From: an uncultured Clostridia bacterium
GTDB taxonomy: Bacteria; Bacillota; Clostridia; Oscillospirales; Ruminococcaceae
Direction of reading: 5' to 3'
NCBI GenBank assembly: GCA_947624155.1
Contig: CANQJB010000004.1
Coordinates: 5,041 to 69,040 of the forward strand
Length of the DNA stretch: 64,000 bases
Made by a program: the position numbers and the translations under genes. A model generated the notes under the pieces. That model had not been told where the DNA came from. It did no database searches and saw only the letters and a list, made by a program, of their open reading frames with translations. Positions 1-64,000 of this stretch are shown here, piece by piece (the first letter of the stretch is position 1; every line of letters begins with the position of its first letter).

Positions 1-2
1 TC

Positions 3-224
3 GGAACCTCGCTCAGCGAGAACAGCGGCGTCCACGACCTCTATTTCGTCTTCCTCGGCGGCGAGGACACCGAGTTCCGCTTCGACTACTGGGAGTTTTC
101 AAAGGACGGAAAATTCGCCTCCTCATTCCCGACTCTGCCGGTAATTCTGATCGCGGCTGCGGTAATCGTCGCGGCTGCGGTGATAATTACTGTTGTTCTG
201 GTCAGGAAAAAGAAAGCAAAGTAA
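3..224 (+). CDS. 3' end (partial) of a secreted/surface protein with a C-terminal membrane anchor; the preceding segment resembles the end of a carbohydrate-binding module
   Basis: Frame 3 is open from the window edge to TAA 222-224. It reads ...GVHDLYFVFLGGEDTEFRFDYWEFSKDGKF..LPVILIAAAVIVAAAVIITVVLVRKKKAK*. This is a hydrophobic helix plus basic stop-transfer tail, and the DLYFVF...FDYWEF pattern recalls CBM6/35-type module ends. Confidence 0.45.
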   Translation, partial: GTSLSENSGVHDLYFVFLGGEDTEFRFDYWEFSKDGKFASSFPTLPVILIAAAVIVAAAVIITVVLVRKKKAK

Positions 225-243
225 TATAGGACAGTTTAATATA

Positions 244-281
244 AAAACAAAACTCGGAAGCAGCTTCCGAGTTTTGTTTTT
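244..281. terminator. bidirectional rho-independent terminator
   Basis: Near-perfect hairpin aaaacaaaactcggaagc / gcttccgagttttgtttt, with an A-run on one side and a T-run on the other. It lies between convergent genes. Confidence 0.75.
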
Positions 282-343
282 GAGAATTTGGACGCACATT
301 TTTCAAAAGATTCGTGCCAAACAAGGCAAACACACTTTATTAT

Positions 344-883
344 CTATATCTTATGCAGGGTAGGTTCCTGCTCCAGCACCTCAATCCAATACCTCTGCAC
401 AACGTTTCCGCCCGCTTCGACCTCGTTTTCGAGCACGCCGCCGTTCTTGATTATAGTCCGCGCGGAGGCGGGGTTGTCCTTATCGCAGACCATCAGCACC
501 CTGTTGATGCCGAGCTTACGGCATTCGTCAAGCGCGAGCCTTATCATCTCGGTCGCGATTCCCTTTCCGCGCTCCGATGGCCTGACGCCGTCGCCGATAT
601 GCCCGCCGTCGAGAAGAAGCGATTCGTTGAGCCGATGGCGGATATTCACCGCGCCGACAATTATCCCGCGGTCGGCGTCGAGGCAGAAAAAGGTTGAATC
701 GGGGACAAACCCGCCGCTTTCGTCCTTGACCTCGAGGTTTCGGCAGTAGCTTTCAAAATCTCGGTAGTCGAGCCTGCGTATCGCAAAGGGGATTATCTTT
801 TCGCCGGAGGCATACCACTCCTCTAACATATCGACGATCTGGCTTTTATATTCCGGAGAGGCCTTGACAAGCTTAAGATTCAT
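344..883 (-). CDS. GNAT family N-acetyltransferase
   Basis: 179-aa ORF with a GNAT core (..IVGAVNIRHRL..GHIGDGVRPSERGKGIATEMIRLAL..). It starts 6 nt downstream of the preceding gene, so it is probably co-transcribed. Confidence 0.8.
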   Translation of the reverse strand: MNLKLVKASPEYKSQIVDMLEEWYASGEKIIPFAIRRLDYRDFESYCRNLEVKDESGGFVPDSTFFCLDADRGIIVGAVNIRHRLNESLLLDGGHIGDGVRPSERGKGIATEMIRLALDECRKLGINRVLMVCDKDNPASARTIIKNGGVLENEVEAGGNVVQRYWIEVLEQEPTLHKI

Positions 884-889
884 TAGATT

Positions 890-3145
890 TCACTCCGTTT
901 CGCTTTGTTTTTCGGCGAGCATTCCGCCGTAGTCGCCCCAGAAGTAGTCGCTGATAAAGCCGGAATACTGCTCGGGGTCGACATAGATTTCAAGATCGCT
1001 GCGGGCGCCGTCGGTCGCAAGGTATTCCGACATACTGTTCGGCACCGAGATGTCCGCCGCGCCGACGCCGTCGGGCAGTATCAGCGAAGAGATCAGAGAG
1101 CCGCGCAAGGCCCCGCCGTCGAGCCTCGAAATGTTCCGCCCGAGATAAAGCGTTTCGATCTTAGTCCCGCTGAAAGCGTCGGCAGCGATCGTTCTGACCG
1201 GCTTTCCGCTGACCTCTTCGGGGATAGTCAGCTCCTTGAGCCCGCTTCCCTCGCCGTTGACCCCGACGACTGTCCAGCTTCCGTCGGCGGCCTCAGAGAG
1301 TTCGAGATAGAGGTTGTCGGTGGTGATGATCTCGGCGTAAGCGCTTAGCGCGCCGCTCTGAATAAAGCTTTGGTAGTCCCGCCAGTCGACCGAAAGGCTG
1401 ACCGAACCGCCGAGGTCTTCGGGGCTCGCAGGCAGGCTAAGCTCCTCGGGCTTGATTCCCGCGGGGACGGTTATTTCAAGCCCCGCCGCACCGCTGAAGG
1501 CGTATTCCCCGATTTTTACGACATTTTCGCCGAGGGTCAGTTTTTCGAGAAGCTCCGCGCCGTCAAAGGCCCAAGGCGCGATCTCGGTGACGGGAACGTC
1601 CTGCCAAAGGCCGGGGATTGTCAGCTCTGAGCGGATTTTTCCGCTGTCGGTGACGCTGACTAAAATCACGTATGAGCCGTCCGGCGAGAGTTCAAATTCA
1701 AAGCTTTCGTCTTTAGCGAGAAGCCCGCGGCAGTTCTCGAAAGCCGCGGAGGCGGAATACTGCTCATAAGCCTCCGGCGGGACATAGATTTTAAAATCGG
1801 GCGCGCAGCCGCTGCCGAGACCGCTTTTCGGCAGATTAAGCGAGTCGGCGCTCAGCCCTTCGGGTAGAATTATCCCCCGCAGGTTTTTGGCGTTTTCGAT
1901 CGCGCCGATCTTGATGTCGGCGATACCTCTGCCGAGTGTGCAGATAACCGCGCTGTCGCAGCCGTCAAAAGCGCCGGGGAGAACAGTTGTGACCGCGAAG
2001 CCGTTGATCTCGTCGGGCATAACGAGATATTTTTTGCTTCTGCCCGCTTCGGTCAGCCCCGAGATCGCCCACTCGCGGTTTGAAAGCCGCCGAAGCTCAA
2101 AGTTCTCGCAGTCGGGGCGCTTTCCCGGCGGCGGAGGCAGCTCTCCGGGCGGCAGGGTGATGTCGTCGCGGCCGAGCTCGCGTTTGATGTCGTCGATCAG
2201 CTTTACTGTCCTGACGGTGACGCCGGAGTTGTTGAGATGAAACTCCGAGTCGAAGAAATATCCGCTGTCGAGGATATAGTCGAAGATGTTGCTGATAACC
2301 TTGCAGTCGAGCGAGAGGCAGAGGTTTTCGTAAAATTCGCGGATATCCTCGTCGGTGTTATATTCTCTGACCGCGTCGGCGTTCATCGGCGGAAAGCTGA
2401 AATAAACCTCCGCTCCGCGTGATCTTATTTCGGCGGTGTATTCGTTCACATATTCGATATATTCCTCGTAGTCGCCCTGAACCCCGTCGGAGAGGTCGGC
2501 TCTGAAATCCAGAATTATCGGGTTGCCGCTTCCGGTCAGCTCGTTATATGGCCGGTCAAAGACGTTGTCGCCGTATCCGTTGAAATTCTCCTTGCAATAT
2601 GCGCCGACATTTTCGGGCAGAGTTCCCGAGCTGAGATAACCGAGCTTCGAGCCCGCAAAGTCCCAGAGCGAGCCGATCAGGCGCTCATATTCCGAGCTGT
2701 CGATGTCTTTTATCATTCTTAAAGAGCCGTCGAGAGCCTGCGCGGCGGTCTCGGCGTTGAAATAGAGCGAGAGTGTCTGTGCGTTCATCTCCGGCGCGAG
2801 GATAACGATGTCTCCCTCGCCGACGCTGCTGCGCGAGAGGTCCATCATCAGCTTTGTGCCGAGATTGGCGTAGAGCCCGAAGTTGACGGCGTCATATCCG
2901 AGCTCATTGGCGATCATCTCGCTGTCGAGCCCGAAAGCAGCGGAGCTGCCCGCGACGACGACTATTTTCTTGCCCTCCGAGGAGTTCAGACGGTCATATT
3001 TTTCGGACAGCTCGCCGATAAAGGTGTCGCCATAGACCGAAGGCAGGGCGAGCGCGATTATCAAGATTGCGATAAACGGGATTGCGAAGACCGCGAGCAT
3101 CGGCCCGAAGACGGAGAGAAATCTCTTTGATTCGCTTTGCTTCAT
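890..3145 (-). CDS. membrane-anchored DltD/SGNH-like acyltransferase partner domain fused to C-terminal BspA-type leucine-rich-repeat modules
   Basis: 751 aa. N-terminal TM helix, then ..KKIVVVAGSSAAFGLDSEMI..NFGLYANLG..GDIVILAPE.. and ..FDSEFHLNNSGV.. (DltD-like signature). A PPPPG linker follows, then three repeats of the pattern ..L.IP......I...AF.G.. (BspA-like LRR). Adjacent to the MBOAT gene. Confidence 0.65.
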   Translation of the reverse strand: MKQSESKRFLSVFGPMLAVFAIPFIAILIIALALPSVYGDTFIGELSEKYDRLNSSEGKKIVVVAGSSAAFGLDSEMIANELGYDAVNFGLYANLGTKLMMDLSRSSVGEGDIVILAPEMNAQTLSLYFNAETAAQALDGSLRMIKDIDSSEYERLIGSLWDFAGSKLGYLSSGTLPENVGAYCKENFNGYGDNVFDRPYNELTGSGNPIILDFRADLSDGVQGDYEEYIEYVNEYTAEIRSRGAEVYFSFPPMNADAVREYNTDEDIREFYENLCLSLDCKVISNIFDYILDSGYFFDSEFHLNNSGVTVRTVKLIDDIKRELGRDDITLPPGELPPPPGKRPDCENFELRRLSNREWAISGLTEAGRSKKYLVMPDEINGFAVTTVLPGAFDGCDSAVICTLGRGIADIKIGAIENAKNLRGIILPEGLSADSLNLPKSGLGSGCAPDFKIYVPPEAYEQYSASAAFENCRGLLAKDESFEFELSPDGSYVILVSVTDSGKIRSELTIPGLWQDVPVTEIAPWAFDGAELLEKLTLGENVVKIGEYAFSGAAGLEITVPAGIKPEELSLPASPEDLGGSVSLSVDWRDYQSFIQSGALSAYAEIITTDNLYLELSEAADGSWTVVGVNGEGSGLKELTIPEEVSGKPVRTIAADAFSGTKIETLYLGRNISRLDGGALRGSLISSLILPDGVGAADISVPNSMSEYLATDGARSDLEIYVDPEQYSGFISDYFWGDYGGMLAEKQSETE

Positions 3146-3157
3146 TTTTCCGCCTCC

Positions 3158-4633
3158 TCAGAACTGGAAATAGATAAACGAGCTCGCGCCGCCCGCGCTC
3201 AGAAGCACCAGCCACGCCGCCGCAATTGTCCAGATAAGATTGATATACATTCCCGCGCGGTCGGGCGAGACCGGCCCGAAGCCGGAGAATTCGCCGATTC
3301 TGAGCGCAATCTGCTTATCGAGCCTAGCGACCGAGATTATTGAAAGAATCGCAGTCGCCGCCGGCAGAAGCCCGAGTCCGAGCGCCGAGAGCGAGCCCGC
3401 GATATCGAGCCCCGCCCAGCCGGCGAAGAGAGCTTTATAGAGCAGCAGCATATCCCCGAGGCTGTTTGAGCGGAACGCCACCCAAGCGATCAGAACGAGG
3501 ACAAAGGTGTTGAACCGCTTAAGCCAAAGGAGCGGGCGAGAATCCGGCGGGACGTTCAGTCTGTTCCAAAGCGCGGCGCGCGGCTTTTCGGTCAGATATC
3601 CGATTATCTGATAGAGCCCGTGCATCAGTCCCCAGATAATATATGTCCAGGCGGCGCCGTGCCAGATTCCTGAGATCAGAAAGACAAAGAAGATGTTTGC
3701 ATACTGCCTCGCCCTGCCCTTTCGCGAGCCGCCGAGGGGAATATAGATATAGTCGGTGAACCAGGAGGTCAGGGAGATGTGCCATCTGCGCCAGAACGAG
3801 CGGATATTTACCGCAGAATAGGGGTCGTTGAAGTTTTGCATCAGCTTTATTCCCATCACCCTCGCGCAGCCGATCGCGATGTCGGTGTAGCCCGAAAAAT
3901 CGCAGTAGATCTGAACCGCGAAGAGCGCAGTCGCGATCAGAACGGTCAGCCCGTTGACCGTTTCACCGCCCGCGTTGTTATATACCGCGTCGACATAGCG
4001 GGAGATCTGGTCGGCGACGGCGATTTTCTTGAAGAACCCGACTGCCATCATCTTTAAGCCTGCGGCGGTGTCTGAGGCGCTGAAAGGGTTGTCGCGCCTG
4101 AGCTGGGGAATCAGGTTCCCTGGGCGCTCGATCGGCCCTGCGACAAGTTGAGGGAAATAGGAGACATAAAGGGCGTAATAGCCGAAATGTCGTTCGGCCG
4201 GAATATCGCCGCGGTAGACGTCGATTACATAGGAAAGGGTCTGGAATGTGTAGAACGAGATCCCGACCGGAAGCATCAGGTTGAGGGTGAAGCTGCCGAC
4301 AGGGAGTCTGAAAAGCCTCAGCAGGCCGGTGATATTTTCGGAGAGAAAGTTGAAATACTTAAAGAAGAACAGAACCGAAAGGCTCGCGAAAACCGCTGTC
4401 AGAAGAAGTAGCTTTCTGAGCTTCTTTTTTTCGGTCCGCTCGATCCCGAGGGCGCAGAAATAGGAGACCGCAGTCGTGAAGAGGATCAGATAGATAAGAT
4501 CAGGCTGCCAGCTCATATAGAAGTAATAGCTCAAAATTAGCAGCATTATCCAGCGGAACCTTTTCGGCAGAACGCGGTAGAGAATCAGAACTACCGGGAA
4601 GAAGACCAGAAACGCAAAGGAATTAAATATCAT
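3158..4633 (-). CDS. MBOAT family O-acyltransferase (AlgI/DltB/PatA-like)
   Basis: 491 aa and polytopic. Carries the conserved MBOAT histidine region ..FWRRWHISLTSWFTDYIYIPLGGSR.. and ..ISGIWHGAAW.. Confidence 0.9.
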   Translation of the reverse strand: MIFNSFAFLVFFPVVLILYRVLPKRFRWIMLLILSYYFYMSWQPDLIYLILFTTAVSYFCALGIERTEKKKLRKLLLLTAVFASLSVLFFFKYFNFLSENITGLLRLFRLPVGSFTLNLMLPVGISFYTFQTLSYVIDVYRGDIPAERHFGYYALYVSYFPQLVAGPIERPGNLIPQLRRDNPFSASDTAAGLKMMAVGFFKKIAVADQISRYVDAVYNNAGGETVNGLTVLIATALFAVQIYCDFSGYTDIAIGCARVMGIKLMQNFNDPYSAVNIRSFWRRWHISLTSWFTDYIYIPLGGSRKGRARQYANIFFVFLISGIWHGAAWTYIIWGLMHGLYQIIGYLTEKPRAALWNRLNVPPDSRPLLWLKRFNTFVLVLIAWVAFRSNSLGDMLLLYKALFAGWAGLDIAGSLSALGLGLLPAATAILSIISVARLDKQIALRIGEFSGFGPVSPDRAGMYINLIWTIAAAWLVLLSAGGASSFIYFQF

Positions 4634-4895
4634 CTCCGCCGGCCCCCTTTCTGCGTGAGGTCGTAAAGAGCGCGGCGGTTGTGCTCAAAAGCAGCGCGAA
4701 GAAAAGCTCCTCGGGCTTTGCTTTTGAATAGAGCAGCGCGAATATCAGAGCGAGGTGCAAAAGCATATTGACCGCAGAAAGAGCTGTCAGCGCGGCCCTG
4801 CTTTTGCGAAAAAGCATACATAAAAGGTGAAGCGCGAGAATTAAAATCATCAGAGCCCAGAACCAAAGAGCTCCGGCAGCGTTATATCCGTCCAT
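4623..4895 (-). CDS. small integral membrane protein (about 3 TM), translationally coupled to the MBOAT gene
   Basis: I trimmed the ORF-track entry 4623..4982 to the ATG at 4895, which is preceded by AAGGAGG. The sequence MDGYNAAGALWFWALMILILALHLL.. is hydrophobic. Its last 11 nt overlap the MBOAT start (GGAGATGATATTTAA). Confidence 0.55.
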   Translation of the reverse strand: MDGYNAAGALWFWALMILILALHLLCMLFRKSRAALTALSAVNMLLHLALIFALLYSKAKPEELFFALLLSTTAALFTTSRRKGAGGDDI

Positions 4896-4908
4896 TTTCC
4901 GCGCCTCC

Positions 4909-6999
4909 TTAATAAGCCGACGGGTCGGCGAGATATTTCTGAATATCCTCCGCGAGGTTTTGAGTGCGTTCCTTCGCGCCATCCTCGTTTAAATGCCATT
5001 CAGAGTCATAGAACTTTTCGTGATCCATAATGTAGTCTCCGACGTCGGAGATCACCGGGTAGTCGAGCTCGTCTGCGCAGTATTCGTTCGCGCGGTCAAA
5101 GGCGCTGCGGGTCAGCGACGACTGCGCGATCCTCGATTTGTCGTGAGGCCCGAAGCTCATCACCATCACCCCGCCATTTGCTTTGACCTTTTCGCTGACG
5201 GCGTTGAGATAGTCTGAATAGAGGTGTGCGTCGCTGAGATTTACATTTGCGCCGCCGAAGCTGCCGCGGACCGATTTTCTTTTCGTCGCAATATCGCCGT
5301 ATTTGTTGATGTCGGCGGTGAGCTGATATTCCTTTCCCTCCTGGCGGACGGCCGGGACGATCGAGTTGTCGGCACTGTCGCCGATCTGGAATTTTCTCCA
5401 GCAGCTCCAGAAGCCGCTGTAATCCCGAAGATCGACGTCGCGGAAGATGTCGTAGCACTGTTCGTTTCCGCGGAACATCTTTGTGTGAAATTCGTTTGAG
5501 CCCATCGGCCCGCCTCGGCCGTATTCCGGCGCGTGAACAACGATGTCTCCCTCGCCGGTGTATTTCGAAATCACGTCGAGGAAGAAGAGCATCGAGTTGG
5601 CGGCGTTGGTGCCGTAGTTGACGACCGAATAGCCCGGCATCAGCTCCTCAAAGAGCTCGGAGTTTATTCCGTTGAGCGAAGAAGACCCCGAAACAACGAC
5701 AATCTTCTTCCCTTCGACGGTTCTGAGGCGGTCGTATTTGACATTGAACGAGCCCTCGATCTGCCCCGAATAGACCGGCAGCCGCTGAGCGTTGAGCACA
5801 ACCGTCGAAACGGATTCGGGGAAGCTTTCGTCATATACAAGAACCACCGAGTCGAAGAAGACGACCTCGCGGAGCCTGTCGCAGGCAGAAAAGGCGTTCT
5901 TTTCGATAAACTTGACGGTTCTCGGGATCACCACCCGTTCGACGTCGCTCGCGAAAGCGCCGGAGGCGACTTTGACTACCGGCTTTCCGCCGATCTCCTC
6001 GGGGATCACCGCGAGCTTCGAGCTGCCGATATAGGCGGTTATCTCGACACCCTGCATCTCCCCATAGCTTTCGGGCAGAGTTCCCATTCTGAAGCCGGAT
6101 TCGCTGACATCGGATATATCAACATCTCGGTAGATAAAATCGGCCTCCTGTGTTTCCTTCGCCCAGACGACATATAGGTTAAGGCTCTCGCCGTCGACCT
6201 TGCACACCCCGCCCATATTTGAAAATCCCGGTATCTCGTTGGCGGAATAATAGTCAGAATAATCTGCGGGGACGGTGCTGTAACCGACCGCGGCATATCC
6301 GTCGCGGACAAAGGTGCCGTTGGATTCCATTGTGTTCTGCATCGCGAACAGGTCGTTGAACTTGCCCTTGCGGGTATATGTTTCCTCGACGCCGTCGGCG
6401 ACATGGCCGCCGTTTAGGTTATAGATTATGTCGTATGACGCGAAGCCGGAGAAGTTTGCATAAAGGGTCTTCGAGCCGTCGATGTAAAAGGTGTGGGTCG
6501 GCTCGGTGCTAAGAAGTCTGCCGCCGTCCTCGAGATATCCTCCCTCAGACCAACCCGCAAACTGCAAAAACGCGGTGGTGTCGGCGCTGACGGTCAGGTC
6601 TCCCGGGCCGGCGAGCTTCGCCTCTTCAAGCGAGAGTATTCCGTCGGGGTCGTTCTTTTCGATTTTAACGTTTATAACTTCGTCTTCCGGCACAACGATC
6701 ATGTCGACGGTCGCCGGGGCGAATACCCCCGAAAGCCGCAGCCGCCCCGATTCCTCGTCGAAATCCGCGCCGGCAGTGTTGCCGATATAGACATATCCCG
6801 GGTTCACCGTCACCTTAAAGGTAACGGTTCTGCCTGATTTTGTGTCAATAATGTTGTCGCCGGTGACGGTGATCCCCTCGGTTTCTCTGAGAATCACCCT
6901 GACGTCGTATTCCCGCCTTTTTTCGGCTTTCCCGCCGCAGGAGCTCAGCAGCAGCACCGCGGCGGCGAGAAGCGCGGCCAGCCTTGTTTTTATTTGCAT
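4909..6999 (-). CDS. lipoprotein: N-terminal repeat/LRR modules fused to a C-terminal DltD/SGNH-like domain (paralog of 890..3145 with swapped domain order)
   Basis: 696 aa. Lipobox LLLSSCGG. Contains YNLNGG-type repeat regions and an LRR segment (..KLAVIPEEIGGKPVVKVASGAFAS..IPRTVKFIEKNAFSAC..). Then ..KKIVVVSGSSSLNGINSELF..NYGTNAANS..GDIVVHAPE.. and ..YDSEWHLNEDGA.., which parallel the motifs of 890..3145. Confidence 0.65.
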   Translation of the reverse strand: MQIKTRLAALLAAAVLLLSSCGGKAEKRREYDVRVILRETEGITVTGDNIIDTKSGRTVTFKVTVNPGYVYIGNTAGADFDEESGRLRLSGVFAPATVDMIVVPEDEVINVKIEKNDPDGILSLEEAKLAGPGDLTVSADTTAFLQFAGWSEGGYLEDGGRLLSTEPTHTFYIDGSKTLYANFSGFASYDIIYNLNGGHVADGVEETYTRKGKFNDLFAMQNTMESNGTFVRDGYAAVGYSTVPADYSDYYSANEIPGFSNMGGVCKVDGESLNLYVVWAKETQEADFIYRDVDISDVSESGFRMGTLPESYGEMQGVEITAYIGSSKLAVIPEEIGGKPVVKVASGAFASDVERVVIPRTVKFIEKNAFSACDRLREVVFFDSVVLVYDESFPESVSTVVLNAQRLPVYSGQIEGSFNVKYDRLRTVEGKKIVVVSGSSSLNGINSELFEELMPGYSVVNYGTNAANSMLFFLDVISKYTGEGDIVVHAPEYGRGGPMGSNEFHTKMFRGNEQCYDIFRDVDLRDYSGFWSCWRKFQIGDSADNSIVPAVRQEGKEYQLTADINKYGDIATKRKSVRGSFGGANVNLSDAHLYSDYLNAVSEKVKANGGVMVMSFGPHDKSRIAQSSLTRSAFDRANEYCADELDYPVISDVGDYIMDHEKFYDSEWHLNEDGAKERTQNLAEDIQKYLADPSAY

Positions 7000-7115
7000 A
7001 GTTCAATGCTCCAATCGTAAATGGTCACCTTTAATCCTACCATTAGGCTCAGGAAATGTCAAGCGGAGAGTGAATAATATGCGATATTCGGACATATCAT
7101 TCCATTCATTATCAA

Positions 7116-7144
7116 TTGACATTTTTGCGAAAAAATGATATTAT
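7116..7144 (+). promoter_or_regulatory. sigma-A type promoter for the 1422-aa gene
   Basis: TTGACA (7116-7121), 17-nt spacer, TGaTATTAT (extended -10, 7136-7144), about 58 nt upstream of the ATG. Confidence 0.6.
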
Positions 7145-7201
7145 AACTGTATCTACGCGGAATTTCAGCAAAATGCTTTATAATAAAAAGAAGGGAATCC
7201 T

Positions 7202-10200
7202 ATGAAGGTTTACAGAGCCGGAATAGATATCGGGTCGACAACAGTCAAGCTTGCGGTTTTGGACGGCGGCAAAATGGTCTTCGGAATGTATGAGCGGCAT
7301 TGCGCCCATATTCAGGAGACTTTGGCGGAGCTTTTGTCCGAAGCGAAAAAGGCTCTCGGCGACTGTGTGCTTACCGTCGGGATAACAGGCTCGGGCTCGA
7401 TCAACCTCGGAAAGGCTCTTAAAATCGGCTTTGTTCAGGAGGTCGCGGCGGTCGCGGCGGCCTTACAGAAAATCGCGCCTCAGACCGACGTCGCGATTGA
7501 ACTCGGCGGCGAGGACGCGAAGATAATCTACTTCCGCGGCGGGCTCGACGAGAGAATGAACGGCGTCTGCGCCGGCGGAACCGGCTCCTTTATCGACCAG
7601 ATGGCAGCTCTCTTGCAGACCGACGCCGAGGGCCTAAACGAAGAGGCGAAAAACTACCGCGAAATATATCCAATCGCGGCGAGATGCGGAGTATTTGCAA
7701 AGACCGATATCCAGCCGCTGATAAACGAGGGCGCGACAAAGGCCGACCTCGCCGCCTCGATCTTCCAGGCGGTCGTCAACCAGACAATCTCTGGCCTCGC
7801 CTGCGGAAAGCCGATTCGCGGCTGCGTCGCGTTTTTGGGAGGCCCGCTCCATTTTCTGACCGAGCTTAAAAACGCTTTTATCCGCACCCTTAAGCTCACC
7901 CCCGAAAACGTCGTCGACCCCGACGACAGCCACCTCTTCGCCGCAATGGGCGCGGCTCTAGAAGCGGAGGAAGGCTCCCGGGCAGAGCTAGGCGAGCTGA
8001 TCGAGCGGCTGACAAAGGGCGTCGAGATGAGCTTTGAGATCAAGCGCCTGCCGCCGCTTTTCGCCTCAGAAGCGGAGTATTCCGCGTTCAGCGCGCGCCA
8101 CAACTGCGCGGTCGTCGAAAAGGGCGATCTTAAAGATTACCGCGGCGACTGTTTCCTCGGAATCGACGCAGGCTCGACAACGACCAAGCTCGCGCTGATC
8201 TCCTCAGACGGCAGGCTTTTATATTCGCACTATGCCAATAACAGGGGCAACCCGGTCGAGGCGGCGAAATTCGCGGTCTATGAGCTGAAAAATATCCTCC
8301 CCGAGGGCGCGAGGATCGCCCGCTCCTGCTCGACGGGTTACGGCGAGGCGCTTTTGAAATCGGCGCTCTGCCTCGACGAGTCTGAGGTCGAAACGGTTGC
8401 CCACACCACCGCCGCCAGCTTCTTCGACCCCGAGGTCGACTGCGTTCTCGACATCGGCGGGCAGGACATGAAGTGCATCAAGCTCAAAAACGGCTCGGTC
8501 GACAACGTTCTGTTAAACGAAGCCTGCTCATCGGGCTGCGGCAGCTTTATCGAAAGCTTTGCGAACTCTCTCGGCTATTCGGCGGAGGAATTTGCGAAGG
8601 AGGCCCTTTTCGCGAAGAACCCGGTCGATCTCGGCACCCGCTGCACCGTATTCATGAATTCAAACGTCAAGCAGGCCCAGAAGGAGGGCGCGCCGATCAG
8701 CGACATCTCAGCGGGGCTCGCCTATTCGGTAATTAAGAACGCGCTTTATAAAGTTATCAAGCTCGCCGACGCGCGCGACCTCGGCAAGCATATCGTAGTC
8801 CAGGGCGGAACCTTCTATAACAAGGCCGTTCTGCGGGCTTTTGAGAGGATCGCCGGAGTCAACGCGACCTGCCCCGACATCGCGGGGATAATGGGCGCGT
8901 TCGGGGCAGCGCTTATCGCAAAGGACCGCTATAAGGGTCAGCCGAGCGAGATGCTCCCGCTCGACGAGATAATCGACCTCAAATACAAGAACACCACGGC
9001 GCGCTGCGGCAGATGCCCGAATAACTGTATGCTGACCGTTTCGACCTTCTCGGGCGGGCGGCGGCATATCACCGGAAACCGCTGCGAACGCGGGCTCGGC
9101 AACACAAAGACCGGCCCGAAGGGCGAAAATCTGATCGAATACAAGAGAAAGAGGATATTCGCCTGCGAGCCGCTCCCCGAAAGCGAGGCAAAGCGCGGAG
9201 TTATCGGGATTCCGAGGGTTTTGAACATATATGAAAACTACCCGTTCTGGGCGACCTTCTTTAAAGAGCTCGGCTTCTCGGTAAAGCTTTCGCCTTTTTC
9301 GGACCGCAGCATTTATGAGCTCGGAATGGAGTCTATTCCCTCCGAGTCGGAATGCTACCCCGCGAAGCTCTCGCACGGCCATGTCCAGTGGCTGATAAAC
9401 AACGGCGTCAGGACGATATTCCACCCCTGCGTGTTTTATGAGCACCAGGAGACAAAAAAGGCTCAGAACCACTTCAACTGCCCGATAGTAGTCTCTTACC
9501 CCGAGAGTTTAAAGAACAATGTCGAGGCGATCGCCGACGGCGAGGTTCGCTACATACGTCCGTTTATCGCCTTTACCGACGAAAAGACCGCCGCCGATCG
9601 GCTTGTCAGGCTCTGCCGCGAGGAGTTGGGAATCCGCGAGAGCGAGGTCAGAAGGGCGGTCAGCGCGGCCTGGCAGGAGCAGCACAACGCCAAAGCCGAC
9701 ATCAGAGCCGAGGGCGCGCGGGTTCTGAAAGAAATGGAAGCCCGCGGCGGCGAGGGAATCGTTCTCGCCGGGCGGCCTTATCACATCGACCCCGAGATCA
9801 ACCACGGGATCCCCGAGCTGATCGCGGGCTGCGGGCTCGACGTTTTCAGCGAGGACAGCCTGCCGATCGACTTTGAGCCGGGAAGACCGCTTCGGGTCGT
9901 TGACCAGTGGGTATATCATTCGAGGCTGTATTCGGCCGCGGAGTTTGTACGCTCGCGCGACGATATGGAGCTGATTCAGCTCAACTCCTTCGGCTGCGGG
10001 CTCGACGCCGTCACCACCGACCAGGTCGCCGAGATTCTCGAAGGCTCGAACAAGCTCTATACTGTCCTTAAAATCGACGAGGTCAACAACCTCGGCGCGG
10101 TCAGAATCAGGGTCAGAAGCCTGATCGCCGCAATAAAAATGCGCCGCGAGAGAAACATCACCGCGAAGCCGAAGCCGGTAGAATATCACAGCGCGGCATA

Positions 10201-11470
10201 TACAAAGGAGATGTTCGACCAGGAGTGGACAATTCTCGCCCCCCAGATGAGCCCGATACACTTCGAGGTGCTGGAGCCGGTATTCAAGCACTACGGCTTT
10301 AATATCGAAGTCCTCTCGAACGACAACCGCAACGCGATCGACACCGGGCTGAAATATGTCAACAACGACGCCTGCTTCCCGTCGATAACCGTCGTCGGCC
10401 AGGTGATGGACGCCGTTCTCTCCGGAAAATACGACACCCGCCGCCTTGCGATAATAATGACCCAGACCGGGGGCTGCTGCCGTGCGTCGAATTATGTCGG
10501 ATTTATCCGCCGCGCGCTCGACAAGGCAAATCTCGGCTATATCCCCGTAATCTCCCTCAACGCGAACGGAATGGAAAAATCAGAGGGGTTCAGACCGACG
10601 CCGGAGCTTTTAATTGCCGCCTTTAAGGGGATAGTCTACGGCGATCTGTTCATGCGCTGCCTTTACCGCACAAGGCCCTACGAAAAGGTCAAAGGCTCGG
10701 CGGATAAGCTCCACAAAAAGTGGCTTGATATCTGCACCGCCCAGCTCACCGGCCAAAAGAACAGCCCTAGCTACAAAAAGGTCTGCCGCGGTATCGTCGA
10801 GGACTTCGACCGGCTCCCGCTGGTCGACGGACTTAAAAAACCGAGGGTCGGCGTCGTCGGGGAGATACTCGTCAAATATATGCCTCTCGCGAACAACAAC
10901 CTTGTCGGGCTGCTCGAAAGCGAGGGCGCCGAGGCGGTCGTGCCGGATCTGATGGACTTTATGAACTACTGCCTCTATAACAACGAATATAAGCACGAAT
11001 TTCTCGGCACAAGGCTGCGCACCGCTCTTGTTTCGAGGGCGGGCATCGCCGCGATAGCATATCTCAGGCGGCACGCGGTCGGAGCTCTTAAAAAGAGCGA
11101 GCGGTTTGAGGCTCCTCTGCCGATAAAAAAGGTCGCGGAGCTTGCAAAGCAGTTTTTGTCGCTTGGAAATCAATACGGCGAGGGCTGGTTCCTGACCGGC
11201 GAGATGGCGGAGCTTCTGACTTCCGGCACACCGAATATCGTCTGCATACAGCCGTTTGCCTGTCTGCCGAACCACGTCGTCGGCAAGGGAATGATCAAGC
11301 ACCTCAAAAAGACCTATCCCTGGGCGAATATCGCCGCGGTCGATTATGACCCCGGAGCCTCTGAGGTCAACCAGCTCAACCGAATCAAGCTGATGCTTAG
11401 CTCTGCGAAAAAGGCTCTCGCAGCGGAGGAAAATAAGGAGAAAGAGCAAGTTAGGGCGGGGAAAGAGTGA
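7202..11470 (+). CDS. fused BcrAD/BadFG-type ATPase (two activase modules) plus 2-hydroxyacyl-CoA-dehydratase-like/DUF2229-type domains
   Basis: 1422 aa. Two actin-fold ATPase starts (GIDIGSTTVKLAV.. and GIDAGSTTTKLAL..), each with a ..GTGSG../..STGYG.. segment. Cys-rich segment CGRCPNNC. The C-terminal two thirds resemble dehydratase subunit-like domains. This architecture is common in Clostridia. Confidence 0.8.
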   Translation: MKVYRAGIDIGSTTVKLAVLDGGKMVFGMYERHCAHIQETLAELLSEAKKALGDCVLTVGITGSGSINLGKALKIGFVQEVAAVAAALQKIAPQTDVAIELGGEDAKIIYFRGGLDERMNGVCAGGTGSFIDQMAALLQTDAEGLNEEAKNYREIYPIAARCGVFAKTDIQPLINEGATKADLAASIFQAVVNQTISGLACGKPIRGCVAFLGGPLHFLTELKNAFIRTLKLTPENVVDPDDSHLFAAMGAALEAEEGSRAELGELIERLTKGVEMSFEIKRLPPLFASEAEYSAFSARHNCAVVEKGDLKDYRGDCFLGIDAGSTTTKLALISSDGRLLYSHYANNRGNPVEAAKFAVYELKNILPEGARIARSCSTGYGEALLKSALCLDESEVETVAHTTAASFFDPEVDCVLDIGGQDMKCIKLKNGSVDNVLLNEACSSGCGSFIESFANSLGYSAEEFAKEALFAKNPVDLGTRCTVFMNSNVKQAQKEGAPISDISAGLAYSVIKNALYKVIKLADARDLGKHIVVQGGTFYNKAVLRAFERIAGVNATCPDIAGIMGAFGAALIAKDRYKGQPSEMLPLDEIIDLKYKNTTARCGRCPNNCMLTVSTFSGGRRHITGNRCERGLGNTKTGPKGENLIEYKRKRIFACEPLPESEAKRGVIGIPRVLNIYENYPFWATFFKELGFSVKLSPFSDRSIYELGMESIPSESECYPAKLSHGHVQWLINNGVRTIFHPCVFYEHQETKKAQNHFNCPIVVSYPESLKNNVEAIADGEVRYIRPFIAFTDEKTAADRLVRLCREELGIRESEVRRAVSAAWQEQHNAKADIRAEGARVLKEMEARGGEGIVLAGRPYHIDPEINHGIPELIAGCGLDVFSEDSLPIDFEPGRPLRVVDQWVYHSRLYSAAEFVRSRDDMELIQLNSFGCGLDAVTTDQVAEILEGSNKLYTVLKIDEVNNLGAVRIRVRSLIAAIKMRRERNITAKPKPVEYHSAAYTKEMFDQEWTILAPQMSPIHFEVLEPVFKHYGFNIEVLSNDNRNAIDTGLKYVNNDACFPSITVVGQVMDAVLSGKYDTRRLAIIMTQTGGCCRASNYVGFIRRALDKANLGYIPVISLNANGMEKSEGFRPTPELLIAAFKGIVYGDLFMRCLYRTRPYEKVKGSADKLHKKWLDICTAQLTGQKNSPSYKKVCRGIVEDFDRLPLVDGLKKPRVGVVGEILVKYMPLANNNLVGLLESEGAEAVVPDLMDFMNYCLYNNEYKHEFLGTRLRTALVSRAGIAAIAYLRRHAVGALKKSERFEAPLPIKKVAELAKQFLSLGNQYGEGWFLTGEMAELLTSGTPNIVCIQPFACLPNHVVGKGMIKHLKKTYPWANIAAVDYDPGASEVNQLNRIKLMLSSAKKALAAEENKEKEQVRAGKE

Positions 11471-11507
11471 AAGCCTCGCCAAAGCTTTCAGATTCATACT
11501 TAATATT

Positions 11508-11548
11508 AAAAATAAAATTCGGGAAGTGAATTCCCGAATTTTATTTTT
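11508..11548. terminator. bidirectional rho-independent terminator
   Basis: aaaataaaattcgggaa gtgaa ttcccgaattttattttt: a 10-bp core stem flanked by A and T runs. Confidence 0.75.
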
Positions 11549-11595
11549 GGCCAAAACGGCTTACGGGAAACACGTTTGGGGTTTCCCGTAAAAAG

Positions 11596-12795
11596 CTATA
11601 TTATATCTTCCTCCGCGCCGGAGGACAGCCGGTCGACAAACTGCCTTGCGGCCCTTGCCGAGCGGCAGCTCTTCGAGAGCGCGAAGCGCTCTGCGGCGGC
11701 GCCGAGCTTTTCGGGGTCGTAGCCGATTCCTCTGACGTCGCAAAGCCGCCTGACTATTTCGAGATAGGTCGCCTTGTCGGGGCGGGAGAAGGTGATATGG
11801 AGCCCGAACCGCTCCGAAAGCGAGGCGATCTCCTGCATCGCGTCGTTGCGGTGGATTTCGTCGCCCTCGCGGTCGGAATGAAGCTCGCGGACAAGGTGGC
11901 GGCGGTTGCCGGTCGCGTAGATAACGACATTGTCCGCCTTCGCCGAAACCGAGCCCTCGAGGACGGCTTTAAGCGCCGAGAAATTGTCGTCGTTTCGGGC
12001 AAAGGAGAGGTCGTCGATGAAAATTATGAATCTGAGAGGGTTGCGGTTCAGCTCCGAAAGGATCGAGGGCAGGAGCGCGAGCTGCTCTTTTTTCAGTTCG
12101 AGTATTCTGAGACCCTCTCCCCAAAGCGCGTTGACGACCGCTTTGACGGTCGAGGACTTTCCGGTTCCGGCATCGCCGGTCAGAAGGATATTCGCGGCGG
12201 GAAGCCCGCTTAAAAGCGCCTTTGTGTTGTCGATTATCAGCTTTTTCTCACGCTCATAGCCGATCAGGTCGCCGAGGGCGATCGGGTCGGGCGAGCGGAC
12301 CGGGACGATTCGGTTTTCCTCGAAGCAGAACGCGCGGTATTTCGCGTAGACGCCGTAGCCGTGCTTCGAGATATTTTTGCACTGAGCCGAGAAGTCTCCG
12401 GCGATGTCAGTCTTCGAAAGCTCCCATTCCGGCAGAGGAAGCTCATAGTCGATATCCTCGCTGAGAGCTTCGGGGCTTAGCGAGGCGAGCGCCGAAAGTA
12501 TCTCGATCTCGCGCTTTGCGCTCTTTTGCATCGCCGCTGGGACGTGTTTTCCCTCGCCGATAAGCCGAACGATCGGGTTGTCGCAGCAGCGAACCTGCTC
12601 GGCGACATATTTTGAGAGATCCGCGCCGTTTCGGTAGAGCTCCGAAACGAATTTGCAGTATTTGTCAACAGGGTCGGCGCCTTCGCCGTCGCTTTCCAAA
12701 AATTCAAGGAGCGCCGAGATCACCGGGTCGGTCAGAAGCTCTCTGAAAACGCAGAGCGAGCGGAGCGCCGGCAGCATTTGATCGGGTCTTAACAT
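11596..12795 (-). CDS. P-loop ATPase of the DUF815 type
   Basis: Walker A LLTGDAGTGKSS and Walker B-like IIFIDDLSF. I chose the ATG at 12795; the alternative TTG at 12807 overlaps the ilvD stop. Confidence 0.7.
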   Translation of the reverse strand: MLRPDQMLPALRSLCVFRELLTDPVISALLEFLESDGEGADPVDKYCKFVSELYRNGADLSKYVAEQVRCCDNPIVRLIGEGKHVPAAMQKSAKREIEILSALASLSPEALSEDIDYELPLPEWELSKTDIAGDFSAQCKNISKHGYGVYAKYRAFCFEENRIVPVRSPDPIALGDLIGYEREKKLIIDNTKALLSGLPAANILLTGDAGTGKSSTVKAVVNALWGEGLRILELKKEQLALLPSILSELNRNPLRFIIFIDDLSFARNDDNFSALKAVLEGSVSAKADNVVIYATGNRRHLVRELHSDREGDEIHRNDAMQEIASLSERFGLHITFSRPDKATYLEIVRRLCDVRGIGYDPEKLGAAAERFALSKSCRSARAARQFVDRLSSGAEEDII

Positions 12796-12803
12796 ATCCG
12801 CCC

Positions 12804-14459
12804 TCAATTCAGCACTGCGCCCTTTGCGCCGCTCGAAACGAGCTCGGCATAGCGCTTCAGATAGCCGGAAAGCTCCTTTTTCTTCGGGACGAACGCGGCC
12901 ATTCTAGCCTCGAATTCTTCGCCGCTGATCCTGAGGTCGATCCGGTTGCCGGGAATGTCGATCGAGATGATGTCACCCTCGCGGACTATTCCGATCGGGC
13001 CGCCCGAGGCCGCTTCGGGAGAGATGTGGCCGACGCAGGCGCCGCGGGTCGCGCCGCTGAATCTGCCGTCGGTAATCAGCGCGACGCTTTCGCCGAGACC
13101 CATTCCCATTATCGCAGAGGTCGGATTGAGCATTTCGCGCATACCCGGACCGCCCTTCGGGCCTTCATATCTGATTACGACGACGTCGCCGGGCTTGATC
13201 TCGCCGGCGTTGATAGCCGCCTGAGCGTCCTCCTCGCACTCAAACACCCTCGCTCTGCCCTCGTATTTAAGCATTTTTGGAGAGACGGCCGAGCGCTTGA
13301 CGACGCAGCCCTCCGGCGCGAGATTTCCGCGGAGCACGGCGATTCCGCCGGTTTCGCTGAACGGGTTGTCGATCGGGCGGATAACCTCGGGATTGAGGTT
13401 TACCGCGTCCCTGATGTTCTCGCCGACGGTTTTGCCGGTGACGGTCATGCAGTCAAGATCGAGGAGATTTTTCTTTGAAAGCTCGTTCATGATCGCCCAG
13501 ACGCCGCCCGCCTCGTCTAGCTCTTCGACATAGGTTCTCCCCGCAGGGGCGAGGTGGCAGAGGTTCGGGGTCTTAGAGCTTATCGAATTCGCGATGTCGA
13601 GGTTGATCTCGATACCGCATTCATGGGCGATCGCGGGAAGGTGGAGCATCGAGTTGGTCGAGCAGCCGAGCGCCATATCGACGGTCAGCGCGTTCATAAA
13701 CGCCGCTTCGGTCATTATGTCGCGGGGTCTGATATTCTTTTCAAGAAGCTGCATTACCGCCATTCCGGCGCGCTTCGCGAGCTCGATTCTCGCGGAATAC
13801 ACCGCAGGAACGGTGCCGTTTCCTCTTAGTCCCATTCCGAGGGCTTCGGTCAGGCAGTTCATCGAGTTGGCGGTATACATTCCCGAGCAGGAGCCGCAGG
13901 TCGGGCAGGTTCTGCACTCGTATTCATGCAGCTTTTCGAGGCTGATCGAGCCGGCGTTATATGCTCCGACGGCCTCAGAGATCGAGGAAAAGCTGGTCTT
14001 CATTCCGTCGACATGGCCGGCGAGCATCGGCCCGCCAGAGACAAAGACGGTCGGGATATTGAGCCTCGCCGCGGCCATTAAAAGGCCGGGGACGTTTTTG
14101 TCGCAGTTCGGAACCATTACGAGGGCGTCGAAGCCGTGGGCCATCGCCATCGCTTCGGTCGAGTCGGCGATCAGGTCGCGGGTGACTAGGGAATATTTCA
14201 TTCCGGTGTGTCCCATCGCGATGCCGTCGCAGACGGCTATTGCCGGAAATACGACGGGGTTTCCGCCCGCCATCGCGACACCGATTCTGACTGCGTCGAC
14301 GATCTTGTCGATATTCATGTGACCCGGGACGATCTCGTTATAGGAGCTGACGATCCCGACCATCGGGCGGTTGATCTCCTCCTCGGTCATTCCGAGAGCG
14401 TGATAGAGAGCGCGGTGGGGAGCGTTCTGCGGGCCGAATTTGATTTTATCGCTTTTCAT
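12804..14459 (-). CDS. ilvD: dihydroxy-acid dehydratase
   Basis: 551 aa with full-length IlvD hallmarks (..[15 protein letters not shown].., ..[11 protein letters not shown]..). Confidence 0.95.
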
Positions 14460-14546
14460 AAATACACCTACTTAAAACCGCACAGAGCCGAGGGGTCGCC
14501 TCGGCCGGACTGCGGCAATATAAAACATGGGCGCGCAAAAGGGAGA

Positions 14547-14626
14547 GGGGCGAAGCCCCGCCGCGCGGAGCGCGGCGTGAGGCGCCGCGAAGCGGCGCCT
14601 GTTCGCTTCGCGAACGGGCTTCGCCC
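14547..14626. repeat. cluster of five back-to-back GC-only triloop hairpins in the ilvC-ilvD spacer
   Basis: GGGGC-GAA-GCCCC (14547-59), GCCGCGC-GGA-GCGCGGC (14560-76), GGCGCCGC-GAA-GCGGCGCC (14581-99), GTTCGC-TTC-GCGAAC (14601-15), GGGC-TTC-GCCC (14616-26). The first and last are also complementary to each other. Confidence 0.7.
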
Positions 14627-14690
14627 TGAACTCCGTCTTAAATTCCCTGCAAAGCAGTTATCTTCGCAAAGTTCCGCGCGCCCGCCTGAA

Positions 14691-16225
<1,535 letters not shown>

Positions 16226-16233
<8 letters not shown>

Positions 16234-17908
16234 CTTGCACCTCCGAGTCGACCTTTGTGATTATGTCGTCCATCGAGCCGCCCGGCGGCAGCATCGGCAG
16301 AACGAACTCGTCCTTATCTATAATACATTCCACCACAAACGGCAGATCAGATTCAAACGCCTTTTTGAGAGCCGCTTCGAGCTGCTCGTGGGTCTCGGCC
16401 CGCTCGCCGTCAGCTCCGAAGGCTCTGGCAAGCGCGACGAAATCCGTCCTGCGGTCTAAAACCGTGTTTGAGTAGTGCTTATTGAAGAAAAGCGTCTGCC
16501 ACTGGCGCACCATTCCGAGAACGCCGTTGTTCATCAGGAGTATCACGAGCGGGACCCGGTAGGTGACTGCGGTCGCGAGCTCATTCAGATCCATTCCGAA
16601 TCCGCCGTCGCCGGTCACAAGCACCGCCTTTTCGCCGGTCGCCGCCGCTGCGCCGATCGCCGCCCCCATTCCGAAGCCCATTGTTCCGAGTCCGCCCGAG
16701 GAGATGAACCTGCGCTTGTTTTTGAAGCAAAGCGACTGCGCCGCCCACATCTGGTGCTGCCCGACATCTGTCGCAACGGGGGTGTTTTCGCCGAGGAAGC
16801 GGTTTAATGTCAGCATCGCGCTGCGCGGGGTCAGCCCGCTTTGGCGGTCGAGCGCCTTCTGCTCCTCAAATTTCAGCCCCTCGACCGTCTTCCGCCATTC
16901 CGGAAGGTGCTTTTCGCCGAGAAGCGGCAGAAGCTTCTGAAGCGTCAGCTTTAAGTCTCCGCGCATTGAGTGCGCCGCGGCGACCGTCTTGTCGAGCTCG
17001 GCGCCGTCGACGTCGATGTGAACGACCTTCGAGTGGGTCGCGAATTTCGCGCGGTTGCCGGTCACTCTGTCGTTAAACCTGACTCCGAGCGCGATAATGC
17101 AGTCGGCCCGGTGCATCGCCATCGAGCTGGCGTAGTGGCCGTGCATTCCCTGCATACCGAGAAAACGCGGGTGGTCGGTCGGTATTCCCGAAATTCCCAT
17201 CAGCGAGCAGCCCATCGGCGCGTCGAGCTTTTCGGCGAGCGCCAAAAGCTCCTCCTGAGCGTCGGAAGTTATCAGCCCTCCGCCGAAATAGATAAACGGC
17301 CTCTGCGACTGGTTGATACATTCCGCCGCGGCCTCGATTCTCGAAAGCTTTGCGGCCTGCGGAGGCGCGGGGCTGACAGGCTCGGCGGGGGTGTATTCGC
17401 ACTCGGCGATCTGAATGTCCTTCGGAACGTCGATCAGAACCGGTCCGGGTCTGCCGGAAATCGCGAGGGTGAATGCCTCGCGAATCGTCGGCGCGAGATC
17501 GTTTACGTCGTCGACGACATAGTTATGCTTTGTTATCGGCAGGGTGATGCCGGTGATGTCTATTTCCTGAAAGCTGTCGGTGCCGAGCTGATAGGTCGGC
17601 ACGTTGCCGGTTATCGCGATCATCGGGACAGAGTCGAGATAAGCTGTCGCGATTCCGGTGACAAGGTTTGTCGCCCCCGGGCCCGAAGTCGCGATCACGA
17701 CCCCCGGGCGCCCGCTCGCCCGCGCATAGCCGTCGGCGGCATGGGCGGCGCCCTGCTCGTGGGCTGTCAGAATATGCTTTATTTCGTCCTGATATTTATA
17801 CAGAGAGTCATAAACGTTTATAATTTGACCGCCCGGATAGCCGAAAACGGTCTCGATGCCCTGCTCGATCAGTGTCCTGACGATTATATCCGCGCCGGAT
17901 AATTTCAT
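16226..17908 (-). CDS. ilvB: acetolactate synthase large subunit (ThDP-dependent)
   Basis: 560 aa. ..GYPGGQIINVYD.., and the ThDP motif ..GDGGFGMDLNELATAV... Confidence 0.95.
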
Positions 17909-17923
17909 TCTATCATTCCTTTT

Positions 17924-19000
17924 TTAAATTTCAGAGACAGCCTGAGCGATCAGGCTCCCCATTTCTGAGCATTTTACCTTTTTCATTCCGCTCTGCATAA
18001 TGTCGCCTGTGCGGAAGCCGCCGCTTAAAACCTTTCCGACCGCTTCCTCGATATCGTCCGCCTCGCGGGGCATATCGAAGCTGAACCGAAGCATCATCGC
18101 GGCAGAGAGGATAGTTCCGATCGGGTTTGCGGCGTCGGTTCCGGCAATATCGGGCGCAGAGCCGTGAATCGGCTCATAGAGCCCGTTTGAGCCCGCGCCG
18201 AGAGACGACGAGGGTATCATTCCGATCGAGCCGGTGATCATCGAGGCTTCGTCAGAAAGAATGTCGCCGAACATATTCTCGGTGACGATTACGTCGAACT
18301 GAGCGGGGTTTTTGACGATCTGCATCGCGCAGTTGTCGACCAGCATATCAGAAAGCTCAACGTCGGGATATTCCTCGGCGAGGCGGTGGATAACCGATTT
18401 CCAGAGCCGCGAGGTGTCGAGGACATTTGACTTTTCGACCGAGCAGAGCTTTTTGCGGCGCTTTCTCGCGGTCTCGAATCCGATTCTTCCGATCCTTTCG
18501 ATCTCGCTCTCGGAATAGCGCATAACGTCCTCCGAGACCCTTTCGCCGTCTTCAAAGGTTCTGTGCTCGCCGAAGTAGATTCCGCCGATCAGCTCGCGGA
18601 CGATGATGAAATCAATTCCCTTTTCGACGATCTCGGGCTTCAGCGGCGAGGCGTCGGCGAGCTGGGGCCAGATCTTCGCGGGGCGGTTATTTGAATAGAC
18701 ACCCATTCCCGCGCGGATCCTCAGAAGTCCCTTTTCGGGGCGCATATTGCCGGGGACCGAGTCCCACTTCGGGCCGCCGACCGCTCCGAGAAGAACGCTG
18801 TCGGCATTAAGGCACTTGTCGAGCTCATGCTGCGGCAGCGGGTCGCCGTATTTGTCGATCGCGCAGCCGCCCATGTCGGCGTCGGTATATTCAAAGGTGT
18901 GTCCGTATTTTTTCGCGACGGCGTCGAGGACTTTGATCGCCTCGTTGACTATTTCGGGGCCGATTCCGTCGCCGCGGATAACGGCAATGTTCTTTTTCAT
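17924..19000 (-). CDS. leuB: 3-isopropylmalate dehydrogenase
   Basis: I trimmed ORF-track entry 17924..19177 to the ATG at 19000 ([18 protein letters not shown]..), which overlaps the leuD stop as ATGA. The upstream extension is Arg-rich out-of-context sequence lying inside leuD. Confidence 0.9.
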
Positions 19001-19488
19001 TTCGCGCCTTCTTTCAGCGACTTTAAAAGTCCTCCGGCCCTGATTATATTCTGGATAAATTCCGGGAAGGGCTTTGCCTGATAGCTCTTGCCGGTGGTGA
19101 CGTCGGTGATTACGCCGGTGTCGAAATCGACCTCGACCTTGTCTCCCGAGGAGATTCCGTCCGCCGCCTCGGGACATTCGAGAATCGGCAGGCCGATATT
19201 GATCGCGTTGCGGTAGAAGATTCTTGCAAAGCTCTTCGCAATCACACAGCCGGTGCCGCAGGTCTTGATGACGAGCGGAGCGTGCTCTCGTGAGGAGCCG
19301 CAGCCGAAGTTCCAGCCCGCGGCGATTATATCTCCGCGCTCGACCTTTTTGACGAACTCCGCGTCGATGTCCTCCATGCAGTGCTTCGAGAGCTCAGAAG
19401 CGTCGGAGGTGTTTAAATATCTTGCGGGGATAATAACGTCGGTATCGACGTTATCTGGATATCTGAACGCTTTTCCTTTTGTATTCAT
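18997..19488 (-). CDS. leuD: 3-isopropylmalate dehydratase small subunit
   Basis: 163 aa. ..[14 protein letters not shown].. motif. Confidence 0.9.
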
Positions 19489-20750
19489 TGCTTTTCCCCC
19501 TTAGGTGCTGTAATAAAGCCGGTCAGCGCGCTTGAAGCCGCAGTCGCCGGGCTTGCGAGATAAACCTCGCTTTTAACATGTCCCATTCTTCCGACAAAGT
19601 TGCGGTTTGTTGTCGCGACGCATCTTTCGCCCTCAGCGAGAATACCCATATATCCTCCGAGACAGGGTCCGCAGGTCGGGGTCGAAACGACCGCTCCGAC
19701 GTCGATAAAGGCGGTGACATATCCGCGCTCGACGCATTCGCGGTAGATCGCCATCGTCGCGGGGATAATGATGCACCTGACGCCGTCGGCGACCTTTTTC
19801 CCGTTCAGAATATTATAGGCGGTCTCCATATCCTCCATTCGGCCGTTGGTGCAGCTTCCGATCACGACCTGATCTATCTTTATATCCGAAAGCTCGCTCG
19901 CCGGCCTTGTGTTTTCGGGGAGATGAGGGCAGCTCACGGTCGGGACAATCTCCGAGAGGTCGATCTCGACAGTCTTTTCATATTCGGCGTCGGGGTCGGC
20001 GGAATATTCGACCGGCTCGCGCTCGCTTCTTCCTTTTAAATAGGCCCGGGTGATATCGTCTACCGGGAAGATCCCGTTTTTGGCGCCCGCCTCGATCGCC
20101 ATGTTGCAGATGCAGAGGCGGTCATCCATCGTCAGCGAGGCGACTCCCTCGCCGCAGAACTCCATGCTCTTATAGAGCGCGCCGTCGACTCCGATCATTC
20201 CGATTATCGTTAAAATAACGTCTTTTCCCGAGCATTCGGGGCGGAGTTTGCCCGAAAGCTCGAATCTGATCCCCGACGGGACCTTAAACCAAGCCGTTCC
20301 GGTCGCCATTCCGGCGGCCATATCGGTCGAGCCGACGCCGGTTGAAAAGGCTCCGAGAGCGCCGTAGGTGCAGGTGTGGCTGTCTGCGCCGATAATGCAG
20401 TCTCCGGCGGTGACCACTCCCTGCTCGGGCAGAAGAGCGTGCTCGATTCCCATTTTTCCGACGTCATAGAAGTGGCTGACGCAGTGGGCGCAGGCGAATT
20501 CGCGGCACTGCTTCGACTGCTCCGCGGCCTTGATGTCTTTATTCGGGACAAAGTGGTCGAGAACGATCGCGATTCTGTCCTTGTCGAAGACATCGCTGAA
20601 TCCGGCCTTATTAAATTCGTTCACCGCGACCGGGGTGGTGATGTCGTTGCCGAGCACGATGTCAAGCTTTGCGCTGACAAGCTGCCCTGCCTCGACTGCG
20701 TCGAGACCCGCGTGTGCCGCGAGAATCTTCTGGGTCATTGTCATTCCCAT
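19485..20750 (-). CDS. leuC: 3-isopropylmalate dehydratase large subunit
   Basis: 421 aa aconitase-family protein with Cys ligand regions (..[15 protein letters not shown].., ..GSCTNGR.., ..CGPCLG..). Confidence 0.9.
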
Positions 20751-20766
20751 AATAGTCTGCCTCCCT

Positions 20767-22428
20767 TTACTTTTTCGAGTTGTTATAAGCGCTCAGAAGA
20801 GCGTATGCTCCCGCGCGGAGAATGTCGGTGTGGTGGCCTGCGCCCCAGCTCATTCCCGACGGCGTCTTTATTCCGATATAGGCGATCGCCTCGGATTTCG
20901 AGGTCTCGTTCTGCAAGCTGTGCTCGGTATATACCTTCAGCTCGTAGTCGTCGCCGGTAAGCTCTTTAAGGGCGTTTGAAACCGCGTCGATCGAGCCGTT
21001 GCCGGTAGTCCTGAGAGTCTTCTGAACTCCGTTCATCTCAAAGGTGATCTCGAGCTCGACCTCGTTTTCATGCTGCAGGAATTTCATTCCCTTTTCGCAG
21101 ACGGGAGTTGTGTTGTGGAAATATGTCGAGCGGAATATCTCATAAATTTCGGCGGGCTTCAGCTCGCGGTGCTCGCGGTCCGAAATACCCTTGCAGAGAT
21201 AGCTGAAATGCTCCCGCATCTTCGGGGGAAGAGTGTAACCGTAGGTGTGCTCCAAAAGGTAACCGATTCCGCCCTTGCCGCTCTGTGAGTTGACTCTGAT
21301 AACGTCGGCGTCATAGGTGCGGTTGATGTCGGTCGGGTCGATCGGGATATAGGGAACCGTCCACTGTTCGAGCTTCTTTTCCTCACGCCACTTCATTCCC
21401 TTCGCGATGGCGTCCTGATGGCTTCCCGAAAACGCCGCGAAGACTAGCGCTCCGGCGTATGGCTGGCGCTCGTGAATCTTCATTCCGGTGCAGTTTTCGT
21501 AAACCTCCGCGATCGCCGGCATATCAGAGAAATCGAGCCCGGGGTCGACTCCGTGGGAATACATATTCATCGCGAGGGTGATTATGTCGACGTTGCCGGT
21601 TCTCTCGCCATTTCCGAAGAGGGTACCCTCGACTCTGTCCGCCCCTGCGAGCAAAGCGAGCTCGGCGTCGGCAACTCCGGTCCCGCGGTCGTTGTGAGGG
21701 TGAATGCTGAGGGTAACGTTGTCGCGGTATTTGAGGTTGCGGCTCATATATTCGATCTGACAGGCGTAGATATGGGGCAGGCTCATCTCGACCGTCACCG
21801 GCAGATTGATAATCACATTGTTTTCGGGCGAGGGCTCCAAAATGTCGAGAACGGCGTTGCAGACCTCGAGCGCATATTCCGGCTCGGCGCCGGTAAAGCT
21901 CTCGGGGGAATATTCAAAGCGGAAGTTTCCGTCATATTCCTTTGCGAGCCGCTTGACCAGCTCGGCGGAGTCGGTCGCGATCTTTTTGATCTCTTCCTTC
22001 GACTTTCTGAAGACCTGTTCGCGCTGTGCAACGCTGACCGAGTTATAAAAATGTATCACCGCGCTCGGCGCGCCCTTTACCGCCTCAAAGGTCTTTCTGA
22101 TAATATGCTCGCGGCACTGGGTCAAGACCTGAACCGTCACGTCCTCGGGGATCAGGTTTCGGTCGATAAGCGCGCGCAGAAATTCATATTCGGTGTCGGA
22201 GGCGGCGGGGAAGCCGACCTCGATCTCCTTGAATCCGACCTTGACGAGCATTTTATAGAATTCGAGCTTCTGCTCAAAGCTCATCGGGATCACAAGGCTC
22301 TGGTTGCCGTCGCGAAGGTCGACCGAGCACCATTTCGGCGCCTTTTCGATCCGTTCCCTTCTGACCCAGTCGTAGCTGATTACAGGCGGCAGATAATAGC
22401 CGGGGGCGTACTTTTTAAAGTTCATCAT
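20767..22428 (-). CDS. leuA: 2-isopropylmalate synthase (long form)
   Basis: About 553 aa. ..[11 protein letters not shown].. and ..[11 protein letters not shown].. motifs. Start is ambiguous: ATG at 22428 or 22425, or TTG at 22434, with AGGAGG upstream. Confidence 0.9.
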
Positions 22429-22469
22429 AATCAAGTGTTCCTCCTGTTATATCCGGGCGGTCTGAATAT

Positions 22470-22742
22470 CAAAAACCCGCCCCAAAGCTGACTTTGAGAC
22501 GGGTGCTGACTTTGCACTCGCGGTACCACTCAAATTGCGGAAAGACCCGCCACTCTTGGAATCAAGCAATTCCTATGCATTAACGCAGCAATCACGGGAA
22601 GATCTACCGGCGGGTTAGGCTTTGGAATCTTCCGGCTCGGAAGCGAGGGGCTGCGGGGGCATTGTCACCGGTCTTTCACCAAACGCCGGCTCTCTTTGTC
22701 GATGTGTCCTTTGCCTTCTTCGTCATCGCCTTTGAATTGATT
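22470..22742 (-). promoter_or_regulatory. T-box riboswitch leader of the leu/ilv operon
   Basis: On the minus strand: AGAGAG then GGTGAAAG (stem I AG-bulge and distal-loop motifs). The T-box sequence AATTTGAGTGGTACCGCGAG is the complement of 22517-22536. It is followed by a terminator hairpin and GGGTTTTT. I could not assign the specifier codon by eye. Confidence 0.8.
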
Positions 22743-22748
22743 ACTACG

Positions 22749-22777
22749 ATTATAAAGAATCATTCCGATTTTGTCAA
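22749..22777 (-). promoter_or_regulatory. consensus sigma-A promoter of the leu/ilv operon
   Basis: Minus strand: TTGACA (22777-22772), 17-nt spacer, TATAAT (22754-22749). Confidence 0.8.
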
Positions 22778-23044
22778 TCGCCTTTTTGCACGAGATTTTT
22801 AGGCCGCAAAGCCGTTTTTTCCGTTTAATGCACAAAATGTGGGGCAGAAGGGTCAAACTGTGTTTTGTTATCGTGTGTCAGAAGGACTGAGGCTGCACCT
22901 TGAAGCTCTGCCCTCCGACAATCTGACTTCTGTTTTCTGAGATGTGTCCTTTTCGGCCACATCTTTGGTTGCAATCCGCAAAAAAATGTGTTATAATACT
23001 CGAAAATGGCCGCTGTTTGACAAAATTTACAGGAAGTGAGCGAT

Positions 23045-23707
23045 ATGATAGAGCTGAGATCCCCCGATGACATCGTCGGGCTTGCCTGCGAATGGGGCTT
23101 TCTGCCCTTCTTTAAAAATTCCGTCCCCGGCTTTTCGATCGAGGAGCACACCCCGCGCGAGCTGTGGTTCGGCAGCAGCGACGGTCCGTGGGAATGGAAA
23201 GGCCCCTGCATCCGCACCGGTAAGGTCCTTTACGGCAAATTTTTCTGCGGAAAGGCGGGCTATATCAGCCTCGACTGGTTCCCCGACTTCGCCAACTACC
23301 GCCGCGACGGATATGACTTCGACTCGCGATATGAATCAGGCCTCGCGAGCCATAAAGACCTCAATATCTACGACACCGTTTCACGCTACGGAGATCTTCT
23401 TTCAAAAAAGCTTAAAAGCCTCTGCGGCTATTCCCGGGGAGGTGAGCGAGGCTTCGACGGCGTGATCACCCGCCTTCAGATGCAGACCTATCTTTGCATC
23501 TCGGACTTTGAATATATGCGCGACAAATACGGCAGAGTCTACGGCTGGGGAGTCGCGCGGTATTCGACCCCCGAAACGCTTTTCGGCTATGACCTGATTA
23601 CCTCGGCCTATTCCCGCGAGCCGATTGAATCCCGCGGGAGAATACTCGGGCAGCTTTCAAAGGCTCTGAACCGGCCGGAGGAGGATTTTCTCAGACTGAT
23701 CAAATAG
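23045..23707 (+). CDS. conserved hypothetical protein, possibly AlkZ/YcaQ-related (winged-helix DNA-glycosylase-like); assignment from memory only
   Basis: About 220 aa. N-terminus ..[23 protein letters not shown]...DGPWEWKG.. resembles short AlkZ-related proteins. ATG at 23045 follows GGAAG. A TGtTATAAT promoter lies about 50 nt upstream. Confidence 0.4.
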
Positions 23708-23717
23708 GAGAGATAAA

Positions 23718-24539
23718 ATGACAACAAGACTTGCGCAGATTTTTGAACACTGTCTGAACGGACGGGAGATAGTGGTCTGGGGCGAGCCGAACCGCCTGCT
23801 CAGGCGGCAGCTCGAGCCCTACGGCTTCGCATTTACCGAAAACGTCGACCCCGCGAGGCACTATGTCGTCGCGGTGACCGAGGACGATCTGACTGACTTT
23901 CTTATCGACCGCGCGGGCGGGGGATTTGAGAAGGTCAGGGACTATATCGTCTATTCCGACATCGGGCAGGAGCTTCCCTTTGACTGGGAGCTTTTCGGCG
24001 CGAAGATCGGCCGCCAGACCTATTTCGGCGACGGAATAGTTGATGCCTGCCGAAACGGCTATATCGAGTCGATCGGGCGATACACGTCGATAAACTCGAC
24101 CGCTGTGATTCACTGCGATCACCACTCGAATATGGCGTTTGTCACCGACGAGCTCTCGGATTTCTTCACACCCGAGAACAAGGCAAAATTTGAGAAGCTC
24201 TGCGCCCTCGACCCTAAGCACCCATACGCCTTCGGGAAGCCGAGGGTGACGATCGGGAGCGACGTCTGGATAGGAGCCCACACATTTATAAACTGCTCAA
24301 AGGTAATTACCATAGGCGACGGCGCGGTTATCGGCGCGGGCGCGGTTGTGACCAGGGACGTTCCGCCGTATTCTGTGGTTGTAGGGGTGCCGGCTAATGT
24401 AATAAAATACCGCTACCCGCCGGAAATGGTGCGCACGCTTCTGCGAACGAAGTGGTGGGAGTGGACGCCGGAGGAGATAAACAAAAACGCCGACGCGCTG
24501 ATGTGGCCGGACGTATTTATGGAAAGGTTCGGAAAGTGA
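23718..24539 (+). CDS. hexapeptide-repeat xenobiotic acyltransferase (XAT/CatB/Vat-like) with an N-terminal extension of about 150 aa
   Basis: ..[59 protein letters not shown].. is typical of the XAT class. Confidence 0.75.
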
Positions 24540-24592
24540 CGCGGCGAAGGACGTCAATTTATAGAGTTAAAAATAATAAGGAGGAAACGGAT

Positions 24593-25463
24593 ATGAAATC
24601 AAAGGTTTACTTCACAAGAGAAATTTCGCCCGAAAAGGTGCTTGAGATGTATAAGCTTATCGGGGCGGAGCTCGGGGAAAGGGTCGCCGTAAAGGAGCAT
24701 TCCGGCGAGGTCGGGAATCAGAACTTTTTTGCGGCCGCCGTTCTGGAAGCCGATAGTCGACTATGTCGGCGGAACGGTCGTCGAGTGCAACACCGCTTAT
24801 GACGGCGAGCGCGACACCACCGAAAAACATCTGAAGGCGATCAGAAAACACGGCTGGAACGATTATTTCGACTTCGACCTGATGGACGCCGAGGGGCCGG
24901 ACCTCGTTCTCGAAATTCCGAACGGCAAGGTGATAAAAAAGAACTTTGTCGGCAAGAATCTCAAAAACTACAATTCGATGCTGGTTCTGTCCCACTTCAA
25001 GGGCCACCCGATGGGCGGATACGGCGGAGTTCTCAAACAGCTTTCGATCGGCGTTGCTTCGAGCTTCGGAAAGGCTTATATCCACGGCTCCGGCGACACC
25101 GAGCACAATATCTGGGCCGCGCCTCACAACTCGTTCTTGGAGTCGATGGCCGACGCCGCCTCGTCGGTAATAAACTTCTTCGGCGGCAGGGTCGCATATA
25201 TAAACGTAATGAAAAATCTTTCGGTCGACTGCGACTGCTGCGACATCGCCGAAGATCCCTGCATGAGGGATATAGGCATTCTCGCCTCGCTCGATCCCGT
25301 CGCGATAGATCAGGCCTGCCTTGACCTTGTCTACGCCGCAAAGGACGACCCCGGTCAAAAGCATTTCCTTGAAAGGGTCGAAAGCCGCAACGGCGTCCAC
25401 ACGATCGAAGCTGCCGCCGCTCTCGGCCTCGGCTCCCGTGAGTATGAGCTGACGGAGGTTTAG
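24593..25463 (+). pseudogene. DUF362-type (Fe-S related) gene split by a +1 frameshift in a T6 run
   Basis: MKSKVYFTREISPEKVLEMYK..VKEHSGEVGNQNF runs into T6 at 24725-24730. Removing one T joins it to LRPPFWKPIVDYVGGTVVECNTAYDG.. (ORF 24729..25463). RBS AAGGAGGA lies before the ATG at 24593. Confidence 0.75.
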
Positions 25464-25546
25464 GGCAAATAATCTGTTTAATCTGAGCAATCATTGAACC
25501 ACTCACATAAAACCCCCGGCCTGCCTCTCGGCAGGCCGGTTTTTAA

Positions 25547-27154
25547 TCAGTCTCTCCACTTGTTATAAAGCTCTCTGATCTGCGAAGTTAGCTTCGAGTT
25601 GTCCTTGTTGGTTCTGCCGCGGCGGGTCTTAACCATCGCGAGAAGCTTTTCAGCCTCTGCGACTAGGTCTTTATAGATCATATCCGCTCTGGTCGTCCCC
25701 TTGAATACCTTTTCGCGGTCGATTGACACTCCCTCGGTGTAAACTGTCATCTTGCCGGTCGCGAGGTCATATTCCGTCCCGCTGTAAGGCGCGGTCGCGT
25801 TATATCCCTTTTCCTCGATGAGCCTTCTGAAATCCTCGCAGGAGGCGTCGTCGCCGTGGTTCACAAAGACCGTGTCCGGCCCGTTTTCAAAGCCCGACAG
25901 CCAGTCTAAAAGCCCGGCCTGGTCGGCGTGTCCGCTGGTGCCGTGGAGCGAACAGATCTCGGCGTTGACCGAAATTTCCTCTCCGAAGAGGGTGACGCAC
26001 TTTTCGCCGCTTAAAAGTCTGCGACCCAAAGAGCCCTCCGCCTGATATCCGACAAAGAGGATAATGCAGTTTTCACGCCAGAGGTTGTGCTTTAAATGGT
26101 GGCGAATCCGCCCGGCCTCGCACATTCCGCTCGCTGAGATTATCACCTTCGGCTCGGGGTCGAGGTTGATCTGCTTTGACTCCTCCGAGGTCAGCGACAT
26201 TCTGATGTCGTCGAACCAGATCGGGTTGACGCCGCTTTTTATCAGCGCGAGGGTCTCGTCGTCGAAGCAGACAGGGCTGCACTGCATGAATATCGAGGTA
26301 GCCTCGGCGGCGAGCGGGCTGTCTACATAAACCGGGAAGCCGTCGTGGCCCTTGACGAGGCCGTTCTGCTTGATCTCGCGGACAGCATAGAGTATCTCCT
26401 GAGTCCGCCCGACGGCGAAGGAGGGGATCACGACGTTTCCGCCACGATCCAGTGCTCTTTGAATTATTCCGGCGAGCTCAGCCTCAACGTCGGCGCGGAT
26501 CTTTTGGTGCAGCCTGTTGCCGTAGGTCGATTCGATTATGAGATAGTCGGTATCCCTGACCTTTTGCGGGTCGCGGATTATCCTCTGATTTGTGTTCCCG
26601 ACGTCTCCGCTGAATACGATTTTTCTGCGGGTCTCGCCCTCGGTCAGCCACAGCTCGATGCAGGCCGAGCCGAGAAGGTGGCCGATGTCGGTGAATCTGA
26701 GCTCTATTCCCTCTGCGGGATAGATAATCTCGCCGTATCTGCATCTGCGGAACTGCGAGATCGCGCCGAGGGCGTCGTTTATTCCGTAGACCGGCTCGAC
26801 CGGCGGCAGACCGGCGCGCTCCGCCTTTCTGGAGCGCCATTTTGCCTCCGATTCCTGAATGTGTGCCGAGTCTCTGAGCATTATATTGCAGAGGTCGCAG
26901 GTCACGTCGGTCGCGTAGATGCTGCCATCAAAGCCGTCCTTATAAAGCCTCGGCAGCATTCCAGAGTGGTCGATGTGGGCATGAGTCAGAAAGACCGCTT
27001 CGATTCGGCTCACGGGAACCGGCAGGGGAATGTTCTGAAAGACGTCCCGTCCCTGCTCCATTCCGCAGTCGACGAGGTAATATTTGCGGTTGACCTCGAG
27101 AAGGGTGCAGCTTCCGGTGACCTCGTGGGTCGCGCCGATAAATTGAATTCTCAT
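25547..27154 (-). CDS. MBL-fold beta-CASP family nuclease (RNase J/CPSF-like)
   Basis: MRIQFIGATHEVTGS.., HAHIDHSG motif, and a late ..SGHAD.. motif. ATG at 27154 follows GGAGG. Confidence 0.75.
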   Translation of the reverse strand: MRIQFIGATHEVTGSCTLLEVNRKYYLVDCGMEQGRDVFQNIPLPVPVSRIEAVFLTHAHIDHSGMLPRLYKDGFDGSIYATDVTCDLCNIMLRDSAHIQESEAKWRSRKAERAGLPPVEPVYGINDALGAISQFRRCRYGEIIYPAEGIELRFTDIGHLLGSACIELWLTEGETRRKIVFSGDVGNTNQRIIRDPQKVRDTDYLIIESTYGNRLHQKIRADVEAELAGIIQRALDRGGNVVIPSFAVGRTQEILYAVREIKQNGLVKGHDGFPVYVDSPLAAEATSIFMQCSPVCFDDETLALIKSGVNPIWFDDIRMSLTSEESKQINLDPEPKVIISASGMCEAGRIRHHLKHNLWRENCIILFVGYQAEGSLGRRLLSGEKCVTLFGEEISVNAEICSLHGTSGHADQAGLLDWLSGFENGPDTVFVNHGDDASCEDFRRLIEEKGYNATAPYSGTEYDLATGKMTVYTEGVSIDREKVFKGTTRADMIYKDLVAEAEKLLAMVKTRRGRTNKDNSKLTSQIRELYNKWRD

Positions 27155-27390
27155 TTTCAACACCTCCGAGGGCTATTATAACATATTTTACCGTTCGGTG
27201 TCAAACGGGAGAACAATTTAGTTACTTCTCATTATGCTGAAAAGCTGTAAGAGTTGGCGCTCACTTGATTTAAAAACATTTCCCGCTTTCCTGTTGCGCT
27301 TTTGAAAAAAGTGTGATATAATACGCGGAGTAAAGCGGCCGCCCGATTCGGGGCGGGTAAATCATAATTCAGTCTGGAGGATACATAAAC

Positions 27391-27660
27391 ATGAAAGCAG
27401 TAATATCCGTCATCGGCAAGGACGCCGTCGGGATCCTCGCGAAGGTTTCGGCGATCTGCGCGGAATACAACGCAAATGTAACGGAGGTCACTCAGTCGGT
27501 TTTGCAGGACGTCTTCGCAATGGTTATGATCGTCGACATCACCAAGCTCAGTATCCCCCTCGCTCAGCTCTCAGACAAGATGAGCGATCTCGGGAAGTCG
27601 CTCGGGCTCTCGATCTATGTTATGCACGAGGACATCTTCAACACAATGCACCACATTTGA
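27391..27660 (+). CDS. ACT domain protein (UPF0237 type)
   Basis: 89 aa. MKAVISVIGKDAVGILAKVS... Conserved partner of the following gene. Confidence 0.8.
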   Translation: MKAVISVIGKDAVGILAKVSAICAEYNANVTEVTQSVLQDVFAMVMIVDITKLSIPLAQLSDKMSDLGKSLGLSIYVMHEDIFNTMHHI

Positions 27661-27675
27661 CATCGCGGAGGAGCT

Positions 27676-29031
27676 ATGATAAATCTCAGTGACATTTTAG
27701 AGACGATAAGAATGATTCAGGACGAATGTCTCGACATTCGCACAATAACAATGGGCATCTCTCTCCTCGACTGCATCGACAGCGACATCGACAAAGCCTG
27801 CGAAAAGGTTTATGAAAAAATCACCCGCTGCGCAAAGAACCTCGTCAGGGTCGGCGAGGAGATCGAAAAGGAATACGGAATACCTATTATCAACAAGAGA
27901 ATTTCGGTCACTCCGATCTCGATAATCTCCGCCGCCTGCCGCGAAAGTCCGGTAAAATTCGCGATAACGATGGACAAAGCCGCCGAAGCCGTCGGGGTCA
28001 ACCTGATCGGCGGATATTCAGCGCTGGTCCAAAAGGGCTTTTCGGCGGGAGACCGCGAGCTGATCGAGTCGATTCCCGAGGCGCTCTCGAAGACCTCGCG
28101 GGTCTGCTCGTCGGTCAATATCGGCTCGACAAAGACCGGCATCAACCTCGACGCCTGCAAGCTGATGGGCAGAATAGTCCGCGAAACCGCCGAGGCGACC
28201 GTCGATTCCGACTGCTTCGGCGCGGCAAAGCTGGTCGTCTTCTGCAACTCGGTCGACGACAACCCGTTCATGGCGGGAGCATATCACGGCGTCGGCGAGC
28301 CGGACTGCATTATCAACGTCGGCGTTTCGGGGCCGGGTGTCGTTCGCTCGGCGCTCTCAAAGCACCCCGACGCGGACATCAACGAGGTCTGCAACATCAT
28401 CAAAACTACTGCATATAAGATCACGCGGGTCGGACAGCTTGTCGGGGTAATCGCCTCGGAGCGGCTCGGGGTTCCGTTCGGAATAGTCGACCTCTCTCTC
28501 GCGCCGACGCCCGCGGTCGGCGACAGCGTCGCCCATATTCTTGAAGAGATCGGGCTCGAGCAGTGCGGCGCACCGGGAACTACCGCCTGCCTCGCGCTTT
28601 TGAACGACGCCGTCAAAAAGGGCGGAGTAATGGCATGCTCCTCGGTCGGAGGGCTTTCGGGCGCGTTTATCCCCGTTTCGGAGGATGCCGGAATGATTGC
28701 CGACGCAAAGAGCGGTTCTCTGACGATTGAAAAGCTCGAAGCGATGACTGCGGTCTGCTCGGTCGGGCTTGACATGATCGCGATCCCCGGCGACACCACC
28801 GCCGACGCCATCGCCGGAATAATCGCCGACGAAGCCGCGATCGGAATGATAAATTCAAAGACCACTGCGGTGAGAGTGATCCCCGCGATCGGAAAGGCCG
28901 ACGGCGAGGAACTCGACTGGGGCGGCCTCTTCGGCCACGCTCCTGTGATGAAGATAAACAAAATGTCGCAGAGCAAGTTCATCAACCGCGGCGGGCAGAT
29001 TCCCGCCCCGCTCCACAGTCTTAAGAACTGA
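27676..29031 (+). CDS. UPF0210/DUF711 (PFL-like) family protein
   Basis: 451 aa. ..[13 protein letters not shown].. start and typical length. Pairing with an upstream small ACT protein is characteristic. Confidence 0.8.
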
Positions 29032-29034
29032 GTA

Positions 29035-29072
29035 AAAACCGTGCGCCGGCTGCTGTCGGCGCACGGGTTTTA
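29035..29072 (+). terminator. rho-independent terminator
   Basis: ccgtgcgccg / cggcgcacgg 10-bp stem followed by TTTT. Confidence 0.7.
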
Positions 29073-29100
29073 ATAGGCAATTAAGGGCAGCCTCCCCCAT

Positions 29101-30180
29101 TCACTCCCCAATCCTCACTGCGTTTTCCTGAGCCTTTAAGCACAGCTCCGCTGCCTTGAAGGCGTGGGCTTGGGTCATTGCGGTTTCGGTTCGGTTTAGG
29201 CAGTCGAGTATCAGCCTGCCGAAGAACGGGAAACCTGTCGTACCGGCGGCGTTGAAATAGCGCTCGCCGCTTTTATTTGTCAAAAAGACGTGATCCCCGC
29301 CGGGCTCCGGGGCCGCGAGATTTATGTATTTGCGGATCTCGATAAAGCCGTCTGTGCCGAGGATAAAGGTTCTGCCGTCGCCCCAGGTCCTGAGACCGTC
29401 GGGGGTGAACCAGTCGACGCGGAAATAATTCGTCGTCCCGTTCTTGCCGGTGATCGAGCAGTCGCCGAAATCCTCAAGTTCGGGATATTCGGGGTGGGCG
29501 TAGTTCGCGATACGCGAAAAATTGACCTCGGCGTCCTCCTCGCCGGCGAAATAGAGATACTGCTCGATCTGGTGGCTGCCGATGTCGCAGAGGATTCCGC
29601 CGTATTTTTCCCTCTCAAAGAACCACTTCGGCCGCCCCGAAGCGCCGAGGCGGTGAGGCCCGAAGCCGGTGACGCTTAAAACCCTGCCGATCTCTCCGCG
29701 CTCGATCATATATCCCGCCAGAACTGCTCCCTCGACGTGGAGCCGCTCGGAATAATAGACCATGTATTTTCTGCCGGTGTTTCTGACCGCTTCCTTTGCG
29801 CTGTTGAGCTGCGCCGTCGTTGTGAACGGCGCTTTGTCGGTGAAGTAGTCCTTTCCGGCGTTCATTGCCCGAAGGCCGAGCGCACATCTCTCGCTTGTGA
29901 TCGCCGCGCCTGCGATAAGATTAGTTTCGGAGTCTTCGAGAGCCTCTTCCTCACACCTCGCGGCTTTGGCCTGCGGATAGCGCTTGATAAAGGCGTCGAC
30001 CTTTTTAGGGTCGGGGTCATAGACATATTTTAGCGTTCCTCCGGCTTCAAGGAGACCGTTTGTCATTCCGTAGATATGGCCGTGATCCAGCCTGACCGCC
30101 GAGAAAACAAACTCTCCCGGCTTAACTACCGGCTTCGGCCTGCCCTCGGGGGCATAATTCATTCCGTCAGATTTATCCAT
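29101..30180 (-). CDS. Gfo/Idh/MocA family oxidoreductase
   Basis: 359 aa. The fold assignment rests on overall similarity to this family and on adjacency to a clear paralog. Confidence 0.65.
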   Translation of the reverse strand: MDKSDGMNYAPEGRPKPVVKPGEFVFSAVRLDHGHIYGMTNGLLEAGGTLKYVYDPDPKKVDAFIKRYPQAKAARCEEEALEDSETNLIAGAAITSERCALGLRAMNAGKDYFTDKAPFTTTAQLNSAKEAVRNTGRKYMVYYSERLHVEGAVLAGYMIERGEIGRVLSVTGFGPHRLGASGRPKWFFEREKYGGILCDIGSHQIEQYLYFAGEEDAEVNFSRIANYAHPEYPELEDFGDCSITGKNGTTNYFRVDWFTPDGLRTWGDGRTFILGTDGFIEIRKYINLAAPEPGGDHVFLTNKSGERYFNAAGTTGFPFFGRLILDCLNRTETAMTQAHAFKAAELCLKAQENAVRIGE

Positions 30181-30192
30181 AATGACCTCCGT

Positions 30193-31338
30193 TCAATAGT
30201 TTCCGCCGACGGTTATCTCGCCGTTGAGCTCGGTGACCGACGCGGTTTTTTCATAGAAGTGCGGCGCGTTTTTCATTATCCCCTCGACGGTGTAGAACGG
30301 GCTGCCCTTTTTGAGGGGCAGATCGACCGTTTTTTGAGTCGAGCCGGAGAAATAGATCGCGGTGATAAGCTCGATCGTTCTTCTGCCGTCTTCTGCGCCG
30401 ATCGCGGGCTTTGAGCCTGTCTCGATAGATGTCAGAACGTTTTCGAGCTGGCCGGTGTGTCCCTCATATTCAAGAGGCGGCAGGGCTTTGACGTAATCCG
30501 AAATCTCCCTTTCGAGCTCTTCGTTTTTCTTCGGGAATCCGTTAGACATCGCGATTGACGCCTTGCAGTCAAACGGCGCAGAAATCTTCGCCTTTTCGCA
30601 CTGGAAAACGAGCTTCTGCTCCTCGCCGTGGTGGACGACCGAGGCGGTTATCTGCGCAAGGGAGTGAGGGTATCTGAGAATCGAGACCGAGAGGTCTTCA
30701 ACCTCGGCGTTGTCGTGGGCGGTGTTGGCGAGAACGCTCGTCACCTGCTCCGGCAGGCCCATCATCCAACAGAGCATATCAATGTGATGAACGGCGTGGT
30801 TGAGGGTGCAGCCGCCGCCCTCCTTTTCCCAGGTGCCGCGCCACCAGAGGTCGTAATAGCAATGGCCTCTCCACCAGAACGAATCGATCTCGGCGTGGCG
30901 GACAGGCCCGGCGAGGCCGCTGTCCAAAAGCGCCTTGAGGTCTCTGATCCCTCTGCGGAATCGGTTCTGAGCGATTATCGAGAGGAGCTTTCCGCTCTCG
31001 TCCCTCGCTCTGATCATTTCGTCGCACTCCTCGAGCGACGCTGCCATCGGCTTTTCGCAGACGACATTCTTGCCTGATCTCAGGCAGTTGATGCTGATCT
31101 CTGCGTGGACATAGGGCGGGGTGCAGACGTCGACGAGGTCGATGTCGGTTCTTCCGAGAATATCCTCGTGGTTTTCATAGGTGTCGCAGTCGAGGCCGAA
31201 TTCCTCCATGAACCTCTTTGCCTTTCCGGGAATGATGTCGACCAGAGCAGCGATCTCACAGCGCCCCGCGAGCGCAAGATATGCCCGAGCGTGGGTGTGG
31301 GCGATGCTGCCTGTCCCGACAATTGCTATTCTTAACAT
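30193..31338 (-). CDS. Gfo/Idh/MocA family oxidoreductase
   Basis: 381 aa. Rossmann start MLRIAIVGTGSIAHTHARAY.. and ..VVCEKPMA.. motif. Confidence 0.8.
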   Translation of the reverse strand: MLRIAIVGTGSIAHTHARAYLALAGRCEIAALVDIIPGKAKRFMEEFGLDCDTYENHEDILGRTDIDLVDVCTPPYVHAEISINCLRSGKNVVCEKPMAASLEECDEMIRARDESGKLLSIIAQNRFRRGIRDLKALLDSGLAGPVRHAEIDSFWWRGHCYYDLWWRGTWEKEGGGCTLNHAVHHIDMLCWMMGLPEQVTSVLANTAHDNAEVEDLSVSILRYPHSLAQITASVVHHGEEQKLVFQCEKAKISAPFDCKASIAMSNGFPKKNEELEREISDYVKALPPLEYEGHTGQLENVLTSIETGSKPAIGAEDGRRTIELITAIYFSGSTQKTVDLPLKKGSPFYTVEGIMKNAPHFYEKTASVTELNGEITVGGNY

Positions 31339-31480
31339 TAGCTCTCCTCCTTTTCGGTTTTTATCAATTATACATTACCCGCGCCGCCGATTCAATATAT
31401 AAACTCAGGTTTTATTTGTAAAAAGACAGATTTTAGAGGAAAATCACAGCTTGAATTCATGGAAATAGAGAGCTTTTCTC

Positions 31481-32644
31481 TCATTCCTCCCCCATCCCCT
31501 TAATCATCTCCGCAAGGCTCTTCCCGACCAGCTCGCCGCTGTAAAGCGCTTCGTCGAGCGAGTTGGCGTTTGAACCCATTTCGATCAGAAACGAGCCGTG
31601 GGTCATCTCCTGATTGTAATTTCGCTCGTCGAAGAGTATCGGCCGCGTCAGCCCCGGCCAGTCGCTCTCCATCTGCGACTGAAGCCGCGCGGCGGTCCTT
31701 AGATTATATCGGTATTGCGGGACATTCGTGCAGCCGCAGATAATCATCACCTGAGCGGCGCTCCTGCCGTTTATCTCGACCGCGGGGGCATATCTGACCG
31801 AGTCCTCTTCAATTGCGTCGCGGTGGACATCTATTACAATTTTAATAGACGGATATTTTTCGAGATATTCCGCGACGGTGACCGCGCTTCGGTCATAAGC
31901 ACCGGTATATTGCGGATAGTCGTGAACCGTCTCGTCGTGGATAACTCCTATTCCTGCGGCTTCGAGCTGCTCGGCGATCTTTTCGCCGACCGCCGCGACG
32001 CTCTTTGAAAGCTCGGTAGTTCTCGAAGAAAAGCTCGCGTCGTAATAGTCGCGCTGATACGGCTCGAAGCTCTCGGTGGTGTGGGTGTGCATGATAAGCA
32101 CCAGCGGTCCGCCGTCCGGCCTGAACTCATAGTCCGGCTTTTTTGCGCACTGTTCAAGCAGATACTCCGGATCGATGTCGGTGCAGTTTCTGAGAAGCCC
32201 GCCCCCGGGAAGCTCTAAATATGTTGTCGACGGGCGGTAGGAATATGTCCTGCGGACTATCTCGCCGTCGCGGTGTTCGATTTCGGGAGGATAGAGCAGC
32301 TCGCTCTCCTCAGCGTCCGAGTCGTCCTCCGGCACCTCCAGCTCCTCCGGCGCGGCCTCGATATCCCAGCCGCCGAAGCCCGAAAGCCTTATCAGCTCTC
32401 CGGCGAGCTTCGGGCTGAGAGAAGGCGACTCCGGCTCGGCCTCGGGCGGGCTTTTCGGTTCCGGCTCCGGCTCCGAGTATATCCCCGCGGAATTGAGCCT
32501 TGCGGAGATGACCGCAAGACCCCTTGCGCATTTTGAACCCGGTTCGCTGAAGATCAGCCCGCCGAGCAGGCTGAGCCCCGCAAAGAACGCCAATGCTGTC
32601 AGCCCGCCGGCGGTGAAGTCGGCGAGGCGGCGTGTGTTTTTCAT
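31481..32644 (-). CDS. spoIIP: stage II sporulation protein P-like amidase
   Basis: N-terminal TM, Pro/Glu-rich linker, and ..LIMHTHTTESF.. and ..IDVHRDA.. motifs typical of SpoIIP. ATG at 32644. Confidence 0.7.
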   Translation of the reverse strand: MKNTRRLADFTAGGLTALAFFAGLSLLGGLIFSEPGSKCARGLAVISARLNSAGIYSEPEPEPKSPPEAEPESPSLSPKLAGELIRLSGFGGWDIEAAPEELEVPEDDSDAEESELLYPPEIEHRDGEIVRRTYSYRPSTTYLELPGGGLLRNCTDIDPEYLLEQCAKKPDYEFRPDGGPLVLIMHTHTTESFEPYQRDYYDASFSSRTTELSKSVAAVGEKIAEQLEAAGIGVIHDETVHDYPQYTGAYDRSAVTVAEYLEKYPSIKIVIDVHRDAIEEDSVRYAPAVEINGRSAAQVMIICGCTNVPQYRYNLRTAARLQSQMESDWPGLTRPILFDERNYNQEMTHGSFLIEMGSNANSLDEALYSGELVGKSLAEMIKGMGEE

Positions 32645-32820
32645 GATAATCACTCCAACTTATATTTCTTAATGAAAATTTAATCAGTTTGTAACCGAAT
32701 GTAACCTTTATGTTATTGAAAAATCGAAAAAGATGTGTTAAAATAATACTGACGGAAGAATTTTTCTGAGAGATTCTAACGGCCGGAAAATTATAATACA
32801 CTGAATAGGACGTGAATGAA

Positions 32821-33915
32821 ATGAAATTCAGATATAAATGCGCGGCGGCAGCTCTCGCTCTGCTGATGCTCTGCGGCTGCGCAGGGGCAGAAAAGACCCC
32901 GATCAATACCGGCGATATTCCGCCGGCTTCTCTGCCCGAGACAACGACCGCCGCGCCTGCCGACACCATTTCCGAAAGCGATCCGGCGGTCACAACGCCG
33001 GTTCCGACCGAGCCTGCGGAGACGACTGCCGCCCCGACGCTTTCCCCCGAGGACCTTTCGGGGATAACCACCAACCCGCTCGACTTCGACTTTGAGCCGT
33101 TTGTGGCCGAGATGTTCGCGACCGATACCCTCAATATCCGCGAATATCCCTCGACCGAGGCGAAGGTCGTCGGCCAGCTCAACCCCGGCGAAAAGGCCGA
33201 CGTCATCGGCAGAACCACCGAGGGAAGCTGGTATGTGCTCAACTTCAACGGCGGAGTTGCCTGCGCTTTCGGCGAATATCTCTCGCCCGAAAAGCCGGTA
33301 ATAGAGGAGGAAAGACCGACCTTGCCGGAAAACTACTATTTCTCTTCCGCAAGCGACTACTTCTTTGTCGTAAATAAAGAGACCTTCCTGCCGGAGGATT
33401 ATTCGATCGAGACCGACTTCGTTCAGGGGAGCTATGAGCTCGAGGTGACCGCCGCCTATTGGTGCAAAAAGATGATCGCGGCCGCCGCCGAGGACGGAAT
33501 CGACCTCAAGGTTCTTTCGGCATACCGCACTATCGACTACCAGAAAAAGCTCTTTGAGCGCAACGTCAACTCCAGAATGGAGGACGACGGAATGAGCTAT
33601 GACGAGGCTTATCAGGACACCTCGATCAATATCGCGCCTCCCGGCGGAAGCGAACACAACGCCGGTCTCGCTGTCGACATCATCGACCGCAATCACTGGG
33701 ACACATACACCGCCTTTGAAGACACAGAGGAATTTGAGTGGCTGATTAACCACTGCACCGACTACGGCTTTATCCTCAGATATCCCGAGGGAAAGGAGAG
33801 CATCACCGGCTATATCTATGAGCCGTGGCACTATCGCTATGTAGGCGTCAGCTATGCGAAAGCGGTGATGGATTCCGGCCTCTGCCTTGAGGAATACATG
33901 AACCAGAATGGTTAA
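32821..33915 (+). CDS. M15B (VanY-like) D-alanyl-D-alanine carboxypeptidase lipoprotein with SH3-like domain
   Basis: Lipobox LLMLCGCAG. ..LNIREYPSTEAKVVGQL..GSWYV.. is SH3b-like. ..SEHNAGLAVDI.. and ..EPWHYRYVG.. are zinc ligand motifs. Start is uncertain: GTG at 32812 or ATG at 32821. Confidence 0.8.
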   Translation: MKFRYKCAAAALALLMLCGCAGAEKTPINTGDIPPASLPETTTAAPADTISESDPAVTTPVPTEPAETTAAPTLSPEDLSGITTNPLDFDFEPFVAEMFATDTLNIREYPSTEAKVVGQLNPGEKADVIGRTTEGSWYVLNFNGGVACAFGEYLSPEKPVIEEERPTLPENYYFSSASDYFFVVNKETFLPEDYSIETDFVQGSYELEVTAAYWCKKMIAAAAEDGIDLKVLSAYRTIDYQKKLFERNVNSRMEDDGMSYDEAYQDTSINIAPPGGSEHNAGLAVDIIDRNHWDTYTAFEDTEEFEWLINHCTDYGFILRYPEGKESITGYIYEPWHYRYVGVSYAKAVMDSGLCLEEYMNQNG

Positions 33916-33926
33916 GGAGAACACCG

Positions 33927-34361
33927 ATGAATATAGCATACTTTCTCATTCCAAAGAGCGAAACCGCTTATCTTTTCGACGATTACACTCTTCGTCAGGC
34001 GCTTGAAAAAATGCGCGCCCACGGCTATACCCGAATACCGGTCATCTCACGCAGCGGCGCTTTTTTGGACGTCGTCGGCGAGGGCGATTTTCTCTGGTAT
34101 ATGCTTGACCACTCGAACGGCGACGGCGTTTCGATGTACGGAGCCGAGAATCTAAAGCTCCGCGACGTTCTCGCGACTCTCGGAAACCGCCGGATCTATC
34201 TTCCGGTCAGGATCACCGCGACCCGCGAGGAGCTGATCGGCCTCGCGATGAAACAGAACTTCGTTCCGGTCACCGACGACGACGGCTCATATATCGGGAT
34301 CGTCACCAGAAGAAACATAATCAGGTTCTTCGCCTCGGAACATGCGCCGAAGCCTCAGTAA
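33927..34361 (+). CDS. CBS domain pair protein
   Basis: 144 aa. ..HGYTRIPVI.. and ..NFVPVTDDDGSYIGIVTRRNI... RBS AAGGAGA. Confidence 0.75.
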   Translation: MNIAYFLIPKSETAYLFDDYTLRQALEKMRAHGYTRIPVISRSGAFLDVVGEGDFLWYMLDHSNGDGVSMYGAENLKLRDVLATLGNRRIYLPVRITATREELIGLAMKQNFVPVTDDDGSYIGIVTRRNIIRFFASEHAPKPQ

Positions 34362-34539
34362 AATCCTAGCACGCCGAAATTGAAAACGCTGTCGTATCGG
34401 GGCGGCAATTTGGATATATCTGGAATTAAAAATCGGCCGACAAGCAGAAATCGACAGTTTAAAGTTGGAAAAACTCACAAATCCGGCAGTTAAAACTGTG
34501 CATTTATCACAATGTTGTAGACTTTATTTCAATAATTTA

Positions 34540-34568
34540 TTGACAAGTTTTTTCGTTGGGTTTATAAT
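34540..34568 (+). promoter_or_regulatory. consensus sigma-A promoter
   Basis: TTGACA (34540-45), 17-nt spacer, TATAAT (34563-68). Confidence 0.7.
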
Positions 34569-34620
34569 AATCTTGCGATTAGCAAAATCGACTATTATTT
34601 CTATCGGGGGATAATTTATT

Positions 34621-35028
34621 ATGAAAAGAATCATCTCACTCGCATTAGTCCTTGTCATGGCAATGGCTGTTCTTACCGCTTGCGGCGTTGAGCTTCAGGC
34701 TCCTTCCGGCGTTTACGCCAGTGAATCCGGCACCTACAAGCTCGAGGTCAAGGATTACAACGCCGACGAGAACACCGGCACTATGGCAATCACCTTCACC
34801 ATCGTTGATACTCCTACCGTCGTATCCGGCACCTTCTCGATGGCTGTCAACGATCCCGACGCCGGCACCTTCTTCATCGACTTCACTCCCGACGGCGGCG
34901 AGCTGATCGAAGGTCTCGCTATCTATGATCCCGCTCAGAACGTTATCGGCCAGATCGTTGATATCGAAGGCATCGGCGGCAACCAGATTGCTTACTATCC
35001 TTACACCGGTGAGGAAGCAGCCGAGTAA
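34621..35028 (+). CDS. small lipoprotein of unknown function
   Basis: 135 aa. Lipobox VLTACG. No recognisable family. Confidence 0.6.
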   Translation: MKRIISLALVLVMAMAVLTACGVELQAPSGVYASESGTYKLEVKDYNADENTGTMAITFTIVDTPTVVSGTFSMAVNDPDAGTFFIDFTPDGGELIEGLAIYDPAQNVIGQIVDIEGIGGNQIAYYPYTGEEAAE

Positions 35029-35045
35029 TCAGTAAAACCGAAATG

Positions 35046-35074
35046 AAAATCCCCGCTTTAAGCGGGGATTTTTC
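35046..35074 (+). terminator. rho-independent terminator
   Basis: atccccgc tttaa gcggggat followed by TTTT. Confidence 0.8.
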
Positions 35075-35164
35075 TTGTCTGCTTTCTTGAAACGCAGACG
35101 AAAGTAGCTTTCACGGAACCCCGCCCGGGGTTCCCCGTCAAAGGCTGCCGACAGGCAGGCTCAT

Positions 35165-36985
35165 TTATTTCAGCTTTGAATTATCCTTCGCTCTCTGGAC
35201 ATTTGAGAGCGTCTTTTTGCGCAGGCGGATATTCTTCGGCGTCACCTCGACCAGTTCGTCGTCAGCGATGAATTCGAGGCTGTCCTCGAGGCTGAATATT
35301 CTCGGCGGAATGAGCCTGAGCGCGTCGTCCGAGCCGCTCGCGCGGGTGTTGGTCAGATGCTTGCGCTTGCAGACGTTGACGACGAGATCGCCCGGCTTCG
35401 GCGAAACTCCGACGATCATTCCCTCATAGACCGGCACTCCCGCGCCGATAAACAGAGCGCCGCGCTCCTGAGCGTTATAAAGGCCGTAGGTGACCGCCTC
35501 GCCCGCCTCAAAGGCGACAAGCGAGCCTGAGGTACGCCTCGGAATATCGCCCTTATACTGCTCATAGCCGTGGAATACCGAGCTCATGACTCCTTCGCCC
35601 TTGGTGTCGGTGAGAAATTCGTTGCGATATCCGAATAGGCCGCGGGCCGGAACATGGAACACGACCCTGATTCTCGAACCCATCGGCGTCATCGAGACCA
35701 TTTCGCCCTTTCGGGTACCCATTTTTTCCATTACAGCGCCGAGAGATGTCTCGGGAACGTCGACGACAAGCTCCTCGATCGGTTCGCAGAGCTTTCCGTC
35801 GATCTCTTTATAGAGAACTCTCGGGGTCGAAACGCCCATTTCATATCCCTCGCGGCGCATATTTTCGATCAGGATCGAGAGGTGCATCTCTCCTCTGCCG
35901 GCGACCTTGAAAGAATCGGTCGAATCTGTTTCGGTGACGCGCAGCGAAACGTCTTTCAGAAGCTCTCTGAAAAGTCTTTCGCGCAGATGGCGGGAGGTGA
36001 CGTATTTGCCCTCTTTACCTGCGAACGGCGAGTCGTTGACCGAGAAGGTCATCTCGACTGTCGGTTCGCTGATCTTGACGAACGGCAGCGGCTCGAAATT
36101 CTGCCAGTCGCAGACTGTGTCGCCGATGGTGATGTTTTCGATTCCGCTGATGCAGACGATGTCGCCGACGGTAGCGGTTTCGGCTGGTGTGCGCTCAAGG
36201 CCGTTTATCTGATAGAGGGTGACGACCTTTCCGCGGTACTCCTTTTTGGTGTGGTGATAGTCGCCGATCATTACCTCCTGATTGACCCTGACAGAGCCGC
36301 GGCTGATCTTTCCAATCGCGATTCTGCCGACATAGTCGTTATAGTCGATCGAGCTGACAAGCATTTGGAAGGGCTGGTCGGGGTCTCCCTCGGGGCAGGG
36401 AATATATTCGAGGATTTTGTCGAAAAGGGGTGTGAGGTCGGTTCCGGCGACGTGCTCGTCGGCCGAGCAGGTTCCGTCTCTTCCCGAGCAGAAGAGGATC
36501 GGGCTGTCGAGCTGCTCGTCCGAGGCGTTGAGGTCCATCAGAAGCTCGTAGCACTCGTCGATCACCTCGTCGATACGCGCGTCGGGGCGGTCGATCTTGT
36601 TGATGACGATTATGACCCGATGGCCGAGCTCCAAAGCGTGCTGAAGGACAAAGCGGGTCTGCGGCATCGGCCCCTCGGCAGCGTCGACGAGAAGGATAAC
36701 TCCGTCGACCATTTTCAGAATTCTCTCGACCTCGCCGCCGAAATCGGCGTGGCCGGGGGTATCGACTATATTGATTTTTACGCCGTTATAGACGACCGAG
36801 GTGTTCTTCGCGAGGATAGTTATTCCGCGCTCGCGCTCGATGTCGTTCGAGTCCATTACGCGCTCGCTGACTACCTGGTTCTGGCGGAATGTTCCGCTCT
36901 GGCGCAGCATACCGTCGACAAGGGTTGTCTTTCCGTGGTCAACGTGCGCGATTATCGCGACGTTCCGCAAATCGTTTCTTATCAA
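35165..36985 (-). CDS. typA: translational GTPase TypA/BipA
   Basis: 606 aa. ..[19 protein letters not shown].., [20 protein letters not shown] start 7 nt after GAGG, with an in-frame TGA just upstream. Confidence 0.95.
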
Positions 36986-37112
36986 GTAAATGCCTCATTT
37001 CTAAGCTTATTTTTTTCCAAAATGATAGTATATCATTCATCAGACGCTAAATCAAGTGTGAATTTTAACAGAAGTGTCTTAAAACGTCACGCTGAAGATT
37101 GGTGAAATAATG

Positions 37113-37148
37113 CAAAAAACTACGGGGAACCCCAAACGGGTTCCCCGT
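37113..37148 (-). terminator. rho-independent terminator of the XRE gene
   Basis: Perfect 11-bp stem ACGGGGAACCC / GGGTTCCCCGT (37122-37148), followed on the minus strand by GTTTTTTG. Confidence 0.75.
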
Positions 37149-37160
37149 CATTGACCTGCC

Positions 37161-37463
37161 TCATTGTTCTCTTATTGCCTTTAAAATCGCCTCGACAAGT
37201 CTGACCTGCTCGTCGGAGAGGTCTGAGACGTCGAGAGTTTTCCGCCGCTCGATTCCGAGAAGGCAGTCGGTGCTGACATGAAAAACCTCCGACAGCCTGA
37301 TAAGAACATTTGGCGAGGGCGAACGCTCCTGCTGCTCATAAAACGAGATCACCGACTTTGTGACCCCGACTCTTTCGCCGAGCTGCGCTTGGGTCAGACC
37401 TGCTTTCTTCCTTAATTCCTTTAATCTTCTGCCAAAATCCACAGTGTTCACACTCCGTTCCAC
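37161..37463 (-). CDS. XRE family helix-turn-helix transcriptional regulator
   Basis: 100 aa. ..FGRRLKELRKKAGLTQAQLGERVGVTKSVISFYEQQERSPSPNVLIRLSEVFHVSTDCLLG... Confidence 0.85.
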   Translation of the reverse strand: MERSVNTVDFGRRLKELRKKAGLTQAQLGERVGVTKSVISFYEQQERSPSPNVLIRLSEVFHVSTDCLLGIERRKTLDVSDLSDEQVRLVEAILKAIREQ

Positions 37464-37560
37464 ATATATTATTGAGTATACGCGAGCGAAGTCAGAATTT
37501 TGGTGGAATTGCAGACTAAAATAGTTGACTTTGTCAAATCAATGTGATATAATGTTTCCG

Positions 37561-37646
37561 AAAAGGATTTCGGTCCTTTTCCCACTCTCATTTTCCCCCT
37601 CTGAACGGGAGCGAAGTAACCGCGCTCCCGTTCAGAACCCTTTTAT
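37561..37646 (+). ncRNA. candidate small RNA, unit 1 of a tandem pair (novel, unassigned)
   Basis: Promoter TTGACT (37526-31), 17 nt, TGaTATAAT (37546-54). The predicted transcript opens with the hairpin GAAAAGGA/TCCTTTTC (37561-82). Next is single-stranded CCACUCUCAUUUUCCCCCUC, then a perfect 14-bp hairpin (37601-14 / 37624-37), then ACCCUUUUAU. Confidence 0.45.
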
Positions 37647-37729
37647 ACGGCATATTTTGAGTCAAAATTCAGTGGAATTTTAATCTGAAATTATTGACTT
37701 TATTAAACCGGCGTGATATACTTAGTGAG

Positions 37730-37859
37730 GAAAGACAAAGTTCTTTCCTCACTCTCATTTCCTCTCTGAGCGGGAGTGCCTGAATCTGCGCTCCCGTTCA
37801 GGGGCCATATAAAAAAATAAAACTCCTGCAAATAAGCTTTGCAGGAGTTTGCTGTTTTA
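37730..37859 (+). ncRNA. candidate small RNA, unit 2 of a tandem pair (novel, unassigned)
   Basis: Promoter TTGACT (37695-700), 17 nt, TGaTATACT (37715-23). 5' hairpin within 37726-37753, then CACUCUCAUUUCCUCU. A 14-bp hairpin follows (37767-80 / 37789-802) with two G-U pairs that work only in the plus-strand RNA. The unit ends at the bidirectional terminator 37824-37859. Confidence 0.45.
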
Positions 37860-37862
37860 AAT

Positions 37863-38453
37863 TCAGATCGCTTTTGAGTGCGACCTCTTTGCGGTGTCAA
37901 TAATACCGACGATCGCGGTGCTGAGGCTGAGGTTGACGGCGAGCTCGACAAGCGAGTTGAGGCCGGTCATTCCGAAGATCAGGTAGAGGATAGTGTTGTT
38001 GAAACCGGCGTTCTGAGCCCATTCCTGAACCGTCGGATAGAAGAATATTCCGCAGCCGAGAAGGAAGATCACCTTGTTCACGGCTTGGCAGGCGATCGCC
38101 GCCAGAACCGTCCCGAGCCACAGATTTTTCTTTTCCAGAGCTTTATAGACAATCGCCGCGCAGAAGCCCGCCAGAGTTCCCTTCAGCATTACCGTGATAA
38201 CGGTTCCCGCCGGGTTGACCGCCATGAACAGCGCGGTATCGGTGAACATAACGACAACGCTGAATACAAAGCCGAGCCAGGTGCCGGCCTTCCAGCCGTA
38301 AAGAGCCGCGCCGACGACTATCGGAATGAAGACCAGCGCAATGCTGAACATTCCGAGCTTAATTACCGACGCCACCGACTGCAGGACGACGACTATCGCT
38401 GTCAAAAGTCCCATCATTGCGAGCATCCGCGTTTTTTCCCTTGAATTTGCCAT
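37863..38453 (-). CDS. ECF transporter S component, possibly pantothenate-specific (PanT-like) given linkage to coaX
   Basis: 196 aa and about 6 TM. ..TRMLAMMGLLTAIVVVLQ..IPIVVGAALYG.. is typical of ECF substrate-capture subunits. It lies immediately downstream of coaX. Confidence 0.6.
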   Translation of the reverse strand: MANSREKTRMLAMMGLLTAIVVVLQSVASVIKLGMFSIALVFIPIVVGAALYGWKAGTWLGFVFSVVVMFTDTALFMAVNPAGTVITVMLKGTLAGFCAAIVYKALEKKNLWLGTVLAAIACQAVNKVIFLLGCGIFFYPTVQEWAQNAGFNNTILYLIFGMTGLNSLVELAVNLSLSTAIVGIIDTAKRSHSKAI

Positions 38454-38480
38454 AAAAAATTTCCTCCTGTCAGGTGAGTG

Positions 38481-39251
38481 TTAAGCGTTGAGCTTATATA
38501 TATCGTATAGCCCGTCGAGCAGAAGCCTGTCGTCGTGGATTATACCCTTTGTTTTGCAGTGCGGAACTACCGTCCCCGCGAGGCCGCCTGTCGCGATCAC
38601 CTTCGCGTCGCCGAGGGTTTCGCGGAACAGCCCGATCATTCCGTCCATCATGCAGGCGGTGCCGAGAATCGAGCCGGAGCGCATACATTCGGCGGTGTCG
38701 AGGCTTATCGGCGAGATCTGCCGGCTTTCCGCCGCAATGTCCTGCAAAAGCGCCGCCGAGGAGCTGAGCGCCCGAAGTGAGATCATCACACCCGGGATTA
38801 TCGAGCCGCCGATGAAAACTCCGTCGCCGTCGATTGCTGAGACAGTCGTCGCGGTGCCGAAATCGAAGATTATTAGCGGCGCGCCGTATTTGTTTATCGC
38901 TCCGACCGCCCCGCAGACGAGATCCGCGCCGATCTGATCGGGGCTGAGCCCTTTGACCTTTAAGCCGCAGTTTATCCCTCTGCCGACAACCATCGCCTCC
39001 GAGCCGAAGAGAAGCCTTATCGCCGCCGAGAGCGAGGCGACGAGCGCCGGAACGACAGTCGAGACTATCGAGCCGGTAATATCTTCCCGCCGGACGCTGA
39101 ATAAATTCAGAATGTTCTGAATATCGGCGGCATACTGATCCGAGGTTTTGAGCGGGTCGGTCGCTATTCTCGCGGTGAATGCGAGACTGCCCGAGCCGTC
39201 AAAAGCGCCTAAGACAATGTTCGTGTTGCCCGCGTCGATTGCAAAAACCAT
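38481..39251 (-). CDS. coaX: type III pantothenate kinase
   Basis: 256 aa. MVFAIDAGNTNIVLG.., ..IIFDFGTATT.., ..GGLA.. motifs. Confidence 0.9.
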   Translation of the reverse strand: MVFAIDAGNTNIVLGAFDGSGSLAFTARIATDPLKTSDQYAADIQNILNLFSVRREDITGSIVSTVVPALVASLSAAIRLLFGSEAMVVGRGINCGLKVKGLSPDQIGADLVCGAVGAINKYGAPLIIFDFGTATTVSAIDGDGVFIGGSIIPGVMISLRALSSSAALLQDIAAESRQISPISLDTAECMRSGSILGTACMMDGMIGLFRETLGDAKVIATGGLAGTVVPHCKTKGIIHDDRLLLDGLYDIYKLNA

Positions 39252-39515
39252 TCTTTTCCGCCCCTTTGCCGTTTTGCTTTAGTGTATTATAATACTCCTT
39301 TTTCGGTTTCGCAAGGGGTCAGAACCAATTTCGTAGCCCTACACAATTTTTGCACAAACCGCCCCGATCTTTGTGTACTTTTTAGAGGGTAATATACATT
39401 TTCATGTATAAAATTTCTCCAAATATACATATATGTAGCCCGGGACCGATCTGCCCCGGGCCTACCCGTATAGTTTATTCATTCAGCTGTCGACTCTGAC
39501 AGCCGGCAGCTGCAA

Positions 39516-39935
39516 CTATCTGGAATTGCCGTTTGTCGAACCGTTCGCGGCGCCGTCGTTCTGGCCGTTCATTCCGTCGGGCTGCATACCCTCGCCGTTA
39601 GCTCCGGCGTCGGGGTCGGCTTCGGAACCGTCGGTCATGTCGTCCATTCCCTGCTCAAGGTCGTCGATGCCCTGTTCGAGATCGTTCATTCCCCGGTCTA
39701 TTCCGTCCTCGACGTCGTCGATTCCGTCTTCGAGGATACCGTTATCATCGGTGGTGAGGCTGACCTCGCCGTCGCGGTCGGCGTTGTAGCTTCCGTTGTC
39801 GTCGCCGAGTTCGGGCGCGGTGCTGCCGATTGTTGTTCCGTTGCCGGGCATACGGTAGGTTTCATCGTCGCCGCAGGCCGCAAAGAGACAGCAGCAGATT
39901 GCGAGAGCGGCAAATAAAGCAATAAATTTTTTCAT
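39516..39935 (-). CDS. highly acidic low-complexity lipoprotein
   Basis: I trimmed to the ATG at 39935 (AAAGGA upstream). MKKFIALFAALAICCCLFAACGDD has a lipobox. The mature part is D/E/G/N-rich with internal repeats (EDGIDDVEDGIDRGMNDLEQGIDDLEQGMDDM). Confidence 0.6.
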   Translation of the reverse strand: MKKFIALFAALAICCCLFAACGDDETYRMPGNGTTIGSTAPELGDDNGSYNADRDGEVSLTTDDNGILEDGIDDVEDGIDRGMNDLEQGIDDLEQGMDDMTDGSEADPDAGANGEGMQPDGMNGQNDGAANGSTNGNSR

Positions 39936-40095
39936 AGCAAATCCTTTCACTTTCCGTTTATCAAGCTCGAGCTTCTTGCTCGGGGTTATTATTGCCGTTC
40001 AGAGCGGGGATATACGCCGATTGGAAAATCTTTCGGATTTCTAAATGATGGAAAATAAAAGCGGGAGACCGCACCGTCTCCCGCTGAAATGTGTT

Positions 40096-41568
40096 TCAGG
40101 GCTTTTTTTCTTCGACCAGATTGTTCACCCAAATTCGCTTTTTGACGAGGATAAATCCGAGAATACACCGCAGGCTCGCCGACATCTGCTCGATCAGCAT
40201 TATCATTTCGACCGGAACCGACGGCGCGAAGTGGGTCAGTATAAAGACAATCGGGTAGTTGATCGCCCAGATAGCTCCGCTGTCGAAGATAAAGGTGATA
40301 AAGGTCTTTCCGCCCGAGCGCAGTGTGAAATAGCAGGCGTTGAGGAATGACTGGAGCGGCATACCCGCGGCGACCGCTAGAATAAGCTTCGCGGCGAGAG
40401 CCTTGATCTCCGGCTCGGTGTTGTAAAATTCCGGGAATACCGGCGCGACCGCGGCCATGACAAGGCCGGTTATTACGCTTGAGATAACCGAGACGACCAG
40501 CAGCTTTCGGTCGATGTCGACAGCCTCCTCGGTCTTCCCTGCGCCGAGATACTGACCGACGATTATCGCGATCGCGTTTCCGAGCGAGAGGAACACGACG
40601 TTGAACAGGTTCATGACCGTGGTGCTGATGTTGTTTGCGCTGACGACCTCGAGCCCGCGGACCGAGTAGCACTGAGCGACAGCGGCGATTCCGAAGCTCC
40701 AGAGAGTTTCGTTGAGAAGAAGAGGGGTGCCTTTTCTGATGATCTCGCCGACGACCTTCACTGGGATTCTGAAGCTTTTATAAAGCCCCTTTGCGAACGG
40801 ATTTCGGCCGGTGTGTGAATGCGTCCAGATCACGACTATAAGCATTTCGACATATCTCGAAACGACGGTCGCAATCGCCGCGCCTGCCGCGCCGAGTGCG
40901 GGAGCGCCGAGCTTTCCGAAGATAAGCACCCAGTTCAGCGCAAGGTTGACAAGCACCGCCGCTATTCCTGCGATCATCGGTACGACCGTCTCGCCGGTCT
41001 CGCGCAGAGTTCCGGCGTAGGACTGAGTTATCGCGAACGGCAGAAGGCCGATCATTATTATCGCGATATATTCCGAGCCGAAGCCGAGAGTTGCGGCAGG
41101 GTCTCCGACAGCGGCGCTGTCAGAGATATAGAGCGAGATAAGCGGCTCGCGGAAGAACCCGAAGACAAAAAGCCCGATCAGTGTTATCGCGGTGCAGACG
41201 ATCAGCTTGAAACGGGTCGTGTGGCGTACTCCTGCGTGGTCGCCCGAGCCGTGATACTGCGAGGTGAAGATTCCCGCGCCGGAGATCGCGCCGAATACGA
41301 GAATGTTGAAAACGAAGACTAGCTGATTCGCGATCGAAACGCCGGTCATCGGGTCGGTGCCGATTTTTCCGACCATGATGTTGTCAAGCATATTGACAAA
41401 GGTGGTGATCGCGTTCTGAACGATTATCGGCAGAGCGACGCCGGCGAGCATCTTATAAAACTGCCTGTCGCCCATATATTTTCGGACAAAGGCCGAGAAT
41501 GACACTTTTCTGACTTCCTTTCCTTGACATAACTTATTGATTATAGCCGATATCTCCGAAAAATGCAA
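40096..41568 (-). CDS. MATE family efflux transporter
   Basis: 12-TM protein with ..LALPIIVQN..-like start (..MLAGVALPIIVQNAITTFVNMLDNIMVG..). The start is uncertain: TTG at 41568 as in the ORF track, or ATG at 41475. Confidence 0.85.
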   Translation of the reverse strand: MHFSEISAIINKLCQGKEVRKVSFSAFVRKYMGDRQFYKMLAGVALPIIVQNAITTFVNMLDNIMVGKIGTDPMTGVSIANQLVFVFNILVFGAISGAGIFTSQYHGSGDHAGVRHTTRFKLIVCTAITLIGLFVFGFFREPLISLYISDSAAVGDPAATLGFGSEYIAIIMIGLLPFAITQSYAGTLRETGETVVPMIAGIAAVLVNLALNWVLIFGKLGAPALGAAGAAIATVVSRYVEMLIVVIWTHSHTGRNPFAKGLYKSFRIPVKVVGEIIRKGTPLLLNETLWSFGIAAVAQCYSVRGLEVVSANNISTTVMNLFNVVFLSLGNAIAIIVGQYLGAGKTEEAVDIDRKLLVVSVISSVITGLVMAAVAPVFPEFYNTEPEIKALAAKLILAVAAGMPLQSFLNACYFTLRSGGKTFITFIFDSGAIWAINYPIVFILTHFAPSVPVEMIMLIEQMSASLRCILGFILVKKRIWVNNLVEEKKP

Positions 41569-41650
41569 GAACTTTTTTGACGGAATTTATTTGTTGTAAT
41601 AAGTGAACAAAAATTGCGTGAAATTTTCATAAATTTGTGTAAAAAAGCAA

Positions 41651-41679
41651 TTGACAAAATTGAAAAGTTGTTGTAGTAT
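41651..41679 (+). promoter_or_regulatory. probable promoter of the marR-ABC operon
   Basis: TTGACA (41651-56), 17-nt spacer, TAGTAT (41674-79). Confidence 0.5.
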
Positions 41680-41741
41680 TAACACACTAAAAGTTAATCG
41701 GCTAATTTTGAATGCCTTAATGAAAGAAAGGAAGCTTAACC

Positions 41742-42221
41742 ATGAAAAAAAACACTAAAAGAAGCCAGAGCATCAGCTGCCTCGTCCATTCGTTCCTTCA
41801 TGTGAACAGGCTCCGCAGAGCCATGTCCGAGGAGCAGATCAGCAAGCTCGGAGTACACAGCAGCCAGCACCATATGCTCGCGATCATCGCCGGCAGCAAG
41901 AATATCTGCCAAAAGGAAATCGCCCAGAAGCTCGAGATCTCCTCGGCCGCCGTCGCCGTTACTCTCAACAAGCTCGAAGCCTCCGGCCTTATCGAGCGCA
42001 ACCAGTCCTTTGACGATGCGAGAATGAACCACATCACCATCACCGACAAGGGCAAGGACATTCTCAAGTCCTCAAAGTCGATGTTTGACGCGATGGATGA
42101 GAAATGCTTCGAGGGAATCACCGACGAAGAAATCGCCCTGATGACCGGCCTTCTCGACAAGATGACAGAAAACCTCAGAGCACTCCGCCAGGAGACAAGC
42201 GGCCGCCCCTCCAAGGATTAA
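41742..42221 (+). CDS. MarR family transcriptional regulator
   Basis: 159 aa. ..HHMLAIIAGSKNICQKEIAQKLEISSAAVAVTLNKLEASGLIER.. is a winged HTH. Confidence 0.85.
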   Translation: MKKNTKRSQSISCLVHSFLHVNRLRRAMSEEQISKLGVHSSQHHMLAIIAGSKNICQKEIAQKLEISSAAVAVTLNKLEASGLIERNQSFDDARMNHITITDKGKDILKSSKSMFDAMDEKCFEGITDEEIALMTGLLDKMTENLRALRQETSGRPSKD

Positions 42222-42235
42222 GGAGGCGCCCCTGA

Positions 42236-44041
42236 TTGAAGCACAACTGGTTTAAGTACATAAGGCCTTACCTTCCTTATTTTATCATCGGCCCCCTCTG
42301 CATGATAATTGAGGTTATAGGCGAGGTCGTAATGCCGAGGCTTCAGGCATATATTATCAACACTGCTATTGCCGACGGTTTAACCGTCGGCAGAAGCTTG
42401 CTTGCCATGCTCGGAATGATCGGAATGGCTGTTCTGATGATGGCGGGCGGGGTTGGCGGCTCCTATTTCGGCGCAAAAGCCGCAGTCAACTTCGCGGGGG
42501 ATTTAAGGCGCGACATTTTCAGAAAGGTCCAGTCCTTCTCCTTCGCGAACATAGATAAATTCTCGACCGGTTCACTTGTCACAAGAATGACAAACGACGT
42601 CACCCAGCTTCAGAACTTTGTCAACATGATGCTGAGAATGGCGATCCGCGCTCCCGGAATGCTTATCGCCGGTCTTGTTATGGCGATAACTCTCCAGCCG
42701 AGCCTTTCGGCGATCTTCGCAGTGTCGGTTCCGGTTCTGGTCTGCGCGATTTCGTTTATCATCTTTTCGAGCTTTTCAAAGTTCTCCGCCGTCCAGAAAA
42801 AGGTCGACGCTCTGAACTCTACCGTTCAGGAAAACGTAACAAATGTCCGAGTAGTCAAGTCCTTCACCCGTGAGGACTTTGAAATAGAAAAATTCGGCAA
42901 AGCAAACCTCGATCTTCGCAACACCTCGATGGGCGCGATGAAGATCGTCATTTTCATGTCACCGGTTATGACGCTGGTCATGAATGTGACCGTTCTCTGC
43001 ATCATCTTCTTCGGAAGCAGAATCGTCCTTAATCCGGTTCTCGGAATGAAGCCGGGCGATCTTTCGGCGTTCATCACCTACGCGACCCAGATCCTTTCGT
43101 CGCTGATGTCGGTCTCGATGCTGTTTATGGTCACCTCACGCGCGCTCGCTTCGGCTAAGCGTATCGGCGAGGTCCTCGACGAGGTTCCCGACATAACCGA
43201 CGACGGAGCTCAGCGCTATGTTCTCGGCGCCGACGGCAAGCCGCTCGTCGGCGAAGACGGCAAGCCTGTTGAGCTGACGGTTCAGCGCGGCGAGATCGAA
43301 TTCAAGAACGTCACATTCCGCTATTATAAAAACTCCGCAGATCCTGTTCTCAGCGACATCAGCCTGAAAATTCCCGCGAAATCGGTCGTCGGAATCGTCG
43401 GCTCGACCGGCTGCGGAAAGACCACCCTTGTTTCTCTGATTGCCCGACTTTATGACGCCGACAGCGGCGAGGTTTTGGTCGACGGCGTAAATGTCAGAGA
43501 CTACTCGATCTATAACCTCCGCGAGGGGATAGGAATGGTGCTTCAGAACAACACGCTGTTCAGCGGCACTGTTGCCGAAAACCTGCGCTGGGGCGATGAA
43601 AACGCCTCCGACGAAGAGGTTATCGCCGCCGCCGAGAGCGCCCAGGCAGATAAGTTCGTCAGCTCCTTTAAAGACGGCTATGAGACGATGATCGACCAGG
43701 GCGGAACAAACGTCTCGGGCGGCCAGAAGCAGCGCCTCTGCATTGCGAGAGCGCTCCTTAAAAAGCCGAAGGTTCTGATCCTCGACGACTCGACCAGCGC
43801 GGTCGACACCGCGACCGAGGCTCAGATCCGCACCGCCTTCCGCAACGAGCTCGCCGATTCCACCAAGATAATAATCGCCCAGCGAATCTCCTCGGTCAAG
43901 GACGCCGACATGATAATCGTCATGAACGAGGGCAAGATCGCCGGAATAGGCACCCACGACGAGCTTTTGGCCGAAAATGAGCCGTATCAGGAGATCTATT
44001 ATTCCCAGAACGACTCCGAGAGAAAGGAGGCGGGGAAATAA
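42236..44041 (+). CDS. ABC exporter, fused permease/ATPase (half of a heterodimer)
   Basis: 601 aa. 6 TM, then Walker A GSTGCGKTT, signature VSGGQKQR and Walker B ILILDD. TTG start. Confidence 0.9.
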   Translation: MKHNWFKYIRPYLPYFIIGPLCMIIEVIGEVVMPRLQAYIINTAIADGLTVGRSLLAMLGMIGMAVLMMAGGVGGSYFGAKAAVNFAGDLRRDIFRKVQSFSFANIDKFSTGSLVTRMTNDVTQLQNFVNMMLRMAIRAPGMLIAGLVMAITLQPSLSAIFAVSVPVLVCAISFIIFSSFSKFSAVQKKVDALNSTVQENVTNVRVVKSFTREDFEIEKFGKANLDLRNTSMGAMKIVIFMSPVMTLVMNVTVLCIIFFGSRIVLNPVLGMKPGDLSAFITYATQILSSLMSVSMLFMVTSRALASAKRIGEVLDEVPDITDDGAQRYVLGADGKPLVGEDGKPVELTVQRGEIEFKNVTFRYYKNSADPVLSDISLKIPAKSVVGIVGSTGCGKTTLVSLIARLYDADSGEVLVDGVNVRDYSIYNLREGIGMVLQNNTLFSGTVAENLRWGDENASDEEVIAAAESAQADKFVSSFKDGYETMIDQGGTNVSGGQKQRLCIARALLKKPKVLILDDSTSAVDTATEAQIRTAFRNELADSTKIIIAQRISSVKDADMIIVMNEGKIAGIGTHDELLAENEPYQEIYYSQNDSERKEAGK

Positions 44042-45984
44042 TGGCAAGAAGTCTTGAACAGCTCCAGAAGCAATATAACAAAGCCGCGACCGTTCAGCGC
44101 CGCAGAGGCCCCGGAAGAGGCCCCGGCCCGAGGATTCAGGGCGGCGGAAAGATGAAGAACTCGAAGGCGACCATCGCCCGTATGCTCAGCTATCTGAAGC
44201 CATACAGATTCCGCCTCGTCGGAGTTCTGCTATGTATGCTCTGCTCGACGGTTACCTCGCTCTTCGGCTCCTATATGCTCGCGCCGGTAATAAATAAGCT
44301 CACCGTGTTCGTCAAAGGAACCGAGCCGGAGGGACTCTCCTCGATGGAGCGCCTCGCCGAAAAAATTATCGGAGTATTCGCCGGCCCCGCCGGTTCCGAA
44401 AGCGCCGACAGCATAATGAAGTATATCGTCACGGTCATTTCGATCCTAGCGTTTATCTACGGAGTGGGAATTATTTCAAACTATCTCCAGGCGAGACTGA
44501 TGCTTTCGATCTCTCAGGGGTCGATAATGAATATCCGAAACGACCTGTTCACAAAGCTCCAGCACCTTCCGGTCAGATATTTCGACTCCACCCCGACCGG
44601 CGAAGTAATGTCGAGATTCACAAACGACGTCGACAACGTCGAGGTGATGATAAATAACTCTCTGACCTCCGTCTTTTCCGGAACGGTAACTTTAATCGGC
44701 ACCTTTGTCTTTATGATCACCACCAACTGGATTCTGACCCTTATCACCATTGTGTTCATTCCCGTGTTCGCGATGGGCGGGCGTGCAATCGCAAAGATTT
44801 CCTCGCGCTATTACAGCGGCCAGCAGGCTGCGCTCGGCGCGGTAAACGGATATACCGAGGAGACCGCGACCGGCCAGAAGGTAATAAAGGTCTTTAACCA
44901 CGAGCAGACCTGTATCGAGGAATTTGACGAGCTTAACGACGATATGCGCGACAAGCAGTTCAAAGCCCAGTTCTGGGGCGGCGTAATGGGTCCGATAATG
45001 GGCAACACCTCCCAGATAAGCTATGCCGCGACAATCGGCATCGGCGGCGTTCTGATGGTATTCGGAATGCTCAGCCCCGGCGCTCTGACGATCTTCGCGG
45101 GCTATTCCCGCCAGTTCTCGATGCCGATAAACATGATCTCCCAGCAGATGACGACGCTGTTTGCGGCGCTCGCCGGAGCGGAGAGAGTCTTCGAGGTAAT
45201 GGACACCGCGCCGGAAGCCCCCGATTCTCCCGAGGCCGAGGAGGTACCGATCAAGGGCGACATCGTCCTCGAAAACGTCACATTCGGCTATAATCCCGAC
45301 AAAACCGTCCTCAAAAACATCAGCCTTTATGCTCACCCAGGCCAGAAGATCGCCTTCGTCGGCTCGACAGGCGCGGGAAAGACGACCGTCACCAATCTTC
45401 TTAACCGCTTCTATGACATCGAGCAGGGCAGCATTACGATCGACGGCAGAGACATCAAGGAATATAAGCGCGAATTTTTGCGCGAGAATATCGCGATGGT
45501 TTTGCAGGACACCCACCTGTTCACCGGAACCGTCAAGGAGAATATCCGCTACGGGCGGCTCGACGCCACCGACGACGAAATAGTCGCCGCCGCGAAGACC
45601 GCTTCGGCGCACAGCTTTATCATGCGCCTTGAGCACGGATATGACACCGTTCTCGAGGGCGACGGCGCAAACCTCTCTCAGGGACAGCGCCAGCTTCTCA
45701 ACATCGCCCGCGCCGCGATCTCAAACGCTCCGATACTCGTTCTCGACGAGGCGACCTCTTCGGTCGATACCAGAACCGAGCGCCATATCGAGCACGGCAT
45801 GGACAGACTGATGAAGAACCGCACAACATTTGTCATCGCTCACCGCCTCTCGACCGTCCGCAACTCGAACGCCATAATGGTTCTCGAGCAGGGCGAGATA
45901 ATCGAGCGCGGCGACCACGACCAGCTTCTCACGATGAAGGGCCGCTATTACGAGCTCTACACCGGAGTCAAGGAGTTGGATTGA
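44041..45984 (+). CDS. ABC exporter, fused permease/ATPase (second half of the heterodimer)
   Basis: 647 aa. GSTGAGKTT, LSQGQRQL, ILVLDEATS. Its start overlaps the preceding stop. Confidence 0.9.
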   Translation: MARSLEQLQKQYNKAATVQRRRGPGRGPGPRIQGGGKMKNSKATIARMLSYLKPYRFRLVGVLLCMLCSTVTSLFGSYMLAPVINKLTVFVKGTEPEGLSSMERLAEKIIGVFAGPAGSESADSIMKYIVTVISILAFIYGVGIISNYLQARLMLSISQGSIMNIRNDLFTKLQHLPVRYFDSTPTGEVMSRFTNDVDNVEVMINNSLTSVFSGTVTLIGTFVFMITTNWILTLITIVFIPVFAMGGRAIAKISSRYYSGQQAALGAVNGYTEETATGQKVIKVFNHEQTCIEEFDELNDDMRDKQFKAQFWGGVMGPIMGNTSQISYAATIGIGGVLMVFGMLSPGALTIFAGYSRQFSMPINMISQQMTTLFAALAGAERVFEVMDTAPEAPDSPEAEEVPIKGDIVLENVTFGYNPDKTVLKNISLYAHPGQKIAFVGSTGAGKTTVTNLLNRFYDIEQGSITIDGRDIKEYKREFLRENIAMVLQDTHLFTGTVKENIRYGRLDATDDEIVAAAKTASAHSFIMRLEHGYDTVLEGDGANLSQGQRQLLNIARAAISNAPILVLDEATSSVDTRTERHIEHGMDRLMKNRTTFVIAHRLSTVRNSNAIMVLEQGEIIERGDHDQLLTMKGRYYELYTGVKELD

Positions 45985-45996
45985 TAAAGCATCAAA

Positions 45997-46031
45997 AAAG
46001 CCGGAGAAGAAATTCTCCGGCTTTGCTTTTT
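45997..46031 (+). terminator. rho-independent terminator
   Basis: aaagccggagaa / ttctccggcttt stem, followed by GCTTTTT. Confidence 0.8.
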
Positions 46032-46455
46032 GGAGAGGCGGTTGGAGAGGAAAACGGCAGATCCCCGCTCCTCCCCCTATGGTGGCAATACTTTCTTGCG
46101 TTCCTAAGCTTTAGTTATTCAATCCGCCCCCTCCCTGCGGGAGGGGGCGGCGCTTCGATATAGCTTCCAACAACTTCCGACGGGGGTGGGGCTGAAAATA
46201 GCATGAGCGGAGCGAATACCTTTTAGCCTCCGGAGCGGCTCTTTTCGGCGCGAATGCGCATCGGCGCGCCGTTTCCCTCTGCTTGACGACGCGACAAAAG
46301 CCCTCTAGAAGGCGCGCCTACCGTCAGCGTTTCAAGGAGAGAGTCCAGAGAAGGGGTTCCCCACACTTAAAGACCCTTAACCCATTCCCACGCTTACAAA
46401 ATACAACACAAAAGCCGCGAACGATTGTCACGGCTTTTGGTTCATCATTATAAAT

Positions 46456-48114
46456 TTACGCTTTTGAAAAAACGACCTCCACCCTTGTCCCTTTTCCGAC
46501 CTCGCTCTCGACCCCGATCCTCGCCCCATGAATCATAGCCGCGTGCTTGACTATCGACAGCCCGAGCCCCGTACCGCCAAGCTCTTTTGACCGGCTTTTG
46601 TCAACGCGGTAGAACCGCTCAAAAATGCGCTCCTGATGTTCTTTCGGAATGCCGATGCCCGTGTCCTCGACCACCAAAATCGCCTTGTTATCGGTATTTT
46701 TCACGCTTACGGCAACCTGCCCGCCCTTGCAATTATACTTAATAGCATTATCAACCAGATTATAGATTATACTGTTCAAAAGCTGTGGGATTCCGTTAAT
46801 CTCGGTCGGCTCGCCGCTGACTTCGAGGGTGATTTTTGCCGCTTCGGCTTCGGGCAGGAGCTGCTTCGCCGTTTCCTTGGCAAGCTCAAACAAATCCACC
46901 CGCTCGCGCTGCATGTCCTGTGCGCCCTCGTCGAGGTGCGAAAGGCGGATTATATCTTCAACTAAGCTAATCATTCTCTGCGATTCGCCGTGGATTCGCG
47001 CGTAAAATTCCTGTCTGTCAGGCTCTTTGACAACGCCGCTTTCGAGCAGCTCCGCCGCACCCGAAATCGTTTGCAGCGGGGTTTTCAGCTCATGCGAAAC
47101 GTTCGCGGTGAACTCCCGCCGAAGCTGCTCGGCGCGTTCTTTTTCGGTCACGTCGATAATCAGCAGCACCCCGCCCGACGCCTTCTCACCGTCCGAAACG
47201 GGGCTGATGTCGAGTTGAAATTTTCTGCCATTTAAATTGATAAATTTCTCGGCATGGTCGCCCTTCTCCATTGCCGAAAGAAGCTCGGAAACTTCAACGC
47301 TGCGGTTCAGGGTCAGCATGTGCTGCCCAACAACATCTCCCGAAGCGTCAAAAAGCTTTGCCGCGGCAGGATTTATACTCAAAACCTCGCCCGATGTGCC
47401 GAGAACGACTATTCCCTCCGCCATATTTTCGGTGACGGCGGAAAACTCCTCCTGACGCTTCCGCAGCTCGTCAGCCTGCTTTTTTATCTGCCGCTGCTGG
47501 CTGTCGATGCGGTGCAAAAGAGGCGCGAGCTCGTCGTATTGCGCGTTTGAAAGCGGGTCGTCGAGGTTGAGACTGTTAAGTGGCTTGACGATTTGCTTTG
47601 ACAGGCGGTACGCCAAAAACATCGACAGCGCGACCGCAATCAGGATTATCGCGGCCAGCGGTTGGGACATTCCGAAAAGCAGCGTCAGCAGCGTGTTTTG
47701 GCTGACCGACATTCTGAGAACCGAGCCGTCTGGGAGCTTTTCGGCGCAATATAACGCCCGCTCCATCAGCGTGACCGAATACCTCGAACTCTCGCCGAAG
47801 CCGTTTTCTAGAGCTTCGCGTATCTCCTCGCGCTCTAAATGATTCTCCATTTCGCCGGTGTCCGAGCGGCTGTCAAAAATCACCTTGCCGTCAGGCGCGA
47901 TTAGGGTGATACGGTATTCGCGCGGGTCCAAATCGTCAAAATATGAGACCCCCTCGGCGGCGACGGCTTTGGCGGCAAGTTCGGTCTGAACCCGAAGCTG
48001 CTCCTGCCGAACTTCCGAAAAATAGTTATAGAGCATAATCGAAAACAGCAGCACCGAAGCCGCAAAAACCGCCATCGCGACGAGAAAAATCGAGCGGAAA
48101 ATTCGCTTTGTCAT
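46456..48114 (-). CDS. phoR: sensor histidine kinase, PhoR-like
   Basis: 552 aa. Two TM, a PAS segment, the H-box ..NVSHELKTPL.., and the HATPase ..GGTGLGLSIV... Genomic context is the pst/phoU genes. Confidence 0.75.
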   Translation of the reverse strand: MTKRIFRSIFLVAMAVFAASVLLFSIMLYNYFSEVRQEQLRVQTELAAKAVAAEGVSYFDDLDPREYRITLIAPDGKVIFDSRSDTGEMENHLEREEIREALENGFGESSRYSVTLMERALYCAEKLPDGSVLRMSVSQNTLLTLLFGMSQPLAAIILIAVALSMFLAYRLSKQIVKPLNSLNLDDPLSNAQYDELAPLLHRIDSQQRQIKKQADELRKRQEEFSAVTENMAEGIVVLGTSGEVLSINPAAAKLFDASGDVVGQHMLTLNRSVEVSELLSAMEKGDHAEKFINLNGRKFQLDISPVSDGEKASGGVLLIIDVTEKERAEQLRREFTANVSHELKTPLQTISGAAELLESGVVKEPDRQEFYARIHGESQRMISLVEDIIRLSHLDEGAQDMQRERVDLFELAKETAKQLLPEAEAAKITLEVSGEPTEINGIPQLLNSIIYNLVDNAIKYNCKGGQVAVSVKNTDNKAILVVEDTGIGIPKEHQERIFERFYRVDKSRSKELGGTGLGLSIVKHAAMIHGARIGVESEVGKGTRVEVVFSKA

Positions 48115-48794
48115 CTTTTTTCCTCCATTTTATAGCCGACCCCGCGTACCGTTTCGATCATGCCGCCGCAGTCGCCTAACTTGGCACGCAGGGTGTTAAT
48201 ATGAACATCAACCGTGCGGGTCTCGCCGTAAAAATCGCTGCCCCAGACAGCCGAAAGAAGCTGCTCTCGGGTGAAGACTTTGCCGATATTTTCCATAAAC
48301 AGCTTTAGCAAATCATACTCTTTAAGGGTCAGTATAACCCGCCCGCCGTCAGCGGTCACGGTATGTTCGGCGGTGTTCAGGACAATGCCTCCGAGCCGAA
48401 GTATCGCGGGTTGCTCCTTTTTGCCCGAACGCCGAAGCACCGCGCGCACGCGGGAAACCATCTCCATCATGCCGAAAGGCTTCGCGAGGTAGTCGTCCGC
48501 GCCGAGGTCAAGCCCGATTACTTTGTCGTACTCGGTGCCTTTCGCGGTCGCCATGATTACCGGAATTTCGGCGGTTTTAGGGCTTTCACGCAGCTTTTTG
48601 AGTATCTCGATCCCGTCCTCGTCGGGGAGCATTATGTCGAGCATGATAAGCTCGGGAAGCGCGGTTTTTAGGACCTCGAACAGCTCCGAGCCGCGTTCAA
48701 ACCCCTTCGCCTCGAACCCCGCCGAGGTCAGAGCGTATATCATCAGATCGCGGATCCCGCCGTCATCTTCAACGCAGTAAATCATTTTTTCCAC
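48111..48794 (-). CDS. phoB: OmpR/PhoB-family response regulator
   Basis: 227 aa. Receiver domain ..LIMLDIMLPDEDG.. and winged-helix output ..LTLKEYDLL..VDVHINTLRAKL... Confidence 0.8.
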   Translation of the reverse strand: MEKMIYCVEDDGGIRDLMIYALTSAGFEAKGFERGSELFEVLKTALPELIMLDIMLPDEDGIEILKKLRESPKTAEIPVIMATAKGTEYDKVIGLDLGADDYLAKPFGMMEMVSRVRAVLRRSGKKEQPAILRLGGIVLNTAEHTVTADGGRVILTLKEYDLLKLFMENIGKVFTREQLLSAVWGSDFYGETRTVDVHINTLRAKLGDCGGMIETVRGVGYKMEEKR

Positions 48795-48798
48795 CTAC

Positions 48799-49665
48799 CT
48801 ATGACCAAACAGCCATGACAAGGGTCCCCAGAACCATAAGAATCAACCCCGCCAGTGCCTTTTTAGTCAGTTTTTCTTTGAATACAATATATGAAAACGC
48901 AATCGTAATCACGATGCTCAGTTTATCAATCGGCACCACAACGCTGACGACGCCGTTTTGAATCGCATAATAGTAGCATAGCCAAGAAGCGCCCGTCGCT
49001 ATTCCCGAAAGACCGATAAAAACGAGTTCTTTTTTGTTGATGTTTTTAAGCTTACTTTGTTTTCCTTTTGCGAGCACTATCGCCCATGCCATGACAAGAA
49101 CTACGCCTGTTCTTATAGCCGTGCCGAGGTTTGATTCCACTCCGGTGATGCCGATTTTTGCAAGAACCGAAGTGAGCGCGGCAAATATTGCGGACAAAAC
49201 AGCGCAAATAAGCCAATTTCCGCTTTTTTGAGCCGTTTTTGCGTCTTTCTTTTCGATCATCATAAATATGCCGACGGTGAGCATAACAACCCCGATAAGC
49301 TTGATCGCAAGATGTTCGGTTTCATTGAACAAAACGATTGCGAGCAGGACAGTCAGAATTGTGCTTGATTTGTCAATGGGGACCACTTTGTTGACGTCTC
49401 CCACGGAAAGCGCCTTGAAATAGCATATCCATGAAGCTCCTGTCGCTGCTCCCGAAAGAACCAAAAACAAAAGCGATTTTGGCGCAATATCGGTAATTGT
49501 ATCAGCTGAACCAACCACAAACACCATCGCCCACGCAAACAGAAGCACTACGACGGTCCTTATAGCCGTGGCCAAATCGGAATCCGTCTTTTTAATGCCG
49601 CACTTTGCTAAAATCGCCGTCAGTCCCGCAAAAAGAGCGGATAAACACGCCATGATAAGCCACAT
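48799..49665 (-). CDS. EamA/DMT family transporter
   Basis: 288 aa and 10 TM. Internally duplicated EamA halves. Confidence 0.8.
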   Translation of the reverse strand: MWLIMACLSALFAGLTAILAKCGIKKTDSDLATAIRTVVVLLFAWAMVFVVGSADTITDIAPKSLLFLVLSGAATGASWICYFKALSVGDVNKVVPIDKSSTILTVLLAIVLFNETEHLAIKLIGVVMLTVGIFMMIEKKDAKTAQKSGNWLICAVLSAIFAALTSVLAKIGITGVESNLGTAIRTGVVLVMAWAIVLAKGKQSKLKNINKKELVFIGLSGIATGASWLCYYYAIQNGVVSVVVPIDKLSIVITIAFSYIVFKEKLTKKALAGLILMVLGTLVMAVWS

Positions 49666-49710
49666 ATGTATATCACCTCAAGCATATTATACCGCACTCC
49701 GCCGCGATTA

Positions 49711-50352
49711 TCAAGTATCGGTTTTCCTGCCCGTCAGCGCGTAGATCACCCACCTCGCGATATTCGCCGCGTGGTCCGCCATGCGCTCGAAATATTTAGC
49801 TATCATAAGTAAATCAAGCGCGTATTCTCCGTCCGCGCGAACGCCCTGCAAAGCGGCTATCAGCGCGTTTTTTATGCGATTGAAGTGACCGTCAACCACG
49901 TCGTCATAGGCGATAATCGACCGCGCCAAGGCTTCGTCGCCCTTGACGAAAGCGTCGATAGAATCCGTAACCATCTTAACCGTTGCGCGCGCCATGCTGT
50001 CGATGTCGAGTTTGTCGTGCGCGGGAGTGATGTGCCCGAGCGACACGATCTCCGCGATGTCGCCCGAGTTGTCGCCGATTCGCTCCATGTCCGTAACCAT
50101 TTTCAGCGCGGACGAAATTACCCGCAAATCCCGCGCCACGGGCTGTTGTTGCAGCAAAAGCTTCATGCACATTCCCTCGATGTCCCGCTCCTTTTCGTCA
50201 ATCTGCGTGGTAAGGGCAATTACATTTTCGGGGCTTTCGCCGCCGTTAATTGCCTTTGCCGAGAGCGCGATAGCGTTTTCACACATCGCTCCCATTGCGG
50301 TAAGCTCGCGGTGCAAATCTTTAAGTTGATTATCAAAATTTGTCCTCATCAA
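49711..50352 (-). CDS. phoU: phosphate signalling protein PhoU
   Basis: 213 aa. Two PhoU repeats (..ERIGD.. and ..ERMADHA..). Confidence 0.9.
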
Positions 50353-51107
50353 CCAAACCTCCCCGTGATGTAATCCTCGGTTCGCTTGTCCGTAGGATTT
50401 GAGAAAATTTTCTCGGTATCGCCGAACTCGACAAGCTCGCCGAGCAGGAAAAACGCCGTTTTATCGGATATTCGCACCGCCTGCTGCATATTGTGCGTGA
50501 CCGTGATTATCGTGTATTTTTCTTTAAGCTGCATACATAATTCCTCGATTTTCGATGTCGAAATGGGGTCAAGCGCCGAGGTTGGCTCATCCATCAAAAG
50601 CACCTGCGGCTCGACTGCAAGCGCGCGGGCAATACATAGCCTCTGCTGCTGTCCGCCCGAAAGCCCGAGCGCATTTTTTCTCAATCTGTCCTTGACCTCG
50701 TCCCAAATCGCCGCGTCACGAAGCGACCGCTCGACAATATCGTCAAGCTTTGCACGACTCTTTATCCCATGTGTGCGCGGGCCGTAGGCGATGTTGTCAT
50801 AGACCGACATCGGGAACGGGTTCGGCTTCTGAAACACCATGCCGATCTCCTTACGAAGCGTGTTTACGTCGACGTCGCGGGCAAAAATGTCTCGCCCCTT
50901 GTAGCAAACTTCGCCGGTGATCTTCACACCCTGAATCAGGTCGTTCATTCGATCCAGCGTTTTCAAAAAAGTAGATTTCCCGCAGCCGGACGGCCCAATC
51001 AGCGCGGTGATTGTCTTTTCCGGGATATTCAAATTGACGTGATGGAGCGCCTGTACGCTGCCATACCAAAGATTTAAGTCCCGGACAGTTATTATATCAT
51101 TCATCAT
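50349..51107 (-). CDS. pstB: phosphate ABC transporter ATP-binding protein
   Basis: I trimmed to [16 protein letters not shown].. (ATG at 51107 after AAGGAGA). GPSGCGKST and LSGGQQQRL motifs. Confidence 0.95.
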
Positions 51108-51951
51108 TCTGTCTCCTTTTGAACCGGTGTCCGACGAACGCGGCAAGAAGATTTACCAAAAGGGTGAGCACCATCAGAATCGCCGCAATCGCAAATCCCA
51201 CGCCGAACTCGCCCTCCTCCTTGACGTACATATAAAGGGAAACGGTAAGGGTAGAGCCTGAGCTCCGCAGACCGGCAAAAAAGCCGTTGAGCGCGTGTGC
51301 CGTTCCTGCCGTAAACAGAAGCGCCGCCGATTCTCCCAAAATTCGCCCGACCGAAAGAATACAGCCCGTGATAACGCCGTCGATACAGCCGGGCAGAACA
51401 ACCGTGCGTATCACCCGCCATTTACCGGCTCCGAGCCCGAACGCGCCCTCGCGGTAAGACTGCGGCACCGTTTTCAAACTTTCTTGCGTGGTGCGCATAA
51501 CGGTCGGCAGGTTCATAATCACAAGCGTTAATGCTCCTGCCAAAAGAGAGGTCTGCATATCGAGAAACTCGCAGAAGAACAGCATACCGACAAGCCCGTA
51601 AATGATAGAAGGTATGCCCGAGAGCGTCTCAGCGGCGTATTCGATCACGGCAACGAGCCGCTTGTTTTTTGCGTATTCGGAAAGGTAAACGGCAGAACCT
51701 ACACCCAGCGGCAGCACAAAAACAAGCGTTGCGACAATGATGTAAACCGTGTTCAGAATGTCGGGCAGAATACCTATTTTACCGGTCAGGTAGCTTCGTT
51801 TTGTGGACAGCAGCTCCCAAGAGATGTTCGGAACGCCCTTTGCGAATATGTAGACGAGAAGAAACAGCACGAGCGCGCAGGTGAATGCCGCGCTGATTAT
51901 GCACAATGCCCGCAGAAGCGCGATATTTATTTTTCGTTTCATCGCCGTCAC
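51097..51951 (-). CDS. pstA: phosphate ABC transporter permease PstA
   Basis: 284 aa, polytopic. Position and similarity fit a pst operon. Confidence 0.9.
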
Positions 51952-52811
51952 TCCTTACTGCGCTTCAAAAAGAAATTCAGTGCCGCGTTTATTAGCATGA
52001 TAAACAAAAACAGGACGAGGGCGATTGAGAACAGCGCCTGCCTTTGTAATCCGCTTGAATAGGACATTTCGCTTGCAACAGCCGTCGTCAGGAAGCGCAC
52101 GCTGCCGAAAAGCTCGGGCATATTCGGCGCGTTGCCCGACACCATCATTACCGCCATCGCTTCACCGATCGCGCGCCCGACCCCGAGCACGACTGCCGCT
52201 GCAATTCCGCTTTTCGCAGCGGGAACAGACACCCTGAAATATGTTTCAACAGGGGTTGCACCGAGGGCGAGGGAAGCATCTTCATATTCGCGCGGTACAG
52301 CCTCCGAAGCTGTAATCGACACATTGATAATAGAGGGCAGGATCATAATTGCCAACACAATGATTGCCGCTAAAAGGCTTGCTCCGTCGGGAATGTGAAA
52401 CAGTTTGCGTATACCCGGGACAAGCACCATCATTCCCACAAGTCCGTAAACCACCGACGGAATTCCCGCCAAAAGACTGACCGCGCCCGATACGACCGTC
52501 CGAATTTTTGCGGGGGCTAATTTTGCAAGATATACCGAGGTCATAAACCCGACAGGCACGCCCAGAATTATTGCCCCGGCAGTGCCGTAAACGCTCGTCA
52601 GAATGAACGGCAGAATGCCGTAGGACGGCTCGCTCGCGGTTGACGCCCACTTCGTATTGAACAGGAAATCCAAAATGCCGATTTCGCGGATTGCGGGGAT
52701 TCCCGCGATAATCAGATAAAGCGTAATCAGTAGAACAAATCCGACGGTTATCAGCCCCAAAATCAGGAAAATTCCGTGGACAAAATTCTCAAACGCCCTT
52801 TGCTTTTTCAT
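51948..52811 (-). CDS. pstC: phosphate ABC transporter permease PstC
   Basis: 287 aa, polytopic. Overlaps the pstA start. Confidence 0.9.
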   Translation of the reverse strand: MKKQRAFENFVHGIFLILGLITVGFVLLITLYLIIAGIPAIREIGILDFLFNTKWASTASEPSYGILPFILTSVYGTAGAIILGVPVGFMTSVYLAKLAPAKIRTVVSGAVSLLAGIPSVVYGLVGMMVLVPGIRKLFHIPDGASLLAAIIVLAIMILPSIINVSITASEAVPREYEDASLALGATPVETYFRVSVPAAKSGIAAAVVLGVGRAIGEAMAVMMVSGNAPNMPELFGSVRFLTTAVASEMSYSSGLQRQALFSIALVLFLFIMLINAALNFFLKRSKE

Positions 52812-52821
52812 GCCGCACTCC

Positions 52822-53628
52822 TCAATTTACAGGCACCGCGCCCGCCTGCGAGATGTACTGAGCCGCGTCCGCAGATGTCACAAAGTCGAAGAATTTTTGA
52901 GCCGCATCGGAAAGCTCGGTATCGTCTTTTGTCACCAGCACGAACGGGCGCTGAATGACGTAGCTGCCGTCCTTGACGGTGTCCTCGCTCGGCAAAACGC
53001 CGCCCACCGAAAGAGCCTTGACACCGTCGCCGACAGCCGCGAGGGAGGCGTAGCCGATAGCGTCGGGATTCTGCGAAACGGTGGTAATCACGTCGCCCGT
53101 CGAGGTCAGCTCCTGGCGGTATTTGCAGCCGTCCTCCGTGCCGGTGATTGATTCAAAACCGTCCCGCGTGCCGCTGCCCGCTTCGCGCCCGATGACGACG
53201 ATTTCGGCGTCGCTCCCGCCGATCTGCGACCAATTTGTAATCTCGCCCTTGTAAATTTTCGCGATCGTTTCCACGTCGAGGTCGCTGACCGAGTTCTGCG
53301 GATTGACGATGACCGCGATTCCGTCGTTCGCAATAACGGTTTCCGAGAGCCCGTCAGCCTTTTCCTCGGCTTTGAGATTGCGGCTTGAAAGCCCGATGTC
53401 GCACCGACCTTCCTTGACCGCTTGGATCCCCGAGCCGGAGCCGGTGGGGTTGTAGGTGAATGAAATGCCGTACTTTTCCTCAAACGCCTCGCCCAAAATG
53501 CCGATGACCTCCTCCATCGAGGTGGAGCCGTCGGTGGAAACCGTCCCGCCCTTTTGCGACGCCTGGCATCCTGCAAGCGCCGATACCGCCAGTGTAGCAG
53601 CAAGGGCTAATGTCAAAAATTTCTTCAT
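52822..53628 (-). CDS. pstS: phosphate-binding lipoprotein PstS
   Basis: I trimmed to MKKFLTLALAATLAVSALAGCQ.. (ATG at 53628 after AAGGAGA). ..GSGSGI.. and ..REAGSGTR.. motifs. Confidence 0.9.
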   Translation of the reverse strand: MKKFLTLALAATLAVSALAGCQASQKGGTVSTDGSTSMEEVIGILGEAFEEKYGISFTYNPTGSGSGIQAVKEGRCDIGLSSRNLKAEEKADGLSETVIANDGIAVIVNPQNSVSDLDVETIAKIYKGEITNWSQIGGSDAEIVVIGREAGSGTRDGFESITGTEDGCKYRQELTSTGDVITTVSQNPDAIGYASLAAVGDGVKALSVGGVLPSEDTVKDGSYVIQRPFVLVTKDDTELSDAAQKFFDFVTSADAAQYISQAGAVPVN

Positions 53629-53711
53629 CTTAAAATTCTCCTTTGCGTTTATTCCCTTTTTGGGTACAGCTATATGATAGCCTCGCAAAATCAAATCCGT
53701 TACCACGCTTG

Positions 53712-53728
53712 TGTAAAATGAATGTAAA
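53712..53728 (-). promoter_or_regulatory. Pho box (direct TTTACA repeats with 11-bp period) upstream of pstS
   Basis: Minus strand reads TTTACA ttcat TTTACA. This matches the Firmicutes PhoP consensus TT(A/T/C)ACA repeated about every 11 bp. It lies about 85-100 nt upstream of the pstS ATG. Confidence 0.6.
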
Positions 53729-53800
53729 ATCAGATGCATCGCTTATAAGCATAGGAAATAGCTTTTAAGAGCAAGATTTTACCGCGGGACCAAATTTGGC

Positions 53801-53892
53801 TATGCACGCGGGGTTTTGTCTGCAAGCACGAGCGGTCGGGCGTTTATGACCGCGAAGTGCGAGCAGCAACAAAACCGACTTGCATTATGCTC
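53801..53892 (+). repeat. 92-nt hairpin element, copy A
   Basis: Aligns with the reverse complement of 54195-54286 (74 of 92 positions identical by my alignment). Flanked directly by the 9-nt direct repeat AAATTTGGC (53792-53800 and 53893-53901). Confidence 0.8.
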
Positions 53893-53969
53893 AAATTTGG
53901 CGGCGCGGGAATCTTGTTGGAGTTTACTTTCAAAAAAGAAACTAAAATCTGCACCCATGTTAATTGCAG

Positions 53970-54006
53970 AAATAAGCCTTTCAGAAAACGCTGAAAGGCT
54001 TATTTT
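53970..54006. terminator. bidirectional rho-independent terminator
   Basis: aaataagcctttcag aaaacg ctgaaaggcttatttt: a perfect 15-bp stem with A/T runs. Confidence 0.75.
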
Positions 54007-54083
54007 ATGGGATTTTATGCATTATAGATACTTAACTTTTCCGCTCAATGCAGCACGCCGCACATGAGCGGTTTTTTGCTTAG

Positions 54084-54419
54084 ATTGTTATGCTTATGCT
54101 TGACACTATCTGCTCGCCGTCTGCCACAGTCCGTATCAACAGCACTGACATTCCAAAAGCAGCGGTTAGGGAGCGATTCTTGCAGCTTGACAGCGAGCAT
54201 AATGAAAGTTGGTTTTGTTGCCGTTCACACTTCGCAATCGTAAACGATTGATTGCTCGTGTTCACGGACAAAACCCCGCGTTCATACGAGTACGTCCTGT
54301 TCGCTATGGAGCGTTCAAAGCCTGAAATTAGGAATATTAGGGCATATTTACTGACTGCGTTATATAACGCTCCGGCAACAATGGACAGCTATTATTCTGC
54401 ACTCGTCAGCGAGATCTGA
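54084..54419 (+). pseudogene. 5'-truncated relic of a mobile-element replication/HTH-type gene (C-terminal motif ..IRNIRAYLLTALYNAPATMDSYY..), interrupted by hairpin element copy B
   Basis: Frame 0 reads IVMLMLDTICSPSATVRINSTDIPKAAVRERFLQLDSEH, then 84 nt containing a TGA, then YEYVLFAMERSKPEIRNIRAYLLTALYNAPATMDSYYSALVSEI*. An in-frame TAG sits at 54081 and there is no start codon. The family assignment is from memory of ICE-borne proteins. Confidence 0.6.
54195..54286 (-). repeat. 92-nt hairpin element, copy B (inverted relative to A)
   Basis: See copy A. This copy lies inside the relic ORF. The two ORF halves on either side are in the same frame. Confidence 0.8.
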
Positions 54420-54601
54420 ATTTGTAGTCAAGAGCCGAAGAAAACGCATTTTTTGGCTCGATTTAATCTTTACAATAACTCATCAAATGAGGGTATGCGG
54501 CGGGAAAATCGTAATTTTTATCAATTCAAGAGCCGAGAAAAATCGCCGAAAAACGCCCCCTTTTTGAAAATCAAGATAAATTTAAACAGGAGGTCAATTC
54601 T

Positions 54602-54890
54602 ATGAAAACAGGACTTACAAAATCCAAAAGACAACCGAGATTTGGTTCAACGAAAAAGAGCCGACGATTCACGTTCGCCTCACAATACCGACTTAAAAAA
54701 GCGGCTTGCCGCTTATGCCGAAAAGTTCCCGACCGAGTGCAAGCTGCTCGACGACGATCACGAGCTTGGCTGCATGGAGTTTGAAATCAAAAAAGGTCGG
54801 TTGTCGTTCAGACTGACGGAGCCGTACAGCAATGAGCGCAGGCGAATGGTGAGCGAGTATGCGAAGAAAAACGGACTGAAAGGGAGATGA
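54602..54890 (+). pseudogene. small conserved mobile-element gene carrying two apparent 1-nt deletions
   Basis: RBS AGGAGG then ATG at 54602. The protein-like reading hops frames: (M)ENRTYKIQKTTEIWFNEKEPTIHVR (frame +2), then HNTDLKKRLAAYAEKFPTECKLLDDDHELGCMEFEIKKGRLSFRLTEPYSNERRRMVSEYAKKNGLKGR* (frame +1). The ATG frame itself gives Arg-rich nonsense. Confidence 0.5.
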
Positions 54891-55051
54891 TTTGCTGTCG
54901 CGATATGTGTCGCAAATCGGGAAAATCTGCGCTGTGAGGCGTTCTGCGGGTATAGGCAGGGTAGTGTCGCACCGCTGAAAGTTTGTGAAAGGCTCCGCAG
55001 ACACTTTAAACAAAGCTGCAAATCTTGTCGCTGTTCTTAACTTCCCTTTAT

Positions 55052-55088
55052 GTACGTTTTCTCTAAAAAAGGAAACGTACTTTCTTTT
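55052..55088 (+). terminator. rho-independent terminator
   Basis: gtacgttt / aaacgtac stem followed by TTTCTTTT. Confidence 0.6.
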
Positions 55089-55293
55089 GTGAAAAAATAT
55101 CCCTAAAAAATTTTTCTCATATCCCAACCTTTTCGTCGAAATATTGTCTTATAATTGAAAGCTTTCGCGAAAGGATACATTACGGCAATGTTGCTCGGCA
55201 TTTTAACAGTGCAAAAAGATACAATCTATCTTTCGCGGTATTATGCGACCGCTTCGAGAGCGGAACATCAGGAATAGCAGCAAAGGAGGAGCT

Positions 55294-57081
55294 ATGAAAG
55301 AAAGCATCAAAATCCTTATCAAATCATTCAAACATAGTTTGAGCATAACATGCAGCGTTGGCAAAGTTTTGACCATTTTCTACATAGTTTTACAAATTAT
55401 AAATTCCACTTTGCCGCTCTTTATCACATTTGTTTTCAGCGGTTTTTTAGACGCGCTCGCCTATAACAAGAGTGAAAAAGAGACAACACTTTATTTGGCG
55501 TTCTTCTTCAGTGCTGCCGTGCTTTCATTATTTACCGGTAACTTATCACGGTATGTTGCCTCAACGCTTGCCGACAAGACCGGACGAGAATATGACAGGC
55601 GAATACTAAGAAAGCTGAATGAGCTGCCGCTGTCTGTTATAGATACCTCAAAAGGCAGGGACTTAATAGACAATGTTCAAAATTTTAAAGGACTTGCGAC
55701 TTCTGTCTTTTCTGACGCTTTGGGGATCTTCTCATCAATCTATTCGTTCATTATAGCATTTGCGGCAATATTTGTATATAATCCTTTGTTCGCAATAATA
55801 TTTGTTGTACTGACTATACCCGGCATCATCGTTGACAGCTACTTTTATAAGAAAAACACGGATCTTGCCATGAATGGCGTAATGGATACGCGTAAGTTTA
55901 ACTACTACAAGTGGATGCTTGTAGACTTGTGGCCGGGGCGTGACGTCAGAATGTATGACCTCACCGAGCCAATACTTAAGCGGCATATTGAAGAGATGGA
56001 CAAATACATAAATAAGCGTAAAAAGCTTGCTGATGCAGGCCTCAGAAGCGGATTGGGCTCAGAATTTATAAAGAGGAGCGGCGAAGTAGTATTTACGGTT
56101 TTCGTAATCGTTCAAGCGTTTCAAGGCGTTATCACCATAGGCGAGGTAGCTTTGTATATCGGATTTGCCCTCGGTATTTGTGAATCGTTCGCCGCAGCAG
56201 CAAGAGCAGTTGCCGATATGTTTATTGTTACCGCGCCGCATATGTCTTGGCTGTTTGAGTTCTTTGATATTCCCGGCGTTAATATAACAGACAAATCGAG
56301 TGATGTCAAATCATTTGAATCTATTGAGTTCAAAGATGTTTATTTTAAGTATCCTTTGCAGGAAAACTATGTTCTGAAAGGTGTGTCATTCAAATTAAAT
56401 AAAGGTGAGCGCATGTCTATCGTGGGAATCAATGGCGTGGGCAAGTCCACTATCATAAAACTGATTCTCGGTCTTTATGAGATAGAATCGGGGGAAATAC
56501 TGCTGAACGGACGCCCTATCGGAGAATATAATACGAAAGACCTGCACGCACTTTTCTCGGTTATGTTCCAGCAGTATGTGCAGTATCCGCTATCACTTCG
56601 TGAGAATGTTGCTCTATCGGCAGTAGAGAGCTTAAACGACGATGAGCGCATACTTGCAGCACTCAAACAAAGTTCCGCGCCGGAATTTCTCTTTAGCGAC
56701 ATAGATGTAAACATGACGCGCCAATTTGATGATAAGGGAGTGGAGCTTTCAAAGGGACAGTGGCAGTCAGTAGCACTTTCAAGAGTATTCTTCAAAGATG
56801 CACCCGTACTTATATTCGATGAACCTGCTGCGTCTTTAGACGCCGAGGCTGAGGACTATATCCTTGATAACTATATGAAACTGTCTTCGCAAAAAACAGG
56901 GATCATGATTTCGCACCGCATTTACGGAGCAAGGTTCTCAACAAAAATTATTGTTTTGCAAGACGGAAAAATTACTGAGTGCGGCACTCATGACGAACTT
57001 GTTGAAAAAAACGGTTTCTATTGTGAACTTTACAATCTGCAAAAGAGCAAATACATGAATGGAGAGGAGACAACGGCATGA
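55294..57081 (+). CDS. ABC exporter, fused permease/ATPase (island cargo, subunit 1)
   Basis: I trimmed to the ATG at 55294 (AAAGGAGGA upstream). 6 TM, then GINGVGKST, LSKGQWQS, VLIFDEP. AT-rich codon usage, unlike the flanking core genes. Confidence 0.85.
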   Translation: MKESIKILIKSFKHSLSITCSVGKVLTIFYIVLQIINSTLPLFITFVFSGFLDALAYNKSEKETTLYLAFFFSAAVLSLFTGNLSRYVASTLADKTGREYDRRILRKLNELPLSVIDTSKGRDLIDNVQNFKGLATSVFSDALGIFSSIYSFIIAFAAIFVYNPLFAIIFVVLTIPGIIVDSYFYKKNTDLAMNGVMDTRKFNYYKWMLVDLWPGRDVRMYDLTEPILKRHIEEMDKYINKRKKLADAGLRSGLGSEFIKRSGEVVFTVFVIVQAFQGVITIGEVALYIGFALGICESFAAAARAVADMFIVTAPHMSWLFEFFDIPGVNITDKSSDVKSFESIEFKDVYFKYPLQENYVLKGVSFKLNKGERMSIVGINGVGKSTIIKLILGLYEIESGEILLNGRPIGEYNTKDLHALFSVMFQQYVQYPLSLRENVALSAVESLNDDERILAALKQSSAPEFLFSDIDVNMTRQFDDKGVELSKGQWQSVALSRVFFKDAPVLIFDEPAASLDAEAEDYILDNYMKLSSQKTGIMISHRIYGARFSTKIIVLQDGKITECGTHDELVEKNGFYCELYNLQKSKYMNGEETTA

Positions 57082-58856
57082 GCGAAAAGAAATCGTTTTT
57101 GAATATTCTTTCAAATATCGCGCTCGGAATAAAGGTTGCATATGAATCGTCGCACCTGTACTTTATCCTGAAATGTCTGATACTGCTGTTTAACTCTGTC
57201 ATTCCGATAATCTCGATTTATCTGTGGAGGGTAATTATAAACGAAGTCGCGGGAAACAGAAATGCACGCTTGATAATCACCTTGCTTTCAATCTATCTGA
57301 TAATAAAAGTAATGACCTATTTCAGTTATAGTCTAAATAATTATGTGATAGACAGATATTGGGATTTCAGAACCAAGCATATGAACAAAATTATGCTCAG
57401 CAAGGTATCTCGCGTAAGTATCGCAGACCTCGAATCCTCGACCTTTTCTAATAAGCTTAATAATGTCCGATACAATTTCGGCGCTCTGCACGATGCGGCT
57501 TGGATACCGTTTGATATTCTGACCGATTTGGTCAATGTTATAAGCAGCTTTGTCATTTTGGCAGGTTTTAATGTGTGGTTGTCGCTGTTGACGGTTATCC
57601 TTTTGATACCTCACCTTGTCTACGGACAGCATTACGCAAAGAAGATGTATAATCTTCAAAACGAACAGGCAAAAGACAGGCGTATAATGGATTACTGCGA
57701 CGGGGTTTTCTTTGATAACGCCGTGCAGTTTGAAATAAAGCTCAATCACATCGGCAGATATTTTATCGACAAGGGCGAAGGAATATTCCAAAAGCTTTAC
57801 AAAGTCAGTCAGTCAAATCGCCGTAAGAATATGGTTATTGACAGTCTGCTTTCTGTGCTAAGTCATTTAGGAAAGCTTGTCGTTATATTGGTGTCGATGA
57901 ACGGATATGTTGTAGGACGGCTTGCAATAGGCGACCTGCAGTATAACATCAGTATAGCAGATAGGCTGCATTCAAATGTGGTGACGCTCATACGTGATAT
58001 TAACAGCTTTGCCGTCAACAACAAGCAGATCGACAACCTTCGCGAGTTTATGGCCATCAAAACCGAGGAGCAATCGAATGGCAGTATAATAGCACCCTCC
58101 TGCCCAAAAATCGAGTTTCGTAACGTTGCATTCAAATATCCAAATACAGATCATTATGTTTTAAAAGACTGTTCATTTACCATTGAGCCACACGAAAAAC
58201 TTGGACTTATCGGTCTGAATGGTGCGGGTAAATCTACGGTAATAAAGCTGCTGTTTCGCTTTTATGACCCCGATGAAGGGGAAATCCTGCTCGATGATAT
58301 TAACATCAAAGAGTACAATATTCACTCGGTCAGAAAGGTCTTTGGAGTGCTGTTTCAAGATTATGTAACCTACTGTCTGCCGCTTCGTGAGATTATTGCT
58401 CTGCCGGACTTTGACGAGCGATATAATGAAGAAAAATTAAAACGAGCTTGTGACATCAGCGGTGTCAGCTCAGTAATCAAGGATTGGGAAGATGGTTTTG
58501 ACAGTGTTCTTGGCAGATATTACGCAGATAACGGCAAGGACCTTTCGGGAGGGCAGTGGCAGCTGGTAGGACTTGCACGTGCCTATTTTAGGGACTGCGA
58601 AATAATGATTCTTGATGAACCTTCGGCAGCACTTGATCCAATAGCCGAGGATAGGATTTTTGAACAGTTGTATCACCTGAGCGATGGAAAAGGCGCGGTA
58701 ACTATCTCCCATAGGCTCTCAAACACAACTCTCGCCGATAAAATTATCGTTTTGAAAGATGGGCATATCATCGAGCAAGGTTCGCACAATGAGCTGCTCA
58801 ATACCGGCGGGGAATACGCAAGACTTTTTGAACTTCAGGCGAGTAAATATGAATAA
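57078..58856 (+). CDS. ABC exporter, fused permease/ATPase (island cargo, subunit 2)
   Basis: 592 aa. GLNGAGKST, LSGGQWQL, IMILDEP. Its start overlaps the preceding stop (ATGA). Confidence 0.85.
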   Translation: MSEKKSFLNILSNIALGIKVAYESSHLYFILKCLILLFNSVIPIISIYLWRVIINEVAGNRNARLIITLLSIYLIIKVMTYFSYSLNNYVIDRYWDFRTKHMNKIMLSKVSRVSIADLESSTFSNKLNNVRYNFGALHDAAWIPFDILTDLVNVISSFVILAGFNVWLSLLTVILLIPHLVYGQHYAKKMYNLQNEQAKDRRIMDYCDGVFFDNAVQFEIKLNHIGRYFIDKGEGIFQKLYKVSQSNRRKNMVIDSLLSVLSHLGKLVVILVSMNGYVVGRLAIGDLQYNISIADRLHSNVVTLIRDINSFAVNNKQIDNLREFMAIKTEEQSNGSIIAPSCPKIEFRNVAFKYPNTDHYVLKDCSFTIEPHEKLGLIGLNGAGKSTVIKLLFRFYDPDEGEILLDDINIKEYNIHSVRKVFGVLFQDYVTYCLPLREIIALPDFDERYNEEKLKRACDISGVSSVIKDWEDGFDSVLGRYYADNGKDLSGGQWQLVGLARAYFRDCEIMILDEPSAALDPIAEDRIFEQLYHLSDGKGAVTISHRLSNTTLADKIIVLKDGHIIEQGSHNELLNTGGEYARLFELQASKYE

Positions 58857-59004
58857 GTGAAAGGAGCGGTATTACTGACGATATCAAATTTGAGATTGAG
58901 CTTATCAAGCAGTTGGAAATCATTATCGACTATATCCTGATGCCGGTTGATAAATACCACGGCTGTAAAAGCAATAGAATATTTTGTCAGGCAAAAATGT
59001 CACA

Positions 59005-59039
59005 AGCGACCGACCTTAAAAAGTTGGTCGCTGTTTTTT
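59005..59039 (+). terminator. rho-independent terminator of the ABC pair
   Basis: agcgacc / ggtcgct stem followed by GTTTTTT. Confidence 0.65.
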
Positions 59040-59065
59040 ACCTATTTTTTGAAGGAGATGAGCTA

Positions 59066-59380
59066 ATGTCAAACGAAAAACTTGAAAAAATAGCAAAAGA
59101 GGAATATGTCTTGGAGAAGAAGCTGACCGCCGCCCAGCACAGGGAAAAGCGATTGAGGAACGAGTTGAAACTGCTGACCCGAAACGAGAGGACGCACCGT
59201 CTTTGCACCCGAGCAGGTATGTTGGAAACATTTTTGAGAGAGCCGACGCTTCTCACCGACGATGATGTCATGGAGCTTCTGACGTTTATTTTCAGCAAGG
59301 AAAGCGTTCAGAACAAGCTGAACGCGATGATTAAAATGCGGCAGGAAGAATGGGCGGCAGAAGCCGCTGAAAACACTTGA
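59066..59380 (+). CDS. small coiled-coil protein, DUF3847-like relaxase accessory (name from memory)
   Basis: 104 aa. MSNEKLEKIAKEEYVLEKKLTAAQHREKRLRNELKLLTRNERTHRLCTRAGMLE... RBS GAAGGAGA. This gene type typically precedes MobA/MobL relaxases in Clostridial mobilisable elements. Confidence 0.65.
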   Translation: MSNEKLEKIAKEEYVLEKKLTAAQHREKRLRNELKLLTRNERTHRLCTRAGMLETFLREPTLLTDDDVMELLTFIFSKESVQNKLNAMIKMRQEEWAAEAAENT

Positions 59381-59392
59381 CGTAAGACAAGT

Positions 59393-59530
59393 GCGCAATT
59401 ATACACCGCACGTCGTCGCAAGCTCCATATCTCTCGCCCCTCCGCAAGCGTTGGGGTTCGCTCATTACGCTGCTCCTCCTCTTCCCCAAAAATGCACGCA
59501 TTTTTGGGGACCCCGTCGTGGTGTATTGCG
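59393..59530 (+). other. GC-rich structured intergenic segment; candidate oriT
   Basis: Perfect 12-bp inverted repeat CCCCAAAAATGC ac GCATTTTTGGGG (59484-59509). It is nested in a longer imperfect inverted repeat (GCGCAATTATACACCGCACG at 59393-59412 versus CGTGGTGTATTGCG at 59517-59530). It lies between the accessory gene and the relaxase. Confidence 0.4.
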
Positions 59531-59732
59531 TCCTGCCGGAAGCCCCTTGCAGGGGGCCGATGATTTTATGCAAAAGGGTTTGCTACAATCATCCAAGGAA
59601 AGCTGCACTTCCCTTGCGCCGGTTTTCGCCGGCTATCCCTTTTTAAAATAAATCTATATTTACAGTAGAGCAGATAGTCATCAGATTATCTGCTCTTTTT
59701 ATTTATCCACAACCAGAAAGGAGCTTTTGAAA

Positions 59733-61295
59733 ATGCCTAATCCTCACTTCAACGTATCAATAACCCAGCGCAGCCGCGGGCAGTCGGCAGTTGCAGGTGC
59801 TGCCTACCAAAGCGGCGACAAACTGTTTTCAGAGTACGACCAAAAATACAAAGACAACTCGCGAAAGCAGGGCATAGTCTACACTGAAATAATGCTACCG
59901 TCAAACGCCCCTCCCGAATTTGCCGACCGAGAAACTCTTTGGAACGCCGCCGAGGAAATCGAAAAACAGTGGAACTCACAGATTGCTCGTCGGCTTGTTC
60001 TCGCACTTCCGAGGGAAGTCTCTGCCGACCAATATCCGCAGATGGTCAGAGATTACTGCAATGAGCATTTCGTTTCCAAAGGAATGTGCTGTGACTTCGC
60101 CATCCACGACCCCGACCCGCCGGGGTATAATCCACACTGTCACATTATGCTGACTATGCGTGCTTTGGACGAAAACGGAAAGTGGCTGTCAAAGAGTAGA
60201 AAAGTTTATGACCTTGACGAGAACGGCGAGCGGATACGGCTGCCGTCAGGAAACTGGAAATGCCATAAGGAAAGCACTGCCGACTGGAACGAGCAGACCT
60301 ACTGCGAGCAGTGGCGGCAAGGCTGGCAGGATATGCAGAACCGCTATCTTGAACTTACCGGAAGTCCCGAAAAGGTTGATTTGCGGTCATACGAAAGACA
60401 AGGACTTGATATTGTTCCCACTGTTCATATGGGACCTGCCGTTACGCAAATGGAACGTCGGGGAATTGCCACTAACATCGGTAATCTGAACCGTGATATA
60501 AAAGCTGTGAGCAATCTTTTGAGAAATGTACGCAAAACAATCCGCGACCTGCTTGACTGGATTGCAGAGGCTCGCAAGTCAACTAAATCGGCAGAATTAT
60601 CGTCACCGTTTCTTAGCGATTTGCTCAATAAATATCTATCTTTACGGACAAATGAGCGCGGAAATTGGTCGAGCTATGGCAAGCAGAAAGGCGCAACCGA
60701 CGACCTGAAAACCGTTTCCCAAGCGATTATTTACTTAAATTCCAAGGAACTTGTCACGCTTGACGATTTGGATAACGCTTTGCATGGCTTGAATGAAAAA
60801 GCGATACCGATCAGTGCGGAGATGAAGAGAGTAGAACGGCGTATGCAGACGATTACCGGCATACAGAAAGCTGTTGCCGACTGCAACAAGACTAAGGCAA
60901 CTCACGACAAGTATCTTAAAATAGGCTGGAAAACCAAACAAGCGGCATTTGCGGAATCTCACAAGGACGAGTTGGACAAATTTAATAAAGCATACCGTTT
61001 TCTGAAGAAACAAGGCGTGGATTTGAATGTAAATATTGACGCTTTGCAAGCGGAATATGACGGCTTGAAAGCCTCCCACGCCGAGCTTTCACGTCAGCTT
61101 GCCGCCGTCAATGAGGAGCTAAAGCCGATGAAAGATATACACCGTCGGGTGGGCAAAGGCCTTTCGCCGGAACAGTCGAAGAATGAGAACAAACCGGAAC
61201 AGAAGCTATCTATCACGGAAAAGATGAGGTATTATAAGGGAAAAGAGGAAAGGCAAGGGAAAGCAAAAGTTGTGGAAAAGGAGGTTTTGAATTAA
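59733..61295 (+). CDS. MobA/MobL (MOBQ-type) relaxase
   Basis: MPNPHFNVSITQRSRGQSAVAGAAYQSGDKL.. has the catalytic Tyr region. HUH-type motif ..FAIHDPDPPGYNPHCHIML... Long coiled-coil C-terminus. ATG at 59733 lies 9 nt after AAAGGAG. Confidence 0.85.
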   Translation: MPNPHFNVSITQRSRGQSAVAGAAYQSGDKLFSEYDQKYKDNSRKQGIVYTEIMLPSNAPPEFADRETLWNAAEEIEKQWNSQIARRLVLALPREVSADQYPQMVRDYCNEHFVSKGMCCDFAIHDPDPPGYNPHCHIMLTMRALDENGKWLSKSRKVYDLDENGERIRLPSGNWKCHKESTADWNEQTYCEQWRQGWQDMQNRYLELTGSPEKVDLRSYERQGLDIVPTVHMGPAVTQMERRGIATNIGNLNRDIKAVSNLLRNVRKTIRDLLDWIAEARKSTKSAELSSPFLSDLLNKYLSLRTNERGNWSSYGKQKGATDDLKTVSQAIIYLNSKELVTLDDLDNALHGLNEKAIPISAEMKRVERRMQTITGIQKAVADCNKTKATHDKYLKIGWKTKQAAFAESHKDELDKFNKAYRFLKKQGVDLNVNIDALQAEYDGLKASHAELSRQLAAVNEELKPMKDIHRRVGKGLSPEQSKNENKPEQKLSITEKMRYYKGKEERQGKAKVVEKEVLN

Positions 61296-61308
61296 GCGGC
61301 AATAGAAT

Positions 61309-64000
61309 TTATTCCGTTCTCAGCGCAACCACCGGGTCTTTCTTTGCCGCGCTCCTCGACGGTATGATCCCCGCAATCAGCGTCAGCACCATGCTTATCG
61401 CAATCAGAATCAGCGCGGCGGGGATAGGCAGGAACGCGCTCAGAGTTTTGATACCCGTCAGGTGGTGCAGAATCAGGTTGATCGGTATGCAGAGCAGATA
61501 CGTCATCAGCACACCCAGCAGTCCCGAAGCGAAGCCGATTATAACCGTTTCGGCGTTGAACATTCCCGAAACATTGCGCTTTGATGCGCCAATCGCGCGC
61601 AGGATTCCGATCTCTTTCGTCCGCTCCTGAACAGAAATCAGCGTGATTACGCCGATCATTATCGACGAAACAACCAGCGAGATCGCGACGAACGCAATCA
61701 GCACATAAGTAATTGCGTTGATTATCGTGTTGACTGACGCCATCATAATCCCGACGTAGTCGGTGTAATGTATCTGCGAAAGCTCCTCGACGGTGTCGTT
61801 GTAGGCCGTGATCGCGTCCTCGATGACCTCTTTGTTTTCAAAGGTCGAAGCAAAAATGTTTATGCTCGCGGGGCTGTCGATGTCAACACATCCGAGCGCC
61901 GAGAGGTTTTCGTCGTAGGTCGAATCGGAAAACTCGGTTATCTCGTCGTAGTAGACCGCGCACTGCTCGGCGGTGTAGGTTTGCATCGCCATATCAAGAG
62001 CCGCTGCAAGCTGCGAATCCTCCATTCCCGACATCTGTTCACTTACCTGCGCGGCGTACTGCGCTTTGACCTGCTCTGCCGCCATCTGAGAGAACAGCTC
62101 GGTCATTTCCTCGTCGCTCATATTGCTGACATATTCGGTGATCCGCGCCTCGTCCATTCCCATCTGCTCAACAAGTCCCGTAATCATCGCGGTTTCCATA
62201 TCTTCGCGGGTCATCGTTGACATTGTCTGCGAAACGGTTTGTTCAAGCTGCTCGTCGCTCGGAATGCTCATAATGTCAATATATGCTTCGGCTTTTTCGG
62301 ATTCATTGAGCCCCGTGATATACTCTCTAAAAGCCGCCTCTTTTTCTTCATCTAAGAGGCTACCGGTGTTTTCATTGAAGGGCAGCCCGGTGAAAATATC
62401 GGTCTCGGGATCGGCCTGCTGAGCCTTAATAGCAGCGGATTCTTTTGAATGCTCGATAACATATTCCGTCAGCTTGCTTGTGTAGCCGATAGAACCCGAA
62501 AGCATGGTCGAAACCGCGTTTTCCTTCGGGCGGATAATTCCCGAAACCTTGAGCGGAATAGCGTTGTCATAGAGATACTGAAGTCCCGCGTCGGTCGTGC
62601 GCAGGTCTCTGTATGTCCCTGTCGCGCTGTCGAGGGTGTAGCAGTCGGAGTTGAGGATAGTGCGGTATTCCATGCTGCAGATTTCCTCGTAGGTCCATTT
62701 TCTCTCGGTCGGGGGAAGCTCCGTCTTATTTATTGCCGCATTCATAGCTTTGTCAACGTTCTCTTTCGGCGAAAGACCCAAGGCGTAGAGCGACAGATCG
62801 TTAAGCTCGTTATTTTCATCAAGCACCAAAACTATCTCGTTATATTCGGTAGGCCATGAGCCATAAACTACGTCGTACTGCTTCTCCAAAAGCGGGCTGA
62901 TGAGTTTTCCGTTGTCGCCGGGGAGCATTTCCTGCCAAAGCTGCGACGACATTCCTCCCGGCATCATCATCGTCTGCGCGGGCGAATCTGTTATTCCGTA
63001 CTGCTCGCCGAGGGACAAAAGCGAGGTGATGTCGGTGTTCAGATACTCCACCAAAAAGTCCTTCATCAGCTCCTCCATGTCGGAGCGGATAATGTCGCCG
63101 TCGATGTTTTTAGTGTAGACCAAAAGGTCGAGGTCGTAGGTGTACTGAATGCCGTTGATAGCTTCACCGAGCGTTGGGTCATCGACCCGCTTTTGTTCGA
63201 GATATTTCTTGAACGCGGCAAGGTCATTTTCGTTCGCCTCCATTTCGCTAAGTGAGTTTACCATATCGTAGATCATGCCCTTGGCGTAGACCGCGTCCTT
63301 TTCGTGGGTATTGGTTGAACGCGCTGCGCCGATAAAGGTCTCCATCAGGGCTGAGATGTCCATATTCTGGGCTTCAAGGGTCAGCGGGTAGGACGATAGA
63401 GTGTCCTCCTCCACCGTGTTAATATATGTCGTCATTCCCTGCGAGACAGCGAAAATTAGAGCTATGCCGATGATTCCGATGCTTCCCGCAAACGAGGTCA
63501 GCGCAGTTCTGCCCTTTTTCGTGAACAGGTTTTTCAGCGACAGTCCGAAAGAGGTCGCGAACGACATCGACGGCAGCTTTTTGCTGACTTTTTTCGCCTT
63601 GTCCTTTTCACGCTCGCTTTCGATTTCCCCGTCGCTCAAAGGCGCGGAATCGTCGGTGATTTCGCCGTCGAGCATACGGATAATCCGTGTTGAATATTTC
63701 TCCGCAAGATCGGGGTTGTGTGTCACCATCACGACAAGCCGGTCTTTGGCGATTTCCTTTAAGATGTCCATTACCTGAATGCTCGTTTCGGTGTCAAGCG
63801 CGCCGGTCGGCTCGTCGGCGAGGATTATATCCGGGTTGTTGACGATAGCGCGGGCAATCGCGACCCGCTGCATCTGCCCGCCCGACATCTCGGCGGGGCG
63901 CTTGTTGAGCTGCGTACCGAGTCCTACGCGCTCCAAAGCCTCCTTTGCTCGCTTTCTGCGCTCGGATTTTGATACCCCCGAGAGGGTAAGCGCGAGCTCG
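61309..64000 (-). CDS. fused ABC ATPase plus FtsX/MacB-type permease with a large extracytoplasmic domain (5' end beyond the window)
   Basis: The frame stays open upstream of the track's TTG to the window edge (..[28 protein letters not shown]..). Signature [14 protein letters not shown] and Walker [12 protein letters not shown]. Then a TM, an extracytoplasmic region of about 550 aa, and the FtsX helices (..[12 protein letters not shown]..). Confidence 0.8.

Follow-up and report, generated by a model that had tools for sequence, protein, structure and literature searches.

Organisation of the locus

The window, by which is meant the whole 64-kb stretch of DNA analysed (from an uncultured gut Clostridia bacterium), contains two tandem units of ~168 nt at positions 37495-37860, next to a gene for an XRE-family regulator (Table 1). 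A tandem duplication of a ~169-nt unit had been proposed in the initial annotation, and this was borne out by alignment of the units, which share 81% column identity over ~170 nt. In each, a near-consensus TTGACT-17-TGnTATA(A/C)T promoter precedes a 5′ hairpin, which is followed by an unpaired CACUCUCAUUUC(C) tract and then by a hairpin of 14-17 bp; the position of the tract in unit 2 was set by an exact sequence match. The ECF S-component gene beyond unit 2 is followed by a gene for a type III pantothenate kinase (Pfam Pan_kinase). This ECF S-component neighbour lies outside the RNA system.

Table 1. Features of the locus in window coordinates
Feature	Position	Strand	Remarks
XRE-family (CapH/ImmR/SinR-like) regulator gene	37161-37442	-	93 aa; GTG start
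XRE translation-initiation region	37443-37468	-	mRNA 5′-GUGGAACGGAGUGUGAACACU-GUG; candidate pairing site for the sRNA tract
XRE own-promoter region	37468-37495	-	Includes AGTATAC at 37475-37481 (TATACT on the minus strand); weak scan match CTGACT-16-AATAAT
Box 1, GGTGGAAT	37502-37509		Candidate XRE operator; GTGGAAT begins 22 nt upstream of the -35 of promoter 1
Promoter 1	37525-37553	+	TTGACT, 17-nt spacer, TG-extended TATAAT; 11/12 consensus matches
sRNA unit 1	37560-37647	+	Predicted ends; 5′ hairpin 37560-37581; unpaired tract CACUCUCAUUUUCC 37583-37596; 14-bp hairpin 37600-37636; weak U-tract 37642-37647
Box 2, GTGGAAT	37672-37678		22 nt upstream of the -35 of promoter 2; read from the sequence
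Promoter 2	37694-37722	+	TTGACT, 17-nt spacer, TG-extended TATACT; 10/12 consensus matches
sRNA unit 2	37728-37858	+	Predicted ends; 5′ hairpin within 37724-37753; unpaired tract CACUCUCAUUUCC 37750-37762; 14-17 bp hairpin 37763-37804; terminator
Bidirectional terminator	hairpin 37820-37850, U-tail to 37858	both	Called on both strands by the terminator scan
ECF transporter S-component gene	37863-38453	-	Pfam ECF_trnsprt; convergent with unit 2, common terminator

For the XRE gene, the program listing open reading frames gave an alternative form of 100 aa starting at 37463. The encoded protein matched Pfam HTH_3 (E = 3e-17), and searches recovered an identical 93-aa protein (P0001) together with a large family at 60-74% identity. 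Among proteins in the PDB it matched ImmR (E = 2.5e-12) and also P22 C2 and SinR, while the PADLOC capH profile was matched with E = 5e-13 (residues 1-91 against profile positions 5-99 of 103). The protein has the make-up of a CapH/ImmR-type regulator, i.e. a ~100-aa HTH repressor with a C-terminal oligomerisation segment. No CapP/ImmA-type peptidase partner was found among the eight neighbouring proteins scanned or in the related loci, the neighbours here being bipA and the ECF S-component gene.

Both units carry the TTGACT hexamer, 17-nt spacer and extended -10 originally described, although the -35 hexamers, then placed at 37526 and 37695, had been put 1 nt too high, since the scan places the promoters at 37525 and 37694. 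Exactly two strong plus-strand sites were returned, whereas shuffles of the region gave 1.4 ± 1.1 promoter-like sites each. In most of 80 related loci the divergent promoter of the promoter 1 type stands at a constant distance from the start of the XRE gene. The palindrome TTGACTTTGTCAA, suggested earlier to be an operator for the XRE protein, is indeed present at 37525-37537, but neither unit 2 nor the relatives have it, and, not being conserved, it was rejected in this role. The GTGGAAT box upstream of both -35 hexamers is a better candidate operator: box 2 is identical to box 1 despite the divergence of the flanking promoter DNA, and in a stack of 57 XRE-family loci the box is kept as GGTGGAA or GGTTGA at a constant distance, its sequence covarying with the initial codons of XRE. 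At the XRE-promoter position, AGTATAC/AGTTTAC is kept across 57 loci.

Strand, coding potential and structure of the predicted RNAs

The earlier proposal of a plus-strand RNA is supported by the G-U pairs of unit 2, by a U-G to C-G change in strain L166, by compensatory pairs between the related loci L001 and L170, and by the layout of the inverted unit in L081. The two wobble pairs of unit 2 are present as G37770-U37797 and U37777-G37790 (the earlier numbering was 1 nt off); on the minus strand they become A-C mismatches, and the predicted energy changes from -48.4 to -40.8 kcal/mol. As had been argued, the units are not leaders: the next plus-strand gene is at 41742, the genes between 37863 and 41568 are all on the minus strand, and no plus-strand ORF of ≥60 aa usable as a downstream gene was found before 41742. 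Downstream of the RNA in the relatives come a terminator and, beyond it, genes that are unrelated or lie on the opposite strand. Short ORFs are not conserved between the units on either strand, in agreement with the initial annotation, and none is common between species; in particular, no plus-strand ORF is conserved, and the combination of a conserved short ORF and a ribosome-binding site that would indicate a small protein or a type I toxin-antitoxin system was not found. An antisense small ORF (MRV...) was considered and rejected, its peptides not being conserved and a terminator lying just upstream. The central reading, two promoter-driven, plus-strand, non-coding sRNA genes beside an XRE regulator, is supported by the comparison with relatives.

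Both predicted transcripts fold into a 5′ hairpin, which had been annotated in both units, an unpaired CU-rich tract and a long hairpin, with z values of -6 to -9.8 and none of 200 shuffles as stable. For unit 1 the predicted fold keeps the tract unpaired and has an energy of -36.5 kcal/mol (z = -7.0); for unit 2, z = -9.4 to -9.8. The 14-bp hairpin described for unit 1 was recovered with arms at 37600-37613 and 37623-37636 (14 bp, 100% complementary). Seven RNAs were folded, and for six of them the minimum-energy prediction leaves the tract unpaired; the exception is L177, in which its CUCU end is paired. In the window there is no U-run directly 3′ of either long hairpin; that of unit 1 has only UUUUAU, 5 nt downstream, and was not called by the terminator scan. 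In the relatives a canonical hairpin with its U-tail comes straight after the tract. The end of unit 2 is probably the common bidirectional terminator (37820-37858), and since unit 1 has no canonical terminator its transcript may run on into unit 2. The predicted RNA sizes are ~90 nt (unit 1) and ~130 nt (unit 2).

Conservation and genomic context of the candidate RNA family

Ten copies of the unit were compared from eight lineages: window units 1 and 2, L002, L001, L168/169, L170-176, L177, L178, and copies 1 and 2 of L081. All ten have a 5′ hairpin, unpaired CACUCUCAUUUC and a 3′ hairpin in this order, the last being a U-tailed terminator in the relatives. The window units have the own promoters expected of trans-acting sRNAs, and equivalents exist in all relatives except L081 copy 2, for which no promoter could be identified (a near-consensus promoter is thus present in nine of the ten copies). 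The stretch CTCTCATTT is invariant in every copy and its flanks are not alignable; the hairpin sequences, too, vary among lineages and cannot be aligned across them. A conserved single-stranded seed flanked by sequence-variable structure is what is expected of this class of sRNA. The tract as first described was upheld in part: CACUCUCAUUUC(C) is conserved, but the ‘anti-Shine-Dalgarno’ tail, CCUC(U)CU, is peculiar to this organism. Not only the tract and the hairpin layout are kept in the relatives; the stems also carry compensatory changes, L001 and L170 differing by five double-sided compensatory pairs, three of them consecutive in the terminator stem. None of six strain-level substitutions falls in the tract or in the long-hairpin stems, and the sole stem change, at the closing pair of the unit 1 5′ hairpin in L166, improves the pair.

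In each of the eight lineages one copy lies ≤250 nt upstream of an orthologous XRE gene of 93-99 aa, and the RNA adjoins the XRE gene in every closest lineage (XRE proteins 62-74% identical). The genomic context varies: bipA and ECF-S/coaX in the window, tspO and rpmG-secE-nusG in L248, and DUF6465 in L250. L168 and L170 have the same ECF-S/pantothenate kinase neighbours as the window, with the XRE-sRNA module inverted. The L168 contig ends after the RNA; ARAGORN did not bear out a tRNA start suspected there. The L081 unit has the opposite orientation with respect to the XRE gene, yet the tract with a terminator behind it is retained in both copies; copy 1 also retains a promoter of its own, without the GTGGAAT box. 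In 37 other loci the same divergent promoter precedes unrelated protein genes (among them surface-protein, defence-type, TIR, SLOG, methylase and recombinase genes), which indicates that cargo turnover is frequent. In the present clade the cargo of the XRE and divergent-promoter cassette is the predicted sRNA. As in cassettes of the CapH/ImmR/phage CI type, the repressor gene stands back-to-back with the strong promoter of a variable cargo; unlike in these, no CapP/ImmA-type protease gene is adjacent in the window and the cargo is a non-coding RNA.

The RNA had not been recognised as a member of a known family, and a search with the Rfam covariance models, those of csRNA, LhrC, RsaE, C4 and phage sRNAs included, gave no match in the window or in seven related loci. 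In the window the best overlapping matches had E ≥ 0.26, far below gathering scores; the two best of these sub-threshold matches (PyrG_leader and rnk_pseudo) rest on the terminator hairpin, and the others are scattered and at chance level. The seven related loci gave no match at E ≤ 0.1, and the LhrC and RsaE models did not match in the window. Comparison of the segment with phage and plasmid collections by blastn returned no match, and no description of the RNA family was found in the literature. An exact-pattern scan of species-representative genomes, combining the tract with the window-specific hairpin arm, returned nothing, because the hairpin is lineage-specific and the pattern too narrow; a fuzzy tract search of L003-L080 yielded no additional copy. 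When metagenomes were scanned with the XRE protein, the matches listed were mostly distant XRE proteins, L081 alone being useful. A 15-mer of the tract had 66 matches in viral contigs, none with the promoter and terminator layout, and these were read as chance. Judged by these comparisons, the RNA family is new, in the sense of undescribed so far and otherwise of an ordinary sRNA kind, and is present in at least seven related bacteria beside the same regulator.

Candidate targets, mechanism and alternatives

The ribosome-binding region of the XRE gene is the sole target lead and is proposed as a candidate. Read from the sequence, the XRE initiation region agrees with the antisense of the conserved tract at 11 of 14 positions. 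With the core tract this region came first among 52 initiation regions in the window, and in two relatives it headed lists of 21 and of 10; when the extended tracts particular to this organism were used, it ranked only 21st and 8th of 52. In every lineage it was within the top 0.04-5% of background windows, and in L177 the tract and the Shine-Dalgarno region of XRE can form 14 contiguous base pairs. In L248, rpmG (start AUGAGRGU) was the second-best initiation region. The same XRE leader sequence also occurs in related loci without the sRNA, and cognate sRNA-XRE pairs were not better matched than non-cognate ones (permutation p = 0.17), so that the complementarity may reflect cassette-duplication ancestry or the generic purine richness of ribosome-binding sites. 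An apparent enrichment in sRNA-bearing loci (Mann-Whitney p = 0.0035) was discounted as confounded by phylogeny. The target screen covered ~95 kb of genome from sRNA-bearing organisms; in the 64-kb window no site with ≤2 mismatches to the tract complement was found besides the sRNA genes themselves, and the top duplex matches were not at gene starts.

Three known systems are comparable in part. The promoters of the streptococcal csRNAs carry a TTTAAG-N5-TTTAAG repeat. The promoters described here do not, the host is an uncultured Clostridia bacterium, there is no sequence or covariance-model similarity (no Rfam match), the putative regulator is the adjacent XRE repressor and not the CiaRH two-component system, and the anti-Shine-Dalgarno part is not conserved in the present RNA family. 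What is alike is the presence of paralogues with strong promoters of their own, and of two stem-loops around an unpaired conserved region with CAU and a pyrimidine-rich part: the csRNAs comprise several highly similar paralogues, each with a very strong CiaR-dependent promoter, and their unpaired region (CAU, i.e. anti-AUG, and pyrimidine-rich) is complementary to translation-initiation regions (PMC3091779). AbcR1 and AbcR2 of the Rhizobiales are, like the units described here, tandem homologous sRNAs beside a regulator gene; they have their own promoters and terminators, and the gene they adjoin encodes their controlling factor, VtlR/LsrB (PMC7486931). They differ in belonging to Alphaproteobacteria, in having a LysR-type activator and unrelated sequences, and in lying downstream of the regulator gene, whereas the present sRNA genes are divergent from XRE; moreover, targeting of their own regulator’s mRNA is not suggested, while here the XRE leader is the target lead. 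LhrC1-5 of Listeria monocytogenes, finally, are multicopy Firmicute sRNAs whose exposed CU-rich motifs block translation by pairing with purine-rich Shine-Dalgarno regions (PMC4132741). They (and also RsaE/RoxS-type C-rich sRNAs) resemble the present family as multicopy Firmicute sRNAs with an exposed CU-rich motif, but LhrC has redundant UCCC motifs in loops and linker where there is here one linear CACUCUCAUUUC tract, and is under LisRK control where the candidate regulator is here the XRE protein.

We consider it likely (probability about 0.7) that the locus contains two tandem paralogous plus-strand genes for trans-acting sRNAs, controlled by the XRE protein, whose tract pairs with ribosome-binding regions. 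The promoters, the structure, the conservation of the tract and the linkage to XRE are read directly from the sequence and its comparison with relatives; from these we infer transcript production, XRE binding and targets. Each sRNA gene would be transcribed from its own near-consensus promoter by RNA polymerase with the housekeeping sigma factor. The XRE protein would bind the GTGGAAT box 22 nt upstream of both -35s, plus a related sequence at the start of its own gene, and so control both sRNA promoters together with the XRE gene. The exposed tract would then pair with purine-rich ribosome-binding regions of mRNAs (complement form GGAAAUGAGAGUG), blocking translation initiation, and if the Shine-Dalgarno region of the XRE mRNA were among the targets an RNA/protein feedback loop would be closed.

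It is improbable that the sRNA instead binds or titrates a protein (for example, one binding pyrimidine tracts or single-stranded RNA), with tandem copies raising the dose. The invariant part is indeed a short exposed motif between two hairpins, the screen of 64 kb yielded no convincing non-self target, and the XRE-leader pairing lacks cognate covariation. Nonetheless, each RNA has one motif, whereas protein sponges usually have several, the motif (CAU plus CU-rich) is typical of antisense to translation-initiation sites, for which the csRNAs provide a precedent (PMC3091779), and in three genomes the XRE initiation region is the top-ranked one. We see an equally small chance that the units are functionless leftovers, in which a divergent promoter and 5′ leader were duplicated after loss of a protein cargo and are perhaps transcribed, without a role. 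The use of the same promoter for unrelated protein genes in 37 other loci would agree with this, as would the absence of U-tails from the window hairpins and a 13-nt repeat (37480-37492 and 37605-37617) suggestive of repeated local duplication. Against it stand the invariance of the tract in eight lineages with unalignable flanking DNA, the compensatory changes that maintain the hairpins, the sparing of the tract and long-hairpin stems by the six strain-level substitutions (the only one in a stem improving its pair), and the persistence of the RNA beside XRE through changes of context and inversion.

That the conserved 12-13-mer is a DNA-level site (protein-binding or att-like recombination) and the hairpins incidental is very unlikely. 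Two ACTCTCATTTCCAAAA copies directly flank a 1-kb single-gene segment in L081, the XRE protein resembles repressors of mobile elements, and the family member L181 adjoins a serine recombinase; yet no integrase is present in the sRNA-bearing loci, the motif differs from the conserved GTGGAA box, and every copy has, on the same strand, a 5′ hairpin before it and a hairpin or terminator after it; nine of the ten are downstream of a promoter. This layout is kept even where the unit is inverted, which argues for constraint at the RNA level. Least probable of all is a minus-strand product, either a short peptide beginning MRV(K/G/R) and encoded antisense to the tract (GGAAAUGAGAGUG) or an XRE 5′ leader. 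The region is upstream of the XRE gene on the minus strand, and an ATG after GGA/GGGGG is found opposite the tract in every copy, but the peptides (15-55 aa) have only 3-5 residues in common and no more than 1-3 nt separate the ATG from the Shine-Dalgarno-like sequence. Furthermore, the promoter scan gave no good minus-strand promoter, the relatives have a bidirectional terminator immediately upstream on the minus strand, the G-U pairs are lost in minus-strand folds, and the XRE promoter element conserved in the family is downstream of the units.

The reading as trans-acting sRNAs can be extended, although we regard the extension as doubtful, to a self-contained mobile RNA/protein switch formed by the XRE protein and the sRNA. 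The tract would have been born, through cassette duplication, as an antisense copy of the XRE ribosome-binding region, with which it has 11-12 of 14 antisense positions identical; the sRNA would repress XRE translation, the XRE protein would control the sRNA promoters via the GTGGAAT box, and the whole would have moved as a unit between contexts and been tandemly duplicated. Such an arrangement, if true, would be a mixed feedback loop, and a toggle if XRE is a repressor.

To our knowledge, regulatory sRNAs are almost uncharted in uncultured Clostridia of the Oscillospirales type, which are dominant in herbivore and human guts. Given its constant pairing with a CapH/ImmR-like repressor, the RNA family comes with a hypothesis for its regulation. 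The reuse of one repressor and divergent-promoter cassette with varied cargo may offer a handle on how regulatory modules capture outputs, and, if the sRNA targets the ribosome-binding site of its own regulator, the pair would constitute a compact natural RNA/protein feedback switch.

Two tandem units beside the XRE gene

Two head-to-tail units (each ∼168 nt; 81% column identity when aligned) occupy positions 37495–37832, next to the XRE regulator gene. A promoter scan placed a plus-strand promoter with a TG extension in each (see the table), while the shuffled region yielded 1.4 ± 1.1 promoter-like sites in total, as against the two strong plus-strand sites observed. In both units a 5′ hairpin begins directly at the predicted transcript start, and is followed by an unpaired CU-rich tract and then by a 14–17 bp hairpin forming the 3′ part of the predicted transcript; the predicted folds were highly stable (z = −6 to −9.8), with none of 200 shuffles as stable. 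These features had been described in the initial annotation and are present as described, save that its coordinates must be lowered by 1 nt, which puts the first base of the −35 hexamers at 37525 and 37694. As it also stated, the units are not leaders, since the genes that follow, from 37863 to 41568, all lie on the minus strand. On that strand, coaX and a MATE transporter gene enclose a gene (39516–39950) for a predicted lipoprotein of 144 aa with a very high content of Asp, Gly and Asn, for which Pfam gave no match.

Features of the two units and the adjoining regulator gene (window coordinates)
Feature	Position	Strand	Details
XRE gene	37161–37442	−	93 aa, HTH_3/XRE protein
GTGGAAT box, promoter 1	37503–37509 (box region 37502–37509)		exactly 22 nt upstream of −35
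Promoter 1	37525–37553	+	TTGACT-17-TATAAT, 11/12 matches, TG extension
Unit 1 tract	37583–37596	+	CACUCUCAUUUUCC, CU-rich, unpaired in predicted fold
GTGGAAT box, promoter 2	37672–37678		exactly 22 nt upstream of −35
Promoter 2	37694–37722	+	TTGACT-17-TATACT, 10/12 matches, TG extension
Unit 2 tract	37750–37762	+	CACUCUCAUUUCC, CU-rich, unpaired in predicted fold
Bidirectional terminator	37820–37850	both	common to unit 2 side and convergent ECF S-component gene

The RNA in related genomes

Relatives whose XRE protein is 62–74% identical carry, as cargo next to the XRE gene, a short non-coding unit of the same design (related loci L002, L001, L168/169, L170–176, L177, L178 and L081). Hairpin sequences are unrelated between lineages. 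When seven of the predicted RNAs were folded, a 5′ and a 3′ hairpin appeared in all seven (z −3.1 to −9.4), and the tract was unpaired in six, the exception being L177, whose minimum-energy structure pairs the CUCU end of the tract. Alignment of ten copies from eight lineages showed CTCTCATTT to be invariant, with almost no variation in CA...C either; by contrast, the tail singled out earlier, CCUC(U)CU, is specific to the window organism. Stem pairing is maintained by compensatory changes: between the alignable loci L001 and L170, both partners differ in five pairs, and three of these pairs are adjacent to one another in the terminator stem. Among strains of the window organism (L161–L167), none of the six variable positions in the region fell in the tract or the long-hairpin stems, and one substitution turned the closing pair of the unit 1 5′ hairpin from U-G to C-G. 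In L170 (∼1275–1400, minus strand) and L001 (∼2765–2890, minus strand) an extra structured 5′ domain of ∼115 nt (GAAGGGCAGAUUGG...GGCAUUUGCCCUUG...), without an Rfam match, precedes the tract; its helices are partly backed by compensatory changes.

In L081 the RNA is inverted but its layout is preserved: two copies (1255–1385 and 2300–2400), flanking a 274-aa gene, share the strand of the XRE gene. Copy 2 and the XRE-divergent promoter converge on one bidirectional terminator, so that this promoter would yield only a ∼45-nt antisense transcript of that terminator. At a distance of 1 kb, copy 1 has its own promoter (TTGACA-17-TGATATAAT) and lacks the GTGGAAT box. In both copies the tract is followed by a terminator, a polarity that is an RNA-level constraint. 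The G-U pairs previously noted in unit 2 are confirmed in the sequence (G37770-U37797 and U37777-G37790) and favour the plus strand, since the minus strand would have A-C mismatches in their place, which weakens the predicted fold from −48.4 to −40.8 kcal/mol. The strand was therefore fixed as plus on these two grounds.

That the conserved motif is a DNA-level site is argued against by the strand-specific layout, and a minus-strand peptide (MRV...) as the product by the lack of peptide conservation, poor Shine–Dalgarno spacing and terminators lying immediately upstream on that strand. Were the units a non-functional relic, neither the invariance of the tract nor the compensatory stem changes would be expected, nor their persistence through rearrangements: judging from flanking genes, the XRE-RNA module moves as a unit across differing neighbourhoods (bipA and ECF-S/coaX in the window; the same genes, with the module inverted, in L170; tspO and rpmG-secE-nusG in L248, which shares its locus with L002; DUF6465 in L250). 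An RNA that titrates a protein is still conceivable.

The XRE cassette and its candidate operator

The XRE protein resembles ImmR, P22 C2 and SinR, and the PADLOC capH model matches it over its full length (E = 5e-13); no CapP/ImmA-type protease gene was found near its gene in the window. Hundreds of homologues (55–74% identity) occur in uncultured Oscillospiraceae, Ruminococcus and other Clostridia. The comparison covered 80 genomic loci and the contigs of the closest homologues; most loci have a divergent near-consensus promoter, whose spacing from the XRE start hardly varies (∼74 nt). The cargo of this cassette in L003–L080 (oriented with XRE on the plus strand at ∼3001 and cargo just upstream on the minus strand) is highly heterogeneous: zinc-ribbon membrane proteins, lipoproteins, TetR and LytTR regulators, an EcoRI-type methylase, TIR (TIR_2) and YpsA/SLOG domain proteins and a serine recombinase, with SipW-like signal peptidases assigned by eye from N-terminal sequence, without a Pfam match. 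Its apparent role is that of a multi-purpose control cassette, serving surface, defence or mobile genes. Some cargo genes (L019, L020, L013/L179) have 55–90 nt leaders with GC-rich hairpins, followed at least in L019 by a U-run; these could be attenuators, and their sequences show no relationship to that of the sRNA. A close homologue in L179/L180 (P0002, 173 aa) has two tandem fused XRE HTH domains, with a membrane-protein gene as cargo.

The palindrome TTGACTTTGTCAA, earlier proposed as operator, is missing from unit 2 (TTGACTTTATTAA) and from relatives. Stacking 57 family loci on the −35 revealed a conserved box starting 22 nt upstream of it, with the subfamily versions GGTGGAAT and GGTTGA(T/A), and a conserved AGTATAC/AGTTTAC, which on the opposite strand can be read as the −10 of the XRE gene itself. 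The box covaries with the first XRE codons (GTGGATTTTGG with GTGGAATTTT; ATGGTTGAC with ATGGTTGAT), one subfamily pairing GTGGAT at the XRE start with a GTGGAAT box. Both window promoters retain GTGGAAT, while the promoter DNA around the two boxes has diverged. The promoter 1 box region and the first XRE codons (37437–37442) form an inverted repeat with the XRE promoter between its two halves, which are ∼60 bp apart, suggesting two candidate operator sites, or looping. XRE would regulate, either as repressor or as activator, the two sRNA promoters along with its own gene.

Candidate targets and relation to known sRNAs

In streptococcal csRNAs a conserved single-stranded tract with CAU and CU-rich sequence lies between two stem-loops (PMC3091779), and other Gram-positive CU-rich sRNAs mask Shine–Dalgarno regions (PMC4132741); the csRNA-like design found here would provide the basis for a similar mode of action. 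Within the window, sites with ≤2 mismatches to the tract complement occurred nowhere outside the sRNA genes, and none of the best duplexes elsewhere lay at a gene start. The sole recurrent lead was the XRE mRNA itself, whose initiation region (5′-GGAACGGAGUGUGA) is identical to the tract complement at 11 of 14 positions (12 of 14 in L002). With the conserved core it came top in each of three sets of initiation regions (52 in the window, 21 in L248, 10 in L250); the predicted duplex fell in the top 0.04–5% of background windows in every lineage, and in L177 has 14 contiguous pairs spanning the Shine–Dalgarno sequence. However, extending the tracts to their window-specific length lowered the rank to 21 and 8 (of 52), XRE genes without an sRNA among the relatives have the same leader, and cognate pairs were no better matched than non-cognate ones (P = 0.17). 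For these reasons, targeting by the sRNA of XRE's own mRNA is given roughly one chance in three. The similarity may just as well reflect an origin through cassette duplication. A 13-nt direct repeat, with one copy in the spacer near XRE (37480–37492, ACGCGAGCGAAGT) and the other in the long hairpin of unit 1, on its 5′ arm (37605–37617, ACGGGAGCGAAGT), hints at such duplications and may be the vestige of another, partly deleted unit.

The second-best core match among the 21 initiation regions of L248 was the rpmG start (ribosomal protein L33, MRVN...; mRNA GAAAAUGAGGGUAAAC), 300 nt downstream of the XRE gene (10580–10610, equivalent to 3580–3610 in L002). Firmicute L33 proteins commonly start MRV, in agreement with the tract complement (AUGAGAGUG).

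Rfam 15 searched by cmscan at E ≤ 10 gave only weak matches in the window region, far below gathering scores, the two best resting on the terminator hairpin and the remainder scattered at chance level; this bears out the impression that the RNA belongs to no known family. Seven related loci gave no Rfam match at E ≤ 0.1, blastn against phage and plasmid collections none, and a full-text literature search no description of such an RNA. The units resemble AbcR1/AbcR2 with VtlR as a tandem sRNA pair adjoining a regulator (PMC7486931), LhrC as multicopy CU-rich sRNAs, and the csRNAs in the conserved unpaired CAU/CU-rich tract held by two stem-loops, but belong to none of these, given the lack of a covariance-model match, the different regulator and the different hosts. 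As predicted transcripts, they represent a new candidate sRNA family, though one of a well-known type. Two of its traits are less usual: the constant association with a CapH/ImmR-like repressor cassette, whose cargo in other genomes consists of protein genes, and a possible targeting by the sRNA of the repressor's own ribosome-binding site.

Follow-up and report, generated by a model that had tools for sequence, protein, structure and literature searches.

REPs, REPINs and MITEs have been well characterised mainly in Proteobacteria and in a few pathogens, and their copying is only partly understood. REPIN-RAYT systems in particular have been described mainly in Proteobacteria; the host of the element treated here belongs to a Clostridia lineage. 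A conserved GTAG tetranucleotide stands at the 5' foot of the REP palindrome, and in the IS200/IS605 family the cleavage sites are chosen by pairing with 'guide' nucleotides next to the hairpin (PMC8266576). For uncultured lagomorph-gut Clostridia, nothing comparable was found in the collections and literature searched. The window (the whole stretch of DNA analysed, 64 kb from an uncultured Clostridia bacterium) holds two copies of a hairpin element that, with good support, represents a new family of hairpin miniature mobile elements of lagomorph-gut Clostridia that insert without target-site duplication (TSD).

The two copies in the window

An inverted-repeat search of the window returned arms of 92 nt at 53801-53892 and 54195-54286, 80% complementary and 302 nt apart, and the core pattern GGGGTTTTGTC-N(36-56)-GCAACAAAACC occurred twice in the 64 kb against 0 occurrences expected from shuffles. 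A preliminary description of this DNA had aligned the same two segments in inverted orientation with 18 differences, which was reproduced at the same positions, and the stem coordinates it listed for the first copy (copy A) were all correct. Its element length of 92 nt was not upheld, as the mobile unit is 84 nt and the extra 8 nt are flank or target sequence. The features are collected in Table 1; the boundary of copy A was set by analogy with filled and empty sites elsewhere. The 8-nt flank TTATGCTC also lies 3' of copy B (54195-54202, where the + strand reads GAGCATAA) and starts with TT, as does the sequence 3' of every copy of the class with an ATGAA outer stem.

Table 1. Features in and around the two hairpin copies, in window coordinates
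Feature	Position	Strand	Description
Carrier module, ~150-170 nt	53768..53920	.	AGAGCAAGATT...CCGCGGGA.CAAATTT, hairpin, AATTTTG...GCGGAATCTTGTTGG
Copy A, 84-nt hairpin element	53801..53884	+	model positions 1-84; outer stem ATGCA/TGCAT; type-1 interior
8 nt adjoining copy A on its 3' side	53885..53892	+	TTATGCTC; flanking/target sequence, outside the mobile unit
Sequence common only to L039	53921..54050	+	starts right after ...CTTGTTGG
DUF6017 gene, C-terminal remnant	54090..54419	+	...LQLDSEHN, element, EYVLFAMERSKPEIRNIRAYLLTALYNAPATMDSYY...; interrupted by copy B
Copy B, 84-nt hairpin element	54203..54286	-	outer stem ATGAA/TTCAT; type-1 interior

Copy A scored 99.2 bits (E 7e-24) with a covariance model of the family and folded at -40.5 kcal/mol on the modelled strand (z -4.3); the values for copy B were 100.5 bits and -31.0 kcal/mol (z about -4). 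Both copies form the same hairpin on either strand, and equal folding was reached by 0-1 of 200 shuffles. When 53801-53892 was compared with the reverse complement of 54195-54286, twelve of the 18 differences over 92 nt fell into six compensated pairs, the other six (53824, 53838-40, 53847 and 53877) were unpaired, and no difference was one-sided, which bears out the earlier statement that none breaks a stem pair. Of the five compensated double substitutions claimed previously, the compensation stood and the count did not: a sixth, C53805/G53882 to A/T, lies in the outer 5-bp stem that had been omitted. When 18 substitutions were placed at random in 200,000 simulations, a fraction of 1.5e-5 left every pair intact, and none gave six or more compensated doubles.

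Family size, fold and covariation

A scan of GTDB, with one genome per species, located the exact core at 42 loci, 41 of which came from 15 species of 'Lapin' uncultured Clostridia MAGs (rabbit gut). A single MAG carried at least 15 of the exact-core loci and another MAG carried 8. A search of 45 sources with a covariance model built from 39 copies recovered 60, of which about 17 lie outside the exact pattern, so the lack of further copies, which the preliminary description had named as a ground for refuting its claim, was not what was observed. Pattern matches in L014 (Oceanobacillus) and in L045-L047, L049 and L050 were set aside as chance matches. True copies in the metagenome scan came from European rabbit and European hare samples only. 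By blastn the element was absent from 72,556 plasmids and 50,697 phage records, and by pattern scan from the IMG/VR viral sequences. No Rfam match overlapped copy A or copy B, even at E up to 10, in agreement with the earlier remark that the element was not recognised as a named RNA family. Copies are often clustered, with five in L034 and three in a 420-nt stretch of L036, and L001 and L008 hold inverted pairs like that of the window. The GC content of the element ranges from 0.44 to 0.61, with no AT-richness. The element is non-coding, multi-copy and dispersed.

Read on the strand carrying GGGGTTTTGTC, all copies have in common one long imperfect hairpin. The outer stem P1 (5 bp) is followed by a C/T mismatch, a GC/GC step and a GG bulge that faces one A or G; next comes stem P2 (GGTTTTGT/ACAAAACC), then P3 with 4 bp. 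An internal loop separates P3 from P4, a GA-rich one separates P4 from P5, and the terminal loop has ~10 nt. The interior is found in two forms, type 1 (CAC-GA-GCAATC...GATTGC-GAA-GTG) and type 2 (CC-GA-GGCAAC...GTTGCC-GA-GG). P1 occurs as ATGAA/TTCAT, GCAGA/TCTGC, GCATA/TATGC, ACAGA/TCTGT, ATGCA/TGCAT and TTACATGC/GCATGTAA. P2 is nearly invariant, an invariance that is in part an artefact of the search pattern and the model; it was also seen as GGTTTTGC/GCAAAACC and once fully swapped to CAAAAACT/AGTTTTTG.

Over the 39 copies of the model, 95.4% of cells pair and both sides have changed in 15 of 29 pairs; over 56 distinct copies the figures are 94.6% and 24 of 29. None of 500 shuffles matched the values of the 56 copies on any of five measures, and in a control with the partners shifted by 1-3 columns pairing fell to 28-42%. 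Sequence conservation is a feature of P2 and its adjoining loops (CGC-GG ... A-GC-T); in P1 and P3-P5 only the pairing is kept. These family-wide pair counts strongly support the selection on a folded nucleic acid that had been proposed from the two copies. In 46 of 51 copies the fold of the modelled strand is better than that of the complement; the counts of G·U versus A·C pairs (37 vs 56) do not discriminate between the strands. Copy A and its orthologue in L021 share 95% identity, their mostly coding flanks 83%, and L028 and L042 differ at 12 interior positions with identical arms. The element is constrained at orthologous loci.

Insertion sites and competing explanations

Copy B lies antisense within the DUF6017 remnant and places an in-frame TGA there. 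With the 84 nt of copy B removed, the DUF6017 profile gave a single continuous match (positions 68-142, E 6e-22); with them left in, the match broke into two stretches. The reconstructed protein had 21 plasmid-borne homologues, and the eight listed aligned without gaps over 219-228 nt. The DUF6017 gene that holds copy B is in decay and belongs to a mobilisable, integrated island. L004 and L005 account for the two other genic copies, each within a Mob_Pre (MOBV) relaxase gene, the two genes being homologous. Because the element sits at a different place in each, either gene is the empty site for the other. Removal of exactly 84 nt (TGAAAG...GCGTTCATN, in gene orientation) restored GDKDN in L005, where L004 reads GDKDN, and the same removal in the L004 gene restored VQAEK, where L005 reads VQSEK. 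The sequences directly 3' of the element in these two insertions are TTATC and TTGTA.

Two kinds of short repeat module were also found with the hairpin and, at many places, without it. One, a 31-nt REP-like palindrome (GTGGGGcACCCC-tgc-GGGGTtCCCCAC), was empty at 11 places, and its filled versions were 84 nt longer. The insert measured 84 nt in all four filled/empty contexts, and no target-site duplication was present at any of their junctions. In the ATGAA class, TT follows the element 3' on the model strand in more than 20 independent contexts and the other flank is unconstrained; on the non-model strand, the element accordingly stands 3' of ...AYAA (GATAA^, TACAA^, CATAA^). Classes other than ATGAA have a different flank. 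The exact boundary of the element carries an uncertainty of 1-2 nt; in the repeat modules, filled sites read C[84]TC and empty sites CCC. Almost every copy has a T after P1'. The element inserts precisely, as an 84-nt unit and without target duplication, and the earlier suggestion of a MITE-like mobile hairpin gains support from the copy number and from the comparison of filled with empty sites.

Only 3 of the ~60 copies are genic, all three antisense to a host gene that looks decayed and belongs to a mobile element. Since 84 is a multiple of three, an insertion never shifts the frame downstream. The L005 copy is read through and contributes 28 codons; the L004 copy and copy B each contain a stop. 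In a collection of 5.8 billion sequences, no protein shared words with the read-through peptide, which was searched together with its flanks. Because the host genes look decayed and no protein of that collection carries the peptide, no functional meaning was given to the kept frame. Translational bypassing or an intron was rejected, given the stops in two of the three genic copies and host genes that were already decayed, and so was an RPE-like translated element, given the search with the read-through peptide.

The 139 ORFs within 2.5 kb of copies matched 191 Pfam families, and no recurrent transposase was among the best 25 families listed. No neighbouring gene recurs with the element. Genes enclosed between inverted copies (dnaA-dnaN-recF, rpoD-dnaG, cdaA and similar) are all housekeeping genes. 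A search for solo arms that would mark a larger autonomous element yielded only three truncated remnants or chance matches, and neither a parent IS nor solo ends were found in ~385 kb of copy-bearing sequence. A crude motif screen of the copy-bearing loci, which cover only ~1% of the carrier genomes, and of the window detected no HUH/Y1 protein; its single match was a ketol-acid reductoisomerase. From the housekeeping neighbours together with the lack of a transposase, of solo arms and of an HUH/Y1 match in these searches, the element is taken to be non-autonomous and scattered over the core chromosome. The genes on either side of an intergenic copy may be convergent, divergent or in tandem, and copies stand in either orientation to them. 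Relative to the local coding-strand majority, used as a proxy for replication direction, the skew was weak and non-significant (19 vs 9 for all copies; 6 vs 3, p = 0.5, for the ATGAA class).

Many copies are nested in larger repeated modules of 170-490 nt. The module around copy A, itself an imperfect palindrome, recurs at six loci with unrelated outer flanks (the window, L021, L024, L031, L035 and L039) and carries either interior type of hairpin, which indicates that some of the spread is passive and that one interior can replace another while the site stays the same. As some copies have probably travelled passively in such composite repeats, not every copy is an independent insertion. The sequence that follows the module in the window (Table 1) contains a perfect 15-bp hairpin at 53970-54005 and is probably the end of a low-GC integrated island. 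Copy A, which lies ~170 nt upstream of pstS, represents an old insertion into the small palindromic carrier module, and copy B an independent one. The two are members of different sub-lineages of a multi-copy family and not a diverging pair of duplicates; their inverted arrangement is incidental.

That the 84-92 nt are ordinary coding sequence, two diverged fragments of one gene family, is refuted. Copies A and B do give similar peptides in one frame (...EHN.S.FCC.SHFA...), and the frame is open through the element in L005. The DUF6017 profile and its listed homologues nevertheless lack the segment, which removes the alternative of 'part of a gene family' that the preliminary description had itself set against its claim; the read-through peptide shares words with none of the 5.8 billion sequences, and the same 84 nt stand at two positions in relaxase genes, between genes and in both orientations. 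Hardly more credible is a role for the hairpins in the biology of the island, as an oriT, a single-strand origin or the recognition hairpin of the MOBQ relaxase at 59727-61295. The relaxase to which the hairpins had been linked as one possibility is real (MobA_MobL) and is encoded with DUF3847 ~5.5 kb away, relaxases are HUH enzymes that act next to hairpins, and copy B lies inside the island. The ~60 copies, however, stand mostly beside housekeeping genes of the core chromosome in 15 species, copy A is on the chromosomal side and in common with L021, which has no island, the plasmid and phage collections hold no copies, and the relaxase genes near other copies (L004, L005) are disrupted by the element and are not its partners. 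The distribution effectively refutes this explanation.

A small structured or cis-regulatory RNA family, with the copies as genes or UTR elements and not selfish DNA, was one of three identities proposed earlier and is disfavoured; we regard it as quite unlikely. The very strong covariation would suit it, as would the GA/GAA and GA/GA internal loops kept in both interior types and common in structured RNAs, the better folding of the modelled strand in 46 of 51 copies, and the position of copy A upstream of pstS, where it is better conserved than its flank. Yet the same covariation is expected from single-stranded DNA hairpins, the orientation relative to genes is mixed with all three genic copies antisense, copies are nested inside other repeats, no U-tract follows the hairpin, a scan found no promoter-like site next to either copy, Rfam returned no match, and the filled and empty sites show movement. 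Also unlikely is a classical MITE, an internally deleted IS whose arms are terminal inverted repeats bound as double-stranded DNA by a DDE transposase. The arms ATGAACGCGGGGTTTTGTC and the reverse complement of GCAACAAAACCAGCTTTCAT do resemble imperfect terminal inverted repeats, and the element is small, multi-copy and biased towards intergenic sites, in line with the general description of MITEs (PMC10969869). Against it, the four filled/empty contexts lack a target-site duplication, the outermost 5 bp vary and covary although conservation should peak at ends bound by a transposase, pairing of the interior would be unnecessary, ~385 kb of copy-bearing sequence holds no parent IS and no solo ends, and the element, at GC 0.44-0.61, is not AT-rich. 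Several narrower identities were also rejected. In integron attC sites the R''/R' boxes are RYYYAAC / GTTRRRY, the crossover falls inside R' and the cassette borders lie within the hairpin; the ends of the element (GATGAAC / GTTCATC-like) misfit this consensus and the borders of the insert lie outside the whole hairpin. An intrinsic terminator is not indicated, as no T-run follows the stem and a 'terminator-like' match at 54290-54275 is only part of P1/P2. The GA/GAA loop misfits the bulge-GA rule of a K-turn, and a relation to CRISPR was rejected.

The reading we prefer, and consider reasonably probable, is that the hairpins are an 84-nt non-coding, non-autonomous element that is moved in trans and has spread through the chromosomes of lagomorph-gut Clostridia. 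The mover is probably an HUH-type enzyme acting on single-stranded DNA; of the identities proposed earlier, the HUH substrate provides the best mechanistic guess. Such a trans-encoded enzyme would recognise the sequence-conserved P2 region in its folded single-stranded form and would cut and rejoin at the foot of the hairpin, in the manner of IS200/IS605 TnpA and the REP-associated Y1 transposases, which act on single-stranded DNA hairpins without duplication (PMC8266576, PMC3116915). If only copies that still fold are copied again, selection for copying competence may keep the fold, and this restriction would explain the compensatory changes across the family. A bolder proposal, to which we give little weight, is a new kind of hairpin-guided single-stranded DNA transposition, in which one long hairpin would contain both ends, P2 with its GG/A and C/T loops would dock, by sequence, an enzyme other than a classical RAYT or TnpA, and pairing between the variable P1 and the target would pick the site. 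Three observations are compatible with this proposal but do not prove it: the classes differ by covarying P1 sequences, a base of the target closes P1 under the preferred boundary, and elements with unlike interiors are found at one site, as in L028 and L042 and in the six carrier modules. Pairing of P1 with its target, if true, would amount to a naturally re-targetable insertion system.

Whatever moves it, the element offers an unusually clean data set, with a fixed 84-nt unit, exact filled and empty sites and no target duplication. One helix, presumably where the protein binds, is conserved in sequence and stands clearly apart from the helices in which only the structure is kept. The mobilising enzyme would show whether a REPIN-like 'domesticated transposase plus hairpin' arrangement exists in Firmicutes or a different class of enzyme is at work. 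On the practical side, the element interrupts mobile-element genes, gives rise to spurious ORFs and can lead the annotation and assembly of these MAGs astray, and the covariance model from 39 copies can be used for masking it.

Comparison with described systems

With classical MITEs (Correia, ERIC, RUP, BOX, QMITE; PMC10969869) the element has in common that it is miniature, non-autonomous, hairpin-forming, mostly intergenic and occasionally genic. It fails the classical definition of a MITE because it has variable outermost ends, no TSD, no AT-richness and no parent IS at the copy-bearing loci. The Rickettsia palindromic elements (PMC10969869) are likewise palindromic, with a length divisible by three and genic insertions that keep the frame. 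The present element differs in being genic in only 3 of ~60 copies, in decaying mobile-element genes and with stops in two of them, and a large protein collection gave no evidence of tolerated, expressed in-frame insertions.

The element and the IS200/IS605 family, together with the short non-autonomous derivatives known as palindrome-associated transposable elements, both insert without target-site duplication next to a short conserved flank motif, and both depend on hairpin structure and not on terminal sequence. The guide pairing of IS200/IS605 is reminiscent of the outermost P1 pair of the element, which under the preferred boundary is closed by a base derived from the target. IS200/IS605 ends, however, consist of two separate small subterminal hairpins, whereas a single uninterrupted hairpin of 84 nt makes up the element; the copy-bearing loci yielded no TnpA or TnpB gene, and the strong lagging-strand orientation bias of IS200/IS605 was not evident by the coding-strand proxy (19 vs 9; 6 vs 3).

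From REP and REPIN-RAYT systems the element departs in several respects. A REP arm is a short (20-40 nt) imperfect palindrome of its own, whereas the arms of the element, CGCGGGGTTTTGTC and GCAACAAAACCAGC, have no internal palindrome and pair with each other. GTAG is absent from the element consensus on either strand. No Y1 gene flanked by copies was detected (139 neighbouring ORFs with the families listed, and a crude motif screen, over ~1% of the genomes), and the sequence-conserved part of the element is an internal helix set between structure-only helices. The points of agreement with REPINs are nonetheless numerous. Both are non-coding, of ~80-100 nt, and present in dozens of mostly intergenic copies next to core genes (PMC3116915, PMC8266576). 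Both combine two sequence-conserved arms with a spacer that is constrained only in length and hairpin formation and in which compensatory changes are frequent; in both, most copies have no adjacent transposase, clusters occur, and the repeat apparently persists within its lineage. As part of this likeness, no flank duplication was seen for the element. The element resembles the bacterial palindromic repeats, fits no named family among them, and behaves most like a REPIN.

Putative island end at the carrier module

What looks like a mobilisable island, integrated site-specifically at the carrier module (the conserved imperfect palindrome around copy A), carries the DUF6017 remnant, ABC transporters, DUF3847 and MobA/MobL; no integrase was seen among the island ORFs tested. 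The window and one fetched locus, L039, part from the four other loci with this module (L021, L024, L031 and L035) right after ...GGAATCTTGTTGG, at its 3' edge, and share the next ~120 nt beyond the junction, where GC content in the window drops from 0.53 to 0.42. In the unoccupied form of the site a GGGGAGTAGCCTTCCCC hairpin lies at the junction point, and L021 is without the island, yet orthologous to the window on the pstS side.

Within the putative island end lies a terminator-like inverted repeat, which is kept in L039. A direct repeat was located downstream of the DUF6017 remnant, its first copy overlapping a further terminator-like hairpin.

Coordinates of junction features, repeats and compared hairpin sites
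Feature	Location	Remarks
Divergence junction	window about 53921-53931	within 53921-54050
L039 counterpart of window 53921-54050	about 40-165 nt 3' of L039 copy at 3724-3810	
Perfect 15-bp inverted repeat (AAATAAGCCTTTCAG/CTGAAAGGCTTATTT)	window 53970-54005	6-nt loop, then TTTTAT
Direct repeat TCAAGAGCCGA(A)GAAAA	window 54428-54444 and 54526-54542	spacing 98 nt
Terminator-like hairpin	window 54432-54459	
31-nt REP-like palindrome	L034:642, 1082, 1468, 7970; L022:90, 630, 4350; L038:6602, 6699; L029:7958; L009:6746	
Hairpin pair compared for interior	L028:2623-2709 vs L042:6849-6935	
Carrier modules compared for hairpin interior	L021/L024 vs L031/L035/L039	

Genomic settings of the hairpin copies

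The genome Lapin-025__bin54 also holds many copies of another repeat, a REP-like palindrome of 31 nt that is rich in GC (GTGGGGcACCCC-tgc-GGGGTtCCCCAC) and forms a second family. In hairpin copies of the 'GCAGA' class, named for the outer stem, the 84-nt element is inserted in the 3' arm of this palindrome, and other classes are flanked by other short GC-rich palindromes (GGGGCTTCGCCCC, GCCCCGCAGGGGC); nested palindromic repeats seem abundant in these genomes.

Copies also border the dnaA-dnaN-recF region of Lapin-025__bin54 (L009:1286-7537): a single minus-strand copy precedes dnaA, and two plus-strand copies lie downstream of recF. At this one locus, orientation switches across the likely replication origin. 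Such a flip is the pattern expected of strand-specific insertion, here only as an anecdote.

At L004:5770-6993 (-) and L005:1260-2387 (+) the hairpin interrupts relaxase genes of the MOBV (Mob_Pre) type. The N-terminal catalytic region (MKRTISAMVGKGSVNHNSR...) is present in the former and missing from the latter, which is therefore probably a pseudogene despite an ORF that remains open across the hairpin.

Variant copies and possible exchange of the interior

In two variant copies (L034:6803-6889, minus strand, and L034:428-497, plus strand) the internal helix P2 is swapped to CAAAAACT/AGTTTTTG and the interior GCAC..CAATC...GATTG..GTGC is retained. These hint at sister sub-families of the hairpin invisible to the search pattern used, and the true size of the family may therefore exceed that counted. 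A 3' fragment of a copy (L032:3643-3662, GCAACAAAACCGGCTTTCAT) stands directly upstream of a complete copy (3663-3749); it could be a copy truncated at its 5' side, or the end of an older copy next to which a new one inserted in tandem.

At the orthologous or paralogous sites compared, hairpins have identical arms and differing interiors: type 1 against type 2, or interiors that differ at 12 positions. The pattern suggests replacement or conversion of the interior while its site stays fixed, as opposed to slow compensatory drift alone.
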